A stretch of DNA of 64,000 bases. Origin: Podarcis gaigeae (lineage: Eukaryota). The stretch is from the NCBI GenBank assembly GCA_964106915.2, contig OZ066917.1; one strand, 5' to 3'. The position numbers were made by a program, and so were the translations under genes. The notes below the pieces were generated by a model. It made no database searches and had not been told where the DNA came from. It saw nothing but the letters and a program-made list of their open reading frames with translations. Shown here one piece after another: positions 1-64,000 of this stretch (its first letter is position 1; each line of letters starts with the position of its first letter).

Positions 1-489
1 CAGGACTTGAACTCTTTTTCTGGGGAGCCTCTGTATTATACACACATTCCTCCTGGCAATTCAGGCCATAGATTGTGCAGTTGTCTACTCCTTGGAGCAT
101 GCTTCTGCACTTTGTTTATACTTGATAAGGCGAGGATGTGGTTGCTGCGTTCTGGTGGGTGCCCTTGCACATGGATAACATGAGGATGTCATCAGTAGTT
201 GGTAGTGGAGTTGCTAAGGTTACTATGGGGGTATTACATAGTAAGGTTACTATGGTCAATGTTGCTACATTAAGCGTTTGTTGCTCAAGTTATTGTTGTG
301 GTGTTGACTCTGCTGCTGGTTTGGCATAGGCTCATGACAATGTTATGTCAATGTTAGTCCTAGTTTAGTGGCTACTCAGCATACTGGGACCATAGGACTG
401 CCCTGCTGGAACAGTAAGTTCCACTAATTTAAACAGAGATTGTTTCCAAGAACTATAACCTTAGGCACTTCAAAACCAGAGTCCTATTG

Positions 490-491
490 GA

Positions 492-535
<44 letters not shown>

Positions 536-537
536 AA
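490..537. repeat. (GAAA)12 microsatellite
   Basis: Direct read of perfect GAAA repeats. Confidence 0.95.
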
Positions 538-706
538 CTTGGCACATTGTTTATGAGTATTTACTCTAGTACATACATGTGCAGTGCCAAATAAAATACC
601 CTGCAATGCATGCCAGCATAGCATCATAGTTTATGATCATATCCTGGTGTTGGAATATTGGATCATATCCAATATTCTCTATCCTGGAATTATATGCAAG
701 TAATAT

Positions 707-1050
707 GCTGGTGGCGCTGTGGTCTAAACCACTGAGCCTAGGACTTGCCGATAGGAAGGTTGGCAGTTCGAATCTCCGCAACAGGGTAAGCTCTCATTGT
801 TCTGTCCCAGCTCTTGCCAACCTAGCAGTTCAAAAGCACGGCAAAAATGCAAGTAGATAAATAGGTGGGATAAATCTGGCAGGAAGGTAAATGGCGTATC
901 CGTGCGTTGCTCTGGTTTCGCCAGAAGCGGCTTAATCATGCTGGCTGCGACAAAAGTTGGCTCCCTCGGCCAGTAAAGTGAGATGAGCGTCGCAACCCCA
1001 GAGTCGTCCACGACTGGACTTAACTGTCAGGGGTCTTTGTCCTTTACCTT
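707..1050 (+). mobile_element. Sauria SINE (tRNA-derived), near full length
   Basis: Pol III A-box GTGGCGCTGTGG and B-box GTTCGAATC, typical core (GCCAACCTAGCAGTTC...GCAAGTAGATAAATAGGT), 3' CCCAGAGTCG...CCTTTACCTT tail; homologous to the copy at 27101-27422. Confidence 0.9.
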
Positions 1051-3822
1051 TTTAAAGACTTACAACCCAGTCTTACATGTATTGCATGTATAGAGGTTGT
1101 AGCTCAAGGAAATGTTGATAACCTTTCTTTCAATGCAAGGGATCATTTCACATTCAAATTTGCACTGGTCCATCATTAGACCTTATGTTACTGGCTCAAG
1201 TAGTTCTGCAGCTTTTACAGAGCTCAGTACAAAAGAACTACATGTAATATTTGCCATGTAGCAGTAGCCTTGTGCAGTTTATTTTTAACAAATAACCCAG
1301 GGTGAAGGCTGAGCTGGATTGGGGCCATGGCATTGTGGTAGGGGAGCTGGCATTAACCCTGACATGATAGGAATCAGCCTCCATCTTTGCTTGCTATTTG
1401 CAATGGGAGGAAAGTTCCTATTGACAATTTTGTTAAACAAAAAGCAGCTACACAAAGCCAAATTATGTGGCACGGATCACATCTAGTTTGGCCCTTAATT
1501 TAGGCTTAAATCTCATTGAAATCAAGCTAGTTGCAATTAACTTTGATCCCATTCATTTCAGGGTTTGCCAGATTGCCAATGCGGGTCATAAATATAATTC
1601 TGGCAACCAGCTAGGAAACTCCGATCATAGGAGTAATTTTTTAAAAAGCTGCCTACAGCATAGCAAGACAGAGACTAAATCTTGAAAAGTGGCACTAGGC
1701 TGTCTCTTATGCTTTCTCTTTTATATTTTATTTAAGGTACTTATTAATTACCAAAGCCTTGTAGTGCTGTAATGTTACTTTCAGGGGGGAGGGGAAGAAT
1801 AAGAACCATGTTCTTATTGTCCATTTCTTGTGCAGATCTAGCAGTCTTGATTAAGTTGTGTTCCTTTTCAAGGCTACAGGGTTAATACATGGATCTTTTT
1901 TAATGCTTGGGGGGGGGGGTGAGGAAAATCTTTGAATTCCCAGTGACTCATATTTGCCCTTTGGCTTCATACTGGAGGTCTGAGTTTTGGTACATTTAAG
2001 CCATGCTAATGGTTTCTCTAGAAGCCTGTTTTGGTGTAATAGTAATAATAATATTATTTGTCAGCAAGTCCCACCAAAATAGTACTAAATACCTTATTTC
2101 TCTGCTGTGTTTTAAGTATTCCAGTTGCTGTAAAACCCCAACCCCAGTTTAAACACCTTAACCTTTCACTGATCAACACAGTAGTCCTACGCCTACTTAC
2201 TTAGGTGTTAGTCTCATTTAACTCAATGTGACTGACCTCTGAGCAAACCGTGTACAGTATTGAGTACTGTAACTATTTATCCACAATACAGATAACTCAG
2301 TTAAACATAGAATCATAAGAGTCATAAAATTGTAGAGTTGAAAGTGACTCAGAGGAACATACATTTATCACTGTATCTAAATTGGGGCAATAATGTCAGT
2401 ATAACAATTCTATCATATGCTTAGAACAATGCTATTCACAATTTCAAAGTTTTATAATTCATAGAGCACATATACAAGATCATCAGTATGATGCTATTTC
2501 AGTCTAAATTAATTCAAAATAATTTCTGCCTTGCTTCATGTTTAGGTTTCTTAAGTTGGCTAGAGTTTTCATTCTGCACACAACAGCAGGTACTAAAATA
2601 GCATTCTTTGGTTCTGTGCTGGTGTGTTTGTTGGTTTTTAAAGCTTTCTAACTACTTTAGTTCTGAAGAGTTTTCAGCAGCAAATAATTCATACTCCATG
2701 ATCTTGTCTATATGTGCCCCTAGTCTGGGTTCCTGCAGATAATATCTTCCAGGACATTTACTTATGAATGTAGCTTTCTTAAGCTTGCATGGCAAATCTT
2801 TCAAAGCACATCCTCTACCCTTGATGAGCCATTCTAGTCTAGCCATGAACCTGCACCCACTTACAGTGATACTATTCTAGGCTGCAGCCTTCCTTCCTGG
2901 CCTTGAGCTACCTAAAGCCTCGCAAACACACGCCTAAGCAAGCAGCTGCACACCATGTATCTGGTCATTTCTTCAGGGTCACATGTATTCATTCACTTCA
3001 TCCCATCCCTATGGGCCTCATGTACCGGGGTTGGCACAAGCTCAGCTGTCAAAATGATGTAGGCAGCAATATGGGGGTTTTCTATACCGCAGCAGCTAAG
3101 CATTCCAGAGAGTTCATCTTCATTCACAGCATGCAGTCTACCAATGAAGCACATCCAGTTCTCCCTTTTATAAAATGAAATGGATCTTGGTTCAATGGGA
3201 ATCCACCTACACTTCCAGTTCCATAGGTGTTGGTTGTGGGGATTAAATGGTGGGTAGAACATTACATTGCCTATGGTAAGAGACATTGGATTCTCCAAGT
3301 AATGAGTATAGCAACCCTAGCTAATGTACAGCACCTGGCAGCTTTGGGAATGGACTTCAAAAGCATTATCAGTTCAAGATCTCTAATGAAGTTGGTTTTT
3401 CTTGGAAATGTTTTGTGTTCACCTGGCAAAAACCCTTCTCTCTCTCCCTCCTGAGTCAGATTGCAAAAAACTAAATAAGCGGAACATGGGTTTAAGCATA
3501 AAGCAAAATATATAAATACTTTTGTATTAGAAATTATCTTCCCTTCCCCCCAATAGAGCCTTAAGTAGCTGCACTACGGAGCAAAGTTTTGTACAGAATT
3601 CTGTGCAGGAGGAATCAGGTACCTGTTGAATTTCCTGCCTTAGGTGAAGAAAAAGGAAAACCACCGTCCCTACAGTGTGCCAATATGCCAGCTGTTCAAC
3701 CATCCAGCCCGTTTCAGAGGGAGGCTCCCCTCCCTGGTGCTGCCCGCGCCCACCTGCCTGCTGGCCGCTGCTGAGGTGGGGCTGGCCAGTCGCCCACCCG
3801 GCGCAGAGGTTGCTGCCCTTAC

Positions 3823-3952
3823 CTGAGAAGTCCGCCAGCGCCGCGATCTCTTTGGTCCAGACCAGGAGCAGGCAGGAGAGGAGACTGAGCGGCAGCCTGA
3901 GCTCTACCTGGCGCCGGCTTGGATGCTGCCCAGCAGCCTCCAGTTCACTCAT
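3823..3952 (-). CDS. EVA1C: EVA1C (protein eva-1 homolog C) coding exon 1; rest of the gene not found in the window and presumably lies to its left
   Basis: ATG at 3952 in CCGCGCCATG context encodes MSELEAAGQHPSRRQVELRLPLSLLSCLLLVWTKEIAALADFS(G), matching human EVA1C ...RRQVE...VCSKEISALTDFSG. Ends at a phase-1 donor CAG|GTAAGG. Lies in a CpG island, divergent from URB1 as in human. Confidence 0.9.
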
Positions 3953-4238
3953 GGCGCGGAGGGAGGCGGGGGGTCCCTGCAGCCCAAGCCGGTCACATGA
4001 CGGCTCCGGCCCCCAGCCGAGAAAGAGAGACAGACAGAGAGAAAGAAAGAGTGTGCGTCCCTGTCCTTCCTTGGAATGGGGACGCCGCCGCCGCTGCCTC
4101 AGCCAGCGAAGGAAAGGGCAAGGCTCCTGACAGGGAAAGGGGGAAAGTCCCCGCGCAGCTTCTTCCCCTGAAGAGGAAGTCCCTCTCAGCGAGCACTGAC
4201 TGGTCCCCGGCTGGAAAAGTGAAGTGCGTGTGAGGCGC

Positions 4239-4241
<3 letters not shown>

Positions 4242-4308
<67 letters not shown>
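4242..4308. repeat. Compound (GT)13(GA)20 microsatellite
   Basis: Direct read. Confidence 0.95.
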
Positions 4309-4312
<4 letters not shown>

Positions 4313-4474
4313 GGGGTGGCAGCGAAAGGGAAGAGCCGCCGCTGGCACTGGCGTCGAAAAGCCAACGCCAGCCAGCCAGCCAGTCGCTGGGTGCCGACCA
4401 CGCAGCACCTCCCAGCCCTCGTCCCGATTAGTATACTGTACATCACCTGCTCCCTCTCAGCCTCATTCCTGTCT

Positions 4475-4478
<4 letters not shown>

Positions 4479-4517
<39 letters not shown>
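4479..4517. repeat. (TC)n microsatellite, inverted relative to the (GA)n at 4268-4307
   Basis: Direct read. Confidence 0.95.
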
Positions 4518-4519
<2 letters not shown>

Positions 4520-5877
4520 TTTACCATTCCCGCCCTTCAACTTCCCTTTCCCCACAAAAGTTTGCAAGATTAGCACGGAAGGCACTTAGCACAGCAGCGA
4601 ATAGATAAAAGGAGAACGCCACAGTCATTCTGAGGACTGCTGCTGCTTTGAAAGCGAGGACCAGGATCTGGTAACTTTCAGGCAGAAGACGCCGCCAATT
4701 AAAGCCTTCTGCGTCAAACGTCTGGGGAGGTGGTGGTTTTTTGCGCACGTGTGAATGTTATTATACTTATTATTTTGTTCTTAACTGGTTTATCTTTATC
4801 AGCCTGGATAGCTCAGTAGGTTACCTTGACGGATTTGTTTAGGAAGGGCCTTCCTAGGAAGGGCTGGACGTAACTCCACTTGGAACTCACTCAGGCTTGT
4901 TTCTGAGAAGACATGTATAGGATTGCATCGTGCACCAGCAAGCAGGTGAAAATGGAACTAGGGCTGCAATCCTTTTCCCATTAAACTTTAGTATGTTATC
5001 TATAAATTGCATCGCAAATGCTGGATAGAAAGCACAGGAGAGTCACGTATTATTTTGCCTCCTAGTATCAATGTACACTCTCAGAACATGGTGCTGCTTT
5101 GTCACTCATGGTGAAATAAAAACATTGGCACAACATTTCACAGTTGTTGGTGTAGAGTTTTTCCCATAGAGTGATGAAGACTGTAGGAAAAAGCCCATAC
5201 TGTGTGAAGCACAAACCATAATTTCTGCTCAAGAAAAAACAACAACCCCTATACTCCCGGCTTAGAAATGAAATTTAAATTCCTATCATGAAAACATTTC
5301 TGTGTAAGAATTAACACACTTCAGGTATGTAGAGTGTAACATGTAATGATCCTGCACCAGTGGCAATGGCCATGATGACGTTGGAGACTGCTGATGCAAG
5401 TGATGCTAAAGATACATTTGCACAGTTTACCAACATTTAATGAAGCATTGCAAGTTTGCACAACTATACTTGATAGTTGTAATTAGTATTGGACAAGTAG
5501 TATAGAATTCTGCAATTCTTCAGCACCTCTCAATATAGCCTCTAAATGCTTTGTGGATTTTATTTGGTAATAGTTGGTGTGTATTTATAATGGTACCAGT
5601 GTAGATTTTTACTTTAGTCCCTTCACGTCTCTCCCACATTGGTCTCTACAGCCACAACTGGTGCTGTAACTCCCCAACGATTTGACTTCACCCCCAAAGC
5701 ACACTCCTCCACAGATGTCAACAGCAACAGCAACCTCTGATGTCCATGCATTGAGTATGAACATCTACACCAGAAAGGCTACACACATAGGCATCTTTGC
5801 TACCAAGAACTCTTAGGGCAGTCTATAAATGTTAATAAAAAAATAATCAGAATACCGGTTTCATATTATGTCTATGT

Positions 5878-6075
5878 TTTATTCTTTATTGCATTTATAT
5901 TCCACCTTTCATCAAGGAGCTCAAGGTGGCATACACAATACTTCCCATTTTATGCTCACAACAACCCTGTGAGGTAGGCTTAGAGACAATGACTAAGTGA
6001 AGTAGTGAGGTCTAGGTAGAGATTCAAACCTGGGTCTCCCAGCTTCTAGTCTACCTTCTATACTACACTGGCTCT
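5878..6075 (-). mobile_element. Degenerate squamate tRNA/CORE-type SINE (Squam3/MIR-like)
   Basis: CTCACAACAACCCTGTGAGGTAGG core, GATTCAAACCTGGGTCTCC B-box complement, A-rich tail on the - strand. Confidence 0.65.
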
Positions 6076-6121
6076 TTCTCAATCCCTTTCTCTCTTCCAA
6101 CTTAAAACTCATGTCATGTTT

Positions 6122-6220
6122 TCATAGAATTGGAAGGGACTTCAGGGGTCATCCAGTCCAACCCTCGGCAATGAAGGAATCTAAACTAAAACATCCTTGA
6201 CAGATGGCTATCCAACCTTT
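6122..6220 (-). mobile_element. CR1 LINE 3' end fragment
   Basis: CATAGAATTGGAAGGGAC...GGTCATCCAGTCCAACCC motif; same family as 63289-63490. Confidence 0.75.
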
Positions 6221-6763
6221 GCAAAGCTCAGTATTAACACAAATGAAATTGATACTGTCTGGTTTTTTCTTTCTAAGGCAACAGTCAGAAAAACAAGAGG
6301 AACCTGAGAATGTAGATTATAGTAGATTATTGATAAATTTACAGCCAGGCTCAACCTGGCTGTAATAGCACTTTAAGTTATAGAGATCTATGGTCTATCA
6401 CTACTTTTTAAAGATTGCTGATATGCCTTCAACTCTCTTAAACATCTCAGTCTCTTCCTTTGCCTGATAAATTTCTGTTTGTCTGAATCCAATTACAGAA
6501 GTTTCTCACCAGTGAGACCATTTTAAAGTACTTCATTCCCTGCACTTTGACACCAAGTAAATCTTCCCCCCAAAAGTTTTAACGACTCAGCTGCCATTTC
6601 TGGCTCTGTTTCTATGGAAATGAATGTCATGGCTAGTTGGAACAAAGCAAGTAGTTTAAAATAATCACTATATGGTGGTTATTTAAAACAAGGCACCCCA
6701 TGTTTGCAGACTCAGTCTCCGTTTCTATGGAAATGGGAATAAACAAAGCATTCCAAGACAACT

Positions 6764-6767
<4 letters not shown>

Positions 6768-6812
<45 letters not shown>
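6768..6812. repeat. (AT)n microsatellite
   Basis: Direct read. Confidence 0.95.
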
Positions 6813-6815
<3 letters not shown>

Positions 6816-8560
6816 CAGAACTATTAACAAAAGTCCCACAAATTCTATTTTTCATATACATTACTGTATAAAATTAAAATTTCAAAAATTGCAGTGATTC
6901 TGTTCTTCGTGCCCTTGCATCTTTCAATGAAGAAAAACAGATTTCCTTTTAGTTAAAGCTTTGAATTAATAATGAGGGATAGGGGATTGTTCATTCTAGT
7001 TCTAAAAGTTAATTAATAGTACAATCCTAGGCATGTCTACTGTAAAGGACTGCGGCCTGGCTCAACTCTAGGGTGGTTTTATTTAACTCAGTATAATTCA
7101 GGGTCCTAAATTAACTGTTTGCAACTGCTGTTACTAGAGCCTAACATTTCCCCTATGGTTTCCAGATGCTTTCTTCATTTTATTGAAGTAGCAATATGAT
7201 ATACATTAGCCTGCTGGCAGGTTTTATTTTGTGTCTGATGTAGCTTCCTACATTTTAATTGTTTTCCCTGCTGTACAAATAATCCTCATTTATTTTATGA
7301 AGACTAGGTTGATGAAAGATTTTCACTATTTCTCCTGGAGGTTATTATTTTATTCACTTTTTCACTGCATTATATGAATATGATCCAACCAAGGTTTTAA
7401 GTCCTACTGAATTCAATGGCAGACCTGTAGGCAAAAATCAATAGAAATAAAAGTGCTTATTGTTAACTGGATTGTACTGTGTTAACATACAGTGATGTTT
7501 TGGAATTGCAGTGTCAAATCTTTTCTCTCTCCCTTTTAAAACACATTAATAAAACACTATTAGAACATGTGTGTGTAACATTTGTGTGCACATTATCCTT
7601 TGCATGATGCTTGTGTAATTTTTATCCAAGACCAGTAACACAATCTATTGCTCTCCTATAAGTAGACTTTATGCAGGATTGCCTTGCTGTTGTGGTGTGG
7701 GACAGGCATGCTGGATTCATATAGCATAGGAATGCACAATCAGCAAGGAAATAAACCTAACTCCAATATAAGTAAACAAAAATACAAAATAAAAAAGTTT
7801 ACAAGATGGCATTGCTTGTGAAGAAGTCCCTCATAACTAACGATGGGGTGAGAAATTGATTAGTTTTAATAACATGTAAAGTGTATGCCCACTGCATTGT
7901 AAACGATACAACTGAATATACATTCTAGCTGGAGTAAGATTTACATTCACTTTGTATATCGACTTGATTGCAGAATCAAATTTAATACACTAATCTCTTA
8001 GACCCTGGATACAAAAAACAGACTAGCAGACCACACCTCTTAAATACTACTTGGAAAAATATAAACACTGCTAGGTTCATAGACATGTTTCACAAGGAAG
8101 TAAATACATGTAAGTAACTATAACCAACAATGGATGAAGAAGGGGAGAAACTTGAAATATGTGGCTCTCATTTACAAGGATTAATTTTACATTCTGCTCT
8201 CTTAGCAGTAAAAAGTTCAAAAGGTGTTTTGAGTATCATGCTTGCATGATAATTTAACCTTTTCAACTGTAATAAATCTCAAGGGAACACTTTAAGCCAA
8301 TAAACAGTTTAGAATTAGTGCGGAAGTGGAAGAGTGCTGCTTAGGGCTGTGCAGTGCAATCCTAAGCATGTCTTAACAGAAACATATCTGAGTTCAATGG
8401 GACTTACTCCATGGCAGCTGTGTTTATGACTGCAACCTTAGTTATTCTGAAACAATTAACATGGAATGTAAGGGTACGTTTTTGTGTAAATGGTGGTGGT
8501 GGTGGGGGACACTTTTGACTATGTATACTCCTGGAGAATAGCGGGGCTGGAAGGGGCCAA

Positions 8561-8855
8561 ACATAAGAGCTCAGCTGGATCAAAACAAAGACCTATCTAG
8601 CCAGCATCTTGTTCCTCACAGCAGCCAACCAGATGCTTATGAGAAGTCCACAACCAGGGTATAAGGGCAATAGCACTCTCCTGCTGCTATTTCTCAGCAA
8701 CTGGTATTCAGAGACATACTGCCTCCAACTCTGAAAGAAGTATATAACTTTCATGCCTAGCAGTCATTGATAGCCTTATCTTTCACAAATCTGCCAGCCT
8801 TCTTTTAAAGATGTCCTAACTGGTGGCCATCACATCTTCTGCTAGCAAATTCATT
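8561..8855 (-). mobile_element. CR1-type LINE 3' fragment
   Basis: ACATAAGAG...CTGGATCA...ATCTAGCCAGCATC...CAGCAACTGGTATTCAGAG, a signature of squamate CR1-like 3' ends; related pieces at about 21540-21640 and 45850-46020. Confidence 0.6.
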
Positions 8856-9599
8856 GCACTCTGCCAGGGTTGGGGAGCCTTTGGCTGTCCAGATGATGGT
8901 GAACTTCAACTCCCATTAGCCCCAGTAAGCATGGCCAATGGCCAGGGATGATGTGAGTTGTAGTTTAGCAACCTTCACTTTCTTTTTCACATTTCCGCTA
9001 GCATGGAAATTTTTTATTTTATCAGACATAATGCAGCAAGATATAACAAAATAACAAAATACTACCAGTGATGTAATACTAAATGCAGAACCATGTGCCC
9101 AGACAACAAGGAAAACAAATGTGGGCAGGAGAGAGCACACATAAGGGTAAAGAAAACCCATTTGCCACCTCACTCCGCTAACAGCAGCATTTATATGTGG
9201 CAGTCTAATGCTTCTAGAAACATATAAAGCTCCACTTTGGAGAGTTTAGGCAAACATTTGAGAAACCATGATAAACGAAAAGCACACAGCAGCAGGAGGT
9301 GAGCCTAAGTTACCACTGTGTTCTTAAAATATAAACAACTACGGTTGCCAGGCAGAGAAAAAACAGGCACCGGTGCAGGAAAGCGTATCACTGAAGACCA
9401 GAGTTGAATTCAAACGAATTCAAAAGTAGCAGAAAGGGCATAAGCCATTCACGCTGACACCACTAGCCTCCAAGAAGTCCCCGCTATGAATCTCTTTCGA
9501 TCGTAACAGCGGATAAGCTACGGAAGGAGAAACACTTGTCAGAGAAAAAACAAAAACAAACCAATGCTATTCTAACTTAGTGTGCAGAATGGATTTTTT

Positions 9600-10075
9600 T
9601 GGGCATCCTAATTTAAGATTTCTAGGTTCGGTGGGCCACCTAGAGCGTGCGCGCCCTCGTGCACCGCTCACTTCATATGGCAGCAACCAGCGGAAAAGCC
9701 TCTGTGGCACGACAGGGGAGCCTGTTGCGATTCTCCCGAGGCAGATCCATTGCACCCGCCACCCCTTGCAGCCGCTGGAGTCCGAAGACGTCGGGCGGGG
9801 ACGACACAAGTAGAAGGACAAAGGAGGGAACTGGGATGGCGGCGGCATCTGAAGAAGCAGAAGGGGCCGCTGTCGGCTTCGGCCTCTTGGTCCTTGGACT
9901 GCGAAGGACTCCTTTCAGCGGCTTCCTCTGAAGTTCCCTAAGCGGCCTAAAGCGGAACCTTCATCTCGCTTGCCCGTTTCCCGGGGAAAGAACAGCGGCC
10001 GGACCGCTTCCGGCTGCCGCGGAGAGCCGCGAGGCAAAGCCGGGCTTCCATATCTGGTCGCAGTTGCTCCTAGTC
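9600..10075 (+). promoter_or_regulatory. URB1 CpG-island promoter (likely bidirectional)
   Basis: CpG-rich; ETS/GABP-type CTTCCGG at 10007-10013; YY1-like ATGGCGGCGG at 9836; near-palindrome TTTCCCGGGGAAA at 9977-9989. Confidence 0.75.
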
Positions 10076-13000
10076 ATGGGCGCCAAGCGCAAAAGCCCGG
10101 CTTCGGCCAAGTGGCAGGAGAAGGAGAAGCCGCCGCCGCCTAAGCGGGGCCGTGGTAACGAGGCAGCGGAGCTCACCGGGACCCAGTTCAAGTCCACGTT
10201 GCGCGACCCCAGCGCCGCCATGAAGGGTGAGGGCTGCTTTCCCCACGTGTTCGCCACATCGGTTGCTTGTCCCCCGCCACTCCTTTACCTAAACGCTTCT
10301 CCCGGGCCCCTGGGGATTAAAGCACTGCGAATCCGTGACTGGGCAAGGGCCAAGCAGCTATCCTTGGGCAATAGCGTAGCCTACCCTTCCCCCCCCCCGC
10401 CCCCCGGATTTTCTCCCCTTTGCTGCTGATTTATATAGCCGAGTACTGCTTCGCCACCCCAGTGAGTTGCATTGCTCAGTTTTCCACCAAAATTGGATGC
10501 TCAGTAATTACCGGTAACTTTAACCGCTCCGTCGAGGAAGATGCAGCTCGCAGAGATCGCCTTCCCCCGCAACTCTTGTCCATCAGAATAGCCCTTTTTG
10601 AAAGAAAAGAGCAGCAATCTGCATACTTGTAGGGGATTAGTTATTTCAAACACAGTTTTTTCTCCATTTACGCAGTTCAAGTGGTTCCCTTGTTGCAAGT
10701 TCTTATTGCACAAGGGATTGCAGATTCATTAAAGGCAACAGAGTTTTTTGGCACCTTAAAGACTCAGCACATTTATCATGGGATGGTCTAGTAGTGCCTG
10801 CTTCATCACATGCATGAAATGTAACCATCTGTTAGTATGTAAATACAGTAGGGTCTGAAAGGGTAAATGTAAACGTTTGAGTTAAATGGCAATGCAGTGT
10901 AAAAAATTACAGCCCGTAACAATCCCATTTTAGCTTAAATACAGCTAAAATCATTTTAACATTGTTGTGTAAATTAACACCAATCCTTGGGCAGCAACTG
11001 CACATTTTATGTTATTTTAGCAGACAAACACTGCTAAATATCTGCATATTGATTAATGCAGAGCACAAAATGGGACTGAATGTTTATATATTGCACTAGA
11101 AGTGTGCAGTTGGAGGGGGTAGAAAGTTTGCAAGATGTCCCCAGGTAGGGAAGCTTGTCAACATAAAAAAGAGACTCTTAATCTCGGTGCCATGGGGTTG
11201 ACTAGATGATTGTCATGGTCCTTTCCAACTCTACAAGTCTATGATTCAGTGATTTTATTTATAATATTTAAATCTTCAGATTTACCCAGGCAAGAGACTC
11301 CTAGTTCACTGCTCCAACTTTGTTATGGTGCAATATTACAAATTTGTTTTCCACTTACTGTTACTGTTGCACCATTTGTTTGTCGGTCTGCACCTGTGTT
11401 CTGTTCCCAGAGGTTGCATTGGCAAGGTATTAATGCCAGCAATTTGTTGGTGGTGGTTTCTAGGTACATAGGTAGCTGCCTTCTTTAGCTGGTTGATCTA
11501 GCTCAGTATTGGCTATACTGAATGGCAGCATCTCTCAAGGATTTCGGGCAAGTGTTGAATAAGTCCTTGATTTGTTCCAGGTTTGGAAACATTCATATCG
11601 AGAGCGAAATCATTACCATCAGCAGAACAGTATGATGTTGTAGAGGGATACATAAAAGTTTCTGTCGAGTGCGCAGAAATTTTAAAACTTCTGGATGGCG
11701 AAAGGCGGCCTGAAAGTGAGGTCAGTATTTCGTTTGTTGCATTTAGCATTCTATGATGAGTTGTGTATACATTGAACAAGTACTGATTGGTAACAAAAAG
11801 CAATAAGGAATAAACTTTCCACTGGAACCTTCACACAGTTAAATTAACGTTTATTGCTTGTCAAGTATTTCACACATTGAAACACTTAAAATGATAATCT
11901 TATTTGTTCTCACAATAAGTCTGTGAAATATTTCCTTCATATTTTCATATTGTAGGATTTGTAGCCCTGCACGTTTGTGATGCACACTGTTGTTCCACCT
12001 TCCTTTGAAATTGTGCGTTGGCTGCAGGCATTTTGTTACACTATAGGACAGGAGCATTGGCTTGGAAATTTTGACTTACTATTACAGAAATTGTCTCCTT
12101 GAAGACCTTGTTTAGCAAAGATAGGGTCCATAATTCATTTGCAATATTTCTTTGCTTTATTTTGGTATTCTGATTTAGAGTTTACCATTGTAGGAGGAAG
12201 CAGTGGATCTAAGCACTTGCTACATTTTTACATTTGGAAGCTTCCTTTGTTGTTAGATGTTATACTTTATTTAGGATGATGACTTTTCAAGTTGTTCTAC
12301 TAATATTTGCTGCTTTTCCCAAAGTATGAACAAAGTATAATAAAGTATTTAAATGTTGCAGATGCTGCTAATCTTTCAAGCTCTAGAAAGCATTTTGCTA
12401 CGAACAGCAAGTGATTTGTCCCACTTCAGTGTGGTAGGGATGAACATAGTAAAGAAGCTGATCAATAGCTACATGAGATTAATCTATGCTGCTCTGTATT
12501 CTGAGAGTCACAGGTAAGTTCATTGCAAACCAAAGGACATATATAACTGTCTAAAACTTGAATGAAACAATATTTCCATTGATCAGGATCATGCCACTTT
12601 AATCCTGAGAACAGATCTTGGAATGGTACACAAAGTACTCTTTATACTTGATTTAGGAGAATATTTTAATTGGCCATGACCTTCCTCTCCTTTCTTTTAT
12701 TTCCATGTTCATATATTTATTTATTTGAGGCTTCTACTCCACCAGCATAGATTCAAAGCATACTTACAAAAATGTGGTGGCACATTTTTAAAAAATTCAA
12801 AATATAATGTTCAGCATCCATTACAGAGTGCAGGGGTCCACTATAAAAAAAGACTCATCAACAAGAAGAAAAGTATAAAAATAACAGTTACTCACATCAA
12901 CCGCATGTGTTTAAAAGCTGTTGGTAGGGCCTGGCCATACTCATGCATAGTAACATAAGTGACAAAATAATACCAAATTAAAATAAACTTACTACTTTTA

Positions 13001-16000
13001 TGTACTCTGTGAGTCAATTTTTCTAATAATGCAATATCCTACACTTTTGTATACCAGAGTTCTCTCTCTCCAGAATCCTGCAATAGTTAGTCTGGTAAGT
13101 GACCAGTTCCCTGCTATATGGAACAGATTCTTGCTCTGTAAAGAGGTTTACAAGGGCTAATTGTGGGGATGGCATTATTTTGCCTTTTACATTGAGTGCA
13201 TTCTTAAAAACCACAGTATTCAAAAACAGTTAAAATTGTGGATATTCCCACCATAAATGGAGATATGTTCCCATATCTTGACATTCTCTCCTGCACCTTG
13301 GCAAGGAATCTGGAACCATATTTCTAATAAGTGAGCTGTTACAAATACTGAAAGACCAGGCAAAGATGGCCCAAGACATTTTTGTTTCCTGAAGTACAAA
13401 ATTCAAATGGTGCAACATTTATATTGTTATGTTTTATTATTATAAAACCACACTAGCACTCTTTAGTTACTGAAATCTTTTCCCTCAAATCTTCTGCTGA
13501 GGTGGACTGCCTCAGCCAAAATTGCTAGTTTTTAGGTTTTATGGTTTTCAGTTACAAACTTCAGAAAAGTAAAGAAAAAGCTACAGCAATGAATTTCAAA
13601 CAAAAAACAAAAGGGGAGGAAATTTGGGTTAGATGCTTATTGGTAAGTGTTTTCAGGCAAACACTTCAGTCTGGGATGTGCCTTAGCATTTCTAATGATA
13701 GGGCAGCCTTGGGACCATAATTTAACAGGGCTTAGCCTGGTAGAGTTATTCATAAAGAAGTGGCCTATATAATTTTCAATCATTCATCTTAAAAGTGATG
13801 AAACAAAAAATAGAGAGCATTGTACCCAGCAAAGTTTCCCATTGCCACAAGGATGTTGGCTTTCACAATGGGAATTCCTCTCTCCCCTCCACAAATCTGC
13901 TGTCTAGTGGTGACGTGCTAGGTATCTGCCGCTCTTAGCTGACATAATTCAGACTTGCCTATTTTAATTTCAAAGGTGTCAGTTCTTAATTTTCCATAGA
14001 CTGGTTTGCCTATGTACTGTTCCTTCTCCTGTGTTGCTTCTACAGACTGTCTCGCCAGTGCCTCATCTTGCTATCTGCAATGGTGTCACAGGGGCCTGAT
14101 GCTGCAAGGGATGTCTACAGCCACTTTGATTTCAATAATAAATTCCTTCCTAGTTTAGTGAAGAGGAGAGATTATAAGGTAAGAGGAGGAAATATTCAGT
14201 GAGTGTAAGTGATGAGTGTATTTGTTTTTTGTGCTGTGAAAAGTAAAGCTAGAATTGGGGATGGAGATACCTAAGTCTCTTTCTATATCATGTGCAGAGC
14301 ATCATTGATGTGGATTGTTTTATTGCTTCAAACTGTCACTGATCCACAGGGGAAACATTTTTTGATTCTTGATTTACTTAGGGTTTTTTTTTTAAAAAAA
14401 GGTATATATACGTGATTTTATTACATCATTTTTCTGTGGGGGGAGCTTTTGTATGAAATGGCACCTATGTTTTGTATGACATGGATGTAACTGATATGCC
14501 CCCCCTTCCCCTTACACAAATGCCTTCTTGCATAAAAAAGAAGTAGCAAAGTCATCCTGTGAGAATTTCACAGCAAGCAAGCTCATATGCACGCAAACAC
14601 ACACCATAATGTGTGATTCAAGCTGTGGATTCCTTCCAAAGTTCTGTAAAAGCACATTGTACAGTTTTCCTAGGATTATGCTACTGCAAAATGCAGGTGT
14701 GCATGGAAGTGCAACATGTTTGTCTGCTGTTCCGCTCCAGAAAGCTGCTGATAAAAACAGGGACACAGTGGCATAGCGTGGGGGGTGCAGGGGGGTCCGG
14801 GCGCAACATCTGGGGGGGGGCGCTCGCCGCCTCCAGAGTCGCCGAAGAGCCTCGGGCACAGGCTGTAGCAGAGCCCCATGTCTCGCGGAACCAACGAGCT
14901 GTGCACGCGTCCGCGCTGAAGGCGTCCGGCAGGCAGCGGCTCTCAGCACTCGCCGCGGTCCCTGTGCGTCGGGGGCGTGCCAGGCGGCCCCTCCTCACAG
15001 CCCCGCCGCCGCCGCCGCTGCTGCTGCAGCGGCTGGGCCATGTTGCATTTTCCTCGCCTCTCTGCCCTCCTCCTCCTCCGGGCAAACAGCGTCGTTTGGG
15101 CGGCAGCGCCAGCGGCAACTCGCCTCAGATCACCTGACACGGACCCGCCGCCGTGGCTACCTTACCGTAAATACCCCAGCCCAGGCAGCAGCAAGAAGAA
15201 GCTGGCAGCGGCAGCAGGTTAGGGGGCGCAAATTACTTGCCTTGCCCCGGGTTAGGGGGCGCAAATTACTTGCCTTGCCCCGGGTGCTGACAACCCACGC
15301 TACGCCGCTGCAGGGACATCAAGAAGATGTGTTAGCTTCCCATGTACAGTGGTACCTTGGAAGCTGAACGCCTGTAAACTTGAACGCTTCAGTTCCCGAA
15401 CAATCAAAAACCGGAAGTGATTGTTCCAGTTTTCGAATGATTTTCAGAAGCTGAACGTCCGGCATGGCTTCCGGTTGGCTGCAGGATGCTCCTGCAGCCA
15501 ATCAGAAGCTGCACCTTGGAAGTTGAATGCTTTGGAAGTTGAACAGACTTCCAGAACAGATTCTGTTCAACTTCCAAGGTACGACTGTATAGGAAGGTTC
15601 ATTCATTCATATGACTGGTAAACCGCCTCTTCTGTTAATCTTACATTGTTCCAGGTACATAAAAACACATTGTTCATCTTCCTCCTATGTTTAATGCATA
15701 AATAATCTTGGGCCCTTGGGATTTTGACTGCTTTTGTTTTATGTAAACATGTGAGGAAACCACAACAGCAGTTGTTGTTATACATATCTAGGCTCTTTTA
15801 CAAACCACTGTGGAAGCAGTGACACCACACTGGTAAAGAGGCCCTAAGTTTCTGATGGTGTGCACCTTATGAAATAGGATAAACATAGAAATGGTTCTGC
15901 TAGTTAAAAGACTGTGAACTGTTTAAAATTGCAGTCACTCTTTTAAATATGTATTCCTCATATTACAACTGTTGTAGTGAGTTGGCATTTGGGTTTATAA

Positions 16001-19000
16001 GTTGCTGAATGTCTCTTAACATTTATTTAGGGCAAGCCTGATGTTCGTATGGCATATATCCAGTATGCTGTTTCTTTTTTAATTGCTGGTGACAACACAA
16101 TCCTTGTCCACGTTCTGGAGTTAAAAGGTATATTATAAATATTTCTTAAAGGCGTTAATGTCTCCCTCTTATTTGTGAAGTGAGAGGTCCGTGTTTGGAT
16201 GTTATGAGTACCTAAATTCATTGGATACAAGCTTTAAGAAGGAGCAGTTCACTTTCATTCGCCTGTGAGTTGTATTGCACAAGGCATTTAGCTGTCGAGA
16301 TACATAATGGGAGAACTTAGGAAAACCTCTGTGCTCTTTAATAGAGATTTAAAGAACCCTTTCCTCATGTTTTTGAGTAAGTGGCTGAGTTTAATGAGGG
16401 CAAGATTCCCTTACTGTTCTATCCCAGCAAAGGAAAGTTAAAGTGCTTTGCCGGTTTCTTAGCTCTGTTTAGAGAAACTTGAGTCTTTGGATTGGGGACA
16501 ATGTTATGGGCCAGATTTCCCTTGCTCCCCCATAGTTGGCCATCCTTACTGTACATACTGTAGAGTTCAGAATTCAGCTACCCTCTTCCATGGTACAAGT
16601 TCATTGTTTATTCTGAGTCCATTCGCTTTTGGTTCACCTTGTAGACCAAAGCATTCGGTAACACCAGTGGCAACACTTGATAAAACTGATTTCATTTTAA
16701 AAACGCTTTCCATCTTCCAATTATGTTTTTAACATTTTTAAATGGTTTGTAGATTTCATCCCAGATATTTTTCGAACCGGTTTGAAGGAAGATAGAATTT
16801 CTACAGTTAGCCTTCTACTTTCCACTTTGGCAACTAAGGTATGACCTTGACGTGACTTTACTCTTTGTATCTTATTTGCTGAAAATAACTCTGTTGTGGT
16901 TTTCCAAAGACTCTCCAATTACCAATCCTTTAATGTTTGGCTACAGTTTAGATCTTGTCAGCATTTCTGTTATGAGCTTTTGTTTGATCATAAAATATTC
17001 CCTAAGAGTTGGAGCCTGTAATTTGCTGAGTTTTTAAACAAACAAGAAAATAGTATTTCAAAGCAACTGTTAGGAAGTTTTAAACCTTTTGTACATCCTG
17101 TAAAAATAACTAGATTCTTTTGGATTTCTTTTGAAACTTCAATTTCTGGGGGCAAGGGCAGCTGTTTCAGTTTGCTGAAGCAAAAACAACAGTATTGTGG
17201 CATCTTAAAGACTTAACAAAATCAAGGGTTCATTCACTTGTTCATCTTCCAGTGTGGTATAAGCAATCATCTACTAGAAATGCCACCCTGCACTCTTCCT
17301 AGGACAAACAGGTTTCTCTAAAAATAAAACAAATGTACACAATCTGACATCAGAAAGGGCAATATTTAGAAATGCATGGGAGAACATTTCAGTCTCTTTC
17401 TTAATGACCTTAAACCTGACCGTTCTTGAACAAAGTAATTTCAAAGGTAGGCTCTAGCCTGAAAATGCGGAATTATAAATTTATCAAGATAAAAGATTAT
17501 TTTTTCCCAGCTTTGTAGTTGAAATTTGTGTATGTGTTGTATTTTTTCTAGGTAGTTCACAATAGAAATCTTAGCAAGACCCAGAAAGTGCGTTTTTTTA
17601 CTGTCGAAGTATTGAACCACATTGCCTCACTCTACCGCTGGAATGGAATTACTGACGTCAGCACAGAAGATGTCGTGGTACAGCAGTTTCTTCTTATCTT
17701 TCTCTATTTCACTTTTTAACCTCAGCAGAAAGGGTTTTGCCTTTATACTAACCCAAGAAAAAGAGGAAAGCTATATCTGGCCCCGTATAGTAAAACAATA
17801 TTTTGCCTAGGATAAGGATTATTATTGTTGTTGTTATTACTCACCCTGCACTAGGTCTGAGGGTGGCTGGCAGAAATTCAAAACGGGATGGGAGTTGGGA
17901 GTTCAAAACATTTGCAGGGCACCAGGTTGGGGAAGGTTAGTATGCACAGCTGAAAACAGCAAAGGAAGTGAGGAAGAAAAGTCTCCTCTGATCCTTCCTA
18001 AACCAGCTTACGGACATTTAAGAGACAGTGTCTTCAGCCTTTTATAGTGTCTCACCATTCACCTTTTTCTCCTCCAAGAATCTGCTGGTTGCTGCTAGGT
18101 CTTGGGACTCCATTTTTCATGTCCTACTCATAAATGCCACCCCATTCTGCCCCTCAAATTTGACTTCCCAGCCAGAGGGAATATTGATCTGATTCCCCAT
18201 TGCTCATCTCCTCTGACTGATGGCAGCTGTCCAGTTCTCAGGCAGAGCCCTCCCCATCATTTGCTCTCTGATCCTAGATATGCCAGGTACCGCATTTGGG
18301 ACCTTCTGAAGCATGGAAAGCATGTGCTCTGCCACTGAGCTATGGTCAAATAAACAAATTCTAGTAAACATTGATCTTTGTGCTCTACGCAGGCTACCCA
18401 GGATCCTGAAGAGGCAGGAAAGATCCTAGTGAGGAAACTTGTCCATAATTTTTTACTGGATCTCTGTTGTTCTCTGAAACATGGCATTAACTTTTATGAT
18501 CCAAGCCTTGGCACATCTGGCAGGTAAAGTATCCCAGTTACTCCGGTGGTTGAAAATAGTCCCGTCAGCTATTCTCTGTTTAAATCAAAGATTCTCATTT
18601 TCAACCAGACAAACCAAACGTACAAAATTTGCTTTGGTTTCGTATGTGGACTGCAGGTGTTCCCCACTGTGGAACTGAGACTTGTCAGGAACCTGAGGGA
18701 ATGAAGAAAGATAGAATTGGAAGGGCAGCCAGGAAGCTACCCCAAACCCCAGAATGTTTCCTAGTCCGTTGCATCAGGGGTAGAAGAGGAGTTGGGGTGT
18801 AGGACCACAGCCAGTCCCAAACCGCGATTCTGGTTGAGGCAGAAACATTGACAATTGTTATGTCATCTCCTTTTTAAAGGAAGGCCACAGGGTGGAGCCC
18901 CAACACTCTACAGCTCCCAGAAGACAAGGCTGAACAAAATACTTCAAGTATTTTTAGTGAGAAGCCTAAACAGAGCTTTAAAAAATATAACATGGTTTCC

Positions 19001-22000
19001 CTTGGGGAGTTGTTGCCATCATATGATATAGGCTGCTTAGCTGAAAGTTCTGTGAAGCATTGGCCTTTGCTTGTGAAAAGATTGGTCTACATGTGCAGGC
19101 AGTAGCTGCCTGGAAGAATGGCCTCTCTGCCATAAGCTTCTTCCTTTATGAACAGTCCTATGACCCCTTTTGTTGAAGATAAAGGCTTATATGTAGCCCA
19201 GCTAGTGAGGTAAAAAGGTAAATAAAAACCACCTAAGAATTTCTTGTCTGATTTGCTTTGCTTAGCTAGTTCTTGCAGTACCTAGGCTGACATTCTTCCC
19301 ATCCTACCTCCTGCTTAAATTCACAGCTGGTACTGTTTCTTGCAAATGAGATTGAAACAATAATGCGCCAGTTATGTCCTATCTAAAGTGTCTAAATTAG
19401 ATAACAATTCTGCGATTTCAGTAGCTTACAGAATTGTTTTGGGTTCTCTCTGTCAAAAGTAAACTGAGCAGAATTTAGAGCCTTATTTACCATCTTGCCT
19501 GCACCCAAAGAGCCACTTTACTAATTCCATACACCCAAGGGAGCTTTGTAGGGGTGCTGTTTTGTTTTGTTTTGTTTGTCTAATAGCAGTTTTTTCTGCT
19601 CCATGGCACACCTCTTTTGAAACTGAGGAATGTTACAAGAGCAGTTTGTGAATCAGATGGGGGTCAAAGGGGGGCAGGGGAGAGTCAAATTCCACTGGGC
19701 ATGCTCAAGACCCCTTTGCACATGCCTAGAGCAGTTGTTTGGATCCTGGCCACTGTTAGAATTGGTTTCAACTGTATGGTGACATATGCTGCCATAGTGA
19801 TTGCTTTTCAAAATCTTTCTTTACTAGAGGAGGGAATTTGGTTCTTTTGCGCTTTCTCGTGAATCTAAAGACTGCTGCAGAAGATGAGATGGTTGCTGAT
19901 CTTGCGGTGAACATATTCAAAGTGTGCCCAGATTTACTGAACAGATACTTTAAGGAGTCCCAGTATTCTTTTGTTCCCAGGCTAAAATCAGCTTGGCTAG
20001 ACAATATGAAATTGCTGAGGAAGGTAAGAATTTTATGAAAAGTATACCCTTTGTACATGAAAATAACATTTACCAACTTTTTTGCTGTGTTAGGATCACA
20101 GTAAACATCTTTATTTCCCCCCCTGTAGTTATATTTGATGGGGGAGTAGCAAAGAGACTCATTTTGGTTAAGGGCCTGTTCATGCATTTCTTACTGTGGA
20201 GAAATCCCAACAGAGTTAGACCTTTGGGTTGGGTTGCTCTTCTCCCACACCTCACCATGTGAGTAAATAATGTCTATCTTTACTATATTTATCTGAACAT
20301 AATACCTCTCTATTATCTGCCCTCCAGATCTGTCCTTGAAAAGAATGCTAGGGACATACTGTAGTCACACAGCTGAAATGATATTACTTAATAAGAGCAT
20401 GATACAGAAAGCCTAAGATTTTACTAAGTTGATATTTTGCCGTTGTAACATATGAACAAGTCCTGAGTTTGGAAATGTTTTTGTACAGGAATTAACCACA
20501 TCTGATCATAACTGGCCGCCATTTTGTGCCATCTGTGCAGAATCAACATTCAATGGTACTTTGTGCACTGGAATCTCTACCAATCATGCAAAATCATATT
20601 TGATTCAAATATGCAAATTAATATTGGGGTCCATTGCTGCATATATTTCCTAATGGTTTTAAAGTGTTTGTTCTGCCAGTTGTGGAAGATGAAAGAAGAT
20701 ATAAGGAAGCTCCATTTCTATCCCCTGGGATAGAAATGGGAATACCAGCTCACATCTACTGACATCTAGAACTTTGCCAGGCATTGCCTTCAATACAGTT
20801 ATAAGGCAGAGTGGTTATAAGCCTAGATTCCCAGGATACTGAATTTTGGACTTGGTACCACATTCTATGCTTCTGCAACACTTATGGCATGTATACAGCT
20901 CTGACAATAAACAGGAGGCAAGATGGTAATATGTGGGCTAAGTTTGTTCTCCTATCTTTTTTCTGGGCATAATTGCTGTTATCTGCTCTTTAGAAAGAGT
21001 ACATTATCAACTCAAAACGGGTGATTAAATAGGAGCCAATATATTATTATCTTCCTCTGTGCTTACTGAGTTCTGTACCAGGGACCCTGAGCTATAAGTT
21101 GCCAAGAAGATATTGGCCATCCTTCAAGCTAAAGATCATTTAGCTGGTGTGAGTTGACTTAGCTCTAGGTCTTCCTAGTTATTTATAGAAAATGTGGCGA
21201 GGGGTTTTAAAAACTTCTTACTAAAATGCATTAGAGAGAGATTAATACACATCCTTTATTCCTGGTATATCACCTTCATGAATGGGAAAAATGTTTTTGA
21301 AAGTAATAGAATATATTAACTAAGAGAATGAGATCAGTGATGGAGAAATTAGATGGCAGTTTATTTTTTATTTGATTAGAACACTTATGAATAGCTTTTC
21401 TGTTACTTAGCAACATCCTGATAAAAGTGTCTTAAACAGGAGAAATTAATATTGACAACAACAGATAAGCTATGGAAACTAAATGCTTGCCGGGAGAGAG
21501 CGACCGCGCACAATGTCACTCTCTCTATTTAGGATTCTCAGCAACTGATACTCAGCGACTTGCTGCCTCTGTTACTGAAGGTGATGCACAGCCATCATGA
21601 CTAGTAGCCATTGATATCCTTACCCTCCACGAATTTTTGTTTTGAGGTGGCTACAGCAGGAAACGGCTGAAGTTCTCCTAAATCCCTCTTCTGCTGGTGG
21701 AAAGTTATGCTTTATCAAATAAACAGTTGATGGACACCAGTTGGGTTTATCTCCAAACACCTTTCTTTTCATGAGGAATTAGGCATTTCAGACTGTTTTA
21801 TAATATAATAACCTTTGTACATGTTCAGCTGAATTGGCTTTAGGGGCCATGGCCTCATTAGCACTGTCTTAACAATGTGTATTTTCTATATAAATTTCAG
21901 ATCTATGAGGCTCAACCAGAGATTTCTACTGCTTTTAAAACAACAGAGTTTGTTCCTTTTCCAAGATTGCTTTCAATGGTGATGGTAACAACCATTCCAG

Positions 22001-23320
22001 CTGTCTGCAACAAAGTCATGTTTACCCAAGGATTAAATGTAAGAACTTCTCTTTATAATCTGGATGGGGAGGTTTTTGGTTCCACTAAGCAATTTTGCTG
22101 GCACTTTCTTTATTAAAGCTTATCTTCCATGGAATGTTCCAACAGTTGCAAGAACTCAGTGGCTGAATTTTCATGTTATAGGAGTGAGCCTGTGCAAGCC
22201 TTGGGCTTGTGAGGAAGATTTTGCTTTGATTTTGACAAACCACACCTTTGCATTGCATCTGCATTCAGACAGACTATGTTAGTAAACTTAACTGTAGTTT
22301 ACTAAAACAAGGGCAACTTCAGTCTGTGGCTTATGAATCTGGCTCATTATGATCGTTAATTCTAGTATTACAACTGAACCCTAAATTGTGGTTAATGAAA
22401 AATTAAAGTGGAAGCTTCCAACCCTCTTCTCCTCATGGCTGTACAAGAGGAGGGGGAGCATGTGAGCCTTATTTCGTCTCAAAGGTCTGTCCTGATGCTG
22501 CCACCTTGTCTGGATGGCAAAAATGTTGGCACAAATAGTAAAAAATTGAATGTCATTGGCAACCCAAGTAGATTCCACCTCTCAAACATTACTGTAGCAA
22601 CATGGAATCCATCGAAGGGAAACAGTTTTTGGTACAAGGCCAGTAAACTTAGCATAGCTCATTTGATACCAAGGCCTAAATATGTGAAATAATTGAAGTA
22701 AATCATGATTTTTCAGTGTCTCATAGCAGTGTGTGGCAACCCCACTTTACAATATTATTTGATCATTCTCCAGTGCTTAAAACATCTGGGGTCCTTCAGA
22801 TGTTTTTGACTACAGTTCCCATCAACCCCCAGCCAGCCAGCATGGCCAGTGATCAGGGATAATGGGAACTATAGTTTGAAACACCTGGAGGGCACCAGGT
22901 TGAGCTATTGCACCTTTTGTTAACCTTCCAATCTCTCCTTACATCCCCTCTTCAGTAAATGTTGTTAGCTGCTCTGAGCCCGGCTTTGGCTGGGGAGGGT
23001 GGGATATAAATAAAATGTTATTATTATTCTGCCTGGACACTGAGGTCCAGCGCCGAGGGCCTTCTGGCGGTTCCCTTGCTGCGAGAAGCCAAGTTACAGG
23101 GAACCAGGCAGAGGGCCTTCTCGGTAGTGGCGCCCCCCCCCCCCCCCGTGGAACGCCCTCCCACCAGATGTCAAAGAGAAAAATAACTATCAAACTTTTA
23201 GAAGACATCTGAAGGGAAGCTTTTAATGTTTAATAGGTTATTGTATTTTAGTGTTTTGTTGGAAGCTGCCCAGAGTGGCTGGGGAAACCCAGCCAGATGG
23301 GCGGGGTATAAATAATAATA

Positions 23321-23369
<49 letters not shown>

Positions 23370-26300
23370 GCTACTACTACTACTACTACTACTACAACAA
23401 CAACAAGATCTTGCAGGGAGAACCTTTCCAGTCCAAAGTACCCAGAATGTATTAAACTCTGTCTGGCCACATAATGCTTTGACCCTTTCCAGTCTGCCTG
23501 CTTCCTTTGGGCAAGAGCTGCTGCTTGGTTTGCTCTTCACTTTACAGGGCTGCTGTTGGCTTTCATTCTGTGCACGCCTACTTGAGGGTAAGTCTCACTG
23601 AACCCAGTGGGACTTACTTGTGCTCTGTCTGGCCCTTTATCCCTCTCTTCCTTCAAAGTAGTGAATCTGACTAGGCAGAAGCTATGTGATAATTGATGTG
23701 GAGCTATGCAGGTTAAAGGCAAAGGTAGAAAAGTGTGTCTTGTTTCCACTAAGGGTGGGGGTAGCTCTTGTCACTGCTATTTGCCTCAGTTCCTGCGAAA
23801 GTTCAGGCATGGAGAGGCATTCTCCTTACATGGAACATTGATGCTTCCTGGCCCCATCCTGGCAATTGAAAGTGATGCCACCAGTGGGTCACATCAGCAG
23901 TTCCTGGAAAGGTGAAGCAGAAGCACAGTAACAGTTTGTTCCTCTTTTCTTTTAGATAGCCAATAAAACAGTAAAACATACAATCTTTTCGCTTATATCA
24001 ACTGTTTTGAAAAGAGCACTGAAAAACATTGAGCACTGTCTAAATGAGACGTTATGGGAGAAGTCCGAAATCTATACACCATCTATGATGCAAGAATTTG
24101 TCCAGCAATACAGAGAAGCGCTTGGCAAGGTAAAAATTAATAAAACTGTGTGGTGCATAATTGCAGTTTTGTGCAGCAGAAAATACGTCCATTCAGGGAG
24201 GATTTCTTCCTCCACTTTCTGTATCCTGACAGCTAAGGTGAAAAATATCCAGAGATATTTCTAATGGATTCTTAACGTCTTCTCCCTCTTGTAATTTATA
24301 TGCTAACTATTACTTGATGCTTTAAGACTTTCTTAATTAATGCTTAATTGCTGAATAATGGGATACTAATGTTTTAAACTTCTTATATGCTTTTATTGAA
24401 ATAATTTCTTTGTGAGGTACTAGTTGCAATTTTTAAGTCACGGTGCTTAGAATAGCAAGATACGTTCAGCCAGTTAGTAGAGATGGTAAAATAGAGTTTC
24501 AATAACTCTGGAATTCTGAATGTGGAAACCTGACTGGGAAGAACACATATCTCTGGGTGCCAGGTTTGGGGAATATCAGCCCCCTATCATTTCAGTAGAT
24601 ATTGAAGATAAGGGGCAACAGTTGTAGACTGACAGTCAATTTGTACTAAGGTAATAGTTGAGCTAAGGTAATAGTTTTCCAATTCTCACAGCTGAGGCAT
24701 CTCATTGGCTACGTTGGGACATAATGCAAAACTGAGAATAAGTCAATCCTCCTCTTGGGCTTGTATGCTCCTCTTTCCTTCTCTAATGCAGCCAGGAGGG
24801 GGATATTGGAAACCTCTGCTTCAGTTTTTAGATTACGTGCAGTTCAGCATGTCATCCAAACCACAAACTGTGGTTAACCTATACCATTGTCTTGCTTTTT
24901 CACACTGACCATAGTGATATGCATGTATTTGGACCTGCTATATAATTGGTGTGATAATTAGTATTCAAAACTGTAGGCCAATTCACTTAAGCCTAGTTCT
25001 GACCAACTGAAGTGAATAGTCATCAGTGGGCTTAATTAGCAGTTGCACAACAAAAACTATTTCTCAGTTTTAAAATACTTCTCATCTTGTAATTCAGACT
25101 TTCTCAAAAAACCAATGTCTGGTAAATTTTTGTATGAATTTGCATAGGGTGTTCTTTCCCCTTTTCTCCTCCATTCCTGCTCTGTAAATAATTCTCTATA
25201 AACATGTTGCAGTGACAAGACAATTCTATAACAATATTTAGTGGCTAATGTTGGTGGTTTTTTTTTAACAAATCTAGCTCTTGCCAGATATGACTACCAT
25301 AGTAGCAGTCTGGCAGTCGCTTCTAAAGCAAGAGAAGGGACAAGATGGACAGAAAGGGAGTGGTGAAGATGCTTCTGTTTCGGAGGAAATAACAGCAGGC
25401 AAAGAAACAAATGGAGAGCATGGTAGGAAAACCTTAGTCATCTTATCTAATGTGCGTGTGAACAGTGGAGCACAATGATTCATATCTGATGAGTCACAGT
25501 GGCTCTGTTCTGTTCTTTGACAACCCCTGTTAACACCTCTTATAGGAGAGATGCTTTTAGAGGCATCTAACATTATTCTAAGAATCTGAGCTCCTGTTTT
25601 CAAAAACGTCTTGAGTTATCCTGGGGTAGTCACAGTGCAGCCTATGCAGACTCCGCAAGGATGCAAAATTCAGTGTTATCATTTCTGCCGAAATGGTGTC
25701 CAGAGCTAAGTTACCCTCCTATCCTGTGCACAACTTAAGCTCTTGCTGCATAAACAAAGGCTTTCAAGGGGGCAAGAGGAGTTGTCTGGATGTGCACCAT
25801 TTTCCTTTTCGCCATGGCCACTCCCTCTCCATTCTGCAGTTCTTTCCTATCACAGAAGGGATGAGATTGATAATTTCTTTGTAGCTCTGACTGTGACTGC
25901 CATATCCACCCACCCCTACCCTCAGTGCATTAATACTTAACTATGTAGGGTTTTGCTAGCCAATACTAACGCAACAGTGTTTGTGGTGGTTGATGCACAA
26001 GCACAAGGGGCAGGGCCAGTTCCAAGCACCAAAGTAAGGGAGCCAGGCTTAGACTGTTAAATGCATAAACCTAACTCCATGATTATAGTTGGTTACTTCT
26101 TAAATCACCCTTGATCCTGACTGCTATTTCACAGAATTGTATTATGTCTTTGCTAGTAATATTATTTTAAAATATGTTAATATATCTACTCTAGGCTCAG
26201 ATGATGCAGAGACCACTCTTTTGAAAGCTGTCTTACTCCACGTGATCTGCCTTTATCAGCAAGCTGTTCCCCATTTAGTAGCACAGAGCAACTTTGACTT

Positions 26301-29300
26301 TAGCAAATTAATAAAAGGTAATTTAAGTGTCTTCAAATTTTGAAGTAAGGCACACATTGAAAATCATTTGTATGATATGTATGCATGCAAAGCTCTGCCA
26401 CTGAGCTATAGCCCTAACATCACATTTTGCTGTTAGACCTCTTTATTTTCCCAGGGTTTTAAATATTTGTTGTGTATTGCAGTGTTTAAACATTTTATAC
26501 TCTTTGATCTATTATGTTCCTTTTTGTGGTTTTAGTTAGTTTTTTCCTTTGTAATTTAATGTTTTATTGAAATCATGTAAGCTCTGGAAATATAATGCAT
26601 GGAATAAAATATTGTTATTTTCCAACCACAGGCATTATTACTGAAAAAGGACTGCGGCAGGAGATCCCTCCTGTTCTACAATATCACATTATCAAGGTGG
26701 CTCTAGAATTGCCTGCAAACAAGTTTTCCTGGTTCAAAATGCAGGTCGGAACATGAGGGTTATTTTTGTCTCCTATATTAAGACCAGCTGTCTTACTCAT
26801 TGGTTTCCTAATCTGTTTTGTCTGTAAGGCAGTCATAAATTCCATTTCGTCAAGAGACCTGTGTGTTGTGAGCAATTATATTCACATTATACAAGTAGTG
26901 ATGTTCTCAGAGGTAGCAATAAAGCTTTGACCATGCTGTAGGGCAGGGATGGAGAACCTTTGGTCCTCCAGATATTGCTGGACTACAAGTCCCAGCATCC
27001 CTGGCCATTTGCCACACTAGTGGCTGATAGGAATCACTATTATTATAATATATATATTCATAGGTAAAGGTATATATTATTATAATACATATATTCGTAA
27101 GTAAAGGTAAAGGGTCCAGTTGTGACCGACTCTGGGGTTGCGGCACTCATCTCGCTTTATTGGCTGAGGGAGCCGGCGTACAGCTTCCGGGTCATGTTGC
27201 CAGCATGACTAAGCCGCTTCTGGCGAACCAGAGCAGCGCATGGAAACACCGTTTACCTTCCCGCCAGAGTGGTACCTATTTATCTACTTGCACTTTGACG
27301 TGCTTTCGAACTGCTAGGTTGGCAGGAGTAGGGACTGAGCAATGGGAGCTCACCCTGTCGCAGGGATTCGAACCGCCAACCTTCTGATTGGAAAGTCCTA
27401 GGCTCTGTGGTTTAACCCACAGNNNNNNNNNNNNNNNNNNNNNNNNNNNNNNNNNNNNNNNNNNNNNNNNNNNNNNNNNNNNNNNNNNNNNNNNNNNNNN
27501 NNNNNNNNNNNNNNNNNNNNNNNNNNNNNNNNNNNNNNNNNNNNNNNNNNTTATAGGGATTCAAGGCATCTTACAGATAAGAATAAGAGCAGCTAGATAC
27601 GGGGGGGGGGGAATCAATATTTTTTTAAAAAATAAACATTGATAGATATAAACTGTAGTTCAAGAAGAAGAATTGCTGTGAGCTGTCCCTGGCTCTTAAA
27701 GCAAAATGCTTACATAGGATTTTCTCTACTGGCATGATTTTAGTTTGTATACAGGTATTTTCTAAAGGAGAAAACCTCTCCCTGATTTAACTACAGAAAA
27801 GTCTTTTGAAAGTTTGCATTTAGAACAAGAAGTGACTTCCAGAGGCTGGGAATGACTGTGCCCATGTCTGTGCCCACTTCTGCCCTTTGCATTTTAACTC
27901 TTTTGTGGAGTGGCATTTGTATCAACGGGAAAGGATTGGGTCTGGGGCACAGGATAAACACTGATAAAGCTTTGCCCTTCAGCAGGTATGCCAAACAAGC
28001 TTGTTTGGGAGGCTCAGAATTTCACAAAGAGGACTGTTCTCTCAGTTGTGTGAGATTCTGAATGAAAGACGGGAGCACAGACAGCAGATCAAATGACTAT
28101 TCAAAGTGAAATTACAAAAGTCCTGTTTGGGTCCTCACCTTTATTAGGACAACCAGTATGTCACAGGAAAGCAAGCGAGCTTTTGATTTCCCAGAATTCT
28201 TCATCAGGCTGGAGTTGAACAAAGGAGTGGAGGAGAAAAAAAGAGAAAGCTGGCTTGGGGAAGGCCTGTAGCCCAGTGGTACCACATCTGCCTTGCATTC
28301 ATCAGGCCACGTTTTAACCTCAACATCTCCAGGTACGCTGGAGGACTGCTGCCAGTCATTGCAGCAAGATGAACCAGTGGTCTGACTCAACACAAAACAG
28401 CTTCTTGTGTTCCTAAGATTTTGAAGCCACAAAGTCTGCATTTAATCATATAATGTAGGTAAAGACTGCAGAGGTGATAGCATTAGCTTCTCCTAGGTGC
28501 TGTGTAGCTTTCAAAATTATGATTATATTTTCAGAAATGGAGGCTTAGCTGTTACTGGTGTAGCCATCCTAGGTGTGGCTGGAAAGCTTTATAGCACCTA
28601 GCCCCACCTACGTTTTAAGACAACAGCCATGTTTGCACATAATGATAAGCAAGACTTTCTGGCTTACTGTGGTTTATTAGGAATGAGAAACATGCTGGCA
28701 CATACCACCTGATCTCCCCCAATTTGCTGCTGCTCCCCTGGTGCAAGCTAGATGAACAAACCAGCAGGGCTTAGCATCCTTTTACAATCCAAACCAAGGA
28801 TTGTGGTCTCTTGCTCCATTACAGGTCACAAATCAGCAGTTGTAGCTTCAGGTTATGTCAGGGCACATCCAGCTTGGATGTAATGAGAAGTCAAGGCTTT
28901 CTCACATCAGGAAAGGAGCAAAGTGGATGCAACTGGGCTATGCGTGCCACCAGCACACCACTTGCCCTGATGAACCATGTAAGCCATAAAATCTGGCTTG
29001 CCATTACATATGAACACAACATATGACTGAACTGTTCTTTTTAATGAATTTATTTCTTTATTTATTGGAGCTTCCAGGGTCTACAAAAACAAATGCAGGA
29101 TTTGTGGCTTGAACATCAAGAGAATTTTCTTTCCTTCCTCTCCCCCATGTCTCTTAACGTTAGACTTAACATCCAGCCTGATAGGACTTAAAAACTTGGC
29201 TACTATTTTGTGGCACTATGGTTGGTCCCATAAAGGTATTGCTTAACTGTGGATGTTTAATTTTTCTTATGGACCAACAAGATATACTTCGCTTTTTGTG

Positions 29301-32300
29301 TTCAAGGGAAGTGGGGAACTCTGAATTGTTCAACCTTGACCCCCAAGCTCTATGAAAGCAGAGTTGGCACTTGGCACAAGTTGTCAGTAACAGGGTTATA
29401 GGCATCAGTCTCTGCGGAGAGAACCCAAAACAATTTTATGAATTGTAATCAATAAAGTGTGTCCTCCTAGGATGAAGCCGAGAAGGTCTCTGGCGAAAGA
29501 TCAGTATTTTATTTGCTGATGAAAATGTTCGTAACAAGCAATCATTTGCACCTCAAAACCTCAACAAAGAAATTGATTATTAAGGTGAGCTTTTTTTTAA
29601 TCTAGTTTTCAAAATTGTGTTGTGCCCACAGAAAAGTTGTTCACAGTGAAGACACTTTAGAACAGGTTTCCTCAGTCTTGGCCCTCCAGATGTTTTTGGC
29701 CTACAACTCCCATGACCCCTAGCTAGCAGGACCTCAGTGGTCAGGGATGATGGGAATTGTAGTCTCAAAATATCTGGAGGGCCGAGTTTGAGGAAGCCTG
29801 CTTTAGAAAGTTGGATTTAGGGTTAGTAATAAGCACGAACACTGTATTCGCGCCCTGGATTGTATCCAGCATTGCATGAATGGCATCCCACTCACACAAC
29901 AGAACTGTCACACCCCCCCAATCTTTCAGAGTTGATTTTTAGGGTATGCAGGGAGCTGGAGGGGACAGGAAAATTGGTTGCACACACATAAGTCTGTTGT
30001 GTGAGTGGAATGGAGCTGCAGGGCTGACTAGAGCCTCCTCTGTTCCATAGAATATACCACTTGTGGCCTGTTTGCTGTATTCCCAGGAAATGGGTTTAGT
30101 TACTTCACTTTTTTATTCTTTCTTCAAGTCTCTGTTATCAAGTCTGTATTATGGCAATGAATTTGGTTGTAGGTTGTGAATACTGATACTCTGCTCTTCA
30201 AGGACACAAAATATACTGCTTATGGAAATCCAAGTTTTCCTTCAGATGTTATGAATGGACTGATACTTGATGAAATCATCTGTGTGGGGAGGTTCAGACT
30301 TCATGCAGGTGGTTGCAAGGCAACCTCCAGTGTGTTACTTGAGCACTTTTGTTAGGAAAAAGCACTGCCAAATGTTACACAACTCCCCTTGGGGTTGCCC
30401 TGGTTTTGCTCTCCACCCTTCAATTTAATGCAGTAGTGGGTTTTTGTTTTTTTTTATATGAAGTCTAAACTGGGTGATTTAGCAGTAAAATCCAGCCCCT
30501 CACTTCACCTTCTGAACAGCTGACTGGTGTGCTTGTGACTTTTACAGGGCCACACACACATGGCTCTAGCTGCTGGATGAGCTGGGGAAACGTAAATGTG
30601 TTTCCCCATCAAGCTAGGGGTTCATGTGTGTGAGAAGTCTGTGGTCTCTTTGTAGGTTGAGGTGAATAACATTGTTTCCATATAAATGTTTATAATTCAA
30701 TTATTCATAGTGCTAGTGTTTTCTTTAGTTACAAACTTTCCTCCCTGCCCTTTACCCTAAGATCCCAGGATGGATTGCAGTGATAAAATGTACAATTATT
30801 AAAACAGGACGCACCCCAAACAGGTTCCTGCCTCTTTTCATAGGCTTGAATTTGGTAGCTGGTGCTGACAGTAAAACTCTCCACCGCAACCCGTGGACAG
30901 GCTATTCCATGCTGTCTGCGTTACAATAAAGGAGAGACAGGGTTTGACCTACCCTTTGGCAGAGTCGTTCAGGGTCCTGAGAGCAAGTTTGAATGATCCT
31001 TACCTAAAGGAATCCTTACAAAATGTTCTCTGGACTAATAGTTCCATCTCTTTTCNNNNNNNNNNNNNNNNNNNNNNNNNNNNNNNNNNNNNNNNNNNNN
31101 NNNNNNNNNNNNNNNNNNNNNNNNNNNNNNNNNNNNNNNNNNNNNNNNNNNNNNNNNNNNNNNNNNNNNNNNNNNNNNNNNNNNNNNNNNNNNNNNNNNN
31201 NNNGCACATGAAATCATTCCAAATGGAACAGAACAGTATAAATTCAGCACAAGAGGTGGGTCCCATGAAACAAAATGCTGTGGCTGTCAAAGGCCAGGGT
31301 GTAAAGAGGTGTGTTGCCAGCATACAGCAGAAGCTGCCCTTAGAAGATGCTGAACACTTCTCTATGGGGTGGGAATTCCAGAATTTATGGAATTCTGCCT
31401 TAAAGAAAGCCCCCTCCCAGGTTTCCACTTCTGAGGGCAGGGCAGTACTGCTGAAAGGGCTCCCTCTACAGATCATCACACCCAAGAAGATCAGTAGGGA
31501 TAGAGAAAGTATTTTATTTACATGGGCTTTAAACACTAATGTGAGCGCTATTGGTGTATGCTATGGAATTGGAATGGAAGGCTCTTGCAAGATGGGGTTT
31601 TTGTGCCGGCATAGATAAAGGAAAGTGGTTGAGGAGGGAGCAACACAAGAGGCTTATATACTTTTAAATAACCTGCTTTTCCATTAATTGTGGTATGTTT
31701 TTAAATAGGGGTCAAGGTAAAAATGACTCTTGCCATCTGCTGCTGATCTTTCTTTAAATCAAACAGCCAAAATGAGAGCTGACATACAAAAATAGAACTG
31801 AAAGCTTTGCATGATAATTGTTTTTTTAACAGGTTCTGCACGACAGTGGAGTATTTGAGTATACCTGGAAGGAACTTGAACTGTGGCTTGAACACTTGGA
31901 TAACACAGCAGAAGGCAAAAAGGAAGCAGTGATTCAGTTTTTGGAAAGGGTAATAAATGTGCAAATTAACCAGATTAACAATGCCAAGAATAGCATATGT
32001 GGGGACTTATTACCTTTTGTTGTTTTAAAGAGGAGAGTGTTTTGAAAAATCATGAATGGATTCTGAGAACTCATATCTCCTAGACACGGAAGGGAACAAA
32101 GGAGATGAGTGATAGGAAAAGGCTTTTGTTAGAGATTTCCACTACAGTGGGTGGCATTGACAAAAGATTGTTTTTCACCATCAGTTTTATATCAGCATCT
32201 GCTGTTACAGCAGAGTGAACAAAGGACATGGGAAGGAAATGCAGCAAAGTTATGTAAACCATGATTTAATCCTACCAACGATGCTATCCTTTTTTGTGTG

Positions 32301-35300
32301 GAAGCTGTTAGTAGCATGCAGGAGAAACATGGTGTGGACTAGAAAGATCACTTCACAGGCAGTACACTGCATAATAAAAGTAATACTTGGTTCTAGGAAC
32401 GCAATTTTATTATAGAATCAAAATGAATCCATATTATACCCCACCCCCCAAAAATTGCTTTCTTCAATGACAACCCTAAATATTTAAGAATACACTATTA
32501 TAAAAAGAGGAATTTATAAAGGTGTCTTCATTTTGTATATGTTTTAATGAGCTCAGGTACCAAAATACATGCAGTTCTGATGGTTTTATGTACGCAATGA
32601 TAAAATATCTGTTTTTCAGCCACTGTGATGGTTGACTTTTGTTCAATTATACAAGATAAAATGTTTAGGCTCCAGGACACCGCATTATATCTTTGGCTGA
32701 CACCTGTGCCATTATGTGTGGAAATGTGTTTTGGCATCTAACGTACATACTCACTGCTAGATTCCTCAAAATATTTTTTCAGGGGTATGTTTCAATATAT
32801 GCAAGGTTCTGCACCAAATGCTGTAGGCTGCCATGAAATGTTACATTGCTCACTGGGGCTGATGAGAATTTGAGTCCAACAACATCTGCAGGGCTAAAGA
32901 TTCCCCAGACCTGCTTTATACTTACAGTTAATAGCACTGCTCCCTTACTATCTTTATGATTAAACATTTGTAATGAAAGCTCACTTTCCATTGCAGATCT
33001 TGGTAAAACTGGTGACCAACCCCTATCCATACACAGATAAAGCAGCAGACCTCGTCCAGGAAGCCAGCATTCTCCAGGTCAACTTGTTTAAGCAAGATGT
33101 TGATAATGCCAGCATACCCATCTCTCACATTGACGGTATGTTCACTTGGGGGGGGGGGGGTCATTATGCAAATCTTCCACAGTTTTTCTGGAAAAGTACA
33201 TGTAGCCAGCATTTTAGAAACAGGCAGAAATTTTTAACTCAGGAGGGGGGCAATACTGTTTTGTTTTGTTCTTGTTTTTATTATGTGGTTTTATTCTGTA
33301 TTTTTGTGCTATGAACTGCCCTGAGATCTTCGTATGAAGGACAGTATACAAATTTAAATGACAACAACAATGCAGTCCTGTGCATGTCTACTTGGAAGCA
33401 AGACCCTTTGAGTATTGTGTGTGTAGGATTGCAGCCTTAGTTGCCTTCTCAAGCTACACTGCAGTTGCTGACATAGATCCACAGCTTTTTCTAAATGCAA
33501 ATGGGATTTTGCATCTTTGCTTATCTTCGGGATCCTAGGCCAATCCAGAGGGTTAATTCAATTTGGGTTTGCTTCCGAGTTACAGGACTAAGGTCAGATT
33601 TCTAAATCAGTTTCTATACCCTTCTGTTGTTATTCATACACACAGAAGTTCATACTACAGATGGTTTGTCAGTTATTACTACAGTTTGTCAATCTAGGTA
33701 ATCCACCAAATCAGAGTTAACACAGACCATGGTTTTTGGTACTGATAGGCTGGCTGGTTGCAACACATGGTTTGTCAGTTCACATACTACACCAAGACAT
33801 CATAATTTTGACATGGTGTCTGAATAAAGCCATTGAGCAGTCGCTAGCTCAAATCATTTAGAAAGAATAGACCATCATCACTGAATTCTCACTGAACACA
33901 TTAAATGTTAATAGACCCGAAATTTGGCATCTCTTTTGAGTTTCTAGGTCCCCCACCCCAGCATTAGATATAGCAGATTTCTTGGGATGAACCCAAAAGC
34001 CTAAATGGTGTGCTACACACAAAATATTCAAAAATCATGCAAGCAGAATTACTGTTTTCTGTTAAGATCTACGCAGGATTGTGTTTTGCTATTTTTAATG
34101 AATGTTTCGTTTTGAGTAATGTTGTACTTGAGATCCTGTTATTCGGCTTCTGTTGACTGTTGACCCATTTCTTTGGGTTCTAGAAACAACCTTCATCTAA
34201 ACTAAGCTTTTTCCCCTTTCAAACTAGATGTTCTGGATATGATCGATGTCATTGTGGAAGGCAATGAAGGCCTAAATGAAGAAATTGGATCTACTTTAAA
34301 TGAAGACATGATTGTCAGCACTTTCCCATTTAGTGCTGTCGTTCCTGCTGCTTTGGAAGCCAGGAACAAGTTGCTTCTTGAGGCTGATGGGAATGCAAGA
34401 GGTATTTCCTTCCTATATTTCTTTTGCATGCTTTAATTCTTAATAATATCGGCAAAGCTTCCCTCTGAGTTCTGACAAAATAATAATATTAGTTGTTGCT
34501 GTCATGGAAAAGGTTTTTAAGCAACAGAGGTTCTTGTTGATTTGAGTTTCTTGCCTACCCATTTTTTAACGACTACATGTGCTTTTTAAAATGCTCATAA
34601 GTATATCAGGGTGCTAACCAATAATTTAGAGGACTGAATTTTCAAGTTAAGAAGCCATACAATTCAATCTGTGTTTTGTTTTGTGTCTTTAGGAGAAAGC
34701 ATAGTGGAGTATCTCATCACCGTTTTCACTGACCTCCTGCATTCTCAGAGAGACCCCTTAGCCCTTTGTTTGCTGTTTCAGCTCTATGATAAAGAACTCC
34801 AGACTGTCTCTCCTCAACTCCGTCAATTCAACCACTACTACTGTCTTTGGATACCAGAGCAAGCTAAGGAAACTCTGGTAAGCAAGGCAACAAGTATTTT
34901 CAGCTGCTTAATTTGATGATGAGCTCACACTGACTGCATTTGGATGTCACACTAAACCACTGTTTGGTGTGTTGACAGTGAGCCTCTGCAAGCCTCATGA
35001 TGGCAACCCGAACCCAGGTGCTTCTGGTACAGTAGCAAGAAAGAGTTCAGAAGATTGTGCTGATTTCCACTAACCACAGTTTAGCATGTTGCTTGAACCC
35101 TAAACTGTGGTTAAGGTAGATTAACCAGTCTCAGAATCCATGATTAACATCAGGCACCCCGAACCTTCGGTCCTCCAGATGTTTTGGACTACAATTCCCA
35201 TCATCCCTGAACACTGGTCCTGTTAGCTAGGGATCATGGGAGTTGTAGGCCAAAACATCTGCAGGGCCGCAGGTTGGGGATGCCTGGTTAACATTAACAT

Positions 35301-38300
35301 GGCCTGTTAGTTTGAATAGCACAACAAGCTATGATTAGACAAAACCCCTTCCTTCCTGTCACAATGGAGTGGGAGGGAAATGTGTGATTTCAAGGCTTGC
35401 TGCAGTTTCTTCTTGTCACATAAATTGTGGTTTAGTGCAGGGTGGGGGAACTTGTTTCAAGCTGATGGCTCTATGCCTTGCAGGGCAATATTCCAGTGGC
35501 CATTGGTAGCGGTGGGTGGCGCCAGAGGCAGAGGTAGGTGGGGCAATGGGTGCAACTGTTAACTTTGTACAATAGGCTACATTCCAGCCACAGAAAGGCA
35601 GAGGTTTCTATACACATGTCTGTAATGGTGTTTCTTTCTTCCCCCTGACCCTGCTTTCTGAAAACATGAAATACATTTTAAACATTTCCAGCAAGGCAGA
35701 AGTGAGTACGTAGACGATTGCCTCTTGCCAGATTCCTCCTTTTCCTCGCTGCTGAAGAATGCCTATCAGAAAGGTGTTGCAATTCTGTTGGAAGAGGGTT
35801 TTGAAGAGAAGCTAAGAGAAGCTATTTCCCAACTCCAGCCTCAGCGGTTCCTGTTAGCTTCAAAGCACGTCCTTCTTTGCCTAAAAACAACCGTGGAGAA
35901 TTTCAACAGTGTAAGAGATGTTGTTTTCTCTCCTTCACCCTTTTCTAAGATTATTGGTTATAATTCCTTCCTCTTTTATTCCCACACCAAGAGCTCTTTT
36001 ACAGATTATGTGGCAGTAAATAAGTGCTTGGCCGCTGCAGGTACATACACCTGAGAAGTGTATAAAGTTTCAGCTCTTAGGCCTGCATGATAGGCACTGC
36101 AGAAAGAACCTTTCGCTCTATGGAAATGTCACAGTTTTAAGAATATTTAAAAAATATGTTGCATGCATCTGGCTTTAAAAAAACCAAACATTTTTAAGTG
36201 TTACAAAGAGAAAAATCATAGACTTTTGTGTATGTGCTCACATGCTCTGCAGTGCAATGCAATGATGTAGTTTCTCCGCTTGGTCCTTTCCCCAAGTTTT
36301 CCCTATTCTGAAATGTATCTTAATTTTCTAACAGTTTGGCAAAAATTTGGGTCTCTCACTTCTCACCTTGTTTGTGGATCTGCTGAAGAGCTTGTTGCAC
36401 AGGGGGGACGCCATAGAACTGTGTGGTCAGCAGAAAAAGAAAAATACACAAACCGAATCTGATCTCTTTGTGGATGCGGAGTGTGTGATGGCAGCAGAGA
36501 CTGGAAACGACAAGGTAATAACTTTTCTCTGTCTTACTGTTTATGAAAGTCAGCCTAGTTAATCGGCCCTTGGAGAGGGGGGAAAAACCTTCTGGCAATT
36601 ATGCATAAATGTTTACAGGTGCAGGCAATTGTTGTGAGACAAAAAATTCTGTTCAAATTACGTTTCCTCAGTGAAGTGGAAAGTCATGCAAGGGGGAAAA
36701 TGACTTAATTCTTCTGTTACTTAGGTATTTTTAGACTGAATAAAGATAAAATCCTAGTCATGCAGTGTTTCTTAATCATGCACCTTCACTTCCATTCACT
36801 GGCCGTTTGTCTGGGAGATGGCTCAGTTCATTCCAGACCATGACTTCCTTGACCCATAAAATAACAAGAGCAGCTCTCTTAGGGAGCAGTCCAAACTCAC
36901 AGCCAGCTGACAAGCTTAGGGTGGGGGGTTATGAAAGGGCAGGGACACTGCTGCACCTGCATCCTTGCAGGAACAAGGGCCAGAGGGATCACTGGAGCTG
37001 ATGCAGTGCTCCTGCCTCAATTGGGCATTAAGAAAAATAATATATATATATATACCAGGGTGGTTCACAAGATAAAAATACAGGATAAAAGCACAAATAA
37101 ATAGTTATAACAAAAACACAGTAATAACCTCCCTCCCATACACACATTTAAAAGGCCATAGAATATTAATTAGCCATAGTCCTGATTGCCTATCACATGG
37201 CGGATTCTGAGCTTCCCCTGCTTCTGACAGGTCCTGGGTCTCTGGGCAGCTTAACAGGGATCTTAAATCAGTTGGGTGATGTCTTTAATTGTAACCATCC
37301 CCATTGCAGATACTGGGAGAAGTGCTTCCTTTGGTCTTCAAACACCCTACGCTGGAGAATTGGTTCCTGGCTGTAGAACAACGTTCTCTCCCTCCCCATA
37401 GTTTAAGCCCAGTTAAAGTGAAGCTGCTTGCTGCTCACCTAAACTGTGGCATTCTTGAGTTGCTGAAGGTGGGCTGCCCAATGTTGCAAGCCAGGAACCA
37501 GCTAGACACGCTCTCTAGATATTTCGAAGCCGTCACTAAATCTGTCTTGGAAGAACTGCATGCTGGGAGAAAAGATGTCTGCAGGTTACATCCCAAAAGG
37601 TCACAGCAGGTGGAGGCACTGCAAGAACTGCAACTGTACATGGATACCCAACAACTGAAGGAAGTGACGTTGGCTATGCTGCAGCTTCCCAAGGCGATGC
37701 TGGCCTCCAAGACAGCTGAAAGCATTTCTGGAAAAGAAACATGCTTGAGCACTTACGGGGAGACTTTGGTGCAGCTGCTCACAGACAGCTACCAAAGGGG
37801 GTCCCTGAAGGGAGACCTCTCCCTCTCAAGAGAGCACATTCAAGGGATGGGGACTCTCTTGTCCACAGCAGTCACAGAAGAGTTGGAAAAGGTCTTCCTG
37901 CATGCGATACAGAAGGAGCCTGTCTTTGCCCAGGCAGTTGGAGTGGATGTGCAGCTTTCCTGCCTTAAGCATTCAACGAAAACGTCCCTTTCCATTGTGG
38001 CTGTGCTGATTCGGTACAGTCGGACTCACTTGCTGCAGTTTGAGCTTTGGTGTCTGAAGCCGGGCGCTTGCAAGCTTCTGAGAAAAGATGTGGACCTCTT
38101 TCTGCCACTTGTAAATACATACTTGGACTGTCGAGAGCAGCACACTTTGAACCACCTGACAGAAGGTAACCATGGTCAACCTATGTAACACTCTTGATCA
38201 GCTTTTTTAAAAAAGGGATTGCAACTTTTTTTTGGATGAAGAGTATGATTTTGAAAAATAAAGTTGTAAATGCCAGTGGTGCAGTGTTTGCGGGTTTTCA

Positions 38301-41300
38301 GACTAAAAACTTCAAACCTTGTTTGTTAAGTGGGCCAGTTAATGGTTCAGATGTTAGTTTCCCTGCTACTTTATTACCAGGGAATTTGTTTTTTCCTACC
38401 TTTAAATTTAGTTTACTAGTTCTCCTGCCGGTCTTAGTTTGTTTCCATGGTCCTATATTATAATTTTGTAAGCAAAAGTAAGTGAGAAACTCTTAACCAG
38501 GATGCAGTTTTGGAGCTGCCTGGTGTAAACATTGTTTGGCTGTCCCTTTCCAAGATATTAGATTTCTCTTTAGGCTAGTAGTTCTAGTATGTCATTCTAA
38601 GGACTTGAGACTGTGCAGTGGCCTCTGGTACATGTATTAGAGTATGGGCCTGTGAAATGCTGATGTATCCACCTTTGTGACTGTTGCGTTGTCCTTTCCT
38701 ACAGTCTCTTCAGCTGTTACGTCCATCTTGAGAGAAACTTTGTGGCCACAACTGCTGGTCATTCTTCTGAATAGTGGTTCATCTCAGCCGTTCACTGAGC
38801 ACTGTCAAGTTCTTTCCAAGTTACTGCCGCCTCCAGAAACAGAGCCATTCTCTAATTTAACAGAGAAATTACTTTTATCTCTTGAGATGGCGGGAAATCA
38901 TGAACAGTAAGTCTACTTATTTTGTGCTTATTAGTTCCAGTTCTCCATAATGACCAGTCAATTACAATAAGCACAAGCACATGGCCTCCATTCTCAGGTA
39001 CCTGCTGTCAATGTGAAGTAGTATTTGAATACTTCAAATAGATAGAAATCATCTAAAGTATATCATCTTTTGCTGAGTCACATCAGTGTAGGTAAATACC
39101 AGACGGAACATCAATATTGGGGGGGTATGCTCAATGTTAATAATCAGAATTAATGAAATATGGTAAAATTTAATAATAAGATAAAATAAAAATGTTGGGC
39201 GAATGTGATGTCTGCTACACTTTAGAAATTTACACAAGATAAAATAAAAATGTGATAAACTTTAATAAAAATGTAATAAGCTTCACTACTGCAGCTTGGC
39301 TAGATCAGAATGCCTGTTGCATTTTTCTTTTTTAAACATTGATCTGTGTCTGTTATCAGAAGAGAAAGAGTTGCTTCAAGTATGACGCCAAACCTGTTTG
39401 ACACTATTTGAATGAACTCTGCCCATACACTCCGGCATCATCCCCTGCCATGATCAGCCAGTTGCCAGTTCTTTGGATCACTTATTCAGCATTAATCCAT
39501 AGTTCACCATTAGATCTGAAATGTGCTGATATTGTCATTTACTTGCAAACAAGGTTTGCAAACCATGGTTTTGACCTGTTTTGCAATCCTGATTTTTAGG
39601 CAAAGTATTGGCTTGTGCAAGCCATTGTTCGCCTGATTCAGATGTTATGACAAACTGTTGTCTGCTGCTGAATCTGAACTGAAGGAGGAAACCAGAGCAG
39701 GGAAGGAGAGGGTGCAAAAGGCTCATCCATGTACCATCAAACTAAGTTTGGCATTTTGTGTGAACTGGGCCAAATAAATGAAGCTTCTTTTGCACCAGGA
39801 TAGCAATAGACATTTTATCACAAAGAGAGAAACCATATGTGGTGGTCATGATGACTCACTGTGCAATTACTTTCCTGATCTGCAAAGTATTCCATCCCAT
39901 TGTGTTTAACAGTCTAGCAAAACATGCATAAGACTTCTGCAACCCTCCATAATGCCTAAGAAGTCACTAGTCTAGACCAATCAGTGGCTGTGTATTTTCA
40001 GTAGGGGGACTATCCTCATGGCTCTCTGAGAACTCAGGGCACTTCTAACATCCTCTCCTGATTCAGCAGAACTTTCAGGTCTAGAAAGCAACTAATAAAC
40101 GCTCCATTTCCCAGCAATTTAAGGTTGGGGGGCAGTAGTTGAAATGAACACAAAAGCTACCATTTCATTACTCTTTTCAAACCTCTCTAGCTGGGTGATT
40201 GCTGACGCTGTATGCAGAGCTCTGGAGAGCTCTGCAGAGAAGTTGCATTCATGGAGGAAACGTCTGCTAGTTGCCTGCATGAAGTGGTTGATCCTCACGT
40301 ACAGCAGTAACAGAGAACAAGAAGCCCACTCGGAAATTGAGAGTGCCGTGCTGTTGAGGCTAGAGAAAATACTGGTGAGAATTAGGGGATTTCTCTCTCC
40401 CCCCCCCCCCCCGCCCCAAGTTGTTGGACGTTATTCTAAGCAGGGTGGTAGTATCAAGCAACAACCGCAGGGGAGTAATGTGACCACTAGAGGGTGCATA
40501 TGCACAGGCTGTTGCACATGAAAGTGCAAACTTCTTTAGAAAATTATTCTTTGCTCTACCTACTTTCTCTACCTTTTTCCAGCTTCAGCTGTGACCCTCC
40601 TGACAAAACCAAACCTTGCCACAGACACCCATAGTCCAATGACTTGCAGGCTAGATTACTGCAACATGCTCTGCATAGGGCCTTCCATTGAAAAGTGTTC
40701 ACAAATGTCAGCCAGGGCAAGATTCAACTGGGCACTTTGGGTTTATCATGCCAGTTTTGTGTGATCTGATTGATGGCAGGTTTCCTTCTGGGCTCAATTT
40801 AAGGGGTTCTGTTTAACTTCTAAAGGCGTAAGCAGCTTAGGATCTGCATAGTTTATTCCATATGAGCCTCCCTCCATACACGAATCATCATCTGAGGCCT
40901 TCCTCCAGATCCCATGAAGAATGCTTGGCAGTGCCCAGGGCCTCTCCTGCAGGGAACTCACCCTCTGGAACACATTGCTTAACATGCTGCATCAAGACTG
41001 CTTTTGGCTGAGCATTTCCTCTCTGTTGTATTTTGATGTTTTAATTCTGACTGCTGCCTGGACATTTTTTGTGGTCTTGGCTCCTCATGCTAGTATTTTA
41101 GTTTATGATTTTAGTTCAGTGGTTCCCCACCTCCCATGGACCACCTGAAAATTGCTGATGGCCTTGACAGGCAGCTTAATGATTTTTCAGCCTGTTGTAG
41201 CCATTGTAATGTGTTGTGCTAGATACTGTATTATTTTTAATTCTGGGGATTTTTGCTGCTTTTCCTCCTTGTGTTTTCTAATACAATGGTACCTCGGGTT

Positions 41301-44268
41301 AAGTACTTAATTGGTTCCGGAGGTCCATTCTTAACTTGAAACTGTTCTTAACCTGAAGCACCACTTTAGCTAATGGGGCCTCCTGCTGCTGCCACGCCGC
41401 CAGAGCATGATTTCTGTTCTCATCTTGAAGCAAAGTTCTTAACCCGAGGTACTATTTCTGGGTTAGTGGAGTCTGTAACCTGAAGCATATGTAACCCAAG
41501 GTACCACTGCATTGCAATTTGCATTCCCATGAAGTGTTATCCCTGCACCACCACATCCCCACTGTCATATGTTTAAGTGTTGTTTTGCTGTTTCCTACCT
41601 ACCTAGAACTCAGTAACTGAGGTGACTCCAGAAGACTGGCACAGTTTTGTGAAGATGGGACTCAAGTAAGCATGTTTAGGTTTATAAGAGTATTTTTTGC
41701 TGCTACAATGACATACAACACTGAGCTTAGGGTTGCTTATGGCTCACTAGGCAGTAGTTTTGCTTTTGTTAATAGATGTTCACCAATTGATATCATACAC
41801 AGTACTTTTAAAGCGGTGTGGCAAAGTGGTTGACAGACCAAACCAACTCCTGGGATATAATTCTTTCTTTCATTCACTTTGCAGGCAGAGTGCATGATTT
41901 TTATCTCAACGTCTCTTTAAATCTCTGTCATGTAGGTACCGTTATAAAGACCAGGGCTTTCTGAAAACTCTGAATGCAGCTATCAATTTACTGTACCAGA
42001 AAGGAATCCCTGCTGCTCAGAGATTAGTGAAGCTGTCGGTGCTTTATATGATGATCACGCAGCACTCCTTATTTTTGTCAACTATGCTGAGGTCGCAAGA
42101 AGGTGATGACACAAACATTCATGAAAGAGGTATCACCTTCTCATTTGTTTCCTTGTGTATCTATATATAACCCAAGTGTCTTTCACGTGTTGTTTTTCAT
42201 CCTTCCACTTGCCAGCCCACCTAGATGTTTTCAGAGCTGCTGTATCTAGAACATAATTATTTTAGCATTTACCTTTTAACATATTACTAACTCTTCTCTA
42301 TTATCATTGCGTTGTCCCTTTTCTGTATATTTTTTCAGCTCCAGTGCCTTTTCTTACTATCTATTTGCATTTGGATTGCATTTATTTATCATTGAACTTA
42401 GCATTTCTTACTTTATTTTTTATTCTTTGGCTATATATTTCTGAAACAGTTATTGCAGTATTGTATACAGCTTTGTCTATTTTGTAATTAAGCATGCTAA
42501 AAAATAGCCCACTTGTTTTGGGTTACCTGGTCTTACTGGGATATTTACAGTGCTAGTTGAAATCCTCAGAATCTCAGCTTTGTCCCTTTTTCTTAGGAAA
42601 TGACATAGTGGAATTTATCCTAGACTAGATGCAGGAATAGGTGGAGTAATGCAAATTGAAAGAATCTGGGCTACACAGCATCATTTAAGAGCTTACAAAA
42701 AGGAACCCTGGAAAAACCTATGCAAAAGTTGTTTAATTAACCCCGATACCCATTAATTAGCACAAGGGCAGAAGTTCCCATGTTACACTGGATGGGGATT
42801 AGAGGAGAAAGGAAGGATGGCCCAATTAATTTCCGCACAAAACTTGAATGGAATGTGTGGGAAGCTTGAGTAGCTGGAACTGTGTGGATCAGTGCTGCAG
42901 AACTGCCGTTTACCTGGACTACGCAGCGAGGGGGCAAACCAGAAGTGAGATCAGGGCTCCATGGGTGCAGCATTAGAGCCAATCTGGTGCTCCCTTTAAA
43001 CTTTGTTCTTCCCCCTTACCTTTGTCTTGGTAAGAGGCAGGGGCATTGGTATCAGAAAGGCAGCGCTGCCCCACCACACTGTCTGTTCCTGGTGATAAAA
43101 TAATACTTTTCAAGGCCCCCTTCATATTGGAACACATGTTTTATGAATTGAAAAGGGCCTTCATTTTCTTCAAAAACAAAAAGCCCTATGTGAAAGCGAT
43201 GAACATTTCACAGTTATATAATAATGTGTTTTCCATTTTGTTGGCAACAGTCACTGTCCACTGGGAAGTTCTCCTGCGTGGCTAAAATGAATGGGAGCTT
43301 CATGAAAGCTCTCATGGTGCTCCATTCATCTCAGCAGGTCTTGCCCCAAAGAACAGCCTAGCAGTGTGAGTGACCAGCACCATTGTTGTTAGGAAGCACC
43401 TGAGCAACTGTAGTATTCTCAAATTGCTTGACAAGAGACGATAAGTCATTTGGAAGAGGGAAAAAATATTTTTACTTTTTGCTTTAGAGGCATTAGTGGA
43501 CATCCTGCTGACTCTAGTGAAACTCTGCCCTGCAGTTTGTGAGAGCAACCATTTTGCTGTGTTGCTTGGAGCCTACGGTGCAACACTGAGCACTACAGGT
43601 AAGCGTATTTGCAGTTGAAAGAGATGCATGGCCTAATTTTTGAGACTTCTTAAAATGCAGCAGCCAAACTACCATGTGTGTCATATGTAGTAGCTCAGAC
43701 AAATCCTACAGTTCCTGGGTGGTTCGGGAAAATGACCAAAGAAATAAGTGCATGCATGCATTCTAAGGAGTTTAAGTGAAGTAATTTTCCTATCCTCTTT
43801 TTGTTCCCATTGTCAAAAGGGAACTATTTGAAATGGGACTAAACAAAGATAAAAGGAGAGAAAGAAACAGCGTCTTAGGAGACATGGGTAGTGGTCAAGA
43901 AGTGGCAGGAGTAGTAGCTGGAAGGGAACTGTATTTGGAGGTTCAGAGACTGGTTGGTCTGAGGGTTGTGGCTTAGGTAAAGGAAGTACAGAGCAGTAGC
44001 CTGAGGGAAACTGAGTAGGGTGTGGTGTGTTTTGTACAACAGAATGCCACAAAGACTTCAGTATGTGGTTCTTAATACTGATCCACAGGCATTCATATGT
44101 CATCTGCTGTGCCTTTAGATGATAACTTGCAGCAGAACATGTGCACTGCCTTCATTGCAAAGTATTGTGTTCAAAATGATGTCAGGTGAAAAACCTCTCT
44201 TGATTAAGGTTAAAGTTCTTACTCAATGTTGCAGAAATCAATAGTTGCATGTGCCCAAAGGTTTGCAC

Positions 44269-44314
<46 letters not shown>

Positions 44315-47300
44315 ATTTTTTTCTCTTTTTTATTTTAGACCAGAAGATATTGCAGCTGCTTAAATTGTATGAAAAGAATGGTCTAAGCCTTGTAAACTTC
44401 AGGTTAGTTGACTGCCATGTTCGTCAGTGTATCGGGTAGATAATGTGTACAGTGTGTGTCAGGTTTGCCTTCCTGTGGATTACGTGCCTCAGGTATTTGC
44501 ATATACAAAGGGCATGTTGAGGGGAGTTTAAACCTGTGCAGAGGAACAGTTATTCCTTAAAACTAGTGGTAGGGATGGGAATGGAATCTGATAGACTGCA
44601 GTTCCAAAGTTGACTCACCTGATCCATTTTAGAATCTGAACATTGACAGATTCTTTCAACTCACCCTGAATCATTTATGGGTTATTCCAAGAGTCTGCCT
44701 CTCTGTTCACATCATACTGTACATTCTTTTTAAAAGGTATCTATTCTTTCCTCTGTGAACCCACCCACCTCCTGAGGTTTATCCCACCTTCTTCCGTGGT
44801 GGAACCCTTGGAAATGAATTCTAATTTTTTTTTAATAGAAAAAAGCATTTTCTTTCATTGAGTGATATTGTGGCAGCTACCAAAAAAACTGTGTTGTTTA
44901 TTGCTGATACTGTGATACTGTGTAGGAGGCAGTATTGCAGCCTTTCTCTAAGAGCCAAGATGGCTAAAAAGGAACACAGCAGAGTGACTGTTGCTTCGTA
45001 GTTTAATTTTGTTTCAAAGTGCTTTGGAAGGAAAACTAAGGTTGTCAAGGAAACACATCCTACCTTTGGTTTCTCTGGTAATAAATAAAGAAGTGAAGAG
45101 AAAAGGAAAACATTGTTCTACCATTTACAGGTCAAATTGCTTTGTGTAATTGCTATCTTCTCTTCATATACAAAGTTGGAAAACACATAGCATCTTAATA
45201 TGATTCCAGAATCCTGCTTTGGGGTCCAGCTGCTGTGGAACACCATAAGACATGCAAGAGTCTGGGAAGGTCCCTGTGGCAGCAGCCAAGCATGGAAGAA
45301 ATTCTGTGTCTGCTAGACCGAGAAATGATGATGAGGACCATTCTCCATTTCCCACAGCATCGGCATCTCCTGTCCACAGAGGTGCCTTCATCTGACCACA
45401 GATTTCTGTCCTTTTAAAAACATACGTACAGTAGAACCATTTTAGTCTTAGGTCATTTATCTTGAAAGTGGCATTGTTAATAGTCACAGTGGCAGTCATA
45501 GCATCTGGTTGATTTATATTAAAGGGCCTTATTCCTCTTTTCTTTTCTTTTCTTTTCTTTTTTAATGTAACGACTGCATAGTCTGTTTGAAAGCTGCGAA
45601 ACTGCAATCCTTTCAGTTCAGTGAGGTTTCAGAGTTGGGTGCTAATTATGATCTAGGAATTAACCACCAAACCCTTGGGCCAAAATTGTAGCAGCTATTG
45701 AGGAAATGTAAAGCTTTTTCCTGCAAAAGAGAGATGCAGCCAGGCTGCAAATCCTAGACACACTTAGCTGGAAACTGAAATCAGTGGGGTTTACTTCTGC
45801 GTTGACATGCATAGGATCCGTGGCTTCTAACCCTTTAGTGGGCTATGGGCTTACCTCCACAGTCGGAGCCAGCATGCTTCTGAAAACCAGTAGATGAAAA
45901 CTGCAGGAAGGGAGAGCTCTATTGTGCTCAAGCCCCGCTTGCAGGCTTCCCCTAGGTATCTGGTTGGTGACTGAGAACAAGATGGACCATTGACCTCATC
46001 TAGCAGGCTCTTCTTAATTTCTTATTGCACAGCAGTCATTGAGGTCAGGGAAAGCTGTAAAAAAACAACCCAAAGCAGTAACACAGCTATCACCGAGCTT
46101 TAGGATGCCCTGCGGTTCTTATATGATGACTGTTATGAGAAGGCTTTCACGGCAGCTAAAAAACATGTCAATTAAAATTCAGTCATACCTTATTTTATAT
46201 CCTGTATTTAGGAAGAACAGATGCTCCTAAGCAAAGGCAAAAGCGAAGTGGCTCTTCAGGATCTCTATGACCCCTGTTTTCTCCTTCATCTCTTCAGTGA
46301 ATTGTTGAGACCAGGTATAGGAAATGGTTTTCTTGTATTTTAGGAAGCATTTAGTGTGAAACTGTAAACATAGACCCCCCCAAAAGTTATGGCTTGAAAA
46401 CTGTCAAAGATTTGCTATGCAGGTCTGAGGTTGCAGCTAAGCTTGTGTGATTTTAAAAAAAAGGCAATGGCTGATCTCCATTTTTGAGAATATAAATTTT
46501 GTTACCCAGATCTTTCTGCAGCCTTAAGCCAAACAATAAGGTAGAGAGCACAAATAAAAGAGCTGGCAGTTTTTATATTGACAAGGCAGGCTATTACACT
46601 GAACCATTTTTTGTTGGTTATTTTGTTAGTTTGTTAGTTTTCTTCCTCCCCCCGTCCTTGCTTTATATAACCTCCAGCCCAATCAAAAGTTTTGACAGAA
46701 CCCAAAGCACGCGTCATTTTGGTTGGTTCTAAGAAATATGTTGGCCAACAGTGGATTTTGGAATATTTCTTGTGGTTTCCAATGCTGTTTCCTTTGCTTT
46801 TTATTTGTGTTCCTGGTTTAGTCTGAGGCCTGTGTAATTGGACGCAAGCTCTTTATGCACATCTGCTGAGCTAACATAGTACGCTTTATATATCTGTCTT
46901 ATCTGTTTATAAAATGCTTCAAAATCCGGAGCTCATTTGCATTATGGCATCTGGTTTGCGTTTGCCCAGGAGTCACGGCATCGTCTAAAACAGGTGGCTA
47001 GTTGATAATGTAATTGCTTATTAAACTATTTACTCTTCCATTCAGAGCAGACATCAGATATCAAATTGACCCCAAAGGCTTTAATTATACTTTTTAAAGA
47101 AAACAAGAAGGGGTTTTGAGATGGAGGAAGAACATCATCTGACACAGCAGCACACACAGTTTTGGAAGGGCCGCCAGTGCACTTGGCAGTCACCGTTTTG
47201 GTTTTGCATTCATCGTCTTGGTACCTGCCACTTACCATCTCCATTTTCCCAACCAAAATTTTTCACTCAACAATTGAAAAAAAGACCCAATGCTTCTTTT

Positions 47301-50300
47301 AATAGTGAAGGGGTGGGTGGGTGTTTTCCCCCACAGCATCTCCTGTCCTGTATTTTGTTACGTTGTTTTGCAGGAGTTTGGAATCATTAGATTTGTCAGT
47401 GCTATGAGGAATATTGGCTGCTGCTGGATTGAGTATGTGAAATCTGGGTGGAGCGGGGGCATAAAAGGAAATTCAAGTGGCTGAGAAGCTACACACAGTT
47501 AGGCCACATGAACAGGTGTTTCGTTTTTGTTTTTTGAGAAAGCTACCAAGCAGGCAGGATTTCCAAATCAAATTTGAAAGAAGAAAGAGAGACTGTGTAG
47601 TGAGTACAGCATTTAAGGGTATGTGGTAGTGGGAGTAAGTAGGTTGATTTAAATAGGGTGAAGCAGAGCTTGTTTTTAGTCTTGGGTGGGAGAAGACAAT
47701 TTTTCATCTTTGGAATGGCAACCTCTTCCCACCACCAGAAACAATATTGTTTTGAAAAGCACTGCTTGCTTTGATTCTCTGTTTTTGTGGATGATTTGTT
47801 ACCTCACCTGTCCACCGACTCTTGTTTACTTTTCCTTGTGGCTTCATAGCCATAGCTTCTCTTAGCTTGCGTTACCACAGAAAGAAAATCTTTTCTGGTC
47901 AGTGGCAGCAAGGCATTCTGTGAATGTGTGAAAGCATTTGCTTAGGTCACAGGCATGGCCAAACTTGGCCCTCCAGCTGTTTGGGGACTACGGTTCCATC
48001 ATCCCTATCCACTGGTCCTGTTAGCTAGGGATGATGGGAGTTGTAATCCCAAAACAGCTAGAGGGCCAAGTTTGGCCATGCCTGGTGTAGGACATGGGAG
48101 CATCCAGCTAAAGGCTGTCCACCCCACTACAGTCAAAACCAGATATTTTCCCCATTATGATTCCTGTATCATTTTTGTCTTTCTCACTAACACCATCCAA
48201 GCTGCAGATCTTGCTTTGGTTCCTCTTTGCCTCTCTTGCTGCCTCAGTTCCCTGAGGCTTTCTCCCACTTACTGCATCACACAATCCTTCCTTTTATCCT
48301 TCAAATAATCTTTTAAGAACCTGCTGTCTCCATGGAATCTTTTGACAGCCGTTCGTTCTGAACGTGCTCTATGGAACAACCCCAAACATGCTGGGCCGTT
48401 ACAGCAGGTGGCCGAAAGGGTCTTTGTTATATTTTTTGCTTCCTACATGTGTTTATAACAGTCTCCTGTGAATAAATGTTCCATAATTGCTTCTCACTGG
48501 GCGTAAAAGCCCCAAATGAAATACAAAAGGGGAAAAAGACACCTCTAGAACTGATCATTATCTCAGCAGCCGTTTCCCCTTGATTTTTCCAAGGTTTTGT
48601 AAACAAAACTGTATGTCCAACATAAATTAAACTTGCTGTCAAGTTTCATTTTGCCAAGGCCAGGTCCAGCATTGATGTTTCCTTCCATGACCTATACTCC
48701 TATTTCCAGATTAATCTTCACTCCATAAATTTAGGGCTAGCCCCCAAAATACAGAACAAGATTCCTTGTTGACAGAATCTCTCTTTTAGTAAGGGAAAAG
48801 GGGTGGCTCACGGGGAAAAGATTCAGCTGTAATTGCTCTGCCTTCCAGTTCCAAACTTTCAATCACTAGCTTGAAGTAGAATCACTGCTCCACAAATACA
48901 CATGCACTGATGAAACAGAAATAGAGATCCTTGTTACCAAGCTGTATCAAACACCACATGGTACAAACAAAAGCATGGTAAAGAGTAATTAGTTCTGTTT
49001 TAATTGACCCTGTATGTGCACCTCGGTGTATGGGAAGGAGGGCTACAAAGAGATAGGGTTTGGGTGGTGCCAGAATGGAAGGCTCCTTAGAAACTCAGGT
49101 GCAAGAGGGTTTCTGTCTTTATTTGCTTAAGCAGAGGCAATTCAGAGAGATTCTATCTTGAATTCTTTGTTGCAGAAGAATAGAAGAGGATAATTTTCTA
49201 ATCAGGCATTCATTCACTCTTCTTCTAGAAATTGCTATGATTTAATGTGCATACCTATAATTTAGTCTTCCTTTAAAAAATTACCTTGTAAAAGATTTTG
49301 AGAGTTTCCTTTTTACATTTTAAAACATTCCTTCCCCTTCCTTTTTTCCTATGTAGAGTGTGTTGTAGCATATCATAAGTTTGTTGACGTCAATGCCTTG
49401 GGTCTGGCAGTAGCAGCCCTTAGCAGCTATGACAGTAACATGCGAGCGGCAGCATACTATGTCCTGAGCTCTTTCCGCTCTCACCTGGAAGGGGCTCGGT
49501 TTAGAGAACAGAAACAGGTAAGGAGTTAACTTTAGCTTTCCTAAAGTATGCAGTGGTTTGAAAACATGCCTAAGTCTAAACTTGCTCTGAAAGCATCTCC
49601 TAGGATAACTGTATTGCTAACTGCCAAAGATGTCAATATGCTTCTGATTTTCAGGGTACTATGTAACTTCCTTGCCCACCTCCCAGTTTTCCAAATTATG
49701 TATAGGACTCAACCCACGAGTGAAATACAGAACTTAATATTTCCCATTCATTTGTATTAGTAATCATTTCCTCATCACTTCCATTCAGTTATATTAGGAT
49801 AGGTATTCTAATTCAATTGAGTATAATTTCTATACTATGATTAACATATACTTTCTGCAGTTTCTGATGAAAATCATACTGTGTTGTCATATGAGGACTG
49901 TGTTTACAATTGAGCAGTTACTGATAGGATCATACAACCAATTTCCTGATTATTTCTCTCTTTTTGTCTTGTGCTTCAGTTGGTTTACCTTATGGATGTT
50001 GTGCAGAATGGAATCAGACAACCAAATCTCAGATTTACTTTCCCTTTGGCACTGTATGTTTCAAGAGTAGCCCACCAAATGCTAAAGCCAGGTATTCTAG
50101 AACAAGTTACACCTGCTCTCTAATCTTCCTTCATTCATAAGATAACCATTTTGTTTTTGTTGGTTTTGTTTCAGAATGAAAAACAATGGCTTTTAGTCAA
50201 ATTGTACTTCCATTTTAGATATCCCTGTGATCATGAAATGTTTGTCAGATTTGTCATGCTGTAAAAGGAGAGATTTTTAAGATGAGCATAGAAATTTCTT

Positions 50301-53300
50301 GAGTTTAATAATGGAAATGATAAGGGCGTTTTTCATGCTACAGTAACCATTCTGTTTTCTTCCCAGAGGAGCACATGTACACAAAGCTGAACAAGTTCCT
50401 TCTATCTCATCAGTATTTGGATTTGAAGAAGGTGCCTGGATTTTTTCAGCTTTTCTACAGTTTTGATTCCGAGGTAATAGAAATCTGTGTAAACTGTCAT
50501 TCATGAATAGCACAATTATTTGCTTTCTGTTCTCTGTACACAAAAATCTGGTACCTGTCAAGTAATTCTGAGAATCTTTCTTTTCTTTTCCTGTCTGTTG
50601 CAACCAAATCACCATGTAAATAGTCTTTATAGTTGATTGCAGCACCCAGGATCTTCATTTCTAAACTCTGAGCATGGTAAAAGAGTCATTGTTCAGACAC
50701 TGAGATTAGTGTCCATGTGGCAGCCGCCTCTTCCTGTTACACAATTCTGTTCATGCATGGCCTCTTTATTTTTTCCTTCTGCTATTCACCACATTTTTGA
50801 AACACATTCCAAATTCCATATTTGCATTATTATTATTTTTAAAAGTATTTTTATTAAATTTTATCCATATAACCCAAATAACAAAATACAACAAACAAAA
50901 CACATAAAAACTAAACCAAATCACGGCAGGCATGGGATGTTACATTCACAAGAAAAAATGGTGAAGCTGGTTATCTGTGTGTTTGCGCTAAGATACAGAC
51001 AGGCAAGTGGAGCATCTTTTTCCCTACATTCAGTATGTGACTGTATAAGAAGGCACATTCTGAATGCAGAAAAATGATTAAAATTGTTTAAGCCGTTTAA
51101 AATAAGGAATGTGTATTATATTTAGCAACATCACAAATTACTAGCATATCTGGAATTTAGGTTTCTGTGTCTCTGTTTGCAGCATCATGTGTTCCCCCCC
51201 CCCCTTCTTTCTTCATCTTTATCCGATCTGTTGGAGACATTCCTATAGAGTGGAAATAGAGTGGAAAAGTTACAATAGTAATTTATGCTCCCTCTTTATT
51301 TTCCAGCACAAAATGGAGCGTGAATGGATTCTTGCAATTATTGGGGAAGGACTCAAAGACAAACACTGCTATGAACTATATGATTATCAGAGAATTTTCC
51401 ATGTCATTCTGTCTTTCTTCCATAGTCCGCTGTGTGATGAATCCTCCCAGGTAAAATGCAACTGAAACACATACAGATACTCCTAAAAGCTTTTAACTTA
51501 AAGCAAAAAGAAAACATTGAAGACTTTTTCTCTAAGAACTATTCTAATTCAGTCATATATTAAAAGAAAAACATCCAGTTAAGTCTTTAATGTGTCAAGA
51601 TATATCTCATTACTGTTTCTCTCCCCCACCTCACCCCAATATTTGCTAGTAAGGTTTTATAAAACTTAGTAATTATGTATGAATAGAAAGCTTGAGACAA
51701 AATTTGAAAATAACAAGCTATCTCCTAAGACCAAGGAGCGTGCTAAAAAGGCAGGGGGAAGTATTGTAAAATTGTTGAAAACACTAGAACCAAAAATATT
51801 GGGGTACTCTATATATATAACACATAGAAGCAAGATAAAGGTCACCAAGTATCCTTAGAATGTCTGTCTGCATTCTGGAGGAGTCATGGTACCATTTTGC
51901 ATGCATTTTAAGGCGAGATATTGAAGACAATGTTCAGATGGATACTGTAGATTCTGCCTACACTCATGAGAAGATAATTTCCAGAGTGACGCCATCTTTG
52001 ATGTATTCACTCCAAAAGACTGTTGGTCTCAAAGGTGCCACAGAACTCTTTTATTGTGTTTGCAGATAATTAGATCTAGTTGTTTTCCCCTTGTTTCATT
52101 CCCAAAGGCTTAAAATTGCAGCTGTGAAAGTTATTAAGGACATCTTATGTAACTAAATAATAATATTATTTTTTTGTCTTTCAGCATCAGATTCTGGAAA
52201 TACTTCAAAATGCTGCATACATCACCAAAGCTGCCTATCAGCTAATAAGAGATCACAGCCTATTAACTTGGATAATATCTGTACTAGATAAAAGGTGCAT
52301 AGAAGAGTATTCATGATTGATTGCTAAATAATTTCTTTCACCTTTTTAAATGTGCATATACGAGAGCAATAAATTAGGATAAGCATTTTTTGCTCGTAGA
52401 GGTCATGGTATGCCACTAAGGCAGGCTATCCTAAGAACATTTAGAAGGATGCCAGCTTCAATGAACAGACTTACTTTTGAACAAATGTGCATACAGTTGC
52501 ACAGTGAAACAGCTTAAGCCCTTTAAATCCTTTTACTTAGAGATACTTTAAAAACTTTGATTCTGTTAAAATGTTAGCCTGTACATATAATTATCAACTT
52601 AGTTAAGGATTATTAACTATAGTTTCCATGTAGTCCGAAGCTGCACTCCATGTGCCTGCAAAGACTTGAGTTCATTAACTGGAATTTAACAGAGTGTTCT
52701 ATTGCTTCTTTGGAGAAAACATTTTATTAATACTCTGTCGTCCTTGTTTGTTGAAGAAAACTTGGCCTCTAAATAGGTTTCTGAAATGTAATGTAACTGA
52801 ATTAATAGTCAGAAAACTGGCTGTGGCAATGTTTTATTTAAAAGCTGAATCTCCTGTTCTTGAAACTCAACTTAAATTCTCCAGGGATTAATAAAGAGGT
52901 TATGAGGATTGTTATGCTGTTAGTGGGAAAACGACACTGGGTTGTTCTGCCCATGGTTGCTGCTACTGTGGTTTGCTTTTAGCAACTTCAGCACTCTTCA
53001 GTTTAGGTCCCATATTAAACTGGTATGAATTAAAAGAAATGGGATCCTATTTTTGGCTTGCAGCGTTCATCTCTGAAAAACTGTTGAACTAAGTTTCTGT
53101 TTTCACACAGTTTCTCAGTACACACACATACACACTGTAGTGTTTGATGTGGGAAATGTGAATTTCCTACATGCATGTTCAAAGTCTACTCAAGGTTTAA
53201 ATCCTACAGTGACTCTTTCAAATAAATACATCAACAGGAACGTACACTCTGGATTCAGTCTTGGATTTTTCCCGTTCATTCATTTTTTCCCCTCAGGTGA

Positions 53301-56300
53301 AAGGCAATATTAAAAGTAACATTTTGTGTATCCAGCTCATGGGACTAGTGGATAATGGTTGAGAAATATTATTTTTTAAATGCTATTTTGGTGCACTATT
53401 GTAATCTAGTCTTCTATAAAGTAAACATGGAACATTTTTTATTTTAACTTTTTTTTTCATTCATTCATTCATTCATTCATTCATTCATTCATTCATTCTT
53501 TCTAGGTTTCTGGAATCCAAGATGCTAAGCAGTGTCATCTCTTTAGTCCATACACTTTGGGTAACCAATTTAGGAGATAAACAAAAGTCACTTGGAACAC
53601 CTGATACGAAGGAGCTACTAGAGAATCAGAGATTCCTTCCTCTCCAGCTTGTCAGTGAATTTCTTCACATTTTATTAATGCTTCTTAAACACATTCGGTA
53701 TGTATTTCCTTCTGTTTTCAAGAGTACAGTCATACCTCCGGTTAAAGACACTTCGGGTTAAATCTTTTCAGGTTGTGTCCCGCGGCGACCCGGAAGTAAC
53801 GGAATGGGTTTCTTCTGGGTTTTGCTGCTCACGCATGCACCGACACTCAGAATTTTGTCATGTGCAGATGCAGCAAATCGCGGCCCACACACACATGGGT
53901 TGCGTTCTGCTCATGTTGTGAACGGGGCTCCGGAACGGATCCTGCTCGCATCCAGAGGTACCACTGTATAATGTAACTGGAATTAAATTTCATTGAACCT
54001 TGAGTTTTTGTAATAACTCAAAATTCACCTTTTATTTTTCATTGTAAATGGCAACAATCTTTTTTATTAAAAAACAGCTTATCTGCAGAGATCTGAAATG
54101 CCTTGGTTGGTACTTGCTAATGTCTAAGTGGCCCACTCATCATTTCTGCTCAGTGGGAGCCTGTCTTCAATACATTGTGCTTTTATTTATTTTCCAGAAT
54201 ATCTTTCTCACCTTTCTAAATTGTAATCAAGGCTGTGAACGGGGGCCATGGAGAAGCACTGCTGAAGTCTGCTTAGCATTCAGTAGTCTATGCCTTCTAA
54301 AAACTATGGTATTTTTTGGCCACTGCAATTCTTCAGAGCCTTAGTTCTCAGTCAATTTTGGTAGTTCTTAACCCTTAGAGTCATTTTCACCCCTAACAAG
54401 ATGTTATGCCTGATTTTGTCTCTTTTCACTGACCAGTTTTCCATTTGACCTAACCCTTATACTGTGTGATTTTTACTTGAGTTCACTACAATGCATTCAC
54501 CAGTAAAACAATTTTAGCTTTTTATTTTTGTTTACTGTGTACCTGCATTTTCAGGAAAGACATACACTAAAAGCTATGTACATCAAGCACCTGAGTAGCC
54601 CTGCCTGAAAAGTGTATGCATATTTGGAAGGAAGAAATAGATTCAAAACCTGTGAAAATGAATTGGCTATTTGAACCCAACTAGCACATGTATTGTTGTT
54701 TGGAAGTGTTATTCCTACTATGGCTTGGTTCATATGTGACATTAAAGCATCTTTTAAAATAAGCTGTGGTTTAATGCCCATAAGTATGTTGCTCCTACTT
54801 CACTCTTGACTGTATGGTATGGGAGAGGAAACAAGCCAGAGTCTGGCTTGATGTGAACTGTGTACCCAGCCTTGAGGTTTGTTTCCTCCCAGGTTTGCAC
54901 ATCATGACAAGCCAGGCTCTGTCTTGTATCCTCTCCTGCAGGGCATAGTAACAGTGGAAGAGAAAAGAAGCGCTCATGTATACTAAACCATAGTTTATTT
55001 AAAAATTGCATGCAAGCCAGAGCAAATTATGCAACCTGATAACAAACGATAACTCAAATCAGTAGCCTTCATGTTTCACTGCTGTCTTTTTGCTGCAATC
55101 TTATCTGCCTCAGACTCTTATTTTGTGTTAGACAAAAATTAAATAAACCGTCACTTGTTTCCAAACAAAAGCAAATTTTGAGTTTAGTTACTATTTGGGT
55201 TGAGCATTGTAACCTTTGTTTTCTCCATCTCTTGCCAAATAGGACCAACTTGGATTCTGCCATATTGATTCAGTTTTTCAGCACGTTGAGTTCTGTATTG
55301 GAATACCGCGTTGTGGTTTTTGAGGCCTTCAGACAAATGGGAAGATTCACTGTGAATGAGCATGTCCTTTCAAACAAAGATGTTCTGCTGCTCTTGCACA
55401 AGTGGAGCATAATTGGCAAAGACGTGGAACTTCAAGATGTTCTTCAGATATTTGCTCAACAGTACCAAATAAAAGAATTGCTTAGTAAGTTCTAAATATA
55501 TCATGTGTTTTAAATAAGGTCAGCTATTTTCTGCTGAATTCTGAAAGTACTGAATGCAACAGCCAGCTCATCATATTTCATCAAATGCATGGAACAAGAG
55601 GAAGCCCTTAACCACACACTAAAAAGATATTATTGTTGGCCCCAGGCAGGCTTCCTCGGGAAGTTTGAAAAGGGAGTAGAAATCATTAAAATATATGTGT
55701 ACTTCATTAATAACATCAGACATGATCCAAGAAAAAGGATTTCATATCTCCCTTGTTTGTTTGTTTGTTTGTGTGTGTGTTTTTTTTGTCTAGTGGTAAA
55801 CTTCATAGAACATCACCATATGCTCCTTATATAAAATGAAGCTCTGAGTATAAGTGACTTTCATCATGTCAATTTGCCAGGATCTGCTTATGACAGTCAA
55901 GGCCTTACCCAAACACTTTTCCCTTTCCTGAGCCTTTGTAGGGGTGGATAATTAAGGAGCAGAGACCTGTGTGGAAGCAGAAACCATTTTAGTTTGTGTG
56001 ATCCCACACATAAAACACCACTGAGATGGGTAAATAAAAGAAAGAGCTCTCATTTTTAAGATAGTGGGAAATTGCTTTTGTTAATGTAGATTTAAAAGAG
56101 AGGGTTTATAATAATGTTTGTTTAGAGAAAATATTTTTGGCAGCATTCATGCAAAATCTATGGAGTGATGATAATCTCAAGATAAATCCCTTCCAGTAGC
56201 ACCTTAAAGACCAACTAAGTTAGTTCTTGGTATGAGCTTTCGTGTGCAGATACCTGTTTACCTCAAGATAAATGTTCAGGTCTGGGCTTCCTGCAACTGA

Positions 56301-57911
56301 GCTATTTGTTTTGTTGGGATTTGGTTGAACTTTTAACCTGTTACTTTCCAACTTTAAAAGCATAATTCAGCAAGAGGTTCTATCTGTCCTTCTGTCTCGC
56401 TTTTAAATAAATACTGAATTGATTAATTTATTACCATTCTCCCTTAGGTGTGAATATGTCTTCGCAGCAGTGCAGGAGAGGTTAAGACAGGTGCAAGATG
56501 ATGGTTGTGCAGAGTCGTGAAAAAATCAGTTTACACCTTTTGAAACCTCTCCTGTACCAATGTGAAGACATCTGCTTGCTGCAACTTGGAGACATCCAAG
56601 TACCCACTGAGAAACATTTTTCACAATAAGACCAACAAATACTTTTCAGAAAATTCCAATTTTCTCATTTTTCTTTAAATTATTGTAAGTATTTTGTTTG
56701 TTTTCTTCTACTACAGAAAACATTAAAGACAAAAACAAAGCACAAGCACCATTTCGAACATCATCCCGACTTGTTCGGAAGAAGAATGAAATTGAAACAG
56801 AGCCAGAAACAGCATCTGAGCGGGGGGAGAAATATTTAGAGGAATGCAGATCTGTCCTGAGATCTGTGCTTTTCCACTGGGAACCTGTATTCCTGGATAT
56901 GCCAGCAAAGCATTCAAAAGAGCACAATGGAGATGACAATCCTGGTCTTACGTGTAAGATTGCTTACTTAGTATTCAGATGGCTAGTGAAGTCTCTTCTC
57001 GACAGCAGCTTCAACGTGCAAAATGTACTTTTGACTTTCAAGTGGTTTGAAAAGAGTGCTTTGCAAAACAGCACTGTGGTAGATGAGATTCTTAAAGATT
57101 CAACTCTCAAAAGTGGTATATTTAAGCTTTACAGTACTGTCTACAATGCCTGTGAAGAGAAGGCTATGGAACTGAGTGATCTCTCCTTGCTTAATGGAAT
57201 CATGCTGCACCTGCTAAATTCCCAGAACCTGACCAAAAATGCTTTTCATGAGACTGTGGAAAGGTTCTGCCTCTCGACAGTAACAGAGGAAGAAAGAACG
57301 AAGAAAGGTAATGTTATTTTCAGCAAGGAAGTTGAGGAGAAACTAAGCATATGATCTTTCTGCCCCATAAAACCTCTTGAAATTTTGCCTTTTGCTATAA
57401 TATGGTAATTCCAGAAGATACTAAGAGATTAACTAGTAATGTAGAGTAGGATATTCTGGTGACATTAAAATTGATTGAGAAATTAAATAAGCCTGAGTAT
57501 GGTAAGGGATATTCTAAGGGATAAAGTGTTGTTTAACATCAATAACCCATGTTCGCTTAATGAAGTATCAAATGTTCCATTTTAAAAAATGTATTGGAAA
57601 CTCTGTCATTTAAAATAAGCAGAGTAAATGATGAATATAGATCAACTTTTAAGAAAAGATCTTGATTGTGACAATTATTTTCTTATTTCCTAGGGGCAAG
57701 CATATTCCTCACTTCTGTTTACATTGGAGATCTTTGGCTGGGAGCAAAGCAACCAGACACATTTATAACCCATGTTAAACTGATACATGGAACAGCAAAC
57801 GGTAAACAAAAGAATGATGATCAAAGAACACGGGAACCTGAAGAAGCTATAGCTTCTCTCTGCAAAGACATTTACCCATTCTTAATTCATCACCCTGTCT
57901 TTCAATCTTAA
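10076..57911 (+). CDS. URB1: URB1 ribosome biogenesis homolog (Npa1, nucleolar pre-ribosomal-associated protein 1), 39 coding exons, about 2284 aa
   Basis: Manual join: 10076-10226, 11581-11720, 12362-12513, 14046-14178, 16031-16127, 16753-16838, 17552-17677, 18393-18523, 19828-20023, 21901-22038, 23956-24129, 25278-25422, 26195-26317, 26632-26744, 29471-29584, 31833-31949, 32997-33135, 34228-34401, 34693-34877, 35692-35910, 36335-36514, 37310-38165, 38705-38906, 40191-40374, 41607-41665, 41936-42129, 43488-43598, 44339-44402, 45210-45381, 46212-46314, 49357-49517, 49980-50091, 50367-50473, 51307-51450, 52185-52294, 53506-53697, 55243-55484, 56717-57307, 57694-57911 (TAA). Total 6855 nt, all introns GT-AG with matching phases. 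Peptides match URB1, e.g. MGAKRK, ELTGTQFKSTLRDP, YDVVEGYIKVSVECAEI, ILLRTASDLSHF, LLWGPAAVEHHK, YDPCFLL, LGLAVAALSSYD. Confidence 0.97.
12716..13420 (-). mobile_element. Decayed L1-clade LINE 3' fragment (ORF2 C-terminus and tail) in URB1 intron 3
   Basis: - strand translation PRCRRECQDMGTYLHLWWEY fits the L1 ORF2 C-terminal CX3CX7HX4C zinc knuckle with the last C mutated; A-rich tail near 12716. Confidence 0.7.
14766..15310. mobile_element. Non-autonomous hAT DNA transposon (545 bp) with GC/CpG-rich cargo
   Basis: TIRs CAGTGGCATAGCGTGGG / CCCACGCTACGCCGCTG; perfect 8-bp TSD CAGGGACA (14758-14765, 15311-15318); internal perfect 33-bp tandem duplication at 15217-15282. Confidence 0.9.
15347..15587. 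mobile_element. Tc1/mariner (Tigger-like) MITE
   Basis: TIRs CAGTGGTACCTTGGAAG / CTTCCAAGGTACGACTG flanked by TA on both sides. Confidence 0.85.
18215..18347 (-). mobile_element. Degenerate tRNA-derived SINE head (Squam2-like)
   Basis: - strand CCATAGCTCAGTGGCAGAGCACATGCTT...AAGGTCCC tRNA-like head. Confidence 0.6.
22955..23370 (+). mobile_element. Two adjacent L2-type LINE 3' ends ending in (TTA)n tails
   Basis: GCTGCTCTGAG...GGGTGGGATATAAATAAA tail, followed by a second piece AGGGCCTTCTCGGTAGTGGCGCCC...TGGAACGCCCTCCC...GCTGCCCAGAGTGGC...GGGCGGGGTATAAATAA(TTA)n. Confidence 0.8.
23323..23406. repeat. Compound (TTA)n(CTA)n(CAA)n microsatellite grown from the L2 tail
   Basis: Direct read. 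Confidence 0.9.
27101..27422 (-). mobile_element. Sauria SINE, 5' end lost in an assembly gap
   Basis: Reverse complement homologous to 707-1050; GGTAAA tail repeats; GATTCGAAC B-box complement. Confidence 0.9.
27423..27550. other. Assembly gap (N run)
   Basis: Ns; intronic, and URB1 exon phases on either side are compatible. Confidence 1.
28138..28210 (-). mobile_element. Penelope-like element end with a degenerate minimal hammerhead ribozyme
   Basis: - strand AGC-CTGATGA-AGAATTCTGGGAAATC-AAAA-GCTC-GCT, followed by TGGTTGTCCTAATAAAGG. Confidence 0.65.
29663..29800. mobile_element. Palindromic hAT MITE
   Basis: TIRs CAGGTTTCCTCA / TGAGGAAGCCTG; perfect 8-bp TSD CTTTAGAA. Confidence 0.9.
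31056..31203. other. Assembly gap (N run)
   Basis: Ns, intronic. Confidence 1.
35151..35286. mobile_element. Palindromic hAT MITE (same core family as 29663-29800)
   Basis: TIRs CAGGCACCCC / GGGGATGCCTG; TSD ATTAACAT/GTTAACAT (7 of 8 match). Confidence 0.85.
40600..41050 (+). mobile_element. Old L2 LINE fragment
   Basis: AGGCTAGATTACTGCAAC encodes RLDYCN, a motif of the L2 RT C-terminal region; later CTCTGGAAC motif; heavily decayed. Confidence 0.6.
41284..41509. mobile_element. Tc1/mariner (Tigger-like) MITE
   Basis: TIRs CAATGGTACCTCGGGTTA / TAACCCAAGGTACCACTG, with TA on the left flank. Confidence 0.8.
44269..44314. repeat. (TCTA)n microsatellite just upstream of the URB1 exon 28 acceptor
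   Basis: Direct read. Confidence 0.95.
47950..48084. mobile_element. Palindromic hAT-type MITE (same core family)
   Basis: Perfect TIRs CAGGCATGGCCAAACTTGGCCCTC / GAGGGCCAAGTTTGGCCATGCCTG; no clear TSD. Confidence 0.85.
53457..53496. repeat. (TCAT)10 microsatellite inside the URB1 exon 36 acceptor region
   Basis: Direct read; followed by TCTTTCTAG and the exon. Confidence 0.95.
53727..53966. mobile_element. Tc1/mariner (Tigger-like) MITE
   Basis: TA-CAGTCATACCTCCGG ... CCAGAGGTACCACTG-TA; related to 15347-15587. Confidence 0.8.
56188..56261 (-). mobile_element. 74-bp Penelope-like element end with internally deleted hammerhead and 12-bp TSD
   Basis: Flanked by CTCAAGATAAAT (56176-56187, 56262-56273); - strand GGTATCTG-CACACGAAAGCTCATACC...GTTGGTCTTTAAGGTGCTACTGG. 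Confidence 0.75.
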
Positions 57912-58041
57912 ATGTAAAGTGTGTGTCATGCTTTCAGATCTTGATTGGGGGGAGGCTGCCATAAAGAACTATTTTGGAACTCATAACTTATTTGTAATTA
58001 TGTATCACGAAAGATACGGTGTACTTTTAAGCTGGATTTTG

Positions 58042-58047
58042 AATAAA
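58042..58047 (+). terminator. Probable URB1 polyadenylation signal AATAAA
   Basis: First canonical hexamer, 130 nt after the stop, followed by T/GT-rich sequence. Confidence 0.65.
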
Positions 58048-58113
58048 TATTTACTGCTATTTTTTTCCAGAAGTTTTGAAAGCTGATTTTCAAGGCTTTT
58101 GATGTATTATGTT

Positions 58114-58126
58114 TTAAGATGTCTGC
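58114..58126 (-). CDS. MRAP: Candidate terminal MRAP coding exon (adds K-Q-T-S-stop)
   Basis: CTAAC branch point, then TTTTGGTTTTAGTAG|GCAGACATCTTAA. Gives ...PVKQ as I recall for chicken MRAP1, but alternative acceptors exist. Confidence 0.3.
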
Positions 58127-58757
58127 CTACTAAAACCAAAACACCTGACTCAGTTAGAATGGTTGGTTGACTCAAAAACAAACTGAATAGGTGACAAGAA
58201 AAAAAAATTCAAGTCATCACCCTACATCGATTTTCTACATTCACTTTACTTCTTTAAAAGACTCATGCAGAATTAGGGCTTCATAGACACCAGGGCCAGT
58301 AGGAAGATATTTTTGGGAACACTAACATGCAATTCCTATTTGGACCCCCTCAGAGAAATAGTGTGAGATGGGTTATAGCAGGCAAGACATGCACTCAATT
58401 CAGACAGTGATTTCTGGCTTGTATTACATCTGATCTGGGGAACTAAGATTTAATGTCAACTAACAAGTCATCATGATTCTGGTTTGATAGCCCCAGTTCC
58501 CTGATTCAGAAATAATACAAGTAGCAATGAAGTGACACAGTAGTAATCCAAACCAGGACATTGCGAGCCTAATGGAAGCAGGGAATGTATGATACAGTAT
58601 TTTAGAATTTTAGAAGCAACGTAGCCCAGGTGTTCATTAATTAGATGCTTAAGGATATAAATCTAGGATGCTTGCTTTGCATCCAAGTCCTGTCTTTCAT
58701 AAGGGCATACGACCTTACATTTCCTTTCATCTACAGAACACAAAGCATTGTACTTAC

Positions 58758-59553
58758 TTCACGGGTGTAGAACCAGTCCGAGATATATAGAACAAAATAA
58801 GGAAAAGAAATGCCACAAAAGAAACAAGCCCAATCCAAAGGGCTATGACAATTGAATCTGTGGAAAGAAATACAGTATTTATAACACCTTACAAATCCTT
58901 AAGGCATTTATTATAGATTTATTATAGATTACTAAGCAATATTACGTCCACTCAAGGAAGGCTTCTTTCCCAAGGAATAGGGGCTGTAGTGCTTTAAGTG
59001 AGGACACCCTCCTGAAACTCCAAATACTAAAAAAATTAATAGCAAAACATTGCTTTCATTAGTATAGCATTTGAAGTGCATGACTTATATTCTCAGTTTT
59101 AATGTAACAGTAAGAGGGAAGCTGTCATTTACTACAATGTTCAAAACATATTAATGTATTCCAGCAGTTAAGTCATTTGAAAACAAAAATATACATTCCA
59201 TCCCATTTTAATGTATACATACTTGGAAAAGAGTTTCAATGAAGTAGGTGGACTGTCTTAGTAGTCAACCTGCACAAGACTGGTACTGAATTTGGTAGTC
59301 AACAAATTACTATGCAGTAGTCAGAAACCCCAGTCTAAAAAAGCAATTTATATGCAGAAAGTGTTTTTACAAAAACATTAAACTTTTCAAAGGATGTTTT
59401 CTTTTTTGTTGTTTTTGCTTTAGTTGGTCACATAATGCAATACTTACATCTGTTTGCCTTCAGCATTCTTGCATCAACTGGAAGTAGATCTAAATAATCC
59501 ATGTAATATTCAAAATCGTAAGTAAAACTGGATGAATTTGTCTTGTTAGCCAT
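58758..59553 (-). CDS. MRAP: MRAP (melanocortin-2 receptor accessory protein 1): coding exons 59448-59553 (106 nt) and 58758-58857 (100 nt); final exon uncertain
   Basis: Translation MANKTNSSSFTYDFEYYMDYLDLLPVDARMLKANR/YSIVIALWIGLVSFVAFLFLILFYISRTGSTPVK contains N-glycosylation sequons, an EYY-xDYL activation motif, an LKANRYS topology motif and a single TM helix. Both donors are GTAAGT and the acceptor is TTTCCACAG. Exon sizes of 106 and 100 nt match my recollection of human MRAP. Syntenic between URB1 and MIS18A. Confidence 0.95.
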
Positions 59554-59659
59554 CTCAGTACAACCTCCTAGCCAGCTCTAACCCCAACCAACAATTATGA
59601 TGAGTTGTACTTAAGTGTTCCTATAAAGAGATTCTGTAGTTGTGCAGTTTTTCATTTGA

Positions 59660-59720
59660 GCAGACATCCTTGAGGAATGCCAAGATACCAGACCCAATCA
59701 GCAGAAATGAAGGTCAGTGT
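59660..59720 (-). promoter_or_regulatory. Candidate MRAP proximal promoter with two NR5A1/SF-1-type sites and a CCAAT box
   Basis: TCAAGGATG (- strand, 59665-59673), CCAATCAG (59694-59701) and TGAAGGTCA (59708-59716), 110-165 nt upstream of the ATG. Confidence 0.5.
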
Positions 59721-60589
59721 ATGGCGATGGTCTCTGGTGCCAGAATGACAAATGTGAACATTCCTTGCGGGAAGTACAAGATGTTGTTAACTCTTTTATG
59801 TTTTCACTAATACAGAACTAAGTAATAAGAAAAGACACATAGTCAAGTTGGTAAAGAAAACCATGCCAGCAGGTGACAGGCTATCATCATCATCATTTTA
59901 TTCATAACCTGTTCTTCATTTAATATTTCGACCCCACAGCAGGAAAAATGGCAATATACAAAAATTAAGGACTAATTAAAAAGTCAAATAAATAAATAAC
60001 CCTGTCATAAAACAAACAAAGCTAAACGCAGGGAGGACAACCAACACATTACCAAGATAAACAAACACGACACCCAGCCCACTAAAATAAAGCAAATGGC
60101 GTTAGCAACAGCTGACACCCCATTTTTCACCCACAGCACTGCCCACTTACTCCCCGTTTCAACAGAGTGATCGCTGCAGGAAATGAACAACTCCACCTTT
60201 CAATCCTCTCCAATGCACCCCCCCCCCTTCCCCACAACTGACCACGAAACGAACACGGATGTGGGAAATGGGTGGCACGTGGAGACTCCTCAAAGAAGTC
60301 TTCCACCACACTGGAGTCAGTTGTTTTGCAGGCGCAATGATGCCACTGCTACGTGTGATGTGCTTCCTACTGCCACCTCGAGCAGGTTTTTGAGCAAAAC
60401 CTGCACAGTGTGCATATTCTTGCTGTTATCATTAGCAGCTTCATCTCTCGAGGTTGGTTGGTGGTACTGAGAATCGTGTCTGTCGAAAAGATTGTAAGAA
60501 TCACGCGACCCCCCTTTTTTAAAAAAATCTTCAGAATTTGGAGTTTTTATTCTTTCATAACTACTTCTCTCAGAAATCACTACCATGCA

Positions 60590-60872
60590 ACCTCGCAAAG
60601 ACCCTTTGACCGCTCAAGGCGGCTGCTTCCCCCGCGTTGCTATGGCGAACTCCGCAACCTGCCCGACCGAGGCCCTTCCCTGGTGCTGAATCACCCAGCT
60701 CCACAGCGCATGCTCCCACCCGCTCTCGAGCGCCGCCGACTCCGCCCCTTCTCCTGGGAGAGGCCAAAGAGAAGGGCTCGGTTTGCGCGCTAGAGCGGCA
60801 CCGCGTTGCATCTGTTATTTCCGGCGCTGGCGCGGAGGGGAGGGGGCGCGGCGCGGGCGGCTTTGAAAGAGA
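60590..60872 (+). promoter_or_regulatory. MIS18A CpG-island promoter with CDE/CHR and E2F-like sites
   Basis: CHR TTTGAA at 60862-60867 with a CGCGGG CDE-like element 4 nt upstream; TTTGCGCGC and TTTCCGGCGC; X-box-like GTTGCTATGGCGAAC at 60636-60650. Confidence 0.7.
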
Positions 60873-63847
60873 ATGGCGGCGCACCCGGGGGAAGACAGCT
60901 CTCTCCCGTTGACGGAGGCGTCCCCTGGCAGCCCGGGGCCCGGAGAGGAAGCGGGGTCCGAGGAGCTGCCCATGGTGTTCCTGTGCGCTGGCTGCAAGCG
61001 GCCCGTAGGAGACACGCTCGGCTGGGAGTTCAACGACGAGGACACCAACTGCATCTTGTTGAAGAGTGAGCGACGAGGCGCCCGCCCGCCGGCCCGCGCG
61101 GCTAATCACCTGGGAAACGCTCTGCGCCCGCCCGCACCGCGGCTTTCCCTCGCGCGTGCAAATATTCGCGCGCTCGTCCTCCTCTCCGCCCCCCCCCCCC
61201 AATAAACCAGCATTCAGTGGCTCCTCTCTTGGCTTTGTTCGCGCCCTTCTTTACGTAGGTCTTAGGACCCAAGTCTCCCTTCTTGAGGCGGTTTTAGGCT
61301 GCGCCATCACTTGAAATTATCTGGGCGACTTAAGAGGGAATTAAAGCAAAGGCATTGCAATAAAAGAACGTGAATATGGTGAAGCTGCAGAAGGAACAGC
61401 AAAACACTTGAAAAGAGAGAACGGGGGAAAGATTCTGCAGTGCTAACGTTGCCATCCTATATTTGTGTGTGCGTCCAGTTATTTTCAGTGGGGTTTTCGC
61501 CCAGGTAAATGTGCTTAAACATGCAGCCAAAGATAATTCATGGGACTCAGTTCTAGTGCTAGTGACGTATATGCCACTTTTTAATTTCCAAAGTGTATTG
61601 GAATATGCATTAAACTTACTCCTTGCCACCCGGTTGACCAAAGCATGTGGGCATTATTGTGCCCCTTAGTTGGGACAGAGGTTTTTGCCAACCCACTTCA
61701 GTGTTTTCCCATTCTGTGTTGGCGATAAATAGCATAATTGGGCTGGGAGTACTTATGGGAGACTACTTTTCTACTGATCTTACATCTTTTGATTTTCAGA
61801 TGTTACGCTCAATGTTTCAGTGGACAAGGAACAAAAACTTTCAAGCCGAGCAGGCGAATATGGCTGGTAAGCGGTGAAAATCCCAAAGTGAAACAGATGT
61901 GTCACACAATAAAGCTTTATGCTAAAGAAGAAAGTCAAAAGAAAGGTTTGCCCTAAAAGTATCTATATGGGCTAATAGACAATATGTTTGGACTCATTTT
62001 TATTAGGAAGGGGAATAGGAAGCCACTTTAGAGCAGGTTTTTTTGGTCTGTTTTTTTGAAGCCATCTGTTTTAAGCCTGTTACTCATACTGAATCTTTGA
62101 GGAAGTGTGGGATGTATATCTTATTATGTTAGTCTTTTCAGGATTTTTTAGGAGACATTCCTTGGGAAGTGTGTGCATACATAATAAAAATACATAGGTT
62201 AATGATCTTCAGTGCTTGCTACTGAGTTGTCACTTCTTAAAATATTTACAAGTGTTCCAAGAAAAGTAATTTCCACACAGTTTTGAATCTGTTTGAACAT
62301 TTAAGCTACATTGTTTGTGCTTATTGACTAAGACTAAAACTGGTTTAAGAGTTTGGTTCACATCTGCTAACCATCACTCTGAATAGTTGTTTTGTTTTTT
62401 TGCGCACTTGCATGAATGCAGTACATGGGAATTTGCACCTTTTTGACCAAGTCCTTAAAAAAAGTCCTGGGAAAACCATTTTTTTAATGGACTGATTCTT
62501 AAAATGTAATGCAGTGGTTGGAGTACCCAGCAAGGACTTGAATGTGGTGGAATCAGCTATTATCAAAAGCACGAAGGTCTGGGTGATCAGACCATGGCTG
62601 GGGACTCTGCTGGGTAGCACCCAAGAAGCATAAGAAGGTTCTAATAGTGGGTTCCCAACCCGCTTCAGGTTGATCCCTCTGACACCTTTGGCTGTCCTGT
62701 CTAACATGGATGCCTGGTCTTGTTTATCCCTCTTGAGACCATAAACACGGGGCCCCTGTACAAACCAAGACAGTTCAGCTTCTGCCTTATCTGTTATCTC
62801 TCAAATAGGCCCCAAGCTGGCTGTCTCCAGGGTGCCTGGCATTGTATTACAAAGCATCACATAGTGTTACATTTTGCCTGACTGCCTTCTCCCAGACTTG
62901 CTTGGTTGTTGTGTCTTTTTTATCGTGAAGTGGCCTTCACATGCACAGCTGCTTCTGACACCTGTGGTAATCTCTTGGCCTTCCTTGTAAAGGAAGGTCA
63001 CCCACTCGCAGTCACACTCTAGGCTGTCTTTGCTTTATGATCTAATTAAGTTGAAGAGCAAAGGAGAGAACTGGAAAAAAGGTTGCAATGGTACAGTATT
63101 AGGATTTTCAAACCAGATTAATACAACAAAGTATATAAAATAATTCTGTCTGATTGCAATAACTATTTCAGAATAAATTCATATCTTGACTGCATTGCCA
63201 CAAAATCCCTACTTGGCTGTGAATACCAGTTGGTGATTTTGGAGCCAGGCATTAAGACACAGACCAACCTAGAGGAGTGTTGTGAATGATAGAATTGTAG
63301 AGTTGGAAAGGGACCCTGAGGGTCATCTAGTCCAACCCCCTGCAATGTAGGAATCTCAACTAAAGCATCCATGACAGATAGCCATCCAACTTTAAAACTT
63401 CCAATGAAGGAGAGTCTGCAACCTCTTGAGGGAGACCGTTCCACTGTTGGAACAGCTCTTACTGTCAGAAAGTTCTTCCTGATGTTTAGTGATGATAACT
63501 AGGAGTGGGCAGGAATGCCAGGTATGCTGCTAGAAGCTCCTCAGAAGGAGGACAGGATAAATCATTTTTATTTAAAATATATGTAAAAAAAACAACTTTC
63601 CACTAATTGTTTTATGCCATTTGTTTAATTTGTACTGGAAGTGGTACATTGCTGTGTTCCGAATTACAACATGAACATGTTAAAATGATGTTACATATTT
63701 TCTAAGTGATGCTTTGCTTTACAGCATGCTTGAAACCTTGTTTTGCACTGGGTGCAACATGACCCTTGGAAGCATTTACAGATGCACTCCGAGACATCTG
63801 GATTATAAACGAGATTTATTTTGCTTAAATGTTGATGCTCTTGAAAG
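60873..63847 (+). CDS. MIS18A: MIS18A (Mis18-alpha kinetochore protein), coding exons 1-3 (60873-61065, 61800-61866, 63725-63847); gene continues beyond the window
   Basis: [19 protein letters not shown]...[23 protein letters not shown]...[42 protein letters not shown] is a Yippee/Mis18 domain with two CxxC pairs; GT-AG introns with consistent phases. Confidence 0.96.
63289..63490 (-). mobile_element. CR1 LINE 3' end
   Basis: ATAGAATTGTAGAGTTGGAAAGGGACCC...GGTCATCTAGTCCAACCCCCTGC...GTCAGAAAGTTCTTCCT, typical of a CR1 3' UTR and RT end. Confidence 0.85.
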
Positions 63848-64000
63848 GTAAGCAAAGCAATAGTTCTGTTTGCCTTTCTTCTGATGATAATTGATTATTT
63901 AAATACTCTTAAAACTGGACAACTTCCTCAATACTCCAGGTTATTTCTGATGTGCGTAAAGTTTTTTGCGGGGAGGGGAGGAACAGTAGTCCAAATATTT

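Follow-up and report, generated by a model that had tools for sequence, protein, structure and literature searches.

The MRAP1 locus of the lacertid lizard Podarcis gaigeae: a conserved two-exon core with variable predicted tails

Two core exons of MRAP1 between MIS18A and URB1

The window, by which we mean the whole stretch of 64,000 nucleotides analysed, lies at C8:55862001-55926000 of the Podarcis gaigeae genome assembly and carries two coding exons of MRAP1 on its minus strand (Table 1). The first-pass annotation had proposed two minus-strand exons spanning 58758-59553, and the coordinates agree exactly at both exon ends, with canonical splice sites. When the 590-nt intron is removed, exons 1 and 2 join in frame to give 68 codons without a stop. 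Exon 1 matched the Pfam MRAP family (PF15183) with an E value of 9e-12 and 45 bits, against a cut-off of 27, and exon 2 alone gave no Pfam match by hmmscan. In a six-frame, genome-wide search with the MRAP family, profile positions 1-39 and 37-69 fell on exons 1 and 2 at 41.7 and 39 bits, both above the cut-off. Only three of the ten family matches in the genome passed that cut-off, namely the two MRAP1 exons and one MRAP2 exon on contig C3.

Every element of the functional core that had been claimed for the locus (the N3 sequon, the activation motif, the topology motif and the transmembrane helix) is present in the sequence. Exon 1 contains the activation motif Y16 Y17 M18 D19 Y20 L21, that is, YY followed by MDYL at 18-21, together with two glycosylation sequons by sequence, N3-K-T and N6-S-S, the second of which was absent from the first-pass annotation. 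The basic topology motif LKANR occupies residues 31-35 and is extended by Y-S across the exon junction. Exon 2 codes for the transmembrane helix, a hydrophobic 21-mer starting at residue 38 with a mean Kyte-Doolittle value of 2.97, and for the juxtamembrane segment; the charge flanking the helix is +2 before and +2 to +4 after, as in other squamates. Residues E15, Y16, Y17, D19, Y20, D22, P25, V26, D27, L31 and K32 were invariant in all 14 aligned proteins, and the window keeps all of them. If exon 2 is left unspliced, the frame adds a single K and then meets a TAA stop formed by the donor itself. The gene as first drawn was incomplete at its 3' end, where exon 2 ends in a donor, and it left out a candidate exon of 81 nt that lies in frame within the intron.

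The gene order around the locus is MIS18A-MRAP-URB1, which is also the order reported for cattle (PMC6116989) and human (PMC12652779). MRAP1 stands head-to-head with MIS18A, with the start codons 1320 nt apart, and tail-to-tail with URB1, whose stop is only 846 nt from MRAP1 exon 2. A further MIS18A exon at 63684-63848 matched Pfam Yippee-Mis18 with an E value of 6e-13, and URB1 was named from a Pfam NopRA1 match (E 6e-10) at 49302-49526 together with exon-to-exon joints from 51305 on. The open frame of URB1 has an apparent stop at 57354, but splicing at 57307 carries it to the real stop at 57911. In relatives, the cover of the URB1 3' UTR extends to 58293-58785, reaching MRAP1 intron 2 and perhaps exon 2. 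The URB1 introns also contain two high-copy repeats, at about 53700-53970 and 56180-56250, where cover was very deep and loose ends were numerous in 4/4 runs; the repeat at about 56180-56250 resembles the end of a short interspersed element. A stretch of MIS18A intron at about 63330-63480 resembles the 3' end of a CR1-type retroelement.

Table 1. Features of the MRAP1 locus and melanocortin receptor loci elsewhere in the genome
Feature	Position	Strand	Remarks
MRAP1 coding exon 1 (residues 1-35)	59448..59553	-	106 nt; ATG at 59553; phase-1 GT donor
MRAP1 coding exon 2	58758..58857	-	100 nt; AG acceptor behind pyrimidine tract; phase-2 GT donor
Candidate cassette exon (81 nt, 27 aa)	58946..59026	-	in frame; AG and GT sites intact
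Candidate long 5' leader upstream of ATG	59554..60651	-	unbroken cover in RNA-type contigs
Alternative tail exon, acceptor to stop	57122..57149	-	inside URB1 coding exon, antisense; 77-aa product
Alternative tail exon of Lacerta agilis RefSeq model	55909..55966	-	in URB1 intron; donor position inferred
Alternative tail exon of Podarcis RefSeq models	55192..55326	-	antisense overlap with URB1 coding exon; tblastn E 7e-11; joints in X1 and X10
Most distal exon, Zootoca RefSeq model	50900..51242	-	in URB1 intron; 3' end approximate
CpG island between MRAP1 and MIS18A	60501..61300	.	GC 0.51-0.70; CpG o/e 0.94-1.07
MIS18A first coding exon	60873..61070	+	Pfam Yippee-Mis18 E 2e-5
URB1 penultimate coding exon	56717..57307	+	GT..AG joints in 4/4 runs
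URB1 last coding exon to stop	57694..57911	+	last intron 57308-57693
MC5R and MC2R	G000:C16:50620586-50638971
Melanocortin receptor	C15:15806186
Melanocortin receptor	C16:68495957
Melanocortin receptor	C17:42357789

Third coding exon, replacement tails and the candidate cassette

A homologous third-exon tail was found in six of the seven non-lacertid squamates, in at least one model each, Varanus being the one without it, and in none of the four lacertid models. The pairwise identity of this conserved squamate exon is about 45-55%. A profile built from the six squamate tails and run over both strands of the window reached at most 4.7 bits, compared with 32-67 bits in leave-one-out searches. 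In a frameshift-tolerant scan of 58757-57300, the best score for a tail exon was 20.2, a value reached by 52 of the 86 control tiles; planted controls scored 77-142, though they and the profile are not independent of each other. When the whole genome was searched with the Rhineura protein, residues 1-69 were recovered only at the MRAP1 locus, with no tail. A weak match on contig C15 that reached Rhineura residue 85 was regarded as background (E 0.14, containing a stop). A 13-residue resemblance near 58134 was likewise rejected as a tail relic: its score of 31 was under the mean of 35 for shuffled sequences, it lay outside the top 20 profile hits, and the frameshift scan was at background there. 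A database search with the Rhineura tail region returned no candidate and missed the known tails too, so that it was uninformative. Two N stretches, 27423-27550 and 31056-31203, hold unsearchable letters and lie more than 26 kb from exon 2, beyond the expected site of a tail exon. The third exon is thus undetectable in this genome, and from the protein models together with two related transcriptomes we infer that the loss is lacertid-wide.

RNA-type data came from four of 24 listed runs, which are contig sets (X1, X5, X7 and X10) from four studies and two related organisms. The contigs carry no strand, start, end or level, and the RNA status of the runs is the tool's guess; all four sets show spliced URB1 joints and are therefore RNA-derived. 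Of 26 splice joints 15 were shown, and the tool sets a bar of 31 letters for the short side of a joint. The direct joint between exons 1 and 2, 58857/59448 (CT..AC), appeared in three of the four runs, X1, X5 and X10, at depths of 4.9, 7.8 and 59.6, with a short side of 19-30 letters that is below this bar. Run X7 had no exon 1-2 joint.

Downstream of exon 2, the lacertid models use three different tail exons (55326, 55966 and 51242), all within URB1 and on the opposite strand. The joint 51243/55193 was seen in runs X1 and X10, and the joints 55964/58756 and 55327/55918 in run X10 only, as was the joint 57148/58757 (CT..AC) leading from exon 2 to the 57122-57149 exon. The Zootoca-type tail has a shorter frame in the window, with a stop at about 51185. 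The predicted products have 77-106 residues depending on the tail route and 69 on read-through. In two of the multi-exon tail routes, the stop lies 78-86 nt before the last junction, and a stop more than 50-55 nt before the last junction invites decay. Plasticity of the MRAP1 tail as such is already known, since alternative tails also occur in Rhineura, Ahaetulla and human.

For the history of the tail, we lean slightly toward a scenario in which lacertids deleted the last coding exon after the split from amphisbaenians, with the gene squeezed between MIS18A and URB1. The tail-less MRAP1 would then draw on several cryptic exons that run antisense across the 3' end of URB1 (an overlap of more than 6.5 kb, with two exons on URB1 coding exons) in a transcript from the CpG island shared with MIS18A, and the optional, lacertid-only 81-nt exon could switch off the topology motif.

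Upstream of the ATG, cover running from exon 1 reaches 59888 in X5 (a spliced record), 60067 in X1 and 60651 in X10. This candidate 1.1-kb unspliced leader contains 19 upstream ATGs, and the start context is weak. Like human MIS18A-AS1, which is reported to sit between MIS18A and MRAP (PMC12652779), the leader may represent divergent transcription from the promoter. Considering the long leader with its many upstream ATGs and the two tail routes with an early stop, some of the transcripts seen may yield little protein.

These observations also bear on a different account of the RNAs, which we consider possible but rather doubtful. Most of the spliced RNAs would stem from divergent read-through out of the MIS18A CpG-island promoter and would be poorly translated, while the adrenal message would start near the ATG and end soon past exon 2, yielding a 69-residue MRAP1 that stops at the donor TAA. 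Such an account fits the unbroken cover from exon 1 to 60651 inside the CpG island, the 19 upstream ATGs, the end of the unspliced frame one codon past exon 2 and a minus-strand ATTAAA near 58454, as well as the use of three different tails among four lacertid models and the reported position of human MIS18A-AS1 between the same two genes (PMC12652779). However, the contigs give neither start, end nor strand, no read has its 3' end near 58454, and the donor of exon 2 fits the consensus strongly and is used in run X10. A minimal form of 69 residues is compatible with the best explanation given below and alters only which isoform works.

The 81-nt candidate exon is inserted between the basic topology motif and the helix in three of the four lacertid RefSeq models (not in Zootoca). 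It is absent from all 10 non-lacertid proteins aligned. It gave one match in the genome, in a search that skips very common words, and its origin as a repeat fragment was rejected. With the cassette included, the activation motif would stand 47 instead of 20 residues before the helix, and the basic motif would be parted from the helix; the basic reverse-topology motif (31-37) directly precedes the single helix in the cassette-skipped form only. It is unlikely that the lacertid RefSeq models are right, either in that the working protein has the 27-residue insert and an altered geometry, or in that the insert marks an isoform under regulation that may be inactive or dominant-negative. The presence of the cassette in three of the four models, its intact AG and GT sites and frame in the window, its single genomic match and one X7 contig that ends exactly at the cassette acceptor 59026, as expected of a splice branch, all speak for inclusion. 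Against this, the direct skipping joint was seen in three of the four runs and none of the 15 joints shown, of 26 in these runs, leads into the cassette. The cassette is also missing in Zootoca and in every non-lacertid protein aligned, and the parting of the basic motif from the helix conflicts with a report that adjacency of the motif to the helix dictates topology (bioRxiv 2020.08.03.235200). The cassette form is probably a minor form that gene models have mistaken for the main one. A RefSeq Podarcis or Lacerta protein, if synthesised, would carry a 27-residue insert that is skipped by the RNA joints seen, and the motif spacing would be disturbed.

The MC2R partner and the proposed role of MRAP1

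Five melanocortin-receptor genes passed an E value of 1e-40, all without internal stops. MC2R, on contig C16, lies 17 kb from MC5R in a tail-to-tail arrangement and has an open frame of 329 codons. Its best PDB relative is human MC2R, with 427 bits compared with 302 for MC4R, and the equivalents of S19 and Y250, whose role is described in a summary of the cryo-EM complex (PMC11131010), are kept. On the side of the accessory protein, the activation motif has been defined in work in which Y20 ranks far ahead of D19 and of the residues on either side (PMC8591103, PMC9688151). The residues known to matter all lie in the two conserved exons.

We conclude, with a probability of about 0.92, that the locus holds the only MRAP1 gene of this lacertid, with intact core exons, that its product is likely an MC2R accessory subunit for surface delivery and ACTH activation, and that its tail is short and variable. 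By analogy with mouse, human, chicken and fish, the basic motif beside the helix would lead to dual membrane orientation and antiparallel dimers. The helix would accompany MC2R as it leaves the ER, and YY-MDYL, facing outward, would clamp ACTH on MC2R, chiefly through Y20. ACTH-bound MC2R would then raise cAMP and adrenal corticosterone output. The C-terminal tail would come from the cryptic exons on the strand opposite URB1, or read-through would end it at the donor stop.

The C-terminus of mouse MRAP1 is reported not to be required for MC2R activation (PMC4923161), and by that report the third exon is not a defining feature of MRAP1 function. The dispensability of the tail for MC2R activation is the likely reason why a variable tail is tolerated. 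The loss of the tail exon would make lacertids a natural test of the dispensability of the C-terminus that was claimed from mouse truncations.

A decaying MRAP1 pseudogene without its last exon, in an animal whose MC2R relies on MRAP2 or another helper, seems very improbable. The ancestral tail exon is indeed gone, the replacement tails vary by species, and the Zootoca-type frame is shorter here; but four lacertids agree at 64-66 of the 68 core residues, all key residues among them, whereas the nearby tails drift, the splice sites are intact and in use, and MC2R is intact. In addition, Anolis MC2R is reported to need an MRAP1, and the mouse tail is not required (PMC4923161).

Comparison with MRAP2 and with MRAP1 of other species

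The same genome has its own MRAP2 on contig C3 (G000:C3:41410095-41411854), with the first two coding exons intact at 130 nt and 100 nt. MRAP2 exon 2 likewise has a phase-2 donor and meets a stop if unspliced, so that this feature is not special to MRAP1. Compared with the MRAP1 core, this MRAP2 is identical at 27 of 64 residues and has a 4-residue gap at the MDYL position, which bears out the first-pass statement that MRAP2 lacks the DYL motif. A tree of 12 rows places the window beside Zootoca MRAP (93/96), with MRAP2 as a long outlying branch. None of its inner branches reaches starred support, and the tree was used for the MRAP1/MRAP2 split only. That the locus is MRAP2 or a recent duplicate is exceedingly improbable: a Pfam family and a 100-nt exon 2 are common to both genes, but a distinct MRAP2 without DYL lies on C3, the synteny is that of MRAP, and only two MRAP-family loci pass the cut-off genome-wide. 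Identity with MRAP2 was ruled out by the presence of the motif and by 27/64 identity to the resident MRAP2 as against 66/68 to Podarcis MRAP. The assignment to MRAP1, first made from the DYL motif and synteny, is upheld by the motif, by the MIS18A and URB1 neighbours and by the paralogue comparison.

The core in the window is identical to the RefSeq MRAP of Podarcis muralis (XP_028582856.1) at 66 of 68 residues (34/35 in exon 1 and 32/33 in exon 2). Both candidates returned by a database search with exon 1 were named MRAP, and their clusters comprised P. muralis XP_028582856.1, P. raffonei XP_053242578.1, Lacerta agilis XP_033002808.1 and Zootoca vivipara XP_034970674.1. A second search returned 12 candidates, and with their cluster members MRAP was named in Rhineura, Elgaria, Varanus, Anolis sagrei, Salvator, Ahaetulla and Pantherophis, and also in alligator and kakapo. 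MRAP is thus annotated in 11 squamate species, four lacertids and seven others. Anolis carolinensis was not among the proteins retrieved by this word-limited search, which says nothing on absence there.

The first-pass annotation had stated that early surveys did not find MRAP1 in Anolis. Such a statement is in print: mrap1 was reported in 2016 as undetected in X. tropicalis and A. carolinensis, though both MC2Rs need MRAP1 (PMC4923161). The Xenopus gene has since been cloned (PMC9251544, PMC8630767), and the statement no longer speaks for squamates; the 2016 doubt about reptile MRAP1 is answered for the squamate clade, A. carolinensis itself not having been retrieved. The squamate MRAP1 gene is already known, so the claim of novelty fails with annotations in 11 squamates including Anolis sagrei; what stands is that no functional characterisation was found for any squamate. 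In the literature searched, mostly outside subscription journals and in main texts, we found neither a functional study of any squamate MRAP1 nor a description of the lacertid gene structure, and PMC8891371 uses lizard MRAP2 only. The remaining yield is a correction to the annotation and a minor point of evolution, the loss of a tail exon with antisense replacements.

The first-pass annotation had also set MDYL here against LDYL in human and WDYI in chicken. MDYL is not special: it was carried by 7 of the 17 retrieved proteins, being common to lacertids, Anolis and Varanus, and the others have LDYI, TDYL, FDYL, FDYF, WDYI or WDYF; position 18 is reported to vary with small effect (PMC9688151). 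The human LDYL and chicken WDYI were given correctly, according to PDB 8gy7 and PMC9688151, respectively.

Taken together with known systems, MRAP2 has the family, the basic motif, the helix and the 100-nt exon 2 in common with MRAP1 but differs in the missing activation motif, in its place on another contig and in its 27/64 identity to the MRAP1 core. The four lacertid RefSeq models share MDYL and 64-66 of 68 core residues with the window, and each of their tail exons has a counterpart in it; the window differs by K30 to M and A47 to V. Residue 30 (codon 59464-59466, minus strand) is M here and K in the four other lacertids, and alligator has M too. The change takes away one positive charge beside the topology motif; it may distinguish the species, be allelic or stem from an error in the assembly. 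In the other squamates (Rhineura X1, Elgaria, Anolis sagrei XP_060626415, Salvator, Ahaetulla X1 and Pantherophis), 45-54 of 65-68 core residues are identical and the order of the motifs is the same, and these species keep the third coding exon that is undetectable in this genome. Human MRAP is described as a six-exon gene with its start in exon 3 (PMC5292628), and its alpha and beta isoforms as alternative C-terminal tails on one core (PMC5292628, PMC8961526). The human protein aligned with the Zootoca protein over residues 1-69 (E 1e-21). Human MRAP1, whose complex with MC2R and ACTH has a cryo-EM structure (PDB 8gy7), shares with the lizard gene two sequons (N3 and N6 in human; PMC8961526), YY followed by a hydrophobic-D-Y-hydrophobic motif, the basic motif, the helix and the gene order, and has LDYL where the window has MDYL.
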